A stretch of DNA of 64,000 nt, from the NCBI RefSeq assembly GCF_963921235.1, contig NC_086097.1, positions 132,806,001 to 132,870,000 of the forward strand. The letters are read 5' to 3'. The stretch's first letter is position 1. Every line of letters starts with the position of its first letter. Below are positions 1 to 64,000 of this stretch, in pieces. The position numbers were made by a program, and so were the translations under genes. Below the pieces are notes generated by a model. That model saw nothing but the letters and a program-made list of their open reading frames with translations, was not told where the DNA came from and did not search any database. The stretch is from Mobula hypostoma. Lineage: Eukaryota.

Positions 1-730
1 AGGTGGCTTTCCAAAAGTCAAAGGAAATGGTGATGTCAGAGACTGTACTCACACATTATAATCCATATGGTCCAGTGAAGCTTGCCTTATGGTATAGGTG
101 CAGTCATGTCACATGCTATGAGTGATGAAAGTGAACACCTCATTACCTTTGCATCACTTTCCCTTACCGCTGCAGAGAAAAGTTACGCACAGATTGACGG
201 AGAGGCCTTGAGTCTGGTTTGGGGTGCAAAATGTTACAACCAGTACTTGGATGAGAAAGTTTACTATCGTTACTGGGCATAAACCACTGGTGTCCATTTT
301 CAATCCACAGAAGAGCGTTCCACTAACAGCAGAAGCAAAAATGCAGAGATGGGCTCTGTTTTCAGAGGAAACAATTACAAGATCAAATTCAAGAGGACAA
401 CTAATCATGGAATTGCTGATGGATTGTCCCGTTTACCCTTGAAAAAGGAAATACCTGAAAAATTTACAAAGGAGGACACTGCTCTTGACCTATTCTCCCT
501 AATGTAAATTGGACGTTCCTCTATCATGACAGAGATGATCCAATGGGAAACTAGAAAAGACTCCACACTGTCTCAAGTCTACATGGCAATCCAAAGTGGC
601 TGAAATGTGCAGCAGAAATTCCAGTTCTCCAATTTTTTTTAAACCGGATCCAGTTTGAACTTGCCCTGGTTGGGGGTTGTCTTGAGTGGGGACTGAGAGT
701 TGTTGTACTATCCAAGCTGAGAAGTAAAGT
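1..730 (+). mobile_element. Ty3/Gypsy LTR retrotransposon pol remnant (RT/RNase H region), frameshifted
   Basis: ORFs 82-282 (PYGIGAVMSH...FASLSLTAAEKSYAQIDGEALSLVWG) and 224-442 (KFTIVTGHKPLVSIFNP...MQRWAL) are typical Gypsy RNase H motifs split across frames. Confidence 0.85.
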
Positions 731-987
731 GGTATGGCAGCATTGTGGTTAGCACAACACTTCACAGTGTAGACAGCCTGGGTTCAATCCCTTCTGCTGC
801 CTGTAAGGAGTTTGTACTTTCTCCCCATGAACACGAGGGTTTTCTCTGGGTGCTCCAGTTTCCTCCCACAGTCCAAAGACGTACCAGTGGGCAGGTCATT
901 ATAAATTGTCCCATGATTAGGCTCAGGTTAAGTTGGGAGTTACTGGGTGGTGTGACTCAAAGGGCTGGAAGGGGCTATTGTTCTCAA

Positions 988-990
<3 letters not shown>
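731..990 (+). mobile_element. tRNA-derived V-SINE (HE1-like)
   Basis: A/B-box-like head (GTGGTTAGC...GGTTCAATCCC), V-domain core (TGTAAGGAGTTTGTAC...GGGTGCTCCAGTTTCCTCCCACAGTCCAAAGAC), ends in the (AAAT)n tail. Confidence 0.85.
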
Positions 991-1066
<76 letters not shown>

Positions 1067-1080
1067 ATAGATGAATAAAT
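986..1080 (+). repeat. (AAAT)n microsatellite, expanded SINE tail
   Basis: About 20 near-perfect AAAT units directly after the SINE. Confidence 0.98.
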
Positions 1081-1102
1081 GACTTTTCTATGTTTTTATA
1101 TA

Positions 1103-4100
1103 CAATGGATTCCCACTAATTAGGTCATCAGTTAATCAGGAAAGCTGCTTATTTGGGACAACTCTTATAAAAACAAAAATTACTCGAGAAGATAGCCAGG
1201 ATTCCTTATAATTACTTGGGGCACTATGCCACTTAAAGGGCGGGAGACTGTTGCCGAAGTTTTTAACTAGTGTCAGATAATATAAGAACATAAGAAATAG
1301 GAGCAGGAGTTGGCCATCTGGCCCTTCAAGCCTACTCCGCCATTCAATAAGATCATGGCTGGTCATGAACACATCTCCACCTATCTGCCTTTTCCCCATA
1401 ACCTTTAATTCCCCGAATATGCAAAAATCTATCGAACTTTGTCTTAAATATATTTACTGAGGTAGTCTCCACTGCTTCACTGAGTAGAGTATTCCACGGA
1501 TTCACCACTCTCTGGGAAAAGCAGTTCTTCCTCAACTCCGTCCTAAATCTACTCCCCCAAATCCTGAGGCTATGTCCCATAGTTCTAGTCTCACCTACCA
1601 GTGGAAACAACCTTCCTGCCTCTATTTTATCTATCCCTTTCATAATTTTATATGTTTTATAAGATCTCCTCTCATTCTTCTGAATTCCAGTGAGTACAGT
1701 CCCAAGTGACTCAATCTCTCTTCATAGACTAACCACCTCATCTCTGGAATCAACCTGGTGAACCTCCTCTGCACCACCTCCAAAGCCAGTATATCCTTCT
1801 TCAAGTAAGGAGACCAGAATTGCATCCAGTACTCCAGGTGTGGCCTCACCAGTACCCTGTACAGATACAGCATAACCTCTCTGCTCTTCAATTCAATCCC
1901 TCTAGCAATGAAGGCCAACATTCCATTTGCCTTCTGCAAACCAACCTTTTGTGATTCATGCACAAGCACTCCCAAGTCCCTCTGCACAGCAGCATGCTTC
2001 AATTTTTTACCATTTGAATAATAATCTGCTCTTTCACTTTTCCTTCCAAAGTGGATGACCTCGCATTTACCAACATTGTACTCCATCTGCCAGACCCTTG
2101 CCCTCTCATTTAACCTATCTATATCTCTCTGTAGAACTGTCCGTATCGTCTGCACGATTCGCTTTTCCACTCAATTTAGTATCATCAGCAAACTTAGATA
2201 CACTACACTCAGCTCTCTCTTCCAGATCATTAATATACAGTATATTGTGAACAGTTGCGGGCCCAGCACCAACCCCTGCAGCACTCCACTCACCACTGAT
2301 TGCCAACCAGAGTAACACCCATGTATCCCAACTCTCTGCTTTCTATTAGTTAACGAATCCTTTATCCATGCTAGTACATCACTCCCAGCTCTATGCATCC
2401 TTATCTTATGGATAAGTCTTTTATGTGGCACCTTATCGAACACCTTCTGGAAATCCAATTAAATAACGTCCATCTGTTCCCCTCTATCCTCTGCACTCAT
2501 TATATCTTCAAAGAACTCCAGTAAGGTTGTCAAACAGGACCTACCTTTGGTGAATCCATGCTGCATCTCCCTGATGGATCAATTTTTTTCCAGATGCTTT
2601 GCTATTTCTTCTTTAATGATAGCTTCAAGCATTTTCCCAACTACAGATGCTAAACTAACTGGCCTATAGTTACCTGCCTTTTGCCTACATCCTTTTTGAT
2701 CAGTGGCATGACATTCACCATCTTCCATTCCTCCGGGACCTGCCCAGAGTCCAGAGCATTTTGGTAAGGCATCACCAAAGCCTTTACTATAACTTCTGCC
2801 ATTTTTTTCAGTACCCTGGGGTGCATTCCTTCAGGACCAGGGGACTTATCTATCTTCAGGCCCACAAGTTTACTCAGCACTACCTCTTTAGTGAAAGCTA
2901 TTGTATCGAGGTTCTCACCTCCGATCGCATCCATAACATCTCTCTTTGGCATGTTAGATGCGACATCCACTGTGAAAACTGACAAAAAATGGTCATTCAA
3001 AGCATCGGCCATTTCCTCATTACCCAAAATCAATTCCCCCTTCTTGTCCTCCAAGGGACCTCTACTCATTTTAGTCATCCTTTTCTGCTTTATGTAATTA
3101 TAAAAACTTTTACTATCAGATTTTATATTTTGTGCTTGTTTATTTTCACAATCTAGCTTCCCTTTCTTTATTGCTCGCTTAGTGGTACTTTGTTGCTTTG
3201 TAAAGATTTCCCAATCTTCCAGTTTGCCACTACTCTTGGTGACTTCATATGCACAGGCTTTTAGTTTAATGCCTCCTTTTACCTCCTTAGTTATCCAGGC
3301 TGGCTTTTCCTATCCTTACTGTCCTTGCTTTTAACTAGAATATACTTCTGTTGAGCACCATGAAAAATCTCTTTGAAAGTTTTCAATTGTTCCTCAACTG
3401 TCCCACCGTATAGCTTGTGTTCCCAGTCTACACTAGCCAAATCCTCCCTCATCCCATTGTAGTCTTCATTGTCTAGGGATAGTACACTGGTTTTGGATTG
3501 AACTATTGCACCCGCCGTTTGTATGAGAAATTCAATCATACTGTGATCACTTTTTCCAAGTGGCTCCCTAACTACAAAATCACTAATTTTACCTGTCTCA
3601 TTGCACAGGTCCCGACCTAAGATAGCATATTCCCTTTTAGGTTTAGTAACGTGCTGTTCAAGAAAGCCATCAAGTATGCATTCTGTGAAGTCCTCCTCAA
3701 GACTGCCTTGTCCTACTTGATTCACTCAATCTATATGCAAGTTAAAGCTCCCCATGGTAACTGCTGTTCCGTTCTTACATGTCTCAGATATTTCTGTGTT
3801 TATTGCCTATGCCCCTGCAATGTTATTATTCAGTGGCCGATAGATAACTCACTCCAGTGAATTTTTCCCTTTACTATTCCTAATCTCTACCCAGATGGAT
3901 TCAACATTCTGCTCCTTAGATCTTATATCATCTCTCACCATCACCCTGATCTCATCTTTAATTAAGAGCACCACCCACCTCCCTTACCTTCTTGCTTATC
4001 CTTCTATGTTACCCGATATCCTTGGATATTTAATTCCCAATCCTCTCGACCCTGCAACCACATCTTTGTAATGGCCACTAAATCATACATCTTTGTACTG

Positions 4101-5104
4101 ATTTGAGCCACAAGTTCACTGACTTTGTTTTGTATACTATGGGCATTCCAATAAAGTGCCCTTACGCTCATTGTGCTATTAAAATCTTGTAATCTTTTAC
4201 TCTTTTGCACTTGACTTTTCTTCACTCCACTCTTACCTTTCTCTTTTTTATCTTTTGTTTTTTCTTTATCTTTATCCACACTTTTCTCGTTTACTTTATC
4301 CATACTTCTCCAATCTGTTGAACCCACCCCCCTACTATCCATAGCCCTAGTTACGCAATTAGCCAGGATTCAGGTCCCATCACGGTTCAGGGAAGCCTGT
4401 CCCATTGGTACAACTCCCTCCTTCCCCAATATTGGTGCCAATTTCCCATGAATTCAAATCGATTGGAATGCCACTAATGCATGCATTTGTGGCCATTAAA
4501 CACTACACTATACTTAGAGTGAATAGTGATTTGATAGCATCAGTTGCATGTGTTTCTGTTCAAAAAAGTAGTGATTTTTGTCACTGATAGCTGGCGAGAA
4601 ATAAGCAGTAAGACTATTCAGAACTGCTTTGCTCACTGCACTTTCAAACACTCAGAAATGTCCGGGAGTGAACATGAAATGATTCCGTTACTTCAACAAG
4701 ATAGGAACTACGAAGAATTTGAAGTTATCAACAATCACCTTGAATGCTACAATGAAAATGAAGATTTGGAAGATGTAATAATCGAATGCGTTGTTTGAAG
4801 GCACTCCATTATCTGCATTTAGGTGCCTGCGCGGATTTTGTTCATTCACAGTCAATCACAAAGATATGGCAGCATTCATAACTATTAGGAATTAGAGTTT
4901 TATAGTACCACAGTAGTATTGTTAACACTTCAATTTGTTCTGTATTTCATTTAAATATGTAACTGGCTACTTAGTTACAGTAGGTTTGCCTTTTTTTATG
5001 GGTTTTTAAATATTTCCATGAAACCACAGCTAATTGGGACAGCTGCTTAATTGGGCCAAAGTGTATTGGTCCCTGTGCATCCCAACTAACCAGAATCCAC
5101 TTTG
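1103..5104 (+). mobile_element. Tigger/pogo-like non-autonomous DNA transposon (1103-1278 + 4461-5104), split by a CR1 insertion
   Basis: Degenerate TIRs TA|CAATGGATTCCCACTAATTAGG and CCCAACTAACCAGAATCCACTTTG. ORF 4544-4798 (DSWREISSKTIQNCF...EDLEDVIIECV) resembles the Tigger transposase C-terminus. Confidence 0.7.
1279..4460 (-). mobile_element. CR1-clade LINE (ORF2: APE endonuclease + RT), frameshifted
   Basis: Minus-strand ORFs: YWNAHSIQNK...YDLVAIT (EN), PLGKSDHSMIEF, KSPGPEGMHPRVLK, DFQKVFDKVPH, SKFADDTKL, VRPHLEY. 3' tail (TTCTTATG)-type at ~1280. Confidence 0.95.
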
Positions 5105-5677
5105 TGTGTGTGTATGTATATATATATATAGCATATTTTATATATTGTACTGTGCTGCGGCCACAACACAACAAATTTCACGACATATGTTAATCATAAT
5201 ACATCTGATTCTAATTCAGTTTTTGGCAACTCTTAAATCTCTTAAATTGACCTCTTGTATGATAAATAGACTCTTAACCTCATAACCTACTTTATCACGG
5301 CTTTACATGTTATTGTAACACTGCAACACTATATTTTGCATTCTGTAATTGAATTCCCCCTTGCATTTCCTCAATGTACTGAGTTGATGAAATGAGCTGC
5401 ATGGATGGCATGTAAAACAAAGTTTTTCATTGTACTTTGGTACGTATGATGATAAGAAACCAATTAATAAGCCAATAACTAGCTGACAGCGATTGCATTC
5501 AGTGATTGAGTAATAATGTCAAGAATTGGCAATGCAAATTATCCCAAGTCCTGTAGTATAAACCTTGGCCACTGTGTGGTAGTGTCCACACTCTAATGGT
5601 GGCTGAAAGGCTGGAAACCCACTGTTTGCTGCAGTGCCTCTTGTGACTACTTGCATCCAGGTTCATTCCTAGCAAAC

Positions 5678-5881
5678 AAGAGAAAATCTGCAGATGCTGG
5701 AAATGCAAGCAACACAACAAAATGCTGGAGGAACTCAGCAGCCAGGAGGCATCTATAGGAAAAAGTGCAGTCACCATTTCGAGAGTCCTGCCAAAGGATC
5801 TTCACCCAAAATATCGACTGCGCTTTTTTCCATAGATGCTGTTTGGCCTGCTGAGTTCCTCCAGCGTTTTGTGTGTGTTGC
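5678..5881. mobile_element. Penelope-terminus-derived fold-back insertion with 15-bp TSD
   Basis: Inverted copies of the PLE terminus (ATGCTGGAGGAACTCAGCAG / CTGCTGAGTTCCTCCAGCGT). Flanks TCATTCCTAGCAAAC (5663-5677) and TCATTCCTGGCAAAC (5882-5896). Confidence 0.8.
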
Positions 5882-6193
5882 TCATTCCTGGCAAACTAAC
5901 TTTGATTGGTATGTTCTGTTTAATTGAAAATTTGCATCAACGTTATGTTAGAGCAGTTATTCTCCTTCCTTTTCAATGAGAACTGGGACAAAATACGATT
6001 TAAAACTCTTAAGGAAGTTAACATCAATAATATTGTCTTAAAATTCCACTCTATTGCACAGCATCCTTGATACCCTTGTCACCTGCCCCTCCACTTTCCC
6101 TTTAATTTATGTTCCATTACAACGCGGAAAGAAGCCATTTAGCCCATTGAGTCCATACCAGCTCTCCAAGAAACACCATCCCCCACATACTTC

Positions 6194-6636
6194 CAGGGGT
6201 GCAGTGGTAGCCGGAGCACTCTGAAACGCGTTCAGCACCTCTTTAAGAAAAAAGCCGAAATAAACAAGCTAATTAATTAGGTGCCGCCCAGGGTGATTTG
6301 AGTCTCTCAGAAACTGCTGATCTCCTGGGATTTTTACGCACAACAGACTCTGGAGTTTACAAAGAATGGTGCCAAAAACAAAAAAAAGCCAGCGAGTGGC
6401 TGCTCCATGAGCAAAAACATCTTGTTAAATTCACTCGCTGGATTTTTTTTTTGCTTTTGGCACCATTCTTTGTAAACTCCAAAGTGTGTAGTGTGTAAAA
6501 ATCCCAGGAGATCAGAAGTTTCTGAGAGACTCAAATCACCCAGGGCGGCACCTAATTAATTAGCTTGTTTATTTCGGCTTTTTTCTTAGAGGTGCCAAAC
6601 GTGTTTCAGAGCACTCCAGCTACCACTGCACCCCTG
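6194..6636. mobile_element. hAT-type fold-back MITE with ~200-bp arms containing a Tc1 transposase fragment
   Basis: Starts CAGGGGTGCAGTGGTAG and ends CTACCACTGCACCCCTG. Perfect 8-bp TSD CATACTTC (6186-6193, 6637-6644). Mirror ORFs MSLSETADLLGF.RTT..GVYKEW on both strands. Confidence 0.88.
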
Positions 6637-6989
6637 CATACTTCCCTGTAACATCCTCTCTCTTGAATAGCCATCGACTCCCTCCCACTGAGCGCTCCAT
6701 AAGGTTGGTTATCTTTGCTCTAGAAGGAAAAGCAGAGGAGAAGTTTAAAGTCAAAGGCTGTTCAACAGGACAAAGCAGGAGGAAACCAAGTTGAAGGCTT
6801 CAGCTGACTAAGAGACCCTGAAATGTGAACCCTATTTTTCTTCCTACAGATGTGACTGCCCTGCTGAGCACTTACGATATTTTCTGTTTTTGTTTACAAA
6901 AACAGCCTGGCGTTTCGATATCTTCAGGTGTGGCCTGGCACGTGTGTGCCTCTGGGATGCAGCCCTGTGGATGACCAGATTCTTTGCTG

Positions 6990-7402
6990 ATAGCACCAAA
7001 TGAAGTGCTGTGCGAGATTGTAACATCGAAACAGCCAGCTGTTGGTTTCCCCTCCTGTCGTGACAGGAGCGATATCTCTCTCTCTCCCTTGTTGGTGAGA
7101 GAGAGTCTGTCTGACATATCAAAGTGTTGGGATGGGCAGTAGTTTTTGATGGAATCTAGATCATGGGTTTTGGGACCTTAGCTATTGCTTGCCAGGTGGG
7201 TGATGGTGGTTGATGTTTTCGCTGGAGCAAGTGGGGGAAGGGTTAATGCTTTTGCTGCTGCTTGTGTGTGGGGTGGGAGATTAGGAGCTCTAATTTTTTT
7301 TGTGATTCATTCTTTGAGGTTTTTTCTGTTTTGTGGATGTCTACAAAGTATAAGAATTTCAGGTTGTAGACTGTATACTTGCTCTGATATTAAATTGAAC
7401 CG
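6990..7402 (+). mobile_element. Non-autonomous retroelement fragment with Rex1/Babar-like 3' tail (same family as 32340-33050)
   Basis: 7020-7120 aligns by eye to the reverse complement of 32650-32760. Tail AAGAATTTCAGGTTGTA...ATTAAATTGAACC. Confidence 0.6.
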
Positions 7403-7482
7403 TTGTTCCTCTTGCCAGTTCTTACTGTCCTCTGTCGGGTCTTGTGGTCTGACACCTTGCATCTTCCATACCACACAATGAT

Positions 7483-10112
7483 GCAGTCAGACAGGAGATT
7501 CTTGACGGTGCTCCTGAAGAAAGTTCTTAGAATTGTGTTTGGATAGCCTTGCATGCCTCAGTCTCCTCAGAAAGTGTAGATGCTGCTGTACCTGCTTGAC
7601 CAATGAGGAGATGTTGTGTGTCCAGGGTAAATCATCCGTTTTGTGCACACCAAGGAACTTTGTGCTCTTCACTCTCTCCACAGCAGAGCCATGTGGTCAA
7701 CCTGCACCTTTCGGAATTTCAAAATCATTTCTTCTGCTTTATCTACTTTGAGGAACAGGTTGTTATTTTACCGCCATTTGACAAGCCTCTCTACCTCTCC
7801 TCTGTATGCTAACTCATTATTGTTACCGATGAGGCCAACCACCATTGCTTCATTGGTGAATTTGATGATGCATCTTGAGCTGGATCTGGCACTGCAATCG
7901 TAAGTCAGCAGCATGAACAGCAGGGGGCACCAGTGCTCAGTGTAACGGAACTTGCGATGCAGTCAGACACCCTGACAACTTGCATTGATTGAGATCTTTC
8001 TGTCAAAAAGTCCAAGATACAGTTACAGAGAGGGGTGCAGAGTCTCAACAAAAACTGTTTACTCACCAGTCTCTGAGGGGGTGATCATGCTAAAAGCTGA
8101 GCTGAAGTCAATGAACAACATCCTGGTGCATGAAGTATCATGTTCTAGATGTGAAAGGACAAATTGAAGGGCTGAAGCTTTGGTACCATCAGGGGACTGG
8201 TTTGCATGGTAGGTAAAGAGAAAAGGGTCGAATGTAGCTGGAAGATGGGGTTTCATACAGTCCATCACCAGCCATTCTAAAAACACTTCATGATTGTTGA
8301 AGTTAGTATCACTGAGCCATAATTCTTAGGTCATTTCCTGTCACTACCTTAGGCACCAGAAAGACTGTGGTTGCCTTGAAGCCTGCAGGGACAGTGGAAT
8401 GTTTCAAAGAAATATTTTTATTTTATTTAGAGATACAGCACAGAAAGGCCCTTCCAGCCATCTGAGCTGTGCAATTCTGCAAGCCTCCATTTTAATCTCA
8501 GCCTAATCACAGAACAGTTTACATTGACCATTTAACCCACTAACCAATAGGCATTTGGATTGTGGTTTTGGGTCAAGACCTCTGTTAGCTGGGCTGTACA
8601 GACCCTCAACACCTGATCAGATATGTTGCCCTGACCCACAGCTTTGTGTGAGTTTACCCTGGCTAGGATCCTCCTCACCTTGGCTCTGGCTGGACAGGGT
8701 ACCTGTTCTTCAGGGAAAGGGGGGACTTTTCTCAATATCACATCATTCGTTGTGTCAAATCAAGCACAGAAAGCATTCAGCCAATCAGAAAGGGGCATCG
8801 CTGTTGTTGATTCGCAGGGTGGACTTGTAATCTCTCATGGTTTGTATCCAGTACCTTGCAACATGCGCCGCGTGTCGCTGTTGTCACAAAGGTGTTTGTG
8901 GATTTTCTGTGAGAACTCTCGCTTTGCCTTCCTGATGGCATGGGAGAGTGCAGCTCTTGCTGACCATAGAGTCGTCTTACCCCCGATCTGAAGGCAGCGT
9001 CCTGATCCCTAAGCTGTGCACGAACCTCTGCAGTCAGGCGTGGTTTCTGCTTTTCCCTGGCAGTGTGGTGTTTAATCACAGTAACATCCTCAGTGTAGCC
9101 AGTCTCCAATCCCTCACATTCATCACTGTTGACGTGACGATTGTAGGCAGCTGCCTCCCTGAATATGCTCCAGTCCATGCTTTCGAATCGTTCCTGCAGT
9201 GCTGAAGTGGCACCTTCTGGCCAGGTCCTGATCTCCTTGTAAACCGGTTTAACTTGTTTAACCAGTGGCCTATATGCAGGGATTAGATAGGTGTTCTGAG
9301 CGTCCAAGGTGAGGCTGGGGGTGGGGGACAGTGTGTTGCCTTGTAGGTTCCATGCATATTGGTGTAAACCAAGTCTAGTATATTCCCTCCTCTGATGCAA
9401 AGTTGGCATTGTGGTAGAACTTTGGCAGGACTGTTTTCAATTGGCACGATTGAAGTTACCAACAATGAAGATTCCAGTGGGGTGAGTGACTTCGAGGTCA
9501 CAGGCGTTGCTTTAGAGCTCCTGCATTGCCTCCCCAGCACTAGTACAGGGGGCATGAAAACACCAGTTCTTATTGATATAGACACACAGACCTCTTCTAC
9601 GAGTCTTGCCAGAAATTGCAGCATTCCTGTCCACCCGAAAGAAGATTAGACCTTCTGGCTGATGATCAAGTCTGAAATGGTGTCCTGGAACAACGTTTCT
9701 GTCAGGACAAGTAAGCAACATTCCCTCATCTCCTGCAGATGTGGGTAATCCATCTTACTTTCTAGTGATCGGACATCAGCGAGTGGAATTGTCGGGAGCG
9801 CAAGCCTGCGTTATGTCTCATTCGAATGCCGGCATGCTTACTGCATTTCTGTGTTCTCCCACTCCATTTCCGGCAGTCACTTCCCAAAGTAGCTGTAGCA
9901 GGCCACGGCACAGAACGAGGACCCACTCCACGCTTTAGACCATAACTGCACAGCACCTTCGTTGCCCCGCTCGCTGGTGAGGTAGACTTGCAGATTTTAG
10001 TGTACCTTATGATCAGCAGTGTTTTTCAATCATAGTAAAAATGAACTGGACAAGAAATTTCACCATTTATTGCAGCCGGAATGGCTTCAGTGACCGTGTG
10101 TGCCATCATCTT
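7483..10112 (-). mobile_element. Rex1/Babar-clade LINE, degenerate, 3'-truncated
   Basis: ORFs: GKTRRRGLCVYINKNWC and RGGNILDLVYTN (EN); RMLFIDFSSAF; ERVKSTKFLGVH...HLHFLRRLR (RT). Confidence 0.9.
8415..8560 (-). mobile_element. 3' half of a V-SINE inserted in the Rex1 element
   Basis: TTTATTTAGAGATACAGCACAG...GCCTAATCACAG...ATTGACCATT is the reverse complement of the SINE 3' half seen at 890-990. Confidence 0.7.
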
Positions 10113-10184
10113 GTGACGTAATCAAAAACCAAATGGTTGAAGGGAACTTAGTGGTGTGGGGCATCGGTACAATGTATGTCCTGC

Positions 10185-10424
10185 TTAATGTAGTTGCAAG
10201 AAGCTGGCATGGCCCAAATGGTGAAGATCCTTGGTAGATATTGCCTTCTTAAGGCAATACCTCATGTAGATATTTCTATCACTGGGGAGGGATGGGTCTG
10301 TGTTGTACTGGGCTGCGACCACTAATGTCTGCAGTTTCTTGCATCCAAGTAACCGTACCAGATCATGGTGCAACCAGTCAAAGTAAGTTGTAGAACTCAC
10401 TACCCCAGTAGCAAGAACTGTCAA
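10185..10424 (-). mobile_element. Rex1/Babar 3' ORF fragment
   Basis: KKLQTLVVAAQYNT..SLPS...IY.RYCLKKA...DLHHLGHASF C-terminal motif. Confidence 0.7.
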
Positions 10425-10989
10425 TGCTCACACAACTATGCAAGTGCCAGGCAACTGTGAACTTCTGTCCCCTACTCTGAATAGCATTATGGAGACAGAA
10501 AAAAGAAATGAGGAGCAGGGTTTATGTTATGGTACCAGGAGCTCCACTCCTGGAATGTCCAGAAACCTGGACAAGCCAGAGGTTGCCAGTAGCTTGTAAT
10601 TATGAAGTTTCTTATTTCATTGGTCGGATTCCTGGAAGTTTCATCAAAGAGACTCCCACCTGCGGGAGGAATGGAGATTATTTAATTTACATGGTAATGA
10701 TGAATGCTGGCATTCAGAGGGATCATGGTGTCTAAGTATATGCAGGAGGAGCAATAATTAAGCAAGTAGCATCTACCTGGACCCTGTTGCTTAGAATCAA
10801 TCTTCATTGCTTTCATCTGAGGTCATTGGCTGAACCTGTGAATTAATTGTGTAAGCAAATCACAAAAAAAAAACAAACGATTATTCCTACAAGACTTGAA
10901 CCAGAGTGGCAGTCAATTCATCTGCCAATAGATTTCCTTTATAAGACCGCTACTGAGTGCAAGAATTGCACTTCAACCCTTGGATCCTG

Positions 10990-11135
10990 CTTGTCTCCTG
11001 TGGCCTACAATATTGTTTAATTATACAAAGGCAATGAATTTCCTGCATTGTCCCTCAACCAATGATCATTTATTATCATATTGCTGCTTGTGGGAACTTG
11101 CTGTACCATCTTTGGCTGCTATATTTCCTCCAGCA
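10990..11135 (+). mobile_element. Deu-domain SINE remnant (DeuSINE; SacSINE1/AmnSINE1-like)
   Basis: TCCCTCAACCAA...TTATCATATTGCTGCTTGTGGGAACTTGCTGT...TTGGCTGC..ATTTCCT resembles my recollection of the Deu domain. Confidence 0.6.
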
Positions 11136-14100
11136 GCAAGGCCCCTTCAGATGCATTCACCAAGACTTAAATATTTGTACACATGGATGGAAGATTCAAA
11201 GCCAATATCTTTCAACCAAGCAGATAGTCAAAGGACTTTGCTGAGAGTGGTGCATGAATATACTATTCTAGTAATCATTAAAGGCTCATTTGGCCACAAA
11301 AAAACATCAAAAACAACACCTGCCTTGCAGGGCAGGAGCCTGTTGAAAACTGCAAGTCTTGCCAGGAGCGAGTCATTGTTTAAAGTAGTGAGTGAGAGAG
11401 CAACATCTTGCAGGACGGGAGCCATTTGAAAACCGCAGTTCTCATCGGGAGTGTGTCATTATTCGAGCCAGTAAAAAGAAAGGAAGTGTAAACAGAGCAG
11501 CTATTGTTGAGTGGAGCAGTTAGACTGGTCTGGCTTTGGCTCCACAGGCTTCAGCAAGAGCAGGCTTGGACAAGCACAGACACAGGCTCCAAGTTTCTAG
11601 TAATTTTTTTGTTAGTACATAACCAGTGCACTGAGAATGGGTCGAGAATTAGTGATATGTTCCTTGTGTGAGATGTGGGAACTTTAGGATACCTCCAGTT
11701 TCCCTGATAACTACTTCTGCATGGTGCACCAAGCGGCAGCTCCTTAGAGACCACGTTAAGGAAATGAAGCTGCAACAGGATGCCTTTGTCTCATTCAGGA
11801 CAATGACGAGATGATAGGAGCTACGGGGAGGTAGTCAGCCCTACACTGCAGGAGGCAGGTAGCTGAGTGACTGTCAAGAGAGGGAAATGGAACAGGGCAG
11901 CCAGTGCCTTTGTGGATATTCCCCTCAATATGATGGGTGACAAGGTCCTGCTAAGTGAGTTCAGGTAGTTGGGTGCTAAGTGAAAGGATGGGACCTCCAG
12001 TGTTGTAACCTTAGTATTGCCACCTGTGCCATATGTTAGTAATAGAAAGATCTTATAGTTTAACACATAACTAAGGAGTTAGTGCAGGAGGGACGGCCTC
12101 TGATTTTTGGATCATTGCGCTGTCTTCTAGAGAAGGTAGGGCATGTACAGAAGGGATGGTTTGCACCTGAACTGGAGGGGACTAATATCCTAGTGTAAAG
12201 GTTTGCTGGTGCTGCATAGGGGTGCTTGGGGGTTGGTGGGGTGGGGGGCTTTAAGCTAGAGTTGCAAGGGAATGGTAACAGAGCACCTGAACAGATAGGG
12301 GAGTAGTTGTGGAGAAAGATGTTAAGCCTACGTACAAAGTCAGGACTCAAAAGGTTGAGCATGGTGGGGCTAATATTCTAAGTGGCGTATATTTCAAAGC
12401 AAGAAAGATTGTAGGAAAGGCAGATGAGCTTAGGGCATAGATCAGCACATAGAATTATGACATTGTAGCCATTAATGAGATGGTTGCAGGAGGGACAGGA
12501 GTGGTACTGTACCTCAGTGTTCCAGGGTTCCATTGTTTTAGACATGAAAGAGCAGGAGAGATTAAAGGGGATGGAGTGGCATTACTAGTCATGGAAAATG
12601 TGACAGCAGTGCTTAGACATGACAGACTGGAAAGCTCATCTAGATAGGCTTTATGGGTAGAAATGAGGAACAGGAAAGGTACGACTATGTTAATGGGATT
12701 CTGTTACAGACAATGCAACAGTGCCTGGGATTTGGAGGAGCAAATTTGTAGAGAGATAGCAGACTGTTGCGAGAAAGGTAAGGTTGAGATAGTAGGTGAT
12801 TTTAACTTTCCACATTGACTGGGACTCCATACGGTAAAAAGGCTGAATGGGAAAGAAAATGTCCTTAATCATTACATAGAAGACACAGCTAAAGAGAGTG
12901 TGATACTCACTCTCCTATTAGGGAATGAGATAGGGCAGGTGACAGAGGTTTGTGTTGGGGAACACTTTCCATCCAGTGAACATAATGCCATTAGTTTCAA
13001 GGCAACTATGCAAAAAGATAGATCTGGTCCTCAGGTTGAGATTCTAAATTGAAAAGGGCCAATTTTGATGGTATCAGAGAGGATGTGACAAGTGTGGATT
13101 GGATTAGGTTGTTTTCTGGCTAAGGTGTACTTGGTAAGTGAGAAGTCTTCAAAGGTGAAATGTTATGAGTACATAGTTTGAATGTTCCTGTTACAATAAA
13201 AGTCAAGTAAAACAGGTTTATGGAACCTTGGTTTTCTAGAGATATTGAAGCCCTGATTAAGCCAAAAAAGGAGGTACACAGCAGTTATAGGCTGTTAGGA
13301 ACAAAGGAGATACCTGAGGAGTACAAGAAATGCAAGAGAACATATAAAGAAGTAAATCAAGAGAGTTGAAAGAAGACATGAGGTTGTTCTGGCAGATGTG
13401 TAGGAGAATCCAATGAGCTTCTACAGATAGAGTATATAAAGAGCAAAAGGATTGCAAGGGCCAATATTGGTCCTCTGGAAACTCATACTAGCAATTTATG
13501 CATGGAGCCGAAAGAGATGAGGGAGATCTTAAATGGATGTTTTTGCATCTGTGTTTACTCAGGAGACAGACATAGAGTCTGTAGATGAGAGGCAATGCAG
13601 CAGCGAGGTCATGGACCCTATAAAGATTACAGAGGAAGAGGCACTGGGTGTCTTGAAGCAAATTAGGGTGGATAATTCCCCTGGGCCTGGCAAGGTGTTC
13701 TCTCGGACCATAGGGGAGACTAGTACAGAAATTGCAGAGATACTTAAAACATCCTTAGCCACAGTTCAGGTGCCGGAGGATTGGAGGATAACTAATGTTG
13801 TTCCATTGTTTAAGACAGGCTCTAAGAATAAGACAGGAAATTATAGGCCGGCAAGCCTGACATCAGTCGTGGGAAAGTTGTTGGAAGGTATTCTAAGGGA
13901 GGAGATATATAAGCATTTGGAGAGGCAAGGATTGATTAGGGATAGCCAACATTGCTTTGTGCGTGGTAAGTCATGTCTAAACAATCTTACAGAATTGATG
14001 AAGGCAAGGCAGTGGATGTTGTTTACCTGGACTTTAGCAAGACCTTTGATAAAGTGTCACATGAGAGCTTGGTCAAGAAGATTCAATTGTTTGGCATTCA

Positions 14101-14442
14101 GGCTGAGGTAGTACATTGGATTAGACATTGATTTTGTTGAAGAAGCTAGAGAGTGGCTGTAAATGGCTGCCTCTCTGACTAAAACCTATGACTGGTGGTC
14201 TGTCGTAGGGATTTATTCTGGGTCCGTTGCTGTTTGTCATCTATAAGAATGATCTGGATGATAATATGGTAAACTGGATTAGCAACTTTGCAGATGACAT
14301 CAAGATTGGGGGTTGAGTAGTAGATAGTGAGGAAGACTATCACAGCCTGCAGCGAGATCTGGATAAGAAGAAAAGATGGGCTGCAAAATGGCTGATGGAA
14401 TTTAATACAGACAAATGTGAGGTGTTGCACTATGCTTGCATG

Positions 14443-14710
14443 TTGAGATACAGTGCAGAATAAACCCTTCAAGCTGCACCGTGCAGCAATCCCCTGATTT
14501 AATGCTAGCCTAATCATGAGACAATTTACAATGATCAATTAACTTACCAACTGGCACGTCTTGCACTAAGGGGAGGAAACCGGACGACCCGGAGGAAACC
14601 CACACGGTCACAGGCAGAACATACAAACTCTTTACAGGAAGTGGCAGGAATTGAACCCGGGTCGCTGGTACTGTAAAGCGTTGTGCTAATCACGACGCTA
14701 CCTGCTGTCC
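14443..14710 (-). mobile_element. Full-length V-SINE forming the 3' end of the NUBP2 insert
   Basis: Reverse complement shows head GGTAGCGTCGTGATTAGCAC...GGGTTCAATTCC, the V-domain and 3' end CTGTATCTCAA. Same family as 731-990. Confidence 0.88.
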
Positions 14711-14924
14711 AACTACTGTGTCGTATACAGGTATAAAATCTTCCTCCACAAATGCCAGCTGCTTCTTGGTCAATTTGTAATTTTATATCAAGTATTGATA
14801 GTTTTTGGTGCATCCTAATAATCAAGAACTATTAGGTAAAGGAGTTAGCTCGTGAGTCAGTGATGATTATATTTAATGGTGGATGAGGCATGACAGTCTA
14901 AATAAGCCATTTCTGTTTCTATGG

Positions 14925-15476
14925 TTATGTATCATGTCCAGAGAATTCACTATCATTGTTTACAATCTTCTCCACTATTTTATTAATGGCATCAAAAGTT
15001 GCACTCTTTGGAAAGGCTTGGTTGAAATCTCTACCTTCTTCCATTCTATGCATCAGTTGAGGATCTAGAGGAACACATCCTAGAAATGGAACAACGGACT
15101 GCCCAGAAAGTGCTTCTCCACTTTGCCTGGAAAATACATTAGTGCATTCTGAACAGTTTAGGCCGACAAAGACACTCTTGTTTTCAATTATTCCAATGAG
15201 AGGTAATCCAGTTTTCTTAAAGAATGTCAATTTCCTTCTCACATCTCCTATAGATACTGCTTGAGGTGTTGTAACCGACAGAGCTCCATCAGGTTTATGT
15301 TGGCAAAGGGCCTGCTCCACTGAGATATGTTCATCAGAAGCTCCCGGAGGTGCATCTACAATGAGATAGTCAAGCTCTCCCCATGCCACATCAGAAAGAA
15401 ATTGTTTGATAAAAGCTGCTCTCTTTGGCCCACTCCATATCACAGCATCATCTGGAATCTCCAAGAGAAAGCCTAT
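14925..15476 (-). pseudogene. NUBP2: Processed, 5'-truncated retrocopy of NUBP2 (cytosolic Fe-S cluster assembly factor, Cfd1)
   Basis: IGFLLE.PDDAVIW.GPK.AAFIKQFLSDVAWGELDYLIVDAPPGASDEH...TTPQAVSIGDVRR.LTF...IIEN.S...CSECTNVFS...VPFLGCVPLDPQL matches the NUBP2 C-terminal two thirds with no introns. The P-loop is absent and CPHC reads GLNC. Confidence 0.93.
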
Positions 15477-15733
15477 GGCGAGGGCCAACCAAGGTAGTTC
15501 TTACATGGTGAGCAGCAGAGCACTGAGGAGTGCAGTAGAACAGTGGGATCCGGGAATACTGATCCATAATTCCTTGAAAGTGGTCTCACAGGTAGATAGA
15601 GTAATAAAGAAAACTTTGGCACATTGGCCTTCATAAATTAGTGTATTGAGTACAGGAGTTGGGTTGTTACGTTGAATTTTATAAGACATTGATGAGGCCT
15701 AATTTGGAATACTGTGTGCAGTTTTGTTAACCT

Positions 15734-16568
15734 TGTGACAAAAGAACCAGTTATCAGAATATTGATGCCAATAAGAGGACAATGGGGGAACATGCAAGGT
15801 GCTAATAAGAGAGAGACGAGAGAGATTACCAAAAGGAGACACGGTTCCGAGTATTGTCAGAGACCGGTGGCTTTGAACCTTGAACTGTTTGAAGTTTGAT
15901 GGACAGGCAATACCCCAGCAGGGGGATAAAAAGGGACAGGTTCGCTAAGGCAACAGACACACGACTCCACGAGGTAACGAGACCCTGAAAGCGGTGTGCC
16001 CCCCCACAAGTTGGTGGGAGTTTTTGGAGGTCTTGAGGTTTTTGGGACCAGCCATAGACGCACAGGGTGGAAAGATACGGTCGGGCGGGAACCTGGTGTG
16101 TGTGTCCGCCCTTGCCTGGGTGCCGGGTTCACTGCAGAAGAACGATTGTATCTGGAACAGAGGGGTCACAGTCGGTGACCTCAGAAGATGTTACAAAGGG
16201 CTCGCCCGAAAGCTACCTGCGAGGAATATTGAAGGTCTGTTTGGAAACCGTTTTGCATATTCATTTGTTCTCTCTCTCTCCCCAATGACACGACGGCGAC
16301 TACTGCGAACTGAATTAAACTGAACTCTGTGTCACTTGATGACTGATCATTTTACCCCTCGACTGCAATAGAGCTTGATTGATCCTATTATCCTAGTTCT
16401 GTGTACATGTGTGTTTTATCATTGCTAAACTGTTGCAGTTATATCCGTTTGATTAGAGTACTGTGTTGCTTATTTCTTTAATAAAACTTCCTTAGTTCCA
16501 GTAATCCAGACTCCAACTAAGTGGTCCATTTCTGCTGGTTTGGCAACCCAGTTACGGGGTACATAACA
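15734..16568 (+). mobile_element. Solo LTR (835 bp), 4-bp TSD
   Basis: TGT...ACA termini. TSD ACCT at 15730-15733 and 16569-16572. TATA-like GATAAAA at ~15925 and AATAAA at ~16480. The CR1 resumes in register afterwards. Confidence 0.9.
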
Positions 16569-17659
16569 ACCTATCTTCAAATAAAAAGATATAAGTAAAA
16601 TTGAAAGCGTAGAGAAAATTTACGAGGATGTTGCTGAGAGTTGAGGACCTGAGAGTTAAGGAAAGGTCGAATAGGTTTTGACTTTCTTCTCCAAAACCTG
16701 GAAGATTGAGGGTAGATTTGATAGAGGATACAAAATTATGAAGGTTTGTTTTCTCTGATGTTGGATGAGACTACTACTAGAGGTCATGGGTTAAGGTTGA
16801 AAGTTGAAATGTTTAAGGAGTTATGAGGGGGACCTTCTTCGCTCAAAGGTTGGTGAGAGCGTGGAACAAGCCTCCAGCACAAGTGGTGGATGCGGTGTCG
16901 ACTTCAGCTTTTAAGAGAAATTTGGATAGGATGAGAAGGGTATGGAGGGCTATGGTCCAGGAGCAGGTCAACGGGACTTAGCAGATTAATAGTTTGGCAC
17001 AGTCTAGATGGGCTGAAGGGCCGAAGGGCCTGTTTCTGTGATGTAGTGTTCTATGACTATAAGTTGCTCACAGCTCATAAAACACAACCTTATTAAATAA
17101 TTTCTAACAAGCAAACAAGAAGTCATCTATCTTCCAAGCTGAAACAAAGATTTATTTTATCTTTATACAAGTCAGGCTGCTATTCATCTCTCCAATTAAA
17201 AATGATTCATGCAATGTTGCCTCCAATTATTTTCATCTCATGCGACTCCTTCTCTTTCTGAAATGTCTTCAGCTACTTTTAACTCTCTTATCCACAAGAG
17301 TAAAGACTCTTATGCTGCTCAAGTTTTCTAACAGTAAATGCCATCTTGTGGTTACACCATACACCAGAATGGGACTCAGCACTAAATAAATTTTCATCTT
17401 ACTTCCCAAATCCCATCATAAACTTGAGTCTCTGTTGATCTGCTCCTTAACCTGCCACCTCAAGACCATTAATTTTCTTGCATCATATGGGGTATCCCAT
17501 ATTTAAAGAACTGGCAATGCTGCCTGCAATTAGGCACTCTTTATCCTATATTCCTTACTAAAGTTGGCTCAACACATACTTAGCTTTTCACAGTAGTCTG
17601 AACTAGAATGAAAGTCAGATATCTGCACATCCACCACTGTACTGAATATCAAACCAAAT

Positions 17660-18130
17660 GACTGGATACAGTTCCCAACCTATGGGGATAAAGGGATGGT
17701 CAATGTTTCAGGCTGAGACTTTCCATGAGAACGTAGAAGGCAGCTAGCTTGTGTATGGAACTGATAGGGAAAAATGTGACAGAGGGTGGTAGGTGATAGG
17801 TAGAAACATACAAGGAAGAGATGATGGGCAGATGGCAGCAAGTGAGGGAAGGTCATGAGTTTGAGTTACAAAGAAGGAGGAATAGAAAATGTGAACAAAG
17901 GGAGAGAGAACCTGGGTGAACTGGTGGGACTAGGAAAGGAATACAAGGGGAGCTGGTTACTTAAAATTTAAAAAATTCAATGCTCATGTATTTGCATTGT
18001 GGGAAACCCAAGGTGAATATGAGGTGTTGCTCCTCTGGTTTGCATTTCACCTCACCCAGGCAGTGGAGAAGGCTGTGAATAGATATGTAGGTGTAGGGAT
18101 GGTAATGGGAATTGAAATAACTTTCACTTT
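17660..18130 (-). mobile_element. Old Penelope-like element 3' fragment
   Basis: ORF 17961-18158 (K.EEQHLIFTLG..Q...MSIEF) matches the GIY-YIG C-terminus. Purine-rich UTR. Confidence 0.7.
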
Positions 18131-18396
18131 GGTAGTGCATGGTACCCACCTGCTTCAAGCAGGCTTCAATTATACTGGTACCCGAGAGACTGGCGACCTG
18201 CCTCTATGATTAGCACTTACATCCAGAGTGATGAAGTGTTCTGAGAGTTTGGTGATGGAACATGCCAACTCCTGCCTAAGAACTGACTTGCATCTGCTCC
18301 AATTTGCCTATCGGAGCAACAGGTCCACAGGAGATGCCATCACATTGGCTCTTCACTCATCCCTGGAACACCTGGGCAGTAAAGATGCATATGATT

Positions 18397-19085
18397 TAAG
18401 ATGGCGCTACTGAAAGCATGCAACAGATTATTGGTGGTTCGAAAGCAAAGGAATCCAATTAAAAACATTATTAATTACACTTTTTTTGAAGTAAATTGTG
18501 GTAAATTATCACTGCGAATAATGAAGAGACAAGTGAGAGCAAAGTGAACTTGAGAGATGTGCCATGTTGGTGAGCTGCAAAATCGCCGCACTTGGAGTTG
18601 GAGCTGTGCTGGTTGAATTGGAGAGTTCGGAGGGGAGAAGAAGGGATGGAGGAGTTTCAATGCCCATCCAACTAAGCTGGGTGCGAGGGTGGATTGGGCT
18701 ACGCGTCGAGCTGTTTCGGAGAGGTCGAGAACAGCTTCGTCAGCAGCGATATCCAGGTCCGAAGCGAATCACTGGGCTGTATGTTCTAGGCCTAGTGCAA
18801 TTTGCCACGGCAAGGCGCAGGTCCTAATGCAAGGTACAATACACGGTATGGACAATCTAAACATCAGCCCCAAGGGACTGGCAAGGCGGGGTGTTGAGAG
18901 TCGGGCGAGGTTGCATTGCTCAAAGTGCCGAACCAATTTGGAGAAGTTGAGGATGGCTTCTCCGGCAGCAAAACCTAAGCCCGGAACAATCCTTGGTGAT
19001 GGGACCCAGATCCGAGGGCGAGGCTCAGACAATTTAAATGCCGGCCCAGATAGTCTGGTAGCTCCTCCCTCTGTGACACGAAGGC
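18397..19085 (+). mobile_element. CpG-rich unclassified insertion starting AAGATGGCG
   Basis: It interrupts the Rex1 RT and starts with the same AAGATGGC motif as 27588-28262. Confidence 0.45.
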
Positions 19086-19191
19086 TGTGATCTGCCTGTG
19101 GCTGCTGGGCTTTGTATCTGCAAACCTTGCAGTGATTTGCTAGAGTGCAGTGACAAGAACAGCTCCAACGCCATATTCAAGTTTATTGATG

Positions 19192-19801
19192 GCAACACAC
19201 ACAAAATACTGGAAGAACTCAGCAGGTCAAGCAGCATCCATGGATCTATGGAAAGGAATAAACAGTTTGTGTTTCAGGCCGAGGCCTTTTATCAGGACCG
19301 GAAAAAAAAGATAAGAAATCAGGATAAGAGTTGGGGGGAGGGAGGGAAGATGTACAAGGTGGTAGGTGATAAGTGAAACTGGGAGGGGGGAGGGGGTGAA
19401 GTAAAGAGCTGGAAATTTGATTAGTGAAAGAGATAAAGAGCTGGAGGAGGCGGGGGATCTAAAAGAAGAGGGTAGAAGACCATGGAAGAAAGGGAAGGAC
19501 AAAGAGTCCAGAGGCAAGTAATGGGCAGGAAAGGAAAAAGGTGAGAGAGGGAAACCAGGAATGGGGAATGGTGAATAGGGGTGGGGGGAGAAGCAGTTAC
19601 TGGGAATTTGAGAAATCAATGTTCATGCCATCTGGTTGGAGGAATACAAGGTGTTCCTCCTTCAGACTGAGTGTGGCCTCATCACAGCAGCAGAGGAGGC
19701 CATGGACTGACATACCGAAATGACAGTGGGAAGTAAAATTGAAATAGGTGACTATTGGGAGATCCCACTTTTTCTGGTTGTTGATTGCCAGAAAGTTTGC
19801 T
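19192..19801 (-). mobile_element. Penelope-like 3' fragment with 16-bp TSD
   Basis: TSD TTCAAGTTT(A/G)TTGATG at 19176-19191 and 19802-19817. ORF motif DEATLSLKEEHLVF.LQPDGMNIDFSN. Confidence 0.85.
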
Positions 19802-20294
19802 TTCAAGTTTGTTGATGATACACTGTCATTGGGCAAATCAAAGGTGGTGGTGAATCGGCTTGTGTTAGAGAAATTGAAAATCTGGCTGAATGGTGTCATA
19901 ACAACAACCTTTCACTCAATGACTGCAAGACCAAGGAGCTGATTATAGACTTCAGGAGAAGGAAACCAGGAGTCCATAAGCCAGTTCTCAATGGAATATC
20001 AGAGGTGGAGAGGGTGAGCAACTTTATATTCCTAGGTGATATTATTTTGGAAGACCAGTTCTGGGCCCAGCAAGTAACTGCAATTATGAAGAAGCACAAC
20101 AGTGCCTCTGCTTGCTGAGGAGTTTGCGGAGATTTGCTTGACATCTAATCCTTTGACAAATTTCTATAGCTATGTAGGAAAGAGTATATTGTCTAGGTGC
20201 ATCACAGCCTGGTATGGAAACACCACTTCCTGGTCTTCCTCCAAGTTATTCACCTTCCCATTTTGCAATTAGATTGGCTAATCCTTCATTTCAA

Positions 20295-20980
20295 AGTTTA
20301 AAGATAAATTTATTATCAGAGTACTACATGTCACCACATTCAACCCTGAGTTTTTTTGCTGTGGGCGTACTTAGCAAATCTATAGAACAGTAACTGTAAG
20401 CAGGAGCAATGAACAACAAACTGTGCAAATTCAAATATAATTAAATAGCAATAAATTATGAATATGAAATAACATGAAATAAAAGAGCATGAAATAACAA
20501 GATAAAGAGTTCTTAAAGAGAGACCTTCAGTTGTGAGAACACCAGAAATAGAATGAATGTAGTTTTCCCCCTTTGTTCAGGAGCCTGATGGTTAAGCTGT
20601 AGTAAACGTTCTTAAACCTTGTGGTGTAAGTCCTGAAGCACTTGTACCTTCTACCTGATGGCAACAGCAAGAACAGAGCATAGCCTGGGTGGTGAGGATC
20701 TTTGATGATGGATGCTGCTTTTCTATGGCCACATTTCATGTACATATGCTCAATGATTGGGAGGATTTTAGCCATGATGTACTGGGCCAAATCCACTACC
20801 TTTTGCAGAATTTTCCACTCCAGGGCATTGGTGCTCCCACACCAGGCCGTAATGCAGCCAGTCAACACACTTTTCACCACACATCTGTAGAAGTTTGCCA
20901 AGGTTTTTGATGACTTGCTGAATCACAATGGATTCTTGAGGAAATAGAAGTGCTGTTGTGCTTTATTTGCAATTATACTT
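20295..20980 (-). mobile_element. Rex1/Babar 3' end with tail
   Basis: ORF 20527-20901: NFYRCVVKSVLTGCITAW...KAASIIKDPHHPGYALF.LLPSGRRY...TTRFKN. Confidence 0.9.
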
Positions 20981-21009
20981 GAACAAGATACTAAAGAATA
21001 AGGTGATTT

Positions 21010-21450
21010 CTATGGGTACGAAACTCAGAGTCTTGTGGTACTATATTCATTTCACTTTAACACACGGAAGCAAATGTTAGACAATATCAAAGCAAAATGA
21101 GAGGAGTCTTGAAGATGCAGTAAATGGTTTTTGGACAAGAATGATGAAAGTATCATGGAAGGACAGGGTAACAAATAAGGAAGTGTTGTGAAAAATCGGA
21201 ATAAAAAGGGAACTGATATCATCAATCAGGAAATGGCAGCTGGAATATCTGGGATATGTCTTGAGGAAAGAGAAGCTTGATCTTCTTGCAAGTTTGGGAA
21301 AATTAATTGAACAAAAAGATCACGGTTGACAGTGTATGACATTCATGAGTTACATCAAGGGATGGCCAAGCAAGAGTTTTGAAGAATTTATTGGAAATGC
21401 TCAGATTAAAGACAGATGGAAGACGATGATCATTCATGTCATATGGGACA
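21010..21450 (+). mobile_element. Highly degenerate RTE-clade LINE 3' fragment
   Basis: Conceptual translation around 21100-21190 resembles (L.A.EMW)F..RMMKVSWKDRVTNKEVL. Confidence 0.5.
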
Positions 21451-22609
21451 GCACATAATGACTAATTCCTTCATTGGTGGTTGATTCAAATCCCAGAACT
21501 CACTGCTCAAAAGCTCCATTCTCCAGAAGGCCTGCAAGAATCCAAGCTTATCACTATGAGTCATTAATGCACTGAGAATAAATGTCAATTTTCCCATGGT
21601 GCCCATTAATTCATTTTCCAAAAGTTTATTTTTAATTAAGGCAAGTTTAAAGAATTGTGGTTTACAGAATTATAGAATGATGCCATTTGCCACATCATAC
21701 CTGTGCTGGACAAAATCAAATTTTAGATTAATCCAAATTCTCAGCCCTCAGTCCATAGTCCTGCAGGTCGCAGCTCTTTGAGTACGCACACAAAAGGTCT
21801 CCAAATGCAGTGAAGATTTCTATCTCCTTTGCACATTCAAGTAGTGAGTTCTGCCCAACCACAAATTATTGAGTAAAATAATATTTTCTCAATTCTTCTC
21901 AAATTCTCAATTTGGTTTGGAAGGCTGTTGCTTACTTCTATTGTTTGCATGATTTGTCTTTTTCCCCCTCTTTCTCTGCGCATTGGGGGTTGGTCTTTAT
22001 TTGTTTCATTGGGTTCTATCGGGTTTATTGCTTGGTGACTACCTGTAAGCAGACAAATCTCAAGGCTGTATAATTTATACATTCTTTGAAAATAAATGTA
22101 CTTTAAATCTTTGAATCTTGAATCTTGAAATCCATCTACAATTTTCTGTAAATCTATACTGTTAAGTGAAATAAATATTTCTCTTCATTCTGTTCAAGCC
22201 TCTCATTAAATAAACAGATCTCAAATACATTTCCTGTCTGTCTTCTGTGCTCTAAAGGAAAAGCCTCAGTGTTTTTACTCATCAACAACACTGACTTGAA
22301 TCTCTTCTGCACCCTGACATTGAATCCATCAACTGTGTCATCTTTGACACTTTGGAGATTTCAGTGTGACAACATTGCATTCGTCTAGGCACTCAGTGAA
22401 AAACTTCAAACCAATCGCTGAATGAAAAGCACTCTAATTTGTTAGAGCAAAATGTTTGCATAAGAAAGATGAAAGTCTTCTGTCAGAATTTTGCTGAAGT
22501 GATAAATCTCCAGATATGTGGATTGCTAAAATTAAAATAAAACATGATTTGTTTGGAATTAGTGAATATGAATCTTCGAAAGACTGTACAGGGTCGGTTT
22601 CTATGATGA

Positions 22610-24890
22610 AGACCATAAGACATAACAGCAGAATTAGGCCATTTGGCCTGTTGCATCTGCTCCACCATTCAATCATGGCTGATCCTTTTTTACCCCTCCT
22701 CAGTACCACTCCCCAGCCTTCTTCCCATGACCTTTGATGCCCTGTCCAGTCAAGAACCTATCAAGCTCTGCCTTAAGTACACCCAACGACCTTGCCTCCA
22801 CAGCTGCCTATGGTAATAAATTCCACAATTTCACCACCCTCTGGTTAAAGAAATTTCCCCACATCTCTATTTTAAATGCCCCTCTATCCCAAGGTTGTGA
22901 CTTCTTGTCCTAGACTCCCCCTCCATGGAAAACTTCCGTTCCACATCTACTCTGTCTAGGCCTTTCAACATTTGAAGATTTCAATGCGATCTCCCCCATC
23001 CTTCTAGATTCCAGTGAGTACAGACCCAGAGCTATGAAACCTTCCTCATATGATAACACTTTTATTCCTGGAATCATCCTTGTGAACCTCCTCTGAAACC
23101 TTTCCAATGCCAGCACATCTTTCCTTAGATCATGAGCCCAAAACTGTTCTCAATACTCAAAGTGCGGCCTCACCAATGCCTTTTAAAGTCTGAGCATCAC
23201 ATTCCTGCTCTTGTATTGTAGACCTCTTGAAATGAATGCTAACATTGCATTTGCCTTCCTTACCACTGATTCTATCTGCAAGTTATCCTTTAGGTTGTTC
23301 TGCACAAGACTCCCAAGTCCCTTTGCATCTCAGATTTTATGATTTTCTCCCCATTTAGAAAATAGTCTGCACATTATTTCTGTTACCAAAGTGCATGACC
23401 ATGCATTTTCCAACAGTGCACTTCATTTGCCACTCTCTTGCCCATTTTCCTAATCTGTCTAAGTCCTTCTGCAGCCTACCTGTTTCCTGAGCACTACCAG
23501 CCCCTCCACCATTCTTTGTATCATTTGAAAATGTAACCATCTATTTCGTCGTCCTAAACCATTGATATACAGTGTAGTTGCATGACTGAAGTCACCGAGA
23601 AGATTACCGTTAGATGCAAAACAGCTTCTTTGTTCGACAAAACAAGGTACAGCAGGTATCATATAGAGGTGCTTTGGGCGGAAAGGTCTGCTGGCCCAAT
23701 GTGGGACTCAATGTTTTATTAGCTAAACTTCAAAGGACAATTCCATATTTACAATATATGGACAATGCTTTCTTTGAAACTACATACAACCTTCACACCT
23801 CCTGATGCATATCCACACCACAGACATCCAAATGAATTTTAATCAGCATTGTCTGATTAGGATTCACAGCTTTTAGGAACCCATTGTTCAGAGCTGCACT
23901 CCAAATTAAATGCACAATACATTTTCAGATGTGAAAACTGGTAGCCAAAGCCAATTGTTAAATGTTTATGTCCTAACCCAAAAATCACTCTAACATATAA
24001 CATGAAAAGAAGAGGTCCCAACGCCAACCCCTGCAGAACACAACTAGTCATTGGCAGCCAACCAGAAAAGGGCCTTTTTCCTCACTCACTGCCTCCTACC
24101 AATCAGCCAATGTTCGAACCATGTCAGTAACTTTCCTGTAATACCATGGGGACTTAACTCAGTAGTCAGCTTCATGTGTGGCACCCTGTCAAAGGCCTTC
24201 TGAAAGTCAAAATGTACAACATCCTCTGCATTCCCTTTATCTATCCTACCTTTAATCTTCTCACAGAATTCCAACAGGTTCATCAGGCAAGACTTTCCCT
24301 TAAGGAAACCATGCTGACTTTGTCCTATCTTATCCGGTGTCTCCAAGTACTCCATAACCTCATCCTTAACAATTGACTCCAACATCTTCCCAACCACCAA
24401 GGTCAGGCTAACTGGCCTATAATTTGCTTTCTGCCTTCTTAAAGAGTAGAGTGATATTTGCAATTTTCCAGTCAGAATCCAATGATTTTTGAAAGATCAT
24501 TACTAATACCTCCACAGTTTCTACTGCTACTATTTTCAGAAGCTTAGGATGCAGTTCATCTGATCCGGGTGACTTAAGTATCCTTATGTCTTTCAGCTTT
24601 TTGAGCACCTTCTCCCTTGTAATAATAACTGCACTCACTTCTTCTCCCTTGCACCCTTCAAAATCTGGCACACTGCTGGTGTCTTTCACAGTGAAATCTG
24701 ATGCAAAATACTCATTTAGTTCATCTACCATCTCCTTGACCCCCATTATTATTTCTCCAGCCTCATTTTCTAGCCATTCTATATCCATTCTCATCTCTCT
24801 TTTATTTCTAACATACTTGAAAAAGTTTTTACTACCCTCTTTTTTGTGTTTTTTGTTTGTTCTTTGTGGTTCCTAGCTTGCTTTCATATT
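22610..24890 (-). mobile_element. CR1 LINE ORF2 fragment, interrupted at ~23573-23995
   Basis: NYRPVSLT.VVGKMLE, QHGFLKGKSCL.NLLEF, DFQKAFDRVPH, LERFQRRFTRMIPG. (CATAAGA) tail at 22612. Confidence 0.92.
23573..23995 (-). mobile_element. Probable solo LTR
   Basis: TGTAG...CTAACA termini. It interrupts the CR1 RT at a TATA site, with a 3-nt offset on the left. Confidence 0.55.
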
Positions 24891-24904
24891 ACACCTCTAT
24901 TCAA

Positions 24905-25748
24905 AAGGTTCAAAGGAACATCTAAACAAGCCTGATGCATTTTGGAAACAAGTCCTGTGGACTGATGAAGTTCAAATAAAACTTCTTGGCCGCAATGAGC
25001 AAAGGTATGTTTGGAGAGAAAAGGGTGCAGAATTTCATGAAAAGAACCCTCTCCAACTGTTAAACATGGGGGTGGATCGATCATGCTTTGGGCTTGTGTC
25101 GCAGCCAGTGGCATAGGGAACATTTACTGGAAGAGGGAAGAATGAATTCAATTAAATACCAGCGAATTCTGGAAGCAAACATCACACCGTCTGTAAAAAA
25201 GCTGAAGATGAAAAGAGGATGGCTTCTACAACAGGATAATGAACCAAAAAACACCTCAAAATCCACAATGGACTACCTTAAGAGGCGCAAACTGAAGGTT
25301 TTGCCATGGCCCTCATGGTCCCCTGACCTAAACATCATCAAGAATCTGTTGATAGACCTCAAAAGAGCAGTGCGTGCAAGGCAGCCCAAGAATCTCATAG
25401 AAGTAGAAACCTTTTGCAAGGAAGAATGGGCAAAAATCCCCCAAACAGGACTTGAAAGACTCTTAGCTGGCTGCAGAAAGTGTTTACAAGCTGTGATACT
25501 TGCCAAATGGGGTGTTACTAAGTACTGACCATGCAGGGTGCCCAAACTTTTGCTTCAGGCCCTTTTCCTTTTTTGTTATTTTGAAACTGTAAAAGATGGA
25601 AATAAAGAAGTTTTCTTGCTTAAAATATTAAAGAAATGTGTCATCTTTAACTTTATGCCTTTTTGAAATCAGTTCATCTTTTACTCGCTTAGCTATTCAC
25701 AGTAACAGAAATTTTGACCGGGGTGCCCAAACTTTTGGATACCACTAT
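24905..25748 (+). mobile_element. Tc1-family transposon, 3' half (DD34E domain + IR/DR right end)
   Basis: FWKQVLWTDE, TVKHGGGSIMLW, LQQDNEPKNTS, WPSWSPDLNIIKNL. Direct repeats GGGTGCCCAAACTTTTG at ~25536 and ~25721. Ends near TA. Confidence 0.92.
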
Positions 25749-26035
25749 ATGTCATTGGTATCAATAAGTACCAAGACATCTGGCTGCTCTCCCTCCCTCT
25801 CCAAAATGCTGTGGATAAGATCCAAGATGTCCCTGATCCTGGCAGCTGGGAGGTAACATACTATCCTGGTTTCCCATTCACATCCACAGAATCTCCTGTT
25901 CCTCTGACTATTGAGTCCCCATCACTACCGTTCCCCTCTTCTCCCTCTTTCTCCTCTGCACCACAGACCCATGCTCAGTGCCAGTAACTCGGTCTCTGTG
26001 GCAATCCCCTGGGAGGTCATTCCCCAGAACAGTAT

Positions 26036-26225
26036 CCCATTCTGATATGTCTATCCACGGCCTCCTCTACTGTAAAGATGAAGCCACACTCAGGTTGGAG
26101 GAACAACACCTTGTATTCCGTCTGGGTAGCCTCCAACCTGATGGCATGAACACTGACTTCTCTAACTTCCGCTAATGCCCCACCTCCCCCTTATACCCCA
26201 TCTGTTATTTACTTATATATACACA
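26036..26225 (+). mobile_element. Young Penelope GIY-YIG 3' fragment
   Basis: Near-identical to the reverse complement of 46770-46960 (HSDMSIHGLLYCKDEATLRLEEQHL.FRLGSLQPDGMN.DFSNFR). Confidence 0.9.
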
Positions 26226-26239
26226 CACACGCACACACA

Positions 26240-26342
26240 CGCAACTGCAGTGAGGAGAAGGAGGTGGACGCCTTCTACAGTAAACTTCATGAAGCTGTCA
26301 CTTCAATACCGGCACATAACTTCTTGGCTGTGCTCGGCGATT
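26240..26342 (+). mobile_element. Internal ~100-bp fragment of the RTE family found at 42668-46010 (endonuclease region)
   Basis: CAACTGCAG..AGGAGAAGGA.GTGGA.GCCTTCTAC.GTAAACTTCATGAAGCTGTCACTTCAATACC matches the reverse complement of ~45135-45235. Confidence 0.85.
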
Positions 26343-26469
26343 GGCCTCCTGTGACCATTTCCTAATAGTCTTCTTGATTACAGGCTACCGCTGGACCAGA
26401 GCGGCAACCTGGACTAGGCTGTAAGAAAACCTGGCCGCTGGACTAGGCTATAAGGAAAGGTAAGACGTA

Positions 26470-27120
26470 CTAGGCTTGATTTCCCTGGACTCTAAAGTGT
26501 CAGAGGCTGAGGAGGGACCAGATTTTTTTTTAATAACGAGAGGCATAAATAGGGTAGATATTGAGAACCTTTTCGCCAGGGTAGAAATGCCAAAGACTAG
26601 GTGACATACTTTTAAGTTTAGAGGGGCAATGGGTAAAGGCCATGCAATGGACATTTTTTTTTACGTGGAGACTAGTAGGTGCCTGGAATTAGTTACCAGA
26701 GTAATAGTGGAAGCAGGAAGTTCGGTGGAGTTTAAGAGGCTTTCAGATTGACACATTGTGGTAAACCATGTATATATGTTGTAACTCGGTTACCTGTCTG
26801 GACACACCCCTCTGCTGACTGCCCCTGTGGCTCCTCCCACAGAGTCCTGTATAAAGGTGTTCGCCTTGCCCCTCCCCCTCAGTCCGGGGGCAGACACTCA
26901 CTGTGGAGGTCGTATTGTACAGCGAATAAAAGCCTTTCAGTATTTTACCAAACCTCAGTCTTTTGGAGTAATTGAAGGTGCTTCACACATGAATATGAAA
27001 AAATGGAGGAATATAAATGATACATAGGAGGAGGACGTTTAATATAAATTGGCATCAAGATGAGCACAGCATCATGGGTCAAATATCCTGTCCAGTGTTC
27101 TATGAAGTTGTATATCTCTA
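26470..27120 (+). mobile_element. CR1 3' fragment containing a solo LTR
   Basis: LGLISL...RLRRD...FFTWR.VGAWN-like 3' ORF2 remnants and tail. Confidence 0.75.
26757..26985 (+). mobile_element. Short solo LTR (229 bp), 5-bp TSD
   Basis: TG...CA termini. TSD CACAT at 26752-26756 and 26986-26990. TATAAA at ~26850 and AATAAA at ~26925. Confidence 0.88.
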
Positions 27121-27587
27121 AATGTGAAAAAGCTTTCCTGCTGTTTCTGCCACACACAAGCTTCCCAGTTGGAGATTTAAAAACGTACATGACCTTTCAG
27201 TGTACTTCCACTTTTAATTAGCTTTGCTTGTTGCTTATGGCTCCACACTGAGTTACTGCATATTTCATGCCATTTTGTAAAAGACGGAAATGCTTACTTT
27301 TTAAACTCTTCTCTTGTGAAAATTAAACAGGGAAATAAATAAAATCATAGGCTGGCTCAATAAAGGGGAGAAATGCTGTAATACTCAGCAGATCAAGCAG
27401 TATCTGGGAAGAGAGAAACAGCGTTAATGTTTCAGGTAAGAGACCCTTCGCCAGAATAGGGAAATTGGAAAAAGAAGCTGGCTTCAAGTTGCAGAGCTTC
27501 TGAGACAGTGATCGATAGGATAAGATAAATACAGTATCTTTAATAAAATTAGTGTATATTATATTAACCTAGAAAGTACGCCATTAG

Positions 27588-28262
27588 ATTATGAGAACAC
27601 TCAGTCCTCTTTTATTGTCATTTAGAAATGCATACATACATTAAGAAATGATACAATGCTTCTCCGGAGTGATATCACAGAAAACAAGACAGACCAAAGA
27701 CTAACACTGACAGAACCACATAATTATAACATATAGTTACAGCAGTGCAAAGCAATACCATAATTTGATAAAGAACCCACCATAGGCACAGTAAAAAAAA
27801 GTCTCAAAGTCCCGAGTCGATTGACTCCCGAGTCCCCAATAGCAGGCGGCAAAAGGGAGAAACTCCCTGCCATAAACCTCCAGGCACCGTCAACTTGCCG
27901 ATACCTTGGAAGCAGCCGACCCCAGCCGACCCTGAGTCCATCCGTCCGAAAACTCCAAGCTTCCGAGCAGCCTCTCCGATACAGCCTCCTGAGCACCATC
28001 CTCTGCCGAGCGCCTTCAACCTCTCCCTGGCCACTGAAACACGCAAAGCCGAGGATTTCAGGGCCTTCAGCTCCGGAGATTCCGGTTACCACACAGTAGC
28101 AGCGGTAGCAAAGCAGGCATTTCAGAAGTTTTCCAGATATCTGCTGTGCTCTCACATCTGACTCCATCAAATCAGGATTGTGCACGGTCCCTTACTTGAC
28201 AAATAACAGACATTCATCACCGAAGTGGCCGCGCGCGCTGTTGTCGCACTGCCATCTTCTCC
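27588..28262 (-). mobile_element. CpG-rich non-autonomous retroelement with Rex1-like 3' tail
   Basis: Minus strand starts AAGATGGC and ends ...GACAATAAAAG. No coding capacity. Retained CpGs suggest it is young. Confidence 0.6.
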
Positions 28263-29769
28263 CCCCTTAACATAAGCACTGCTGGCAAGATTGGCACTGC
28301 CCTCGAGAATGTTGTAGTGGTGAGATGCACTAATGAATCAAAGTGAGGAAGGATATATTGTTGATAGATCAAGAGATTGAGGGGGAATTGGCCAGGGAGG
28401 GATTTGAGGCCTGAGGTCAGTCAGCCATGATTATATTGAATGGCGACAGGCTCCCTCTTTCTTGTGTTCTGTGTACTACTGTGGGTGCAGTGAAGTCCAT
28501 CTGCACTAGTGTGGAAGATTGCATTAGACCTAAAGGAATGATAATATGTCTCCCAAATGCGTGACTTAGAGGAGTGATGTTCCCATCCAACCTTGCTTTT
28601 GAGGGCAGACATCATAGGTTTGAGAGGTGGTGTTGGAATAAGCCAAGTGAGAACTGGAGTCTATCTTATGGTAGGGACCCACTGCAGCCACTGTACACTG
28701 GCAGTGAGATGAATGAGCATGAAGAGAGGAATCAAATGAACAGACAGCTAGGCCATTGACAAAGGAACATAAGAAAAGTTTTTCTTTGTTGACCTCACAT
28801 CTGTTGACCAGTAAGTTTAAAATTGCATTACCTGAAGTGCAGTGAACGCACATTCAAACTAAGCAGAGGTTTGTACTTAAAATGGAGATGGAGCAGGGTG
28901 AATGGAACAAATTGGAAAGTCCTTTCAAAATGTTGAATGAAACTTGCTTCTTTGAGCCCAATGACCTCCTTCGATGCTGACTGAAATAGAATTAAATATA
29001 AATGATAGTGAGAAGAAAAATGTGAGAAATTCCAATCTCCTTTAAGTAGCCTCACATCTCTGAGGATTGTAAATGGTTTTTGATTGTGCAGAACAGCCCT
29101 TCGGTTGAGTGACAGTGGGAGACGCAGTGTGTGCTGTGAACAGGTGTTCTGCAATCAATGACATTATCATTAGTCTACAGTTAAATCAGCAGCATGCCTT
29201 TCACATTTGGGAATTACAGTAGAGCTCATAAATCCATTCCACTCTGTCATTTTCTTTTTGAAGAGGGTGGCCGAAAAAAAATTAAATACGGAACGATAGT
29301 CACAAAATGAGCAAGCCAAAAAGCTGTGATGTCCCATTGTCCCTTTAAGATGTACACCCGAAGAAGAGCTGGCAACTTTCTCAATTAAGTATTTCCTACC
29401 TTCCTGAGTAAAAAGAATTGCAGAGCAGCTATCTGGCACTAGTATTTTTCCCAAACAATACAAAACCGCTTCAAAAATTAGTTGCGCAAATGAATATATT
29501 GGAATCTCTTGTGGAGAGGAACATGTTAATTAAAGCTACCGTTAGCTTGAACCTATTCTGAAATAGAAACCTTATCTCTGCTAATAGAGACAAAAGCAAT
29601 AGCTTTGATACGTTCAAGGGCAGCATTTATTACTCACCCTCATTGCCCTTTTGTGTGAAGATGCTTCCCATGGTGCTGTTGTGGAAGGAGTTCCAGGAGT
29701 TGGACCCAATGACAACATTTTCAAGTCAAGATCAAGTGCAACACAGGGGGGAAGCCTGCAGAGAGTCAT

Positions 29770-30250
29770 CGATTCCTACAGTGCAGACACAAATCCTTTA
29801 GCCTAACTGGTCCAGGCCAACTACGATTTCTATCAAAACCAGTCCCAGTTACCTTAGAGGCCCATATCCCTCTAAATATTTCCTATCCATGTAACTGTCC
29901 AAGTAGCTTTTAAATATTGTTAATGTACCTGTCTCAACCACTTTCTCTCATTTCATGTACTGACCACTTTCATGTGAAGGGGAGCAGAAAACACTGCTCC
30001 ACATGTTTCTAATCCAAAAATTCTCTCTTACCTTATACCTTTGCCCTCTAGTCTCAGAGGCCCCTACCCTGGGAAGAGGACTGTGCACATTCAGCATATC
30101 TATGATCTTCATAATTTTCTACGTATCTATAAGGCTGACCCTTATTCTCCTGCACTCCGATTAAAAACTCCCAATCTGTTCAACACCTCTGTATAACTCA
30201 ATCCCTTACGTCCCAGTGACATCTTTGCAAATCTCCACTGCACTTTTTCC
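29770..30250 (-). mobile_element. CR1 3' fragment
   Basis: EKVQWRFAKM..G..GLSY.E.LNRLG motif and 3'UTR. Confidence 0.75.
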
Positions 30251-30436
30251 ACCTGAACTGGACTGTGTAAAGCAGCAGTGTGACCATCTGAGAAGGAAAC
30301 CTGCTTCTTTTTCCTCTTCTTTCTCCTTTCCTCTGAACCATTCAACCGTGGGACCCATACTTACTGAGATTTCCCTCCATTACTTACCACTCCAATCCAT
30401 GGAAATGAGTAATTAGATTGTAATTGCTACACGTAC

Positions 30437-31350
30437 AGGATAGACAAAGAAGAATCAGTTGATGTTGTGTACTTGGATTTTCAGAAGGCCTTCGACAAGG
30501 CGCCACACATGAAGCTGTTTAAAAAGCTATGAGCACATGGTATTACAGGAAAGATCCCAGCATGGATAAAGCAGTGGCTTATTGGCAGGAGACAAAGAGT
30601 GAGAATAAAGGGAGTCTTTTCTGACTGGCTGACAGTGACTAGCAGTGGTCCACAGGGGTCTGTGTTGGGACTGATTCTTTTTACATTATATGTCAATAAC
30701 TTAGATGATGGAATTGATGACCTTGTTGCAAAGTTTGCGGATGATATGAAGACAGATGGAGGGGCAGATAGTTTTTGAGGAAGTAGAGAGGTTACAGAAG
30801 GCCTTCGACAGATTAGAAGAATGGGCAAAGACATGGCAGATGGAATAGAGTATAAAGAAGTGTATAGTCATATACCTTGGTAGAAGGAATGAAAAGGTTG
30901 ACTATTTTCTAAATGGAGAGAAAATACAAAAAAACTGAGGCACAAAGGGCTTAATAGTGCTTGTGCAAGATTCCTTAAAGGTCTATGGTGAGGAAGGCAG
31001 GTGCGATGTTAGCATGTATTTCGAGAGGACTAGAATATACAAGCAAGGCTGTAATATTGAAACTTTATAAAGCATTGGTGAGGCCTCACTTGGAGTATTA
31101 TGAGCAGTTTTGGGCCCCTTATCTTAGAAAGGATGTGCTGAAACTGGAGAGGGTTCAAAGGAGGCCCACAAAAATGATTCCAAGATTGAATGGCGTGTCA
31201 AATGCAGAGTGTTTGATGGCTATGGGTCTGTATTCACTGGAATTCAGAAGAATGAGGGGAAGATCTCATTGAAACCTATAGAATGGTGAAAGACCTTGAT
31301 AGAGTGGATGTGGAGAGGATGTTTCCTATGGTGGGCGAGTCTAAGACAGA
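30437..31350 (+). mobile_element. CR1 RT fragment
   Basis: VVYLDFQKAFDKAPH, KFADD, ORF 30985-31272 (LYKALVRPHLEY...LERVQRR). Confidence 0.9.
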
Positions 31351-32339
31351 TCATCCCTACACTTTGTCAAGATAGTACAATAGGAATAAAAAAAGGCAGA
31401 CTGTTGAATACACTCTTTATACATTGTTTGATAATAAATGCACTTTGAATTTTTGAATCTTTGTCATCATGGTTACATGGAATCTGTAATGCAGGTAAAC
31501 AAATTAAGATTAGTCATAATGAGGTAAGCTGTAAGGTCAAAAGTGCATCTTTACTGTATAAGAGGTCTGCTCAAGAGTCTGAGTACAGCAGGGTAGAAAC
31601 TGATCTTAACCCTGATAATATGTGTTTTCAAGCTTAATCAACTTCTGCCCAATTAGAAAGGAGAGAAGAGAAAATGATTAGGGTGGAAGAGGTCCTTGAT
31701 TATGTTGGCTGCTTTCCTGAGGCAGCACAAGTGTAGACAATCAATGGAGGGAAGTTTAGATTTCATGAAGGGCTACATTCATTGCTCTCTGCAATTTCTT
31801 TGTTGTCCTGGGCAGAGCAGTTGTCATTCCAAGCTGTAATGCACCCAGATATGGGACTGGTTAAAATGAGCTTAGCAGATGACACATCCAGGAGGCAGCT
31901 GGGAAAGTAGATAACTTTTGAATATTACTTTAATTTAATATCTACATTTCCATGCATTTTAATGAACCCTTTACATTTGCAGATGATTATGTATATGGAT
32001 AGGAGGGGTTTAGAGGGATATGGGCCAAATGTGGACATTCGGGCTAACTTGGTTGGCATGGACAAGTTTGGCTGATGAGTCTGTTTCTATGCTGTATTAC
32101 CCTATAGCTATATAAAATATGGGATATACAGTATAAAGACAGTCTTTCCCCAACTATCAGCGTAGTCCCCTATTCCCTTCTCTCTCATGTGTTTGTTCAG
32201 TCTCTCCTTAAATGAATCTACACTATTCACCTCAATTACTCTTCACCATAGCAAATTCCACATTCTTACCACTCTCTGGGTGAAGAAGCGTATTCTACAT
32301 TTCCTTTTAACTTCTTTAAAAGTGTCAATAATTCGATAT

Positions 32340-33050
32340 TTCAAAGGTTTCAAAGGTACATTTAATGTCATGGAAATGTATACAATATACATCCTGAAAT
32401 TCTTTTTCTTCGCAACTATTCACAAAAACAGAGTGCCCCAAAGGATGAATGAGAGTTAAATGTTAGAACCCCAAAGTCCCCCTGCAGCACCCCTCCCTCC
32501 CATGCGTAAGTGGCAGCAAGCAACTATCCCCCCTCCTCCGCACTGGCAAAAAAAAGCATTGGCACCCGTCACCAAGCACTCAAGTGTGCAGCAAAAGCAA
32601 CAGCAAAGACACAGACTTGCTGTACTTCAAAGCCTACATGTTCACCAGGTATTCGACGTACCACAGGTTCTCTCTCTCCCGAATAGGGGAGGAAGAGATG
32701 TCTCCGCTTCACAGCAAGAGGGGAGACATAACAAACAACTCGCTGGTTTACAATGTTAAGAGTCCACTGCGTCACTTTTTCCAAGCTCTGTGCCCAAAGA
32801 TCTTAGGTCTCTGGGCACACAGCCAAAGATCTTTAAGTTCCCACGAGACACCAGGGCACCGACCATTGATCCTCCCGTCTCCAGAGCCCCGAGATCCTAG
32901 GCCTCCAAAGGCGAGCTGAACTCTTAGGCCGAGTCCTTGGTATGTCGGATAATGGCCAGTCACGACACCCCGAGAGCCAGTTCCATTCCCACAAAGGACC
33001 AAAGTCAGCGTGTAACTCCAGGTCAGGGTCTTCAAAAGAATCTTTAAATT
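32340..33050 (-). mobile_element. Non-autonomous retroelement with Rex1/Babar-like 3' tail
   Basis: Tail (TTCAAAGG)2...TACATCCTGAAATTC. Homologous to 6990-7402. CpG-rich body. Confidence 0.6.
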
Positions 33051-34266
33051 ATTTACATCAATTTTAATAGCTCTTGAATTTGCCTGAGTACCCAAAGTAC
33101 TTAAAAGCATTCAAAGCCAGCATTACACCAAGAAACAGAAAGCAGGCAGTACACAGCTGGAGTGTTGGTCTCACTGTAGGAAAAAATGTCATTACATTAG
33201 AGATTGTGCAGAGGAGATTCAGCAGGATATTGCCTGAGAGGGAACATTTGATTAATGAGAAGAGACTGGAGTAAGTCAGCTAGTTTTCCTTGGCGTGTAG
33301 GAGGCTGATAAGGAATCTGATAGAGGTATACAGGGCTTAGATAGGGTTGATAGTATGAAATCATTGATAAATATCTATCTTTCAGTCTCTCTACATTTTG
33401 ATGGCTTGTTCATCAGACTCAAGGACAGCTTCGGTCTGGTTGTTATCAGATTCTTGAATGTACTCTCATATGCTAAAAATGAACTCTTGCTTTCCCAATC
33501 AACTCGTCACGGTGTTTGTGCTTATTTTTCTGCACTGCACTATCTCTGTAACTGAAACACTACATTCTGCTTTCTATTTTTCTTTTTACAACCTTGCTGG
33601 TGTAAAAACAAAAGCTTTTCACTGTATCTCTGTACACATGACAATAATAACTCAACCCCAAAACAATTTTTCACCAGGAATTATTCACACATCATTCTAG
33701 GCTGCCTTGGAACTAGAATCTCGATTCACCCTTAAAGATTCATCTACTTTCCTAATTGCACCATATAGTATTTAGAGTAGAACTGGTAAGTTTGCAAAAT
33801 TGTGAGTGCTTATAAAATCTTCAACGAATTGTTACGTTATTCTTTTGCTCTAATGTATACACTCTCAATCTGCTGTTTTGCTTTCTTTTTATTTGCTTTT
33901 CATGATTATTAAATTGTTCTCTGGGAAGTTATTCCTTCACATGGTAACAGGATAAGAATAGCTTATAATATCTCTCAACTCTCTTGTTTTTCTCTTATAG
34001 ATTTCTGAGTGTGTCTAGTGTATTGAATGAATAATAGTTTTTCCCTATCTCAAGCTGATTCGTAAATTTTGTTCCCATAAAGCTTCTGTGTATCCTAAAT
34101 AATTTTGGAAATCAATGTTGCCTTATTTTATCTGCAAGACTTCCTGTCTCCCACATACTTCACTGTGTTCAAGCTTTTCTGTCTAGCACATATTAAAGAA
34201 TTAGGTCTCTAGAGCTCAGGTATCTTCTTCACCTTCACGGCTTGATGAATTACTTTATACTTACAC

Positions 34267-34308
34267 TCATTCCATAAGACCATAAGATCATTCCATAAGA
34301 CCATAAGA
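34267..34308 (+). repeat. Perfect 21-bp tandem duplication at a CR1 tail junction
   Basis: TCATTCCATAAGACCATAAGA occurs twice in tandem. Confidence 0.95.
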
Positions 34309-35160
34309 CAGAGGAGGAGATTTAAGCCATTCATCCCATTGAGTCTGCTTCATCATTTGTGCATGGCTGATTTATTTTCCTTCTCAGCCGCTTTCTCCTG
34401 CTTTCTCTCCATAATATTTGACATCCTTAATAATCAAGAATCTATCAATCTCCACTTTAAATATAAGCAATTGCTTTGCCTTTTCTGGCATCTGTGGCAT
34501 TAAATTTCAGAGATCCACCTCTGGAATTTTCCTCTGGTCTAAAGAGACCTCCTTGCTTTTTGAGACAGTATCTTCTGGTCCTAGACTCTTGCACTATTGG
34601 AAACTTGCTCTTCGTGTCACTCTATCTGAACCATTCAATAATCAATAGATTTCAATGAGATGCCCCCTCATCCTAGTACAGCAAGTACAGGCTCAGAGCC
34701 ATCAAATTCTCTTCATACTCTTTTGTTCCTGAGATCACCCTCATAAAATTCCTCTCCAATGCTTTCTTATATATAAAAGTGCACATTGTATCCCAAATAC
34801 CGTCTGCCCAATGACTTATAAAGCCTCAGTGTTATACCCTTGCTTTTATATTCTTGTCCCCTCAAAATGAATGTTAACATTGCATTTGCCTTCCTTATTA
34901 CCAAGTCAATCTGCAAGTTAATCTTTAGGGAATCCTGCACTAGAACTCCCAAGTCCCTTTACGCCTCTGATTTCTGTATTCACTCCCTAGTCAGAATATA
35001 TTTTCACCTTTATTTCTTCTACACTTCCCAATGCTGTATTCCATCTGCCACATCTTTGCACATTCTTCTAATCTGTACAAGTCCTTCTGCAGACACCATG
35101 CTTCCTCAAAATTACCTGCCCTTCAATCTACCTTTGTGTCACCTGCTAACTTGGCCACAA
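34290..35160 (-). mobile_element. CR1 3' fragment
   Basis: GVLVQDSLK...KANAML.FI.RG.EYKS. Confidence 0.85.
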
Positions 35161-35794
35161 AACCGGGCCACAATTCCTGCTAACTTGTCAATGAATATTT
35201 TCCTTCACAACAGTCAACAGTGCAATATACCATTGTTTACTTCATAATGATTTCTTACAATCTAATGATGCTGTAAACTCAACATATGTTCATCTTTCAA
35301 CCAGGTGGTTTCTGGTTCCAATATGGACAGGGTTATTCCAATGGTAATTTGCAGCATAGTCAAAGTTGAAATAAATGTTATTACCAACATACTGTACAAC
35401 CACATACAACCCTGAGATTCATTTTCCTGCGGGCATGCTCAGCATAGTAACTACAATAGGATCAATGAAAGATCAAATGCTAGTGGTATTTTGCAGCTTT
35501 GTGACTGTGCACTGATGTCCATCCCTGGACATTCTATATAAACCTCTCTCTTCGCTTTTACCTCCATCCTCAGTCCAAGATGTGTACCTGGTTGAAACAT
35601 CCCACTTCACCTTCACCAGTGCTGATACAACTGTTGAAAGGACAAAGGGATGAAGAAGAAGGTACAGAATTTCTAGATAGCACGAATCTTTTTTCTCTGG
35701 AACAGACATATTTAAAACTAGAGGTCTCAAGGTTGAAGCTATACAGTAGCAGGTCTAGAGGTGATCCAAGGAAGAAGTCTTTCACTTGAAAGGG

Positions 35795-36130
35795 TGAGGG
35801 AGGGCCGGCTGGTGGCGCAACGACATCGGTGCCGGAGCCTGGCATGGAGGTTCCCGAGCCCGAAACTAGTCAGGTCCGCCCCCAAGTACGCTTTCCATCC
35901 GTGCCGGGCTGAGTGTCGCAATCGCAACTTGACCTCGTGAAACAAAGGGAAAATACTGCGAAGAATGTCTCTGTGAGGAATGGCGTGCCACACAGTCTCA
36001 GTCTCTCTCTCTCGCTCCGCGCCTTGTAAAAAAGCCATGAAAAATCCATCATCTCGGACGCATGCACGGATGCATGCATGGACACGCAGACACACATGCA
36101 CAGACGTGCACGCACGCACATGCAGATGCA
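35795..36130 (+). mobile_element. Young tRNA-headed SINE with RTE-like 3' part and (GCAC/CA)n tail
   Basis: A-box-like TGGCGCAACGA, B-box-like GAGCCCGAAAC, GCTTTCCATCC core, GAGGAATGGC..GCCAC motif. High CpG content. Confidence 0.55.
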
Positions 36131-36177
36131 CACGCACAGACTCTCACAACATTTAGGAAGTGTCTAGTTGAGCATGA

Positions 36178-36640
36178 GTGTCCAGTTTCAGGTTTCGAGT
36201 GTCCAGTTCCATGTTTCTGGGAATACACATCTCAGAAGACCTTACATGGTCCACTAACACCACAACAATAGTTAAGAAAGCACAGCAACGCTTGTTTTTC
36301 CTCAGGACGCTGAAGAAAGCTGGTCGACCTGATCAAATGCTGGTGACCTTTTACCGCTGCACCATAGAGAGCATCTTAACATACTGCATCTCTGGGTGGT
36401 ATCTCAGTTGTACAGCAGCTGATAGGAAAGCACTTCCGCGGGTTGTCTCTAGCACACAGAAGATCACTGGGACACAGCTCCCAGCCCTGGAGGACACCTA
36501 CTGCTCTGCCTATCTAAGGAAAGCTACACGCATCTGTAAGGACAATACACACCCATGCAATGTTTGACTTCTTCCAGCTTCTTTCATTTTCACTGTATTG
36601 GTGCATGACAAATTGTACTATGCAATGACAATAAAGATAT
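36178..36640 (+). mobile_element. Rex1/Babar 3' fragment
   Basis: FLGIHISEDLTWSTNT..IVKKAQQRLFFLRTLKK...FYRCTIESILTYCI. Confidence 0.9.
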
Positions 36641-36899
36641 TTTGTTTTGTTTTTGTTTACGTGCCACATGCTGGTAAATAGAACTAGCATAGATGGGTAC
36701 ATGATGGTAGACATGGATATAAAGGGCCAAAGGCCCATTTTCTGTTCTGTATGACTCTGTGATTGAATGACTCTATCTATCTCTGAAATACAACCCTCGA
36801 AGGTATTCCTTCTTCAGTCATTCGTCCCAGGTAACTATCAGCTGAGGAACATCAGGTCCAGCACACTCACATCTCACACAATTCACAAGAGACACATCA

Positions 36900-39800
36900 C
36901 AAATCAGGTTTATTATCACTGATATATCCTGTATGTCATGAAACCTGTTGTTTCATAGCAGTGGTACAGTGTAATGTACAAAGTTACAAGAGAGGTATAA
37001 AAATAAATAAATAGTGCAAAAACTGAACTAAATAGTGAGGTGATATTCATGATTCATGAAACGTTTAGAAATCGGATTGCAGAGGGGAAGAAGCCATTCC
37101 TAAAAAGTTGAGTGTGTGTCCTCACTGATGGTAATAATGAGAAGAGGGCATGTTCCGGAAGGTGATGGTCTTTAGAGATGTATGACAGATTTTTGAGGCA
37201 CAACCTTTTCAAGATGTCCTTGATGGTGGCGTGGCTAGTGTCCATGATGGAGCTGGCTGAGTCTACAGCTCTCCTCAGCTTTTCTGATCCTGCGTATTGG
37301 CACCTCCATACCAGGCAGTGACACAACCAGTCAGAAGGCTCTTCACGGCACAGCTATACTAATTTGCTAAAGTTTTTGGTGACCTTCCAAATCTCCTCAA
37401 GCTCATAATGAAGTATACCCACTTGCATGCTTTTGCCACAATTGCATTAATATATAGAGCCCAGGGTAGTTTCTCTGAGATACTGATACCCATGGTCTTG
37501 AAGTTGCTAACCCTTTTAACTACTGAGCCCTCAATGAGGACAAGTGTGTGTTCTTCCAACTTCACTTTCCTGTAGTCCACAATCAACTCCTTGGTCCTAT
37601 CAATAAAGAATGCAGGATTGTTGTTACGATACCATTCAACCAGCTGATCTATCTCACTCCTGAACACCACCTCGTCACCATCTGGGATATGCCAACAGCA
37701 GCTGCGACATCACCAAATTTATAGATGGCTTTTGAGCTGTGTCTAGTCACACAGTCATAAGACTATAAGGCAAAGGAGCAAGATTAGACCATTCAGCTCA
37801 TCGAGTCTTCTCCCCTTTCCACCATGGTTGATTTATTATCCCTCTCAACCCATTCTCCTGTCTTCTCTCCGTAACCTTTGATGCCCTAACTAATCAAGAA
37901 CCTAAGCAACACACACAAAAATGCCGGAGGAAATCAGAAGGCCAGCCAGCATCTATGTAAAAGAGTACATTTGATGTATCGGGCTGAGACCCTTTATTAG
38001 AACTGGAGGAAGAAGATGAGGAGTCAGGGTAAGAAGGTGGGGGGTTGGGGGTGAGGAAAAAAGAAAAGGAGATAGGTGAAACCAGGACCAGGGAGGGGTG
38101 AAGTGAAGAGCTGGGAAGTTGATTGGTGAAAGAGATGCAGGGCTGGAGAAGGGGAAATCTGATGGGAGTAGACAGAAGGCCATGAAAGAAAGAAAAGGGA
38201 GAGGAGCACTAGAGGGAAGCGATGGGTAGGTAAGAAGATAATGTAACTAATGCAACTCATCCTGCAAATTAACCTTATGCAATCCTGTATGAGGACTCCC
38301 TAGTCTCTTTGCGCCTCTGGTTTTTTAAACTTTCTTCCCATTTAGGAAATAGTCTATGCCTTTTTCCCTTCCACCACTGTGCATGACCATACACTTCCCT
38401 ACACTAAATTCCACCTGCCACTTCTTTTTCCATTCTCCCAATCTGTCTTAGTCCCTCTGCACACTCTCTGCTTCCTCAACATAAGCTGCACCTCCACCTA
38501 TCTTTGCATTGTCTGCAAACTTGGCCTCAAAGCCATCAATTCCTTCATCCAAATTATTGACGTATAACAGGAAAAGAAGCAATCTCAACAGCAACTCCTG
38601 AAGAACAATAGTCACTAGCAGCCAACCAGAAAAGGACATCTTTATTCCTGTCCTTTCACTCTTGCCAGTCAGCCAATCTTCTATCCATGCTAGTATCTTT
38701 CCTGTAATACCATGGGCTCTTACCTTGTTAAGCAGCCTCATGTATGGCACCTTGTCAAAAACCTTCTGAAAATGCAAGTAAACAACAGCCACTGATTCTC
38801 CTTTGTCTATCCTACTTGTTACTTCCTCAATGAATTCCAACAGAATTATCAGGCAAGATTACAAAATTTTCTCTAATGGACCTTGTCTATTTTATCATCT
38901 GCCTCCAAATACACTGAAACCTCATTCTCAATAATGTACTCCAACATCTTCTCAACAACTGAAGTCAGGCTAAGTGACCTATAATTCCCTTCCTTCTGCT
39001 ACCTTCCCTTCATCAATGGTGGAGTAACATTTGCAATTTTCCGGTCCTCTAGAATCATTGCAGAATCTATTGAATCTAATGCCTCCACTATCTCTTCAAC
39101 TACCTCTTTTAGGACCCTGGGCAGCACTGCATCATGTCCAGCAGATTTATCTATCTTCTGACCGTTCAGATTCCCAAGCGCCCTCTCCTTAGTAACAGCA
39201 ACTACACTCACTTCTGCCCCGACACTCCTGACGCAAAATACTTAATAATTTCATTCACTATTTGTTTGTCACTCATTACTACCTCTCCAGCATCATTTTC
39301 CAAAGGCCCAATATCCATTCAGCTCTCTTTTACTCTTTATATAAGTGAAAAGCTTTGGTTATCTACTTCTATATTATTAGCCAGCTTACCTTCATATTTC
39401 ATCTTTTTTCTCCTATGGCTTTTTTCGGTTGCCTTCTGTTGGTTTTTTAAAAGATTCCCAATCCTCTACCTTCCCACTAACTGTTCCTATATTATATGCC
39501 CTCTCTTTCGTTTTTATGCTCTTTTTGACTTCCCTTGTCAGCCATGGTTGCATCATCCTCCCTTTAGAATACTTCTTCATCTTTGGGATGTATCTATCCT
39601 GTGCCTTCTGAATTGCCCCCAGAAACTCCACCATTGCTGTTCTGCCGTCATCCCTGCCAGTGTCCCCTTCCAATCAACTTTGGCCACCTCCTCTCCCATG
39701 CTGCTATAACTCCCTTTACTCCACTGTAATACTGATACATCTAACTTTAGCCTCTCCCTCTCAACTGCAGGGAAAGTTCTATCAAAAGGTAGAGAGGCAT

Positions 39801-41050
39801 AGAAGAGTGGGTTAAGCACACATCCTTGAGCTGTGCCTGTGTTGATTGCCAATGAGAAGATGTTATTTCCAATCGACACTGATTGTGACCTCCCGACTTG
39901 AAAGTCAATGATCGAGTTGCGAAGAGAGGTACAGAGGTCTAGGTTTTGAAGCTTGTTGATTAGTACTGAAGAGATGATGGTATGATGCTTTAATCAATGC
40001 ACAGCAGCCTGATGTAGGTATTGCTGTTGTCCAAATGTATTTGTGCTCTTAAAATAGCCTTCCATAGATCATACCTCATCTTGTTGTAAATTTCTGGATC
40101 ACCAGTCTTGAATGTCACAGATCTAGCCCTCAGCAGATTCATCCACGGCTTCAGGTTTAGATATGTCCAGATTGTTCTCAAAGGCCACATTCAGGTCTTG
40201 ATGAAGTCAGTGATGATTGTGCCATATTTATTTATATGCGAAGATGTATCCCTGAATATGGTCCAGTTCACCAATTCAAAGCAGTCCGGTAAGCTCTCCT
40301 TTTCCTCCCTTGGCCATACCCTTGCGGTCCTCACCATTGATGCTACGGTCCTAAGTCTCTACCTGTGCACCAGGAGTAGATGTACAGCTGGGTGATCAGG
40401 CTTGGGTACGGGATGGCACATTAAGTGCTCTTGATAGTGGTGTAACAGTGGTCAACAGTTCATTGGCTCCCTGCTTCTACGTTGATATGTTGGTGACTTC
40501 CTCAAGCTAATTTGCTGGAAGATTCCCACAAGGATTGAGAAGGCATCGGGATATGCTGTCTTATGGCTGTTAATCACAGTTTCGGCTCCTTTGATAGCTT
40601 GGCATTAGTTACGGGTGGTATATTCTGACAAGGATGATGGTGGAAAACCTCCTCAGCAGATGGAATGGATAACACTTGACCATCAGATGTTCAAGATCAG
40701 GAGAGCAGGACTGAGAAAGAACACCACAGTGAGTTAATCATGAAGTAAATGCCGCTGCCTCTGCCTTGATCTGACACTGTTGTCCAGTTTGTGGAGTGGA
40801 ATGTGAAGCTCTTGGGTTGCAGTACCGTGTTTAGAGTGCTGGGGGTGAGCTATGTCTCCGTGAAGCAGAGTACACGACAGTCCCTAATGTCACCCTGGTA
40901 CTGCAATCTCCCTCTGTGGTTTTCGATTTTATCTTCCAGAGGCTGGGCATTAGCCAAGAGGTTGGTAGGTAGTGGGAGCCTCAGGGCTCAGCACTTTAGT
41001 TTTACCTGCAATCCAGCCTGGATGCCATGCTTTCTTAAAAAAAACTGCTC
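36900..41050 (-). mobile_element. Rex1/Babar LINE interrupted by a CR1 (37757-39775), itself interrupted by a Penelope fragment (~37905-38235)
   Basis: RTKELIVDYRK, INTGTAQGCVLNPLFY and KPWMN motifs flank CR1 motifs (FQKVFDKVP, KFADNAK). Confidence 0.8.
37757..39775 (-). mobile_element. CR1 LINE fragment
   Basis: ORFs 38448-38840, 38999-39211 and 39413-39673 carry CR1 ORF2 motifs. Tail at 37757. Confidence 0.88.
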
Positions 41051-42667
41051 TCACAACCTGGGTGGTCTGCAGTCTGGAGTCTGCCAGTTTTAAAGATTGA
41101 CACATTTTTATTTTTACTTACAAAAATTAAAAAAGTAACTGTTTTGGTTCTGAATCATTGAGTATAGCCTCCTTCTGTGCTAAAATAAGTAAGTTTAGAA
41201 TGATATGAGAAAAAAATGCTGGGTGAACACAAAACAGTTAGGCAGCATTTGTGGAAGGAAATGGACAGTCAGTGTTTTGGGTTGAGACCCTTCATTCGGA
41301 CTGAGGGGTGATATGCAGGAAAACAGTCGAAGCCAGAGAAGGGGAACAGTGAGAGAGGATCTCACAGAACTCCTGTGGAAGGGAAGAGGAAAACTTCTTC
41401 AAAATGGGCGTGCCTTGTAGAGACTTTGCAATTTAGAATTACAATGAAGATACAAGAGAGTGCAGATACTCCAGATTCCAGCATTTTCTATCTCTTGTAT
41501 CTCCATTAGAATGGTATGAATGAGTTCCATGAGCACAGAATGGTGAAAGTCAATGAAGTTTTAGACACTGGTCCAGGTCAGTGGAGCTCAATACCCAACT
41601 TTTTTTGAGCATGAAATCAGTGTAACTCCAGGATAACACTTAGCAACCAAATGCTGGTTGACATGTTTCAATTCCAAGTGCATCATCTTCACATCTTTGC
41701 ACTTGGTCACTATTGTCGTAAAAATGACTCAAGGAAAATGCTGGTCACTGTTTTGAATTTCTAAACTGTGCAATGAATATAAAATCCCTGTCCAATGGAC
41801 ATGTTCTGCTGCAAAGCTACAATATCTCATAAATATTTAAAGTTTGTTTTAAAATGCCATGATTTGGTTTTAATGCCAATGCTGTAATCTCTGCAGCAAG
41901 TCGACAACTGTCAAAAAGCACCATGGTTTTTCTCTCCTGCAGAAGACCTCAAGATTTAACAGCAGCTGAAATTAGGCTCTTGAAACAACCTGATAAACCC
42001 TAACACCTCCTCAGATTATATTTCTTTTTCCCTCTCTTTCAAGCTTGTTCTAATGTTACTATAACATACATAAAATGCTGGAGGAACCCAGCAGGCCAGG
42101 CAGCATCTATGAAAAAAAATGCCCAGTCGACATTTTGAGCGGAGACCCTTCATCAGGATGATATATTTATTTTGCTGTTTATTTTTGCACATCTGGTGTT
42201 ATACATAATTTATGTTAATTCAAATTTATGTAATTCATGTTTGCCATGTTTGTAGTGTGCTGTGTTGTTGCAGGAAAAAACATTTCTACTCTGTCCATGT
42301 ATGTCAATGACAACAATGAACTTGAACCTGAGCCTCAACTTGAAACACCAAGGACAAAATACTGTAAGAATATTGCCCATTGAGATCTTGCATATTTGGT
42401 AGAGCTACTGCCTCACAACACCAAAGGCTGGGTTTGATTGTGATTCATGTCTGTGTGGGGTTTCAGTTACAGAGAAATCACAGTGCAGGAAAACAATAAG
42501 GTGCACTGACCTTAGCGAGTTAGATTGTAAGGTCAAAAATTCATCTTTATCATACAAGAGAACTGGTTCAAGAGATCAGATAGAAACTGTCATTAAACCT
42601 GGTTGTTTTGCATTTTTCATTTTTTTTAATAACTTCTGCCTGATGGGACGGGTGAAGACAGAATAAC

Positions 42668-45600
42668 TACTACTACTACTACTACTACGTCGACTCAGGC
42701 CTAGGGGGCTGGCGTCGCGCACGATGACGGACTCTCCACTTCTCCCTCTCCCTCATCAGTGTGTTCAGTTCATCTACATTAGCCGCGCCACTGTCTTCTA
42801 GGAGCGTGTTGACCATAGTCATGGGAGGGCACCCAGGGTTCATCCTCCTGTGCTTGGGCTCCCATATGATGACTAGGCTGGCAGGTGGCTCGGGATGGCG
42901 TAGACAGTGCCCCGCTAGTTGCAGTCTTCTTGCCTTGATTTTAGTGGTAAGCATCGGTAGGTTGTTATAGAGCTCGACGTTCGTCATGTGCTGTTGCCAA
43001 CTCATGTTAAGAACCATCCGGAGCATTCGTGTATAGCAACCATCTAGAGACTTTTGCATAGTCTTGGTGAGTGTACACGTCTCGCATCCGTACGTGAGAA
43101 TGGACTCTATGACTGCTATGAAAATCCTCTTTTTAAGCCCTCTGGTGAGGTTCGACTTCCAGATTTCCTTCATGTCGTTCATAGCCCTCTACGCCAGTGC
43201 CTTCCGTATCTTTATGTCCTTCTCCAAACTCATCATTCTTGACCCAAGGTACTTGTAGTCAAAGACTTTCTTAATGGTATCATTCTCTACAGTCTTGAGA
43301 GTACTTTCGTTGCAGTTAAACGCCAAGTACTCTGTCTTTTTAGTGTTTAGGTGAAGTCCAACTTTATTGCACTCAATTTCCACTTTTGTCAGTAGCTGCT
43401 GTGCTTCCTCCATCTGGTCAGAGAGCAGGACTATGTCATCTGCAAAATCGAGATCTGTGAGCGTAACTGATCTGACCCTTTTGGTTCGCCATGGTTTTGT
43501 GGTAAAACCAAGCTTGTCATGATCTTTGGTAGCTTGACGCAGAGCGTGATCAAAGACGATTATAAAGCTGTAGGGTGCCAGAGTGTCTCCTTGCAGCACA
43601 CCAGCTAGGAGCTCGAACACTGCTGTTTCTCCATCTGGTGATACAACTTTCGCCATGGTTTTGGTATAGCTGGACTCTATTGCTCTCAGTAGATGGTCTG
43701 GCACTCCATAAACTTTCAGGATCTTCGGTGTTTTATCTCGGTGTATGGAGTCAAAAGCTTTGCGAAAATCGACGTAAGTAAGCATGGCTGGTAGGTTGTT
43801 CTTCTTGACTTCCTCAATGATCCTATGGAGAGCAAGTATTTGCATTACTGTTGTTCTCTTCTGGCGAAAACCATTCTGATTGAATCTTAGCTTAGGGTCA
43901 ATGGCGGTGCGAATCCTGTTCAAGATCATCCGACTACATAACTTTGCTAAGATGCAGGTCAAGCTGATACCGCGGTAGTTATCTGTCTTGTGAAGGATCC
44001 AGACTTGGGGACTGGGATAATGCTTGAGAGTGACCATTGTTCTGGTTTGTCGCCTTTCATCAGTGCCGTACTACATATGTCCAGCTAGATGTCGTCCAGG
44101 TCGCAGTTCTTCAGGACATCTGGTGGTATCCCATCTGGTCTAGCACTCCTACCCTGTTTGAGTGCATATTTGGCCTTCTTCAGTTCCTCAATGGTGAATG
44201 GGCCGTCATCAATGTCGACTTGCATTAGTATCATGGGTATGTCCTCTTCTTCTTCCATGATCGTTGGAGGGCTTCCCAGCAGGTACTTAAAGTGGGTAAA
44301 CCATGTCAGGACACGGTCCTCTGCTGTTTTATCACTTATTTGACCTGATGGGAACTTCTTTCATCTACTGATCTCATTGACTAGGCGCCATGCTTCTCCA
44401 TGCTGCATGTCTTCATTAGCAGCTTCTATCTCTCTAATCCTCTCAGCTAGTTCCCCTTCCTTCAGTCAGTCATAGGTGGCAAAGAGATTCTTCTCTGCTG
44501 TCTTGAACTTGTCTCTTAGCTCTTCTGTTTCGCTCCTTCGAAGTTCGGCATGACAAGCATTGACCACACCTCTTGCTGCGACAACATCAGGATGTTTCGA
44601 GATCCGACTCTCCTTAGTTTGCTTCACAGTAGGCAAACTCTTTGTTGCATCTGTGTGTGCGTCTATGACCCATTGATAGCGGTCGGTGGCAGTCTCTTCC
44701 TCCCCCCCCTTTCCAGTGGGCCGCAGCAATTTCTCACCTCCACTGTGTACTGGGCTTGAAGAATAGGTTGTGAGGAGAATGCCTTCCAGTCTATCTTCTC
44801 CTTGGGACCTGTGCCTTTGGGTTGCCGCAGGCTCAGTCTCACTTGCATTGACACTACTCTGTGATCAGAACTGACCGAGTTGAAGGTGCTGTAGGTTTCT
44901 GTGTTGGTCACACAATTACGCCATTTTGTTCTTACGAGGATGTAATCGAGCTGTTTCCTGCAGATGGAGGCTCTGTTTTCAAATGTCCACAGTTTACCAG
45001 CTCGCTTCTTGAATTGTGTGTTGGCACCAATGAGACTGTGTTCCTGGATGAAGTCAACTAGATATTGTCCATTTCTGTTGGTAAAGTCTCGTTATGAGTA
45101 TGGAACATCTTCCAGTCTGACCTGGGCATTAAAATCGCCAAGCACAGCCAAGAAGTTATGCGCTGGTATTGAAGTGACAGCTTCATGAAGTTTACCGTAG
45201 AAGGCCTCCACTTCCTTCTCCTTGCTGCAGTTGTGCGGGGAGTAACAGATGATGACAGAGGTTGTCAGGTTTCCGTCGAATTCTGCAGTAAGAATTCTGT
45301 CACTGACTGAGACTACGCCCCTCAGTGCCTCCTTCACCTTGGTGTTCAACATCAGCCCTACTCCACCTTGTGATGACATCGTCGTCGGCTCTCTCCATGC
45401 AGACGAGGTGATGAGGTGCATCCCCTCTACCTCTGTGAACCTTATCTCTTCGTCAGGGTGTACATGATGGTGTTCTTGGATCGCCAGGATGGAGATCTTC
45501 TAGCTGCTTGCCTGTGATGCCAACTCTGTGCATCAAGGAAAGAGGCGGATGGTGTTTGCGTTGAAGGTTGAGATGATCGTTTTTACCTTACAACGCAAAA

Positions 45601-46010
45601 GGGGCGCAGTTCGCTTGGCCCCCTTGTCAGACTCTCTGTGGGGTTTGAGGTTGCATAATCATACTGCCTGTCTAGGCCAGGGTCTGGGTGTTCCGCAGAG
45701 TTCCTGAGCACTTCCGGCTCTGGCAGCATAGGGTTTGTTGGGTTGTCTGTCATCATAATGCCTTACAAGGCGCAAAACGAAAGACTGTGTGGTGCACCAC
45801 TCCTCATACAGACAGTAGGTGGCCGTTGACTCACAAAGAGTTCATCCGCCCTTTGACAGGTTTTGTTCTTAGTCCTGCTGGGTGCCTACACACCCTCCTC
45901 CCTGGTTAACCGGAGTGCACCGGGGGTGTGCCAGTTGAGTCGCCAACAACCTGACCGAGACAGGTAGTACTGGGCTATGTGGTACCAGTAGCAAGGCAAG
46001 GCCCTGACCT
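42668..46010 (-). mobile_element. Full-length RTE-clade LINE (APE + RT; a few stops and frameshifts), (TAG)n tail, 11-bp TSD
   Basis: TSD GACAGAATAAC at 42657-42667 and 46011-46021. Motifs ISTFNANTI, GGVGLML, VLGDFNAQ, SSDHRVV, NYRGISL, DFRKAFDSIHR, GVLQGDTLAP, DLDFADDI, YKYLGS. Confidence 0.95.
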
Positions 46011-46481
46011 GACAGAATAACCATGATGGGAAAAGTCTGTTGTTACCTTGGCTGCTACCCCAAGGCTGCAGGAAGTGTTAGACAGACACTATGAAGGGTA
46101 AGTTGGTTTTCGTGATGTTCACAATTCTCCAGAAGGTCACTTTTTGTGCTTTATGACTCTGACTCAATGGCTCAATCACTTCCTATTTCTTTCAGCCCTG
46201 AAAGTGACATCATGTGGAACTTTAAGAGCAGCTTCACATACAAACTTAACAAGAAGTGAAAATACTGCAATAGCCTACCCCTTTTGAATTAGCCTTAATG
46301 CTTCAGATATATGTATTGTTCAGACCTCTGGAAGATTCAAAGATTTTAGAAACTTTTATTCAAAAACATTTCAAGCTTCTGTGAAACCAAGTTAACAAGC
46401 TATTGTAATTTATGTTAAGCAACACACATAAAAGTTGCTGGTGAACGCAGCAGGCCAGGCAGCAGCTCTAGGAAGAGGTAC

Positions 46482-46517
46482 AGTCGATGTTTCAGGCCGA
46501 GACCCTTCGTCAGGACT
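46482..46517 (-). ncRNA. Minimal type I hammerhead ribozyme motif (PLE terminus)
   Basis: Minus strand reads agtc-CTGACGA-agg gtctcgg cct-GAAA-CATC-gact. Stem III has a C.A mismatch. Confidence 0.7.
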
Positions 46518-46821
46518 AACTGAAGGAAGAGCTAGTAAGAGATTTGAAAGTGGGAGGGGGAGGGGGAGATCCAAAATGATAGGAGAAGACAGGAGGGGGA
46601 GGGATGGAGCCAAGAACTGGACAGGTGATAGGCAAAAGGGATATGAGAGGATCATGGGACAGGAGGCCCAGGGAGAAAGAAAAGGGGGAGGGGGAAAAAA
46701 GCCCAGAAGATGGGCAAGGGGTATAGAGAGAGGGACAGAGGGAGAAAAAGGAGAGAGAGAGAGAAAAAGAATGTGTGTATATAAATAAATAACGGATGGG
46801 GTACAAGGGGGAGGTGGGGCA

Positions 46822-47274
46822 TTAGCGGAAGTTTGAGAAGTCAATGTTCATGCCATCAGGTTGGAGGCTACCCAGACGGAATATAAGGTGTTGTTCCTCC
46901 AACCTGAGTGTGGCTTCATCTTTACAGTAGAGGAGGCCGTGGATAGACATATCAGAATGGGAGTGGGACATGGAACGAAAATGTGTGACCACTGGGAGAT
47001 CCTGCTTTCTTTGGCGGACAGAGCGTAGGTGTTCAGCGAAACGATCTCCCAGTCTGCGTCTGGTCTCACCAATGTATAGAAGGCCACATCGGGAGCACCG
47101 GACACAGTATATCACCCCAGCCGACTCACAGGTGAAGTGTCGCCTCACCTGGAAGGACTGTCTGGGGCCCTGAATGGTGGTGAGGGAGGAAGTGTAAGGG
47201 CATGTGTAGCACTTGTCCCGCTTACAAGGATAAGTGCCAGGAGGGAGATCGGTGGGGAGGGATGGAGGGGACAA
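46822..47274 (-). CDS. Penelope-like GIY-YIG endonuclease domain (intact frame, truncated element)
   Basis: C..C..C linker, VIYC.RC.RC..LYIGET.R.L..RF.EH, R.EEQ.LI..L.SL.P.GMN. Confidence 0.9.
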   Translation of the reverse strand: MSPPSLPTDLPPGTYPCKRDKCYTCPYTSSLTTIQGPRQSFQVRRHFTCESAGVIYCVRCSRCGLLYIGETRRRLGDRFAEHLRSVRQRKQDLPVVTHFRSMSHSHSDMSIHGLLYCKDEATLRLEEQHLIFRLGSLQPDGMNIDFSNFR

Positions 47275-48844
47275 ATGGACAAGGGAGTCACATAGAGAGC
47301 GATCCCTGTGGAAAGCCGGGGGGGGGGGGAGGGAAAGATGTGCTTAGTGGTGGGATCTCGTTGGAGGCGGTGGAAATTACGGAGAATTTATGTTATTTTG
47401 TTTTAAGATTTTAAAAGGCCTGTGGAAAAGAATACGAAAAGTCTTACTTCAAATTAACAAGCCTCTTGGAAAAAATATTAAACATTTCAGAAAGAAGTAA
47501 AAACACTTTTCCATTATCAAGCGGCAAAAGCATGCAAGTCTTTTAAAATAAATAAGACTTTGAAAAGATTTTAAACTGTCATTTTAAATTAACAAGCATT
47601 TGAAAGACTTTAAAAAGTTTTTCTCAATCAACAAGATAGATTTCATAAAGTTGTTTAAGGTAACAAGCTAAATAGAATTTGCCTTTTAAAGGAGTTCTGA
47701 ACAAGGGGATATAAGTAGTACCAGGAAAGTGGTTGGCTATTTAAGACTAAGATGTATAAAAATCCCTTCTCTCAGACAGTAGTGAATCGCTGGAATTTTC
47801 TGCCCCTGAGGATGGTGGAGGCCAGTCATTAAAAATATCTAAAGTATGGACAAATTCTGTGCTAGCGAATCAGACAATGCAAAGAACGCACCTGGACTTG
47901 ACTTTGTGTTGGGTTCATTTATGACACAGCCAGGACAGAAAATATTAGCTGTGGGCATTCAGAATTAGTTCAGAAACTTAACAGAAGCTGCCTTGACATC
48001 AGAAAGGGCAAATGGATTGTCCATTAGTAGTATCTTTTTCTACTGTACTTTCTATGAGAAACACATGAACATTAACATCATGCAACTAGCAGTTGATGCT
48101 AGATAGAAAGTCGATTGAAATACCTTGCTAATTTTCTACAACATATGAAGATGAGTTCATATTTCACTTCTGCAAAAGGTAATTCAAAAAAATACTGAGA
48201 TTCTGGAGATCTAAAATAAAAATGGAAAATCAAAGTCAGGTTTTTTTTCATAAACACAAGTACATGTATGTATAGGTGCAATGAAAAGCCCACTTGCAGC
48301 AGTATCACAAGCATATAGCATCATATAAGCAGCATTCAGAATAAAAAAAAGCAAATTAAACATAAATTATACTCAGTTTTTTCGATGAAGTGCACAATTA
48401 GAACAAAAAATCCATTTTAAGGCAAAGCGATTAATTTGGTCATAACACTGCTAAACCATAGTGACTACAGGTTTGCTGCTTGGTTCAAGAAAAGAATGGT
48501 TGGAGGGAAGTAGCTCTCTTGAACCTGGTGGTGTGGGGTTTCAGGACTCTACACATCCTGATTGTAGTTGCAAGGTGTTGGGGATTTTTGACGATGGATG
48601 TGGCCTTTTTTAGACAGCACCTCACGTTAATAATACGAACAGTTGGGATGGAGATATTCAGCAGGTCAAGCCACATCTATGGAAAGAGAAACAGGGTTAA
48701 CATTTTCTGTCAAAAGTTCTTTGTTGAAAAATATCATTCAAATCAGATATACTGTAGATAGAGCACTAATTTATCATTTATGGATTACGGTGCTGGTTTT
48801 GAGCTGTTTTGAAATCTCTGGATGATATACTGAAAATGTACATA

Positions 48845-49135
48845 GATGAAACATAGAAACATAGAAAACCTACAGAACAATACAGGCCCTTCAGTCCACA
48901 ATGCTGTGCTGAACATGTACTTACCTTAGAAATTACCTAGGGTTACCCATAGCCCTCTATCTTTCTAAACTCCATATACCTATCCAGAAGCCTCATAAAA
49001 GACCCTATTGTATCCACCTCCACCACAGTCGCTGGCAGCCCATTCCACGCACTCACCACTCTCTGTATAAAAAACTTACCCCTAATATCTCCTCTGTATC
49101 TACTTCCAAACACCTTAAAACTGTGCCTTCTCATA
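48845..49135 (-). mobile_element. CR1 3' end
   Basis: RGKFFIQRVVSAWNGLP and a (CATAGAAA)n tail. Confidence 0.85.
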
Positions 49136-49779
49136 TGATACCTATCAGCTACCCAAAGCCTCACAAACCAACTGGAGCCGCATGTCATATGCAGTGGATG
49201 AATCCCCTTTCTCCAGCTCTTACCTCATTGAATTGAGGCATAAGTTTAATTATAGATATAATTTGGATTTCAGTCATCCAGTTGTCAGTCAAATGTGAAA
49301 TAGTGACACAGAAATTCTACTGAGCCACTAAGTTCAATAGACACACAACACCCATTTCATATCACTCAATGGTGTTAGAGCATGTGCATGCACAGCAAAG
49401 ACCTCAATCAGGAACAAAAGCCCCAACAGAAGGTTGCAAGCTTGGCTGAATGCTCTTTAAATGGTCAGACCTTATCTGTGTCGTTGGTGTGAAGTTTTCT
49501 GCAGAAATCTACGTTGAATTTTCCTCAGTCGACCAGATTTCTCAGTGTTTTGCATTCAGATTAAATTCTTTAGGAGGAGACATTATCACTGGCACCAAGC
49601 ACTCTGATGCTTTCTCAAGATTCTCACCTTCGTGGCTATATTGTTTAGTTGTGTTGAGTCAAAGCACTCTTTTATATACTCTAAGACTGCCTGACACTGC
49701 CCCGTTACCTCTACCGCTGATTCCTGCTGAGAGAAGGTGCGTTATGAGCTGCAGTCAAAATGCCTAGTCTGAATCAACC

Positions 49780-50150
49780 TGACCACAATCTCTCTGAAAC
49801 CATTCCAAGTACGGGTATTCTTAGTACAGCCAATCTAAATCCAAACCAAACACAACCAAACCAGATCTAACCCAACTGCAGCCAATCCAAAACCAAGCCA
49901 ACTATGGTCAATCTGAACCTGATGCCACCAAATCTGTGCAGACCACAGTAAATCCCAATTAGGTCCAACCAAAGCTAATCCAAAGCAAACTCACAAGAGC
50001 CAATCTCTTTCTGACCCAATCGCACAGAACCACAGCCAAAGTGGAGCTGGCCTGAAGATGGCAAATTCTAATCTGCATTTGATCCAACTATAGACAATTC
50101 AAACTCAATTTTACACACAGCAATTCAGAACCAAAGAACACACAATCTTT
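49780..50150 (+). repeat. Decayed pentamer-periodic C/A-rich low-complexity repeat (CCAAA/CCAAT-like)
   Basis: ATCCAAACCAAACACAACCAAACCAGATCTAACCCAAC..., with strong G depletion on the plus strand. Confidence 0.6.
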
Positions 50151-51469
50151 TTTTGATACCTGCCAACAAACCCAGCATGCATCATTGGATCCATCGGGCT
50201 TGGATTGGGCAACCAAGCTCAAGGTATATCTTGGGTACACCAGTCAATAAATTTAACTTCATTTCACAATTCTGCAGCGAACCCAAGTTTCCGTCCCCAG
50301 TAGGCTGAACTTTTTGAAAATCCACTCACACCTCGTCAACCTTATCACTCTTTTTAATTATTTGCTTGCTTAGCTTGCCTTGTGTAATTTTAATTACTTT
50401 ACCTGCTTTTCTCCCTCTCTCTGAGGTCTATTGTCAACATTTCTTTTCCCGTAATGCTTCCCTGCACACCTGAGTCATTGCTGGCTTTATATTTTCCCCT
50501 GCCTCCCAATGTATATTTTGTGACTGAAAGGCCATAAAGTCTGTCAGTTTACTGACTGATTCACCAATCAAAACGCATTGGTCTGTGTGACAAGTCAAAG
50601 TGAAACAGATGTTTGTGGTGTCCATGGAAAATTAAAACTAATGACAACTTCTTACAGCCTACTCTCAAAACACATTTAATTGATGCATCTGATATGATAC
50701 ATTCTCTCAAAGTAATAAAGCAAGCTTGCTGATCAAATAAAAAGATCTGCTGGAAATCTCAAATAAAAACAGAACATGCTGAAGACATTCAGCAGGTCAG
50801 AGAGGATCTGTGGGAAAACAATAGAGTAAATGTTTACTGTCCAAGACTCTTCGTCAGAACGTTTAAAGTCAAGACTCATAAGGAGATATAAAACAAGATC
50901 AGCTGAAGCTTGTTCAAAGGTTTATGCTTTAAGAAACATTATAAATGAGGTGATAGTCCGCAAGGCAAAGAAGGCATACCGGCAACTCTACTTTATATGT
51001 TACCAAAGATTTTTACACAACTCTATCGATGCATGTTAACAGGTTGTATCACTAACTGGTATGGAGTTACCAACGCATAGAATCACAAGGGGCTGTAGAG
51101 TGTTATAGAATCAGCAAATCTGCATGCCCTATCACTGACATACTCATCTACCACTGTGGTGATTCTGTGGAGGTAGTGTCTCAGAAGACAGTGTCTGTCA
51201 CTAAGGAAACTCATCATGTGGGACATTTCCTTTTCTTGTTACTACCAATGGGAGGAGCTGTAGAATCCTGAAGACCTACATGCAGTGATTCAGAAACAGT
51301 TTCTTCACCTCAGCCATCAGATTTCAGAACAGTTCATAAACCCACGAAACATATCTCACCGGTTTTTTTTTCAGTGTTTGTTTATTTTTTTACACCTTTG
51401 CAATACACTGCTGTTACAAAACAAGTATCAATTGTGGTGGGTTTTGGTTTGCTAACCACAAAGTTCTAA

Positions 51470-51845
51470 ACTCAAACTAAAACTTTAATAGTCATACTTT
51501 ATTGATCCTGGGGGAAATTGGTTTTCGTTGCAGTCACACCATAAATAATAAATAGTAATTGAGCCATAAATAGTTAAATAGTAATATGTAAATTATGCCA
51601 GTAAATTACGAAATAAATCCAGGACCAGCCTATCAACTCAGGGTGTCTGACCCTCCAAGGGAGGAGTTGTAAAGTTTGATGGCCACAGGCAGGAATGACT
51701 TCCTATGACGCTCTGTGCTGCATCTCGGAGGAATGAGCCTCTGGCTAAATGTACTCCTGTGCCCACCCAGTACATTATGTACTGGATGGAAGACATTGAC
51801 CAAGATGGCATGCAACTTAGACAGCATCCTCTTTTCAGACACCAC
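51470..51845 (-). mobile_element. Young Rex1-type 3' end
   Basis: RMLSKLHAIL.NV.HP.H..L..HRSTFSQRLIPPRCSTERHRKSFLPVAIKLYNSS with tail. Confidence 0.85.
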
Positions 51846-53777
51846 AGTGGATATAAGTGGCCATGAGTATTCTCACTAAAGCGAGCTTATACTGTAACTA
51901 CCCAGCCTTCAAAGACAAGGTTACTTCCCTGTTTATTCTCCATGGTGAGATTAACTACTAATACCCACTATTTGAGAAATTGGTTCCCAAAGAGAAGATA
52001 CTTCCAGTGAACAAAGTGGTTTAAACACTGTTCATTTATTTACAGTGATACACGTTTAAGTCCAAACAACACTTTTAAAACACATTTAAAACTCACAGAG
52101 GATATCTGTCTTAAATATTTCCATATTTTCAGAGGATGTCTGTCTTGTCTTGAATTATTGAATCATTATATTGAACATTGAAACATTATAAAACATTTTC
52201 AAATTACAAACGATTCCTAAAACACATGCCATTTCTTAAACATAAAGCACAAAGCATTAAGGATTTCTTAAACTCAATAAACTCATTAAGCACAGGTATA
52301 ATTCCTATAAACTAAAATGACATACCAGCAATTTGCAGACAAATAAATTGTCCATCACAAAAAACAAAGCTGGAGGAATGGATTCTCACTCATGCTCTGT
52401 TTCTTCATTGTTTCTTCTTGAAATTCCTTACCTCAGTGCTAATAAGCCCAAATTGCTCTCTGTGTTTATACACTTTTTCTACCTCTTGAGTGACTTCGCA
52501 GATAGTCTAAAATCATTTTTGGAGACTTAGAGCATAGCAAAGGCTGTAAAGCTAACTTCCTTGAGCATATAAAACTTCCAAATAAAACACGTTAGTTATT
52601 GATATGCTAAATGATATTATCCATTTGTTCTGCAAGCTTCCTTGAACTAAGCAATTTAAGAGTCAGCTTGTCTGTTCAAAACAACTCAAATTAAACAACC
52701 CATTGACTTATACGGACCTCTTGAACAACAATAAAGCAGGTGTAGTCAGCTAACATTTGCTTTCCCAGAGAGAGGGTGTTTTCAAAATACAGAGATTGTT
52801 TGCAAATCTGTGTTTTTTTTACTTCAAAATGATTGCTGGTTTCCATTTACATGATGAGAAGGCAGGTGTAAGGGGTTGAGTGTGATCTGGGATCAGCTAT
52901 GATGGAATGGCGGAACAGACTTGATGGGCTGAATGGCCTAATTGTGCTCCTATGTCTTATGGTCTGATGGTCTTCATTTTAAGAGCTGAAGACTGACTTC
53001 CATTTACGACCAGAAATGTTTAAAAAGCTGTGAGTTAGAAGTTCACTTGCACATTTGTAATTTTCCAAATGGCAGCTGTTATTTAGAAAGCAGCGTTAGC
53101 AGAAAAAAGCATGAAGTAATTATCCATCACGCATTATAACATCAGAGAAGTTAGTGATGATATATCTTATTCTGAGCTTGATTTCAGTTTCAGAAGAGAA
53201 TTCCAGAGCTTTCATTTTTTGGGTTTATTGGAAGTTTCAATAGGAACAGATCCTTTGGATTAAGTCTCCATCCTGGATTCCTGTAACAAACAGGTAATGA
53301 ACAATCGTAGATGAATTTACATGTAACAGTCTTCAATAATGAAGAATAACAGACAAATGTTAACCAACTCCCTCCATCCCCAGTAAATCCCATAAAGACT
53401 AGATTGGTTGCAGAGTGAAATAAATAGATTGTTATTAGTCCAGTGTATACAGAGATATTCTCTAAAGTTTTACAAATTGGACAAGAGACAGCAATAACCA
53501 CAATTTATTTCCATGAGTGTTTCTACTCAGTTAAAACACTTCACATGGCATAATCAAAGAAAACTTCACTCTGCACTGCTTACACAGAAGTTAAGGCAAG
53601 TGATCAAAAGCTAAAAGCAAAGAGATTAAGTTTATGGCGCTCTTAAAAAAGGAAAGCGAAATGGCAAGACAAAAGCACAAACATGAGGAAATCTGCAGAT
53701 GCTGGAATTTCAAGCAACACACATAAAAGTTGCTGGGGGAGTGCAGCAGGCCAGGCAGCCTCTCTAGGAAGAGGTAC

Positions 53778-53813
53778 AGTCGACGTTTCGGGCCGAGACC
53801 CTTCGTCAGGACC
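53778..53813 (-). ncRNA. Minimal type I hammerhead ribozyme, canonical core
   Basis: Minus strand reads ggtc-CTGACGA-a-ggg tctcgg ccc-GAAA-C-GTC-gact: GUC cleavage triplet and palindromic ACGT stem III. Confidence 0.8.
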
Positions 53814-53885
53814 CTCCTGTCTTCTCCTATCATTTCGGATCTCCCCCTCCCACTTTCAAATCTTTTACTAGCTCTTCTTTCAGTT

Positions 53886-53921
53886 AGTCCTGACGAAGGG
53901 TCTCGGCCCGAAATGTCGACT
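53886..53921 (+). ncRNA. Minimal type I hammerhead ribozyme motif (second copy)
   Basis: agtc-CTGACGA-a-ggg tctcgg ccc-GAAA-T-GTC-gact. Confidence 0.75.
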
Positions 53922-54349
53922 GTTCCTCTTCCTAGAGATGCTGCCTGGCCTGCTGCATTCCCCCAGCAACTTTTATGTGTGTGGCAAGACAAAAGGATGT
54001 CTTAGGGAGGAAATTCTGGAACCTAGCCCTTGCCAGCTGTAGGTATGCTGCTGACGTTGGAATGGTTAAAACTGAGATTGATTGTGAGGTTAGCAGTGGA
54101 GGAGATCTCAAAATGTTGGAGGCTGGAAGAAATTGGAGAGATGGGGAGCTAATTGTAGACAGGCCACAGTCTGACCAAAATAGCAGGAAGCCTCAAGAGG
54201 TCAAATAACATACCACATGCTTTAGGTCCATTTCTCCCTAAGAGTTCCCATAAGGAGATTCCCAACAGGAATTAATTTGGGGAGAAAATAATGCAATTGA
54301 AACAAATAGGATATAAATGGCAAAAAAACAAAGAACCAACCAGTTGCCC

Positions 54350-55735
54350 TCCTCAGTGTTTAGCCATGGGCACCTGCATGGGCCCCAGCTATGCCTGCCT
54401 TTTTGTTGGCAATGTCGAATAATTCACGTTCAAAGCCTTCCCTGGTAATGCTCCCCACTCATCCTGCGCTACATTGACATTTGTATTGGTGCTGCTTCAT
54501 ATACCCACAGTGAGCTCAACAATTTCATCAACTTTGCCTCCAACTTCTACCCTGCCCTTAAATTCACTAGGTCCTTTTCTGACACCTCTCTTCCATTTCT
54601 TGATCTCTCTGTCTCCATTTCTGGAAACAAACTGTCTACTGACATCTTTTATAATACTACCAATTCCCACCTTGACTATACATCTTCTTAACCATGTGTA
54701 AAAATGCTATTCCTTTTTCTCAGTTCATTTATCTCTGCTATATCTGTTCCCAGGATGAGCCTTTCCTTTCCAGGCCTCCAAGAACATGGTTTCCTTTCCT
54801 CCACCATTGATGCTGCCCCCACCCGCACTTCCTCCATTTCTTGAACATCTGCTCTCACCCCATCTTCCCGACGCCTTAAGAGTAACAGAGTTCCTCTTGT
54901 CCTTATTACCATGCTATGAGCCTCCGCGTCCTTTTCTGCAACTTCCGCCATCTTCAGTGGGACCCTATCACCAAACACATCTTCAACTCCCCCCCCACCT
55001 CCAACTCTCTGCTTTCATCCATTCATCTCCCACCCCACTGATCTCTATCCTGGCACATATAACTGCAAGCAACATAAATGCTACATCTGTCCATTCACAT
55101 CCTCCCTTACCTCCACTCAGGGCCACAAGCAGTCTTTCCAGGTGAGACAACACTTCACTTGCAAATTTTTTGAGGTCGTCTATCGTAGCTGGTTCCCCCA
55201 ATGTGGCCTCCTCTACATTGGTGAGACACGACATAAATTAGGGACCACATTGTTGAACACCTCCGTTCCATCCATCAAAAGCGATATTTCCCAGTGGCCA
55301 ACCTTTAATTCCTATCCCCATTCCCGTTCCAACATTTCAATCATCACCTCTTCTTTTGCCATGACGAGGCTTCTCTGATGGCATAAATATAGATTTCTCG
55401 TTCTGGTAATTGTTTTCCCTCCCCTTCCTACTTCTATTCCCACACAGGCTTCTCACCTCTCTCTTCACCCACCTATCACCTCTCTCTCTTTCACCCATGG
55501 ACCACTCTCCTCTCCTACCATATTCCTTCTTCTCCTGCCCTTTACCATTCTAACCAACCTGGCTTCATCAATCACCTTCTAGCTAGTCCTCCTTCCCTTC
55601 ATCCCACCTTTTTATTCTGCCATCTTCCCCTTCCAGTCCTGAAAAAGCGTCTCAGCCTGAAATGTCAACTGTTCATTCATTTCCACTGATGCTGCCTGAC
55701 CTGTTGATTTCCTTCAGCATTTGGTGTGTGTTGCA
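54350..55735 (+). mobile_element. Degenerate Penelope-like element (RT + GIY-YIG + terminus)
   Basis: AMGTCMGPSYACLFVG and RYID RT motifs. QHFTC...CGLLYIGETR. Decayed hammerhead at ~55635-55670. Confidence 0.88.
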
Positions 55736-56721
55736 AAGAACAAAGATATCCACAAAAACAATGGAACTCTTTCTTTTGATGCTATATCTCTTTCTACAGA
55801 CGCTGCTTGACCCTTACTGTTTTCTGAGATTTTTAACCCGCAATGATAGCTAACATTTGAGTTCTCTGCCATTTTCTCAATCTCTGGACAATCTTTCACT
55901 GTTAAATGAGATATCTCTCAGGTAAATAATATCTTCTTTCCATTCAGTGTTGGATTAATCTCACTATGACTTTTGATCAAAATTGAGATACATCTGTATC
56001 AGAACTATGGACATTAGTGATGGCCCTTGGACACTCTACCATGACATGCTCTGCATAAGTGAGAACCTGGCACTACCACAAACAGCATGTTAATATGCAG
56101 CAGAGCACTGTGATCTGATACCACTCTGGTTACACATTGTTCCCTGGCCAGCATTTGAAATTTCAAAAGATCTTCTGGATCCATGCACTCAATCCCTATC
56201 CAGGCCTTTGAAACTCACAAGGGGTCATAAATAAGTACCTTGTGTTAGACCTGAAGTAATAGCTCCCTCGCTTTGATCTCTTAATGTCAAATCATTCATA
56301 GCATATGGATATATCATACATTTTTTGTCCATCTCTAATTGTTTCTGAATTTACATGAGAGTCAAGGGTTAAAGGGGTGGCATATTTCTTTCAGTTAATG
56401 AATTGGAAGGGATTTCAACATGATCTAGTACTTTCAAAGCAATTTATATTGAATCTAGCTTTTATATTTAAATTTCAGATTTAGTTAATTGCTTCAATGT
56501 AATTGAATAAGGACTTCAAACCCATGTCTCTGCATGAGTGGACTGGAACTCTGGCTCTCAGCCCAATCATTTAACCATTACAATGCTGGATATATTGGGG
56601 ATGTCCTTACTATTTATTTGCACATTGATTGTCCACATCTACCATCACTTCTGTGGGTGTGACCTTCTTTAATTTGTTCTCTCTTATTTCAGATTTCCAG
56701 TACTTTTGTAGTCTCAGTTAA

Positions 56722-57945
56722 CCTTAAGAACATAACAAATAGGAGAAGGAGTAGGCCATCTGGCCTGTCGAGCCTGCTCTGTCATTTTATAAGATCATGG
56801 ATGATCTGGCCATAGACTAATCTCTACCTGCCTGCCTTTTCCCCATAACCCTTAATTCCCCTACTATGCAGAAATTCATCCAACCTTATCTTAAATATAT
56901 TTACTGAGGTAGCCTCCACTGCTTCATTGGGCAGAGTATTCCACAGGTTCACCATTCTCTGGGAAAAACAGTTCTTCCACATCTCCGTCCTAAATCTACT
57001 CCCCCGAATCTTGAGGCTATGTTGCCTGGTTCTAGTTTCACTGCAAGTGGAAACAACTTTCCTACTTCTACCTTATCGATCCATTTCAAAATTCTTTATG
57101 TTTCTATGAGATCTTCTCTCATCCTTCTGAATTCCAGTGAGTACAGTCCCAAGCGACTCAATCTCTCCTCATAGTCTAAACCCCTCATCTCTGCAATCAA
57201 CCTGATGAACCTCCTCTGCACCACCTCCAAAGCCAGTATATCCTCCTTCAAGTAAGGAGACCAGAACTGCATGCAGTACTCCAGGTGCGGCCTCACCAGT
57301 ACCCTGTACGGTTGCAGCTTAACCTCCCTGCTGTTAAATTCAATCCCTCCAGCAATGAAGGCCACATTCTATTTACCTTCTTGATAGCCTGTTGCACCTG
57401 CAAACCAAACTTTTGTGATTCATGCACAAGCACTCGCAAGTCCTCTGCACAGCAGCATGCTGCAATTTTTTACCAGTTAAATAATAACCTGCTCTTTCAC
57501 CTTCCTTCAAAAGTCGATGACCTCACATTTACCAACATTGTACTCCATCTGCCAGACACTTGCCCACTCACTTAACCTATCTTTATCTCTCTGCAGGCTC
57601 TCCGTATCTTCTGCACAATTTGCTTATCCACTCAATTTAGTATCATCAGTAAACGTAGATACACCACTCTCAGTCCCTTCTCCCAGATCGTGAATGTGTA
57701 TCATGAACAGTTTGCCGGAACAGCATCGACCCACACGGCACACCGCTCATCACTGATTGCTCACCAGAGTAACACCCATGAAACTCAGCTCTCTGCTTTC
57801 TATTAGTTAACCAATCATCTATACACGCTCATACCTCACCCACAACTCTATGCATCCTTATCTAATGGATAAGTCGTTTATGCAACATTTTATCGAACGT
57901 CTTCTGGAAAACCATGTAAATAATGTCCATCTGTTCCCCTCTATC
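56722..57945 (-). mobile_element. CR1 3' part, same subfamily as 1279-2490
   Basis: Colinear and highly similar to 1280-2490. MAFIAGGIEFNSREV...VRPHLEYC. Confidence 0.92.
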
Positions 57946-58159
57946 ATGCTCTTTTCTTCAATTTCTCTACTCCCTCCTCCTTCCCCTTATGTTTAAAACT
58001 CGTTCTTCATTCCATCCTTCACTTTTGCTCTCTGTTCCCCTCTCCCCTTTTTGTACATCCCAAACTAGAACATGTTACAGGGGCAGGCCCTTCAGTCCAT
58101 AAAGTTGTACTGTCATAATTGCATCCCGAACTAAACTAGTACCTAATCCACATGCACCC

Positions 58160-59500
58160 AGTGAGGAAGGCAGACTCTGGTGGGACAGCACCTATTTCAC
58201 TGGGGGCTTCCCAGCTTAAGGCAGGAGGTAACTGTCTAGTGAGATCTAAGAATTTCTTCCACCATTGGAAGCAACCCTTGCCGCCACATTCTACGAAATT
58301 TGAGCATAGTGGCTTATAACTGGTAACCGCTGCTTCTTGAATTGTGTCAATGCCAGAGTGTCCTCTCTTGAATTGTGTCAACACTACAAGGTGAAGTCGA
58401 TACTCAAGATAATTCACAAGCCAGGGCAGTACAGTAGGCAGACCAAGCATTTTGCAGGCTCCCCCTCTCCAAGCAGCTGATGAATCCAAAGGAACACCAC
58501 AGACCAATGCAGTTTGGCACCAGTAATGTTGAACTCAACATAAGGCTGCCTTAGGGACTCCAGCACTTTACTAAGCTCCAGACTTTGCTCCTGAAGCCTT
58601 CCCCATGAGTGGGTATGGCCACAAGACAGCAGGGGTTTGAGATCAGAGTTTTCTTTCTCATAGAGAAGTTACCAACCATGACTGATGAACCCCATCTGCC
58701 TGAAGCGACTGGTTTTAAGGCACCAGTAACCCACCTTTTCCCCTTCTCCAGCATGTAGAAACTGTTCCACCGGGCCTAGTAGCAAAGTCACATGGGAAGG
58801 CCAGGAGCTGGACACTGTTATCAGAGGCTATTGAGACACTAGCCATTGGGAGTATTTGGGAGTAGGAGCTTATCACCCTGGCTCTCACAACCTTAAGGAA
58901 TCTTACCACACGAGTCTGGGAGAACTCCAAACTCTCAGTCAAATCAAATGTGGGAATGTGCAATGCTTGTGTCACCAGCACACCGCTGTAAAGGCAATGA
59001 GACCTGGGCAACAGACGCTAGTAGGGAGTAGGTACAGCACATTCCTTCGTCACATTTCAGGCATCTTCTGGAGAGACAGTATAGCCAAAGCCGAGGTTCT
59101 CTCTTATGCTGACCTCCCTAGTGTGTACACCCTGCTCAGGCAGCATAGGCTGCGCTGGCTACCCGCAACTGCGCTACAAGGATGTCTGTAAGTGGGATGG
59201 GAAGGCACTGGAAATACTAATTGTGTCTTGGGAGGAACTTGCAGCTGACCACACCAGGTGAAGAAGCACCCTGAAATAACACCTTAAGTCAGACAAGGAA
59301 ATATTCCTGAAAGCAGCAGAAGACAAACGGGCTCTAGAAAGGAACATTGCATCTCCAGTAGAGTTGAGACCACTTATAAATGCGACTTTTGCAACAGAGA
59401 CTGCCATTCTCACATTTGTTTCATCAGCTGCAGAAAGCGCTGCACCAACAACATAGATAGCTAGGGCCCAACGTCCATGATTGATCTAGACCAATGGAGA
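58160..59500 (+). mobile_element. Internally deleted RTE/BovB-like element containing an antisense bipartite RTE-derived SINE (~58410-58900)
   Basis: FLRHISGIFWRDSIAKAEVL..ADLPSVYTLLRQHRLRWL and the C-terminal zinc finger CDFCNRDCHSHI. The minus-strand insert has an RTE-type 5' motif (GAGAAAGAAAACTCTGATCTCAAACC). Confidence 0.65.
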
Positions 59501-61889
59501 GCCACACACTCTGACTAAACTAATTGCTTCTGCCTTCATAATGTGCATATCCCTCCATTCTCTGTCTATTCATGTGCCTATCTAAGAGCTTCCTAAAAGC
59601 TTCTGTTATACTGTATGTGTCTCCATTATTTCAAGCACCATACTCGCTGTGTAAAATAAACACTCCTTCAAACCTTAAATGCATGTCCTCTAGTACTAGA
59701 CATTTCAACCCTGGAAAAATAATTCTGGCTATCTAGCCTAGCTATACCATCATAAATTATGAACTTCTTTCAGGTCTCCCCTCAGCTTCCACTGCTCCAG
59801 TGAAAAAACTTAAGTTCATCCTTATAACCCTCCTTGTAATACCCTTTATAAAATCCATTTAACTTCTGGATTAATGTTCTGCATTTCTTTAACCTCAGAG
59901 GTCTCCAACCTGAATTCTGTTTCTGCTTCTGAAGATGCTCCCTGAATCATACAATATTAGACATCTGTTGTTATTGCTACAGACTATTTTACAGTCTTTT
60001 ATAATCTGTTGATAGCTCCAACAAGTCACTCAATTATCATGACTATCCTTAAAGAGAATCTATACTGTGATTAACACTTGAAGAGTTTGGTCTTTTTCTA
60101 TGAAGCTGAAAATAAGATCTTATAACACATGAAATGTCCTTGGCAAATTGTCAGTCAGATTATAGTTTCCTTTTGAAATGTGCTATTCCAGATTCAAGCC
60201 TGACTTGAAAGAATATCTCTATTGACTAGTGAATAATGCACCTGCTGTGACAGATAAAATAATATCACATCAGGCAACAGCTTTGGGAACAGGCAGATGA
60301 CTCATTTACAGAACTGTAGCACACTTTTGCAAAAGTCACAAGGAAAGAAGAGATTGTTTTTTACTATCCCTGCCATTCCAACAACAACTTGCAGCAACCA
60401 AATGTGATGAGGTGTGGTAAATGTTTGGGGATGAGGATTAAAGATTACAGATTAGCTTTATTTGTCATATGTACAGAGAAATGGGTGACTTGCATCAAAT
60501 GAAATCAGCGAGCATTGTGTTGGACAACCCACAAGTATAACCACAATTCCAGCACCAACATAGCAGAGCACAACTCATTAACCCTAAATGTGTGTCTTTG
60601 GGATTAAAACAGTTCTGTTGATTCCTGTCTGAAGAAATATTAAAATATCCTTTCACTTCACCTTAAAACCCCTCTGTACCAAGATTTTATCTAATAATGT
60701 TTTATCCCAAGGAAGAGTCAAAGAAATTATTGATTCTCACCTTCACTGAAATAATACCAAAATGACTGGAAAAGTAGGAAGGTTGGCAATGCAGCAATCA
60801 ACATTCATCTATTAAGTCTATAAGTTTCCAAGGCAACACTGTTAAATACCAGCAGTGAGTTGGACATCCACTCCAATGTGTTGTCTTCCCATTTGTATTC
60901 AACTATATAATGATAAGACAGGTAATGAGCACTTCCACCTGTCAAATTATTTAACCGATCAAATTATTCCTACATATTATGACGCAGGTTTGTGTTAGTT
61001 TCCAAAAATCTCATCAATGCCATTGGCCCCTCCTTAGTTCCTTGTATCCCTGTACAATCATACACCCAACAATAACCCTATACTGTGTTATTGCCTTGTC
61101 TATTGTATCGGTGATATCAAAATCTAGAGTGCATGAACCCCCAGGCTCAAGTACAGCTTGTAATCCACCTTTATTAGACTCTTGAACAGAACTCTCACAC
61201 ATTAAAACTCTCCTGATCTACCACATCATGCCACTAGCACTTTACTTAATGACCTACACTGTATGATCTCGGGAACTGTAACACTATTTTCTGCATTCTG
61301 TTTTCTTTTGATTAGTTCAATACAATTATGTATGGTATGATCTGTCTAGATGACAGACAAAAACAGAAGCATTACATTGTATCTCGCTACATGTGACAAT
61401 AATAAACTTATTCCAATTACCAATCCTTGAATTGATTATAAATCATGTTGTTTTCTTTTGTATAGTCCTTTTCTGATTAAAATCACATTAGAAAATCAGA
61501 CAACCAAATAGTTGATTTTCCTACCAAAATTTACCCCTATTTTGTTCCAGAGGGAAGGGAAAAACAGAAACATTTCTGTGTTTTGGAAATCTCAACACGG
61601 TGGACTACTGCTAGGTGTGGGTAGTGTAAGCAGGGCACTTTTCCCACATTGAGATCGGTAATACAAGTGCACTAGCCAGATCAACTGACTGCTGGGCTGC
61701 TAGTCAGCTTAAACAGGGCCCAAGGTAATCATAGGTCAAACTATTCGACCTGTGTGATTGCGATGTGAATGAGAAGATGAAAGGTCCAAACTTCACCTGC
61801 TGCGCAAGCCCTGTGTTAGCTAAGTGTGGCAAATGCATTCTCTTACCAGACCAGTCAGTGCCTCTAGCAGGACCATTGATGTGCAAATC

Positions 61890-63300
61890 ATGTCAAGTTT
61901 ATTGTCATCTTTAAAATTTTAAATGTTCAAAGGCAAATTATGGTGCACATTTCGGTGAGGTACAGATATAATGAAAAAATTGCTTGCAGCAGCATCACAG
62001 GTATATAGATTCAGACAACACACAGAATGGTAAGGTACTGAGGAGTGCAATAGAACAGAGGAATCTGGGAACACAGATACATAGTTCCTTAAAAGTGGTG
62101 TAGCAGATAGAGGTTGTAAACAAAGCTTTCAGCATATTGGCCTTCATAAATCCAAGTATTTAGTACAGGAGTTAGGATGTTATGTTGAAGTTGTCCTAAG
62201 ATGTTTGCGAGGCATAATTTGGAGTATAGTATGCAGTTCTGGTCAACCAACTACAGGAAAGATATCAATTAGATTGAAAGTGTATAGGGGAAATTTACAA
62301 GGATGCTGCTGGGTCTTGGGGACCTGAGTTATAAGGAAAGGTTGACAAGATTATTACTTTATTCCCTGAAACGTAGGAGAATGATGGGAATCTTGATTGA
62401 GGCATATAAAATGTGAACGGTATAGATAGGGTCAATGCAAACAGGCTTTATCTACCGAGTTTGGGAGAGAACTAGAAGTCATGGCTTAAGGGTTAAAGGT
62501 GAAAGTTTAAGGGGAACATGAGCAGGAACTTCTTCACTCAGAAGCTGGTGAGAGTGTGGAAGAAAATGCCAGCAGAAATGGTGAATGTGGGTACAATCTC
62601 AACCCTAAAGATGCATTTATATAAGTATGTGAAAAGGAGGGGCATGGAGGGCCATTGCCAGGTGCAAGTCAATAGGACTAGGCAGAACAATAGATCGGCA
62701 TGAGCTAGATGGGCCAAAGGGCATGTTTCTGTGCTGTAGTTCTCTATGACTCTATAACATGAATAATACATAAATTATGTGTAATAGAATTGACATAAAA
62801 ATGACTGCAAAACGAGACATTAGTACAAAAATAAAACAAAATCAGTGACAAATCCATGATAGGGCCAAGAGATGGTCTGTTTTGTTCTGGTACTGGGGTA
62901 GGGTTGGTTCAAAGTCCTGATAGTTAAAGGAAAGTAGCGGTTCCTGAACCTGCTGATGTGGGACATCCGACTTCTGTACCTCCTGTACCATTGGTGGGAT
63001 GCACTATGATAAATTTTGCCTTCTGAGGCAGTGCCTCATATAGGAGTTGTCAGGGGTGAGAGGACTGTCCCTGTGATGGACCAGGATGTGTGCACTACTA
63101 TCTGCACCCTCTTGTATTCCTGCACATTGGAATTGCCATGCCAGACCGCAATACAACCCATCAGGATACTTTCAACAGTGCATTTCTTGACATTTGTGAG
63201 AGTATTTGGTGACATGCTGGATCTCTTTAAGCTTCCAAGAAAGTTCAGGAGCTGGTGTGTCTTCATGATTGCATCAATGTGCTGGACTCAGAACAGGACA
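61890..63300 (-). mobile_element. Rex1/Babar 3' fragment split by a plus-strand CR1 3' end (62030-62757)
   Basis: CTVESILMGCIAVWHGN (63036-63266). CR1 motif RNFFTQKLVRVW and tail CTATGACTCTAT. Confidence 0.8.
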
Positions 63301-63544
63301 GAGAGCTTGCAAATGCAAAACATGGTCACAGCCACTCATGATCCTTATGCCCACCTGGTGTTACTCCTACTCGAGTGATTGTCCAATGTAGGGTCACTCT
63401 ATCCACCAGCAAACTGTCCATCCAGTGCTGATTGGCAGCTGAGCCACTGGCTGTCCTTGGCCAATGAGTGCCAACAGCAGGTACACCCTCAGTGGACCAG
63501 AACCAGTAGGTAACTTGAAAGGTGCAACCAGCCAAGAAAACAGA

Positions 63545-63880
63545 AGTGCAGCTAATATAGCTGTTGTTTCACAACTCAAGTCACCTCTGCTTCAATCTCG
63601 ACCTCAATTGTTATCTATGTGGAGTTTACATATTCTCTTTGTGATCACAAGGGTTTCCCAGTGGCTCTCCGCTTTCCTCTCACATCCAAAAGGTGTGTGG
63701 GTTGTTGGGTTAATTTACCCTTGTGTACCTGAGGGGTAGAAACAGGGGGAGTGCGGTAGTTGATGGAAATGTGGAGGAATGAAAGAAAAGGGATAGTGTC
63801 AGATCAATATCAATGGGTGCCTGATTGTTGGCACAACCTCAATGGGCTGAAGGGCCTAGTTCTGTATTGTATGACTCAAT
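63545..63880 (+). mobile_element. Degenerate V-SINE with CR1-type tail
   Basis: TGTGGAGTTTACATATTCTC...TTTCCTCTCACATCCAAAAG...GGGCTGAAGGGCC...TGTATGACTC. Confidence 0.7.
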
Positions 63881-64000
63881 GAGAAAGGAACCTTCAGACA
63901 TGGATGCTAGACACCGTGTCCCCAGGACTGAGTGAGGGCTCGGCAATAAAACGGTGACTTCCTGCAGGAAGGCGAGGCAGGTCAGACGCACTCACCCAGA

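Follow-up and report, generated by a model that had tools for sequence, protein, structure and literature searches.

Processed pseudogenes made by L1 (PMC5470649) are intronless and 5'-truncated, retain their 3'UTR, are bounded by a target duplication and decay neutrally. The NUBP2 copy described here shares all of these traits, but it has no poly(A), a short duplication, no T-rich nick and a SINE at its end. SVA transductions such as MAST2-SVA_F1 offer a second comparison: a host Pol II transcript travels with a non-autonomous element and becomes a better substrate when a SINE stands at its end (a 3'-terminal AluSp raises mobilisation ~25-fold, PMC3287187). However, these transductions use the relaxed L1 enzyme and poly(A), whereas the enzyme here is likely a stringent CR1, the cargo is a multi-exon coding sequence, and no multiplication was seen. 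Chimeras of the U6-L2, U6-Mon1 and U6-AnolisSINE2 kind also place a cellular RNA 5' of a stringent-LINE tail and carry 1–9 bp duplications, and cellular RNAs are described as having to acquire such a tail to be moved by stringent LINEs (PMC4476161). They are attributed to template switching, whereas here the join pre-exists in the parental locus. The NUBP2 event would be a variant of these known transduction and chimera routes, and in how it works it would come closest to SVA/Alu-assisted mobilisation of host transcripts, with a stringent LINE in place of L1. Movement of an mRNA by CR1 via an inherited 3'UTR SINE was not found in the open-access literature searched.

The element at the end of the copy recalls the HE1 V-SINE/HER1 LINE pair of sharks and rays (PMC3747384, table row; PMC4824008), which combines a tRNA-like head (putative in the element here) with a V-domain and a tail held in common with a local LINE, the comparison being by description. 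A first-pass annotation of this locus took retrocopies to be rare in such genomes, a weak premise for cartilaginous fishes, in which 14,081 retrocopies, or 5.4% of loci, have been reported (bioRxiv 10.64898/2026.06.26.734816).

A decaying NUBP2 retrocopy inside a CR1 LINE

We analysed a 64,000-nt stretch of DNA (the window), in which the insertion and its surroundings comprise the following features.

12500..14434, plus strand: host CR1 LINE with decayed ORF2, part upstream of the insertion, starting at or before 12500 (RVT_1 match and reading frame)
14430..14434, plus strand: left target duplication CTATG; C14435 may also be target (CR1 family reading)
14435..14442, minus strand: 7–8 nt between SINE body and target (junction crossed without gaps by X5 record 17)
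14443..14710 (about; 268 nt), minus strand: V-SINE with putative tRNA-like head, V-domain and CR1-related tail (V-domain match, second copy, tail alignment)
14711..14924, minus strand: NUBP2 3'UTR, 214 nt (spliced parental contigs align to 14723 in X17 and 14742 in X11; a parental genomic contig covers the whole)
14925..15476, minus strand: intronless 3' two-thirds of the NUBP2 CDS, open but decaying (protein alignment, parental exon edges)
15473..15477, plus strand: right CTATG copy, with CTAT common to NUBP2 as 5' microhomology (both parental RNA contigs stop at 15476)
15478..17063, plus strand: host CR1, remaining ORF2 and 3' tail, split in turn by an LTR-like insert (sequence comparison within the window)
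15734..16568, strand not assigned: solo-LTR-like insert, 835 bp, TG...CA, with a 4-bp ACCT duplication (window sequence)

The insert is a 5'-truncated, decaying NUBP2 processed pseudogene that interrupts a CR1 LINE. As first described, the CR1 ORF2 is broken at CTATG, with copies at 14430-14434 and 15473-15477; its frame reads KCEVLHY to the left of the break and ARANQGSSY from 15478 on the right. In a profile search the upstream part matched RVT_1 with an E-value of 1.5e-4, under the curated cut-off. CR1 contigs bridge the insertion site with the NUBP2/SINE insert absent between the joined parts, and the family reading across the target site, taken from other CR1 copies and contigs, is CT-TTGG-GAGG. 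The same CR1 also holds the solo-LTR-like insert, ~260 nt from the retrocopy, which is independent of the NUBP2 finding.

The coding part is a minus-strand frame of 183 codons plus stop (15476-14925) that matches Pfam PF10609 (E 3.5e-51), bearing out the reported intronless NUBP2 CDS, and it is 5'-truncated, starting at about residue 127 of the parent protein (309 aa). The alignments of parental DNA contigs end at approximately 15081, 15262 and 15417, which mark the parental exon edges; both the window and the spliced parental RNA contigs run unbroken across these edges, so the introns are precisely absent. A RefSeq 'NUBP2-like' model of Mobula hypostoma, located on a 256-Mb contig, matches the translation at 100% identity. 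The true NUBP2 of this species (XP_062915319.1), on a 152-Mb contig, is 84% identical, which places the parent at another locus. Nucleotide divergence from the parent was 11.9% (90/754) for organism A and 103/735 for organism E. The putative 3'UTR of ~215 bp held up as 214 nt, fully spanned by the parental genomic contig.

The retrocopy has lost constraint. Relative to the parent, 30 amino acids in 183 codons have changed, 23 of them at columns invariant in nine elasmobranch NUBP2 proteins (picked from the listed clusters); the CPNC motif has become GLNC with loss of the first Cys, and the N-terminal P-loop half is absent. When decay was simulated with 30–50 random substitutions, the frame stayed open in 22–41% of runs, so no selection is needed to account for its being intact. 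A functional retrogene was ruled out by the changed invariant residues and the missing N-terminus, and the locus is non-functional, though RefSeq gives a 222-aa protein. No RNA run was listed as containing the retrocopy, which carries no weight in either direction. In that model (XP_062899039.1, window 14925-15500, minus strand) the first ~40 residues are not NUBP2, and it is probably an annotation artefact.

The terminal V-SINE and the parental locus

The V-SINE had been described as full-length, which is true of its 5' end but not of its 3' end, where the 9-nt tail unit and the (TAAA)n run are absent (both present in SINE family loose ends/the window's second copy). A 33-nt stretch of the BivaV-SINE2 V-domain (PMC4824008) matches 14571-14603 with three mismatches and in none of 100 shuffles, a test that covered 33 nt of the 80-bp domain. 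By eye, against the consensus, the head contains a B-box-like GGTTCAATTCC and a degenerate A box; ARAGORN and Rfam scans gave nothing. The tail block AAGGG..T.TTCTG..CTGTA can be aligned to four CR1 3' ends elsewhere in the window, as a LINE-derived tail should. A second SINE copy is 73% identical over 197 nt. This copy (window 730-1070) ends in a (TAAA)n tail of 20 units; it has lost 8 nt internally and bears a different deletion immediately ahead of the tail.

The hairpin GGCC-GAAG-GGCC folds in two of the three CR1 tails examined, none of which folds better than shuffled sequence (z -0.3 to -1.3), so the hairpin is taken from family conservation and the literature. The retrocopy SINE lacks the 5' arm and loop of this hairpin, the family unit GGCC-GGAAG-GGCC being half deleted. 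Both the half-deleted hairpin and the 9-nt loss are common to organisms A and B; since organism B has it, the 9-nt loss is old, and it may precede retroposition. The family is very abundant, with more than 30,000 contigs matched per DNA run. A SINE word found no match in metagenome or viral contigs, nor did a NUBP2 last-exon word in metagenome contigs. Among other CR1 sequences in the window, two pieces (1268-2488 and 56709-57945) are 84% identical, and at least three different CR1 tail types occur.

We compared the window with contigs from four of the 22 listed runs, considering the best 40 of 241 rows and 32 pieces. One genomic contig of a close relative (organism B, X5 record 22, 650 nt) aligns from its first letter over 14643-15081 and has 212 further letters unaligned, a stop at the last exon edge such as an intron would give. 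At each of the 37 differences listed within its span it has the same letter as X17 record 16, a spliced parental RNA contig from organism A. It covers the entire 3'UTR and 68 nt of the SINE with 63 mismatches and three gap letters in total; at most 26 of the 63 mismatches can lie in the SINE part (P ~1e-8 if the sequence were unrelated). The orthologous retrocopy of organism B is a separate contig (record 23, 14672-15534, 16 mismatches, no gaps). Record 22 is therefore not a hybrid with the retrocopy; its gaps, which record 23 lacks, set it apart from that copy, and its letters at the listed differences identify it as the parent locus. These contigs indicate that the SINE is inherited from the parental NUBP2 locus, as seen in organism B: a sense V-SINE lies ~215 nt after the parental stop codon, and record 22 runs into it, in agreement with the suggestion that the SINE already sat in the parental 3' region.

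In transcripts, the alignment of the parental RNA contig from organism A (the same species) ends at 14723, 12 nt before the SINE, and leaves 170 letters unaligned; that of the organism E contig (X11) ends at 14742 and leaves 385. These stops are likely caused by gaps and decay near the border, and it is possible that the parental transcript has a different 3' end or splice there; the unaligned letters would enter the SINE if they are collinear with the DNA of organism B. Among the contigs listed, none from the parent covers the SINE 3' end. Organism E gave no coverage over 14466-14549, a hole that carries no weight. In one X17 RNA contig, 34 nt resembling the end of the NUBP2 CDS are followed by a SINE piece in a different order (joint 14967 to 14508), which may be a chance match at 80% likeness.

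The retrocopy itself was also followed into relatives. In organism B, X5 record 17 spans the left junction (14372-14516, five mismatches, no gaps), so this organism has the insertion together with its extra bases and the loss of 9 nt from the tail; the retrocopy is present there with both junctions, the same SINE and the same left junction. Neither of the outcomes named beforehand as refuting, a target duplication of the SINE's own or a relative with poly(A) and no SINE, was seen at the site. Organism C (X9), which is more distant, yielded an intronless contig (14827-15384, 33 mismatches) that agrees with the window at 7 of the 17 listed positions at which both parental RNAs deviate from it. 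This implies that the insertion predates the split of organism C and that the retrocopy is orthologous there.

Junctions and the route of retroposition

CTATG stands on both sides of the insert, but CTAT at 15473-76 is also NUBP2 coding sequence, as both parental RNA contigs align to 15476 and then stop. The duplication overlaps this 4-nt microhomology, which allows readings of 2, 5 or 6 bp. Compared with what the 5-bp reading implies, the in-frame empty site is short by one base, so that reading calls for an older extra base and the 6-bp reading for a slip; the third is 2 bp, and the duplication is short in all of them. Target duplications peak at 3–5 bp for L2/CR1, 10–12 bp for RTE and 13–15 bp for L1 (PMC4245944, after Ichiyanagi and Okada 2008). 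A duplication of 2–6 bp with 4-nt 5' microhomology fits CR1/L2, including the 3–5 bp of a CR1-mobilised insertion, and is unlike L1 or RTE. The nick context is TATG/GC, which does not match the L1 motif TTTT/AA (PMC3287187), and the insert has none of the marks of an L1-type processed pseudogene (poly(A) remnant, 13–15 bp duplication, TTTT/AA nick). Its longest A-run is five letters; AATAAA is absent, the closest variant hexamer lying 63 nt away from the end.

The earlier observation that the insert ends close to the end of the co-oriented V-SINE without poly(A) was upheld, the end lying 7–8 nt past the SINE body: the insert runs two bases into the tail start and then continues with 7–8 other nt. 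At 14435..14442, three of seven letters match TAAATAA (P ~0.01 at 15% decay). We rejected decayed TAAA as their source (P 0.003–0.03 at 10–20% decay); they are probably filler or parental flank, and may be target-templated filler. TTGCA stands on both sides of the left duplication (14424-14442), and ATGC-TT-GCAT forms a tiny fold-back. Pairing of CTATG with the CR1 tail repeat was also rejected, having the wrong orientation for a minus-strand insert.

The SINE body end is where SINE retroposition itself would start, and the copy stops within 8 nt of it. From this end point, the CR1/L2-size duplication and the lack of both an A-tail and an L1 nick motif, we judge priming by a CR1-type reverse transcriptase at the CR1-like tail of the inherited SINE to be the single most likely route, with a probability of about 0.5. 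A spliced parental transcript would have read into the sense SINE in its 3'UTR, and a CR1-clade ORF2 protein would have attached to the SINE tail, with priming from a nick in the older CR1 copy. Copying would then have run through the SINE, the UTR and ~550 nt of CDS and closed on the 4-nt microhomology, a closure that could leave the 2–6 bp duplication read at the junctions. Changes held in common show that neutral decay of the copy began before the split of organisms A, B and C. CR1-group elements make up 22–34% of elasmobranch genomes (PMC13343379), and L1 is reported from Chondrichthyes only in fragmentary form (PMC5203782).

The first-pass interpretation is supported in part. Its key proposal, that the SINE tail licensed reverse transcription, would account for where the insert ends, for the short duplication and for the lack of poly(A), but the hairpin and TAAA run are damaged or absent, and this is a single case. 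Stringent LINEs require an intact stem-loop (PMC4176376, PMC5729268), so the missing hairpin 5' arm and loop and the missing (TAAA)n count against priming there. Elasmobranchs also have CR1-group Zenon elements with poly(A) tails (PMC13343379); these, together with RTE-like and other retroelement remains in the window, weigh against it too. Licensing of retroposition by the SINE tail is plausible but unproven, as a single old event.

One unlikely alternative is that the SINE merely set the mRNA 3' end, its TAAA tail supplying AATAAA, and that a poly(A)-recognising LINE copied the message, whose tail was later lost. The family tail (TAAA)n does contain AATAAA, and candidate enzymes can be named in Zenon, Tx1/L1-like or RTE elements, Zenon with poly(A) tails being found in elasmobranchs (PMC13343379); retrocopies are common in cartilaginous fishes (bioRxiv 10.64898/2026.06.26.734816), and this copy is old, at 11.9% from its parent. 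However, AATAAA, the spacer and the A-tail must all have vanished while the adjacent target copy stayed intact in two species, and the duplication is short for L1 or RTE (PMC4245944). The spacer between AATAAA and a poly(A) site is 10–30 nt.

We give similarly low weight to tail-independent capture, in which copying was primed internally or a cDNA was inserted at a DNA break; the SINE boundary would then be the end point either by coincidence or owing to the single-stranded state of the A-rich tail. The missing hairpin suits it, and the 7–8 extra nt resemble adjacent target (TTGCA on both sides of the left duplication), as repair filler can. Tailless retropseudogenes are known, but they track the relaxed L1, and neither platypus nor chicken is reported to have them (PMC5322556); moreover, the target duplication with 5' microhomology fits normal target-primed insertion, and a stop within 8 nt of the SINE end would be a coincidence.

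A template switch from SINE RNA to NUBP2 mRNA, as in the U6-L2 and U6-Mon1 chimeras, is largely refuted and very improbable. Such switching is known for stringent LINEs and their SINEs (PMC4476161), and the RNA contigs are unaligned across the UTR-SINE border, but a chimera's join should be absent from the parental locus, and X5 record 22 is collinear over it, which makes the switch raised in the first-pass annotation unnecessary. Later, separate insertion of the SINE at the retrocopy end is largely excluded and the least probable of all: the family is extremely abundant (>30,000 contigs per DNA run) and the organism C contigs do not cover the border (14718-14801), but the parent has the SINE at the same site, and the SINE shows neither a duplication of its own nor an A-rich remnant on either side.

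Wider reading and other elements in the window

Cartilaginous fishes are CR1-dominated yet rich in retrocopies. If SINE-tail priming by a CR1-type enzyme is true, it would be a route to gene copies without the mammalian-type L1 machinery. A broader and doubtful extension, which we put forward tentatively, is that in sharks and rays sense 3'UTR SINEs might act as built-in CR1 handles, opening any mRNA that acquires one to the dominant stringent LINE, and that a sizeable share of non-LTR retrocopies might be L1-free, with this locus as a fossil of the process. If 3'UTR SINEs license mRNAs, which genes are copied would depend on SINE content and not on expression alone, a prediction directly testable in existing assemblies.

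Other mobile-element remnants lie elsewhere in the window. An RT-bearing LINE remnant at 42688-45091 (minus strand; RVT_1 E 2.8e-31) is RTE-like by eye, and a Tc1/mariner-like DDE_3 transposase remnant occupies 25064-25528. A GIY-YIG-coding Penelope-like remnant is found at 46822-47343 (minus strand), with related pieces near 19600, 26100 and 55100.

Follow-up and report, generated by a model that had tools for sequence, protein, structure and literature searches.

A 306-bp unit in the 64-kb window (the whole stretch of DNA that was analysed) very probably represents a single dead-on-arrival insertion of a ray Penelope-like element (PLE) of the Neptune/Nematis type, with a C-terminal GIY-YIG domain. 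That it is a real insertion was settled by organism C, in which a 522-nt contig joined 53661 directly to 53982 with one copy of the flanking 14-mer, that is, an empty site. The insert follows the known pattern of an inverted pLTR with a tail and is very probably neither a retrozyme nor a fixed mini-family, since a second fold-back in the window and the public contigs showed other junctions. Its parts, and two other copies from the window, are the following:

53662..53675, unstranded: left target-site duplication (TSD), 14 bp, single copy at the empty site of organism C
53676..53717, minus strand: tail extension of the inverted arm, 42 nt past the end of the forward arm
53718..53812, minus strand: inverted arm, from the 3' part of the pLTR; its truncation point lies 3 nt upstream of the hammerhead core
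53735..53742, plus strand: rare G-run variant tract of the left arm, equivalent to 53957-53964 of the right arm; the sibling copy lacks it at 46418
53778..53813, minus strand: minimal type I hammerhead, minus copy, with a loopless palindromic helix III; predicted cut 53782/53781
53812..53813, unstranded: head-to-head junction with 1-nt microhomology and no palindrome
53813..53886, plus strand: 74-nt loop, ordinary upstream pLTR of the forward copy, aligning to sibling 46422-46597
53886..53921, plus strand: minimal type I hammerhead, plus copy, its palindrome lost by C>T at 53914; predicted cut 53917/53918
53887..53981, plus strand: forward arm, 3' end of the pLTR, stopping at the short (tail-less) terminus
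53982..53995, unstranded: right TSD, 14 bp, its first 4 nt agreeing with the family continuation at 3/4
46407-47395 (element 46418-47384), minus strand: sibling PLE copy, 5'-truncated, with an 11-bp AT-rich TSD and a tail-less end
5664-5896: older fold-back PLE insertion, TSD 13/14, with the tail on the inverted arm and a tail-less forward arm

Layout and age of the insertion

Without the TSD, the 306 bp were made up of an inverted part of 137 nt and a forward part of 169 nt. The two TSD copies (53662-53675 and 53982-53995) were identical at 14/14 positions; since the 64-kb window had 6 places (12 overlapping hits) with exact 14-mer direct repeats lying 100-1500 bp apart, the repeat alone is not unique there. 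The repeat finder returned an inverted repeat of 99 nt with 95% identity and 74 nt between its halves. Outside the TSD, the arms measured 95 nt and were complementary at 91/95 positions, the four mismatches being two private changes per arm. These figures bore out the earlier note, which had described a perfect 14-bp TSD around 306 bp with two inverted Penelope termini. The arms were asymmetric, with the 42-nt extension present in the inverted arm only and 74 nt of extra upstream sequence in the forward arm only.

Contigs from four of 24 sequencing runs were aligned to 53150-54300. In organism B, the closer relative, contigs spanned both borders of the insert, 53150-53700 (11 differences) and 53963-54300 (6 differences). 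The divergence of the flanks was about 2% to organism B and 31/789 (3.9%) to organism C. As the site was filled in B and empty in C, the insertion was dated between the splits of these two lineages. The contigs of organism A (run X1) may come from the window's own source and hence gave no independent support; an empty allele was looked for in this organism and none was seen, and an X1 contig reached 53976, inside the insert. In run X9, considered to be RNA by guess only, contigs covered parts of both flanks, with no piece across the insert.

Parent element, family and tail

The Penelope origin proposed earlier was upheld by the forward part of the insert (53812-53985), which matched the sibling's 3' end (46419-46597) over 180 nt at 90% identity. 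The sibling has a GIY-YIG frame at 46822-47343 (Pfam PF01541, E 6.6e-5). Eighteen longer relatives of this frame were found, the best 8 of them ray and shark proteins, and the frame was 88% identical to a Mobula hypostoma protein. The linker preceding the GIY-YIG domain in the sibling reads C-x4-C-x2-C. According to PMC8557442, a CX2-5CxxC linker at this position marks Neptune/Nematis and is absent in Penelope/Poseidon; by this motif, the putative parent element is assigned to the Neptune/Nematis type. RT was absent from both insert and sibling, and the sibling-frame relatives P0007 and P0011 (PF00078) extended into RT motifs. These RT-bearing relatives matched an older broken copy at 54360-55023. 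That copy, on the plus strand, runs from RT to pLTR at 54340-55736, about 350 bp downstream of the insert, and its terminus is 76% like that of the insert.

The PLE family had 15 termini in the 64-kb window, and 92,796 contigs of run X1 aligned to the 53150-54300 stretch. The depth in X1 was 1.7-9.4 million over the element and about 7 in the flanks, a measure of high abundance and not a copy number. Searches of the literature, with subscription papers mostly outside their reach, found no published description of this ray family; the supplements of PMC4209133 and bioRxiv 10.64898/2026.07.22.740005 may list motifs from cartilaginous fishes. The predicted protein P0008 of Stegostoma tigrinum reads into the pLTR and ends in a C-terminal peptide like the translated hammerhead region (compare the frame 53591-54001), which suggests that shark relatives may carry the hammerhead motif too.

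The inverted arm extended 42 nt past the end of the forward arm and about 37-38 nt past the end of the sibling at 46418. Before 53678, 324 X1 contigs had loose ends unlike one another; therefore, a terminus shared by the family lies there. A full tail match was found at 2/15 termini of the window, both being the inverted arms of the two fold-backs; 6/15 termini were older and partial, with tails that may be too diverged to score (the one at 50769 has a tail-like start). The extension corresponds to the optional tail of 30-40 nt described at one end of PLEs (PMC3846280, PMC8557442). In the anole element PAc, the tail region sits between two RT start sites (PMC11167929). The tail pattern was also sought in metagenome contigs, where 14 loci matched, all over 19-23 nt only, and were discarded as chance.

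Other retroelement and gene fragments were noticed in the window. At 26035-26342, a fragment of the endonuclease end of a PLE (96% to 46772-46962) runs into a CA repeat, which directly adjoins a 101-bp piece with 92% identity to 45133-45233 of another retroelement; a template switch between two element RNAs is a possible origin. A long RT-bearing retroelement fragment lies at 42685-45499 and a fragment of a DDE_3 (Tc1-like) transposase at 25064-25528. On the minus strand, 14925-15500 holds an uninterrupted frame of 191 aa of the NUBPL/ParA P-loop NTPase family (E 1.1e-51), 5'-truncated and intronless, which resembles a processed pseudogene derived from a cytosolic Fe-S assembly factor, presumably NUBP2-like.

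Origin of the two arms and recurrence of the pattern

Two separately primed cDNAs offered the best mechanism for the insert, because each arm holds sequence that the other lacks. Of the two 5'-truncated pLTRs, the forward one (169 nt) ends at the short terminus and the inverted one (137 nt) at the long terminus, with the tail. Both arms ran through the predicted hammerhead cut site, so both templates must have been uncut there. Taken jointly, it is moderately probable that there were two nicks, that each primed a cDNA, and that both cDNAs stopped early and had their ends joined head to head. In such a process, the element endonuclease would nick both strands 14 bp apart, and each nicked 3' end would prime RT at one of two internal start sites, the short site or the tail site. 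The template would be uncut RNA, either two molecules or the two pLTRs of one tandem RNA; both cDNAs would then halt early, and end-joining would unite the truncated ends head to head. A partial match between primer and template was present at the right end of the insert (3/4) and at the tail end of the 5664 copy.

PAc, a Poseidon element of Anolis carolinensis, nicks and extends both strands and has uncut RNA as its main substrate (PMC11167929). It resembles the insert in the two termini bounding a tail and in the uncut templates, and nicking and extension of both strands would give a product of this kind; however, PAc belongs to a clade (Poseidon) different from that of the insert's parent with its CX2-5CxxC linker, and PMC11167929 shows no inverted product. 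The earlier proposal of a twin-primed micro-insertion held in so far as one event, an inverted segment and priming from both nicks would be involved, but not as an L1-type event, since the 3' terminus is present twice. In L1 twin priming, the second primer anneals in the middle of the RNA and the 3' end is present once (PMC9148063). Hence, the insert shares with it priming by both target ends, an inverted 5' segment and a TSD, and differs in its doubled terminal 95 nt and in the absence of poly(A).

Self-priming was also considered, in which a cDNA would fold back and copy itself and the centre of the palindrome would later be trimmed asymmetrically. Such a snap-back was put forward by Arkhipova et al. 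(PMC3846280) for inverted PLE junctions with palindromes, and it would account for the presence of the rare variant tract in both arms. Nevertheless, it could not yield the insert in one step, because the tail is found only on the left, the 74-nt spacer only on the right, and no palindrome exists at the 53812/53813 junction; an extra deletion step would be required. We therefore regard self-priming as unlikely, and retain the two primed cDNAs as the preferred reading.

A mini-family of retrozyme or MITE type was weighed as well, whose 306-nt fold-back RNA would be copied by the Penelope machinery into copies sharing one junction. In its favour, neither cis end of the element is missing from the insert, and mobilisation of other sequence in trans is within the capacity of Penelope pLTRs (PMC3846280). 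Nevertheless, the second fold-back of the window (5664-5896) had a different junction, located within the hammerhead region, with both of its motifs decayed. At 53812, most contigs either ran on as ordinary pLTR (143 in X1, 68 in X5 and 30 in X10) or ran into mixed sequence (475 in X1, agreement 0.36), and none of the 32 pieces listed, of about 164,000, crossed the 53812/53813 junction, which is likely to be unique to this locus. Furthermore, the tail is placed as a primary insertion would have it, outermost on the inverted arm, and retrozymes are tandem direct repeats (bioRxiv 10.64898/2026.07.22.740005). A mini-family is thus highly improbable. The notion of a non-autonomous retrozyme-like unit was not supported: the motifs are opposed instead of tandem, the junctions of other fold-backs differ, the insertion is of an age at which organism B shares it, and one motif is CpG-decayed.

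Over the four runs, 600 joints within the element were counted. Among the 15 joints listed, mostly with short sides or with unknown letters between them, 14 linked 53789-53815 to 53883-53925, from 9 start places. Many joints of other copies had their landing point at the base that opens hammerhead stem I (53886); this may reflect a breakpoint preference or may be an artefact of older subfamilies that diverge upstream of 53886.

Non-LTR retrozymes share with the insert a short, non-coding, PLE-pLTR-derived sequence with a type I hammerhead, but they are tandem direct repeats with motifs on the same strand, whereas the insert is an inverted pair with motifs on opposite strands (bioRxiv 10.64898/2026.07.22.740005). 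The Pen2a_Av and scaffold-304 copies of Adineta vaga have, like the insert, head-to-head pLTRs, a one-sided tail of 30-40 nt and one TSD (PMC3846280, PMC8557442). Unlike them, the insert consists of two pLTR ends only, with no ORF and no junction palindrome, lies in a ray host and has a TSD of 14 bp, compared with 8-10 bp in the inverted-pLTR copies of A. vaga (PMC3846280, PMC8557442). Two independent insertions at one site, a solo pLTR followed by a second copy inverted beside it, would fit the great abundance of the family (15 termini in 64 kb) and the tendency of PLEs to insert next to other copies (PMC6765202), but were largely refuted by the single TSD around the two arms and the lack of another duplication at their junction, by the recurrence of the layout at 5664-5896 and by an empty site without either arm.

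Hammerhead motifs, predicted masking and possible exchange between the arms

A hammerhead motif scan of the window gave 4 matches, 2 of them in the insert (+53890 and -53809); the hammerhead-like matches at 51268 and 52986 were dropped, as stem II was absent on inspection. Both motifs of the insert had an intact CUGACGA core, an extra A, stem II, GAAA and GUC, stem II being formed by 3 G-C pairs plus U-G with a 4-nt loop. The plus-copy stem I had 4 Watson-Crick pairs and the minus-copy stem I had 3 Watson-Crick pairs and a G-U, the G of which comes from across the junction. Consequently, the description of two opposed minimal type I hammerheads stood for the cores, stem II, GAAA and GUC, but the 4-bp stem I that it gave to each motif was not made of 4 Watson-Crick pairs in the minus copy. 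The loopless palindromic stem III reported for the minus copy was found there and is lost in the plus copy, where the CpG transition at 53914 would leave U-G wobbles in a dimer. The sibling hammerhead carried two CpG transitions.

The minimal hammerheads (min-HHRs) of metazoan PLEs are of type I, with a short helix I, an extra nucleotide 9/10.1, G10.1-C11.1 and a palindromic 15.2-16.2 without loop 3, and dual minimal motifs on opposite strands about 100-700 bp apart are on record (PMC4209133). Both copies of the insert had the core, the extra nucleotide 9/10.1, G10.1-C11.1 and the short helix I; the palindromic 15.2-16.2 for a dimeric helix III was present in the minus copy and only wobble-paired in the plus copy. 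Type I architecture, the extra nucleotide, G10.1-C11.1 and opposed dual motifs are thus common to the insert and the published min-HHRs, whereas the insert differs in the loss of the palindrome in one of its two copies and in a helix II of 4 bp, compared with 7-8 bp in the Schistosoma families (PMC4209133). The Infernal/Rfam check that had been proposed did not detect the motifs: the window contained no family at the gathering score, and a search of 53600-54050 at E<=10 gave 4 matches to lncRNA/miRNA models, at chance level, with no hammerhead family among them. The hammerhead pattern had 0 matches in viral contigs and 0 in metagenome contigs.

The long masking hairpin anticipated earlier was supported by the folding of the insert RNA, which gave -212.5 kcal/mol (z = -19.8), with equally stable shuffles in 0/100. 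In the full transcript, stems I and II had a computed probability of about 4e-40 on the plus strand and 3e-33 on the minus strand; with the other arm removed, it was 0.003 and 0.24, respectively. These figures describe equilibrium, with protein left out of the model, and the PAc hammerhead is protein-assisted (PMC11167929). The antisense arm precedes the hammerhead in the transcripts of both directions. Hence, the claim that transcription of either strand gives a hammerhead-containing RNA held only on paper, where the motif is present, but with the antisense arm made first and the stems at about 1e-40 (plus) and 1e-33 (minus). Moreover, the motifs sit on opposite strands and so form no same-strand dimer, the state that minimal hammerheads require and in which their cleavage is still weak (PMC4209133; review PMC6765202). 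As modelled, the hammerheads of the insert very likely do not cut, and a read-through transcript would form a 95-bp hairpin that hides them. They are passengers of the pLTR, and the locus, if transcribed, is at most a source of dsRNA.

A retained ribozyme switch, with one hammerhead cleaving a host or element transcript under the control of the antisense arm, would be in keeping with the intact catalytic cores of both motifs and with the value of 0.24 computed for the minus-motif stems once the other arm is removed. It is nevertheless extremely improbable, given the antisense arm ahead of the motif on both strands, the need of minimal hammerheads for a same-strand partner and their poor cutting even when dimeric (PMC4209133), the CpG decay in helix III of the plus motif, the two private changes per 95-nt arm, a rate no slower than that of the flanks, and the absence of the insertion from organism C.

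The rare variant tract bears on the later history of the arms. In both arms, it differs from the sibling by one substitution, one extra base and one CpG transition, and by a rough estimate the G at 53737 made up about 0.1% of the depth of its bin in three runs. The organism B contig that enters the right arm had its first 9 letters unaligned and its alignment started at 53963, the exact point where sibling-like sequence would begin to match. The evidence from organism B on the tract is this one contig, known from its alignment, with the left arm uncovered. The shared tract was first taken as proof of one source RNA, an argument that the clipped contig weakened. On this single contig, the chances are nearly even that the tract arose in lineage A after the A/B split and was copied from arm to arm, a type of conversion between inverted repeats that is known in yeast (PMC8604942). 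If overwriting of the arms is real, variants common to both are no proof of a single RNA template.

The insert is a clean and dated example of a published Penelope insertion pattern in its smallest form. Its importance as an individual locus is slight; its value is that of one data point on the way in which PLEs generate inverted copies and tails, the asymmetry of the arms speaking for two primed cDNAs rather than for a simple snap-back. A broader idea, which we put forward tentatively and with more doubt than confidence, is that micro fold-backs might be records of two-nick, two-cDNA integration (forward from the short site, inverted from the tail site) whose arms later overwrite each other. 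If this is true, ray genomes, with many copies and empty sites in relatives, would allow dual priming to be tested against self-priming and would show how far arms are homogenised in the germ line of a vertebrate. Penelope fold-back hairpins could also be a large dsRNA pool in ray transcripts.
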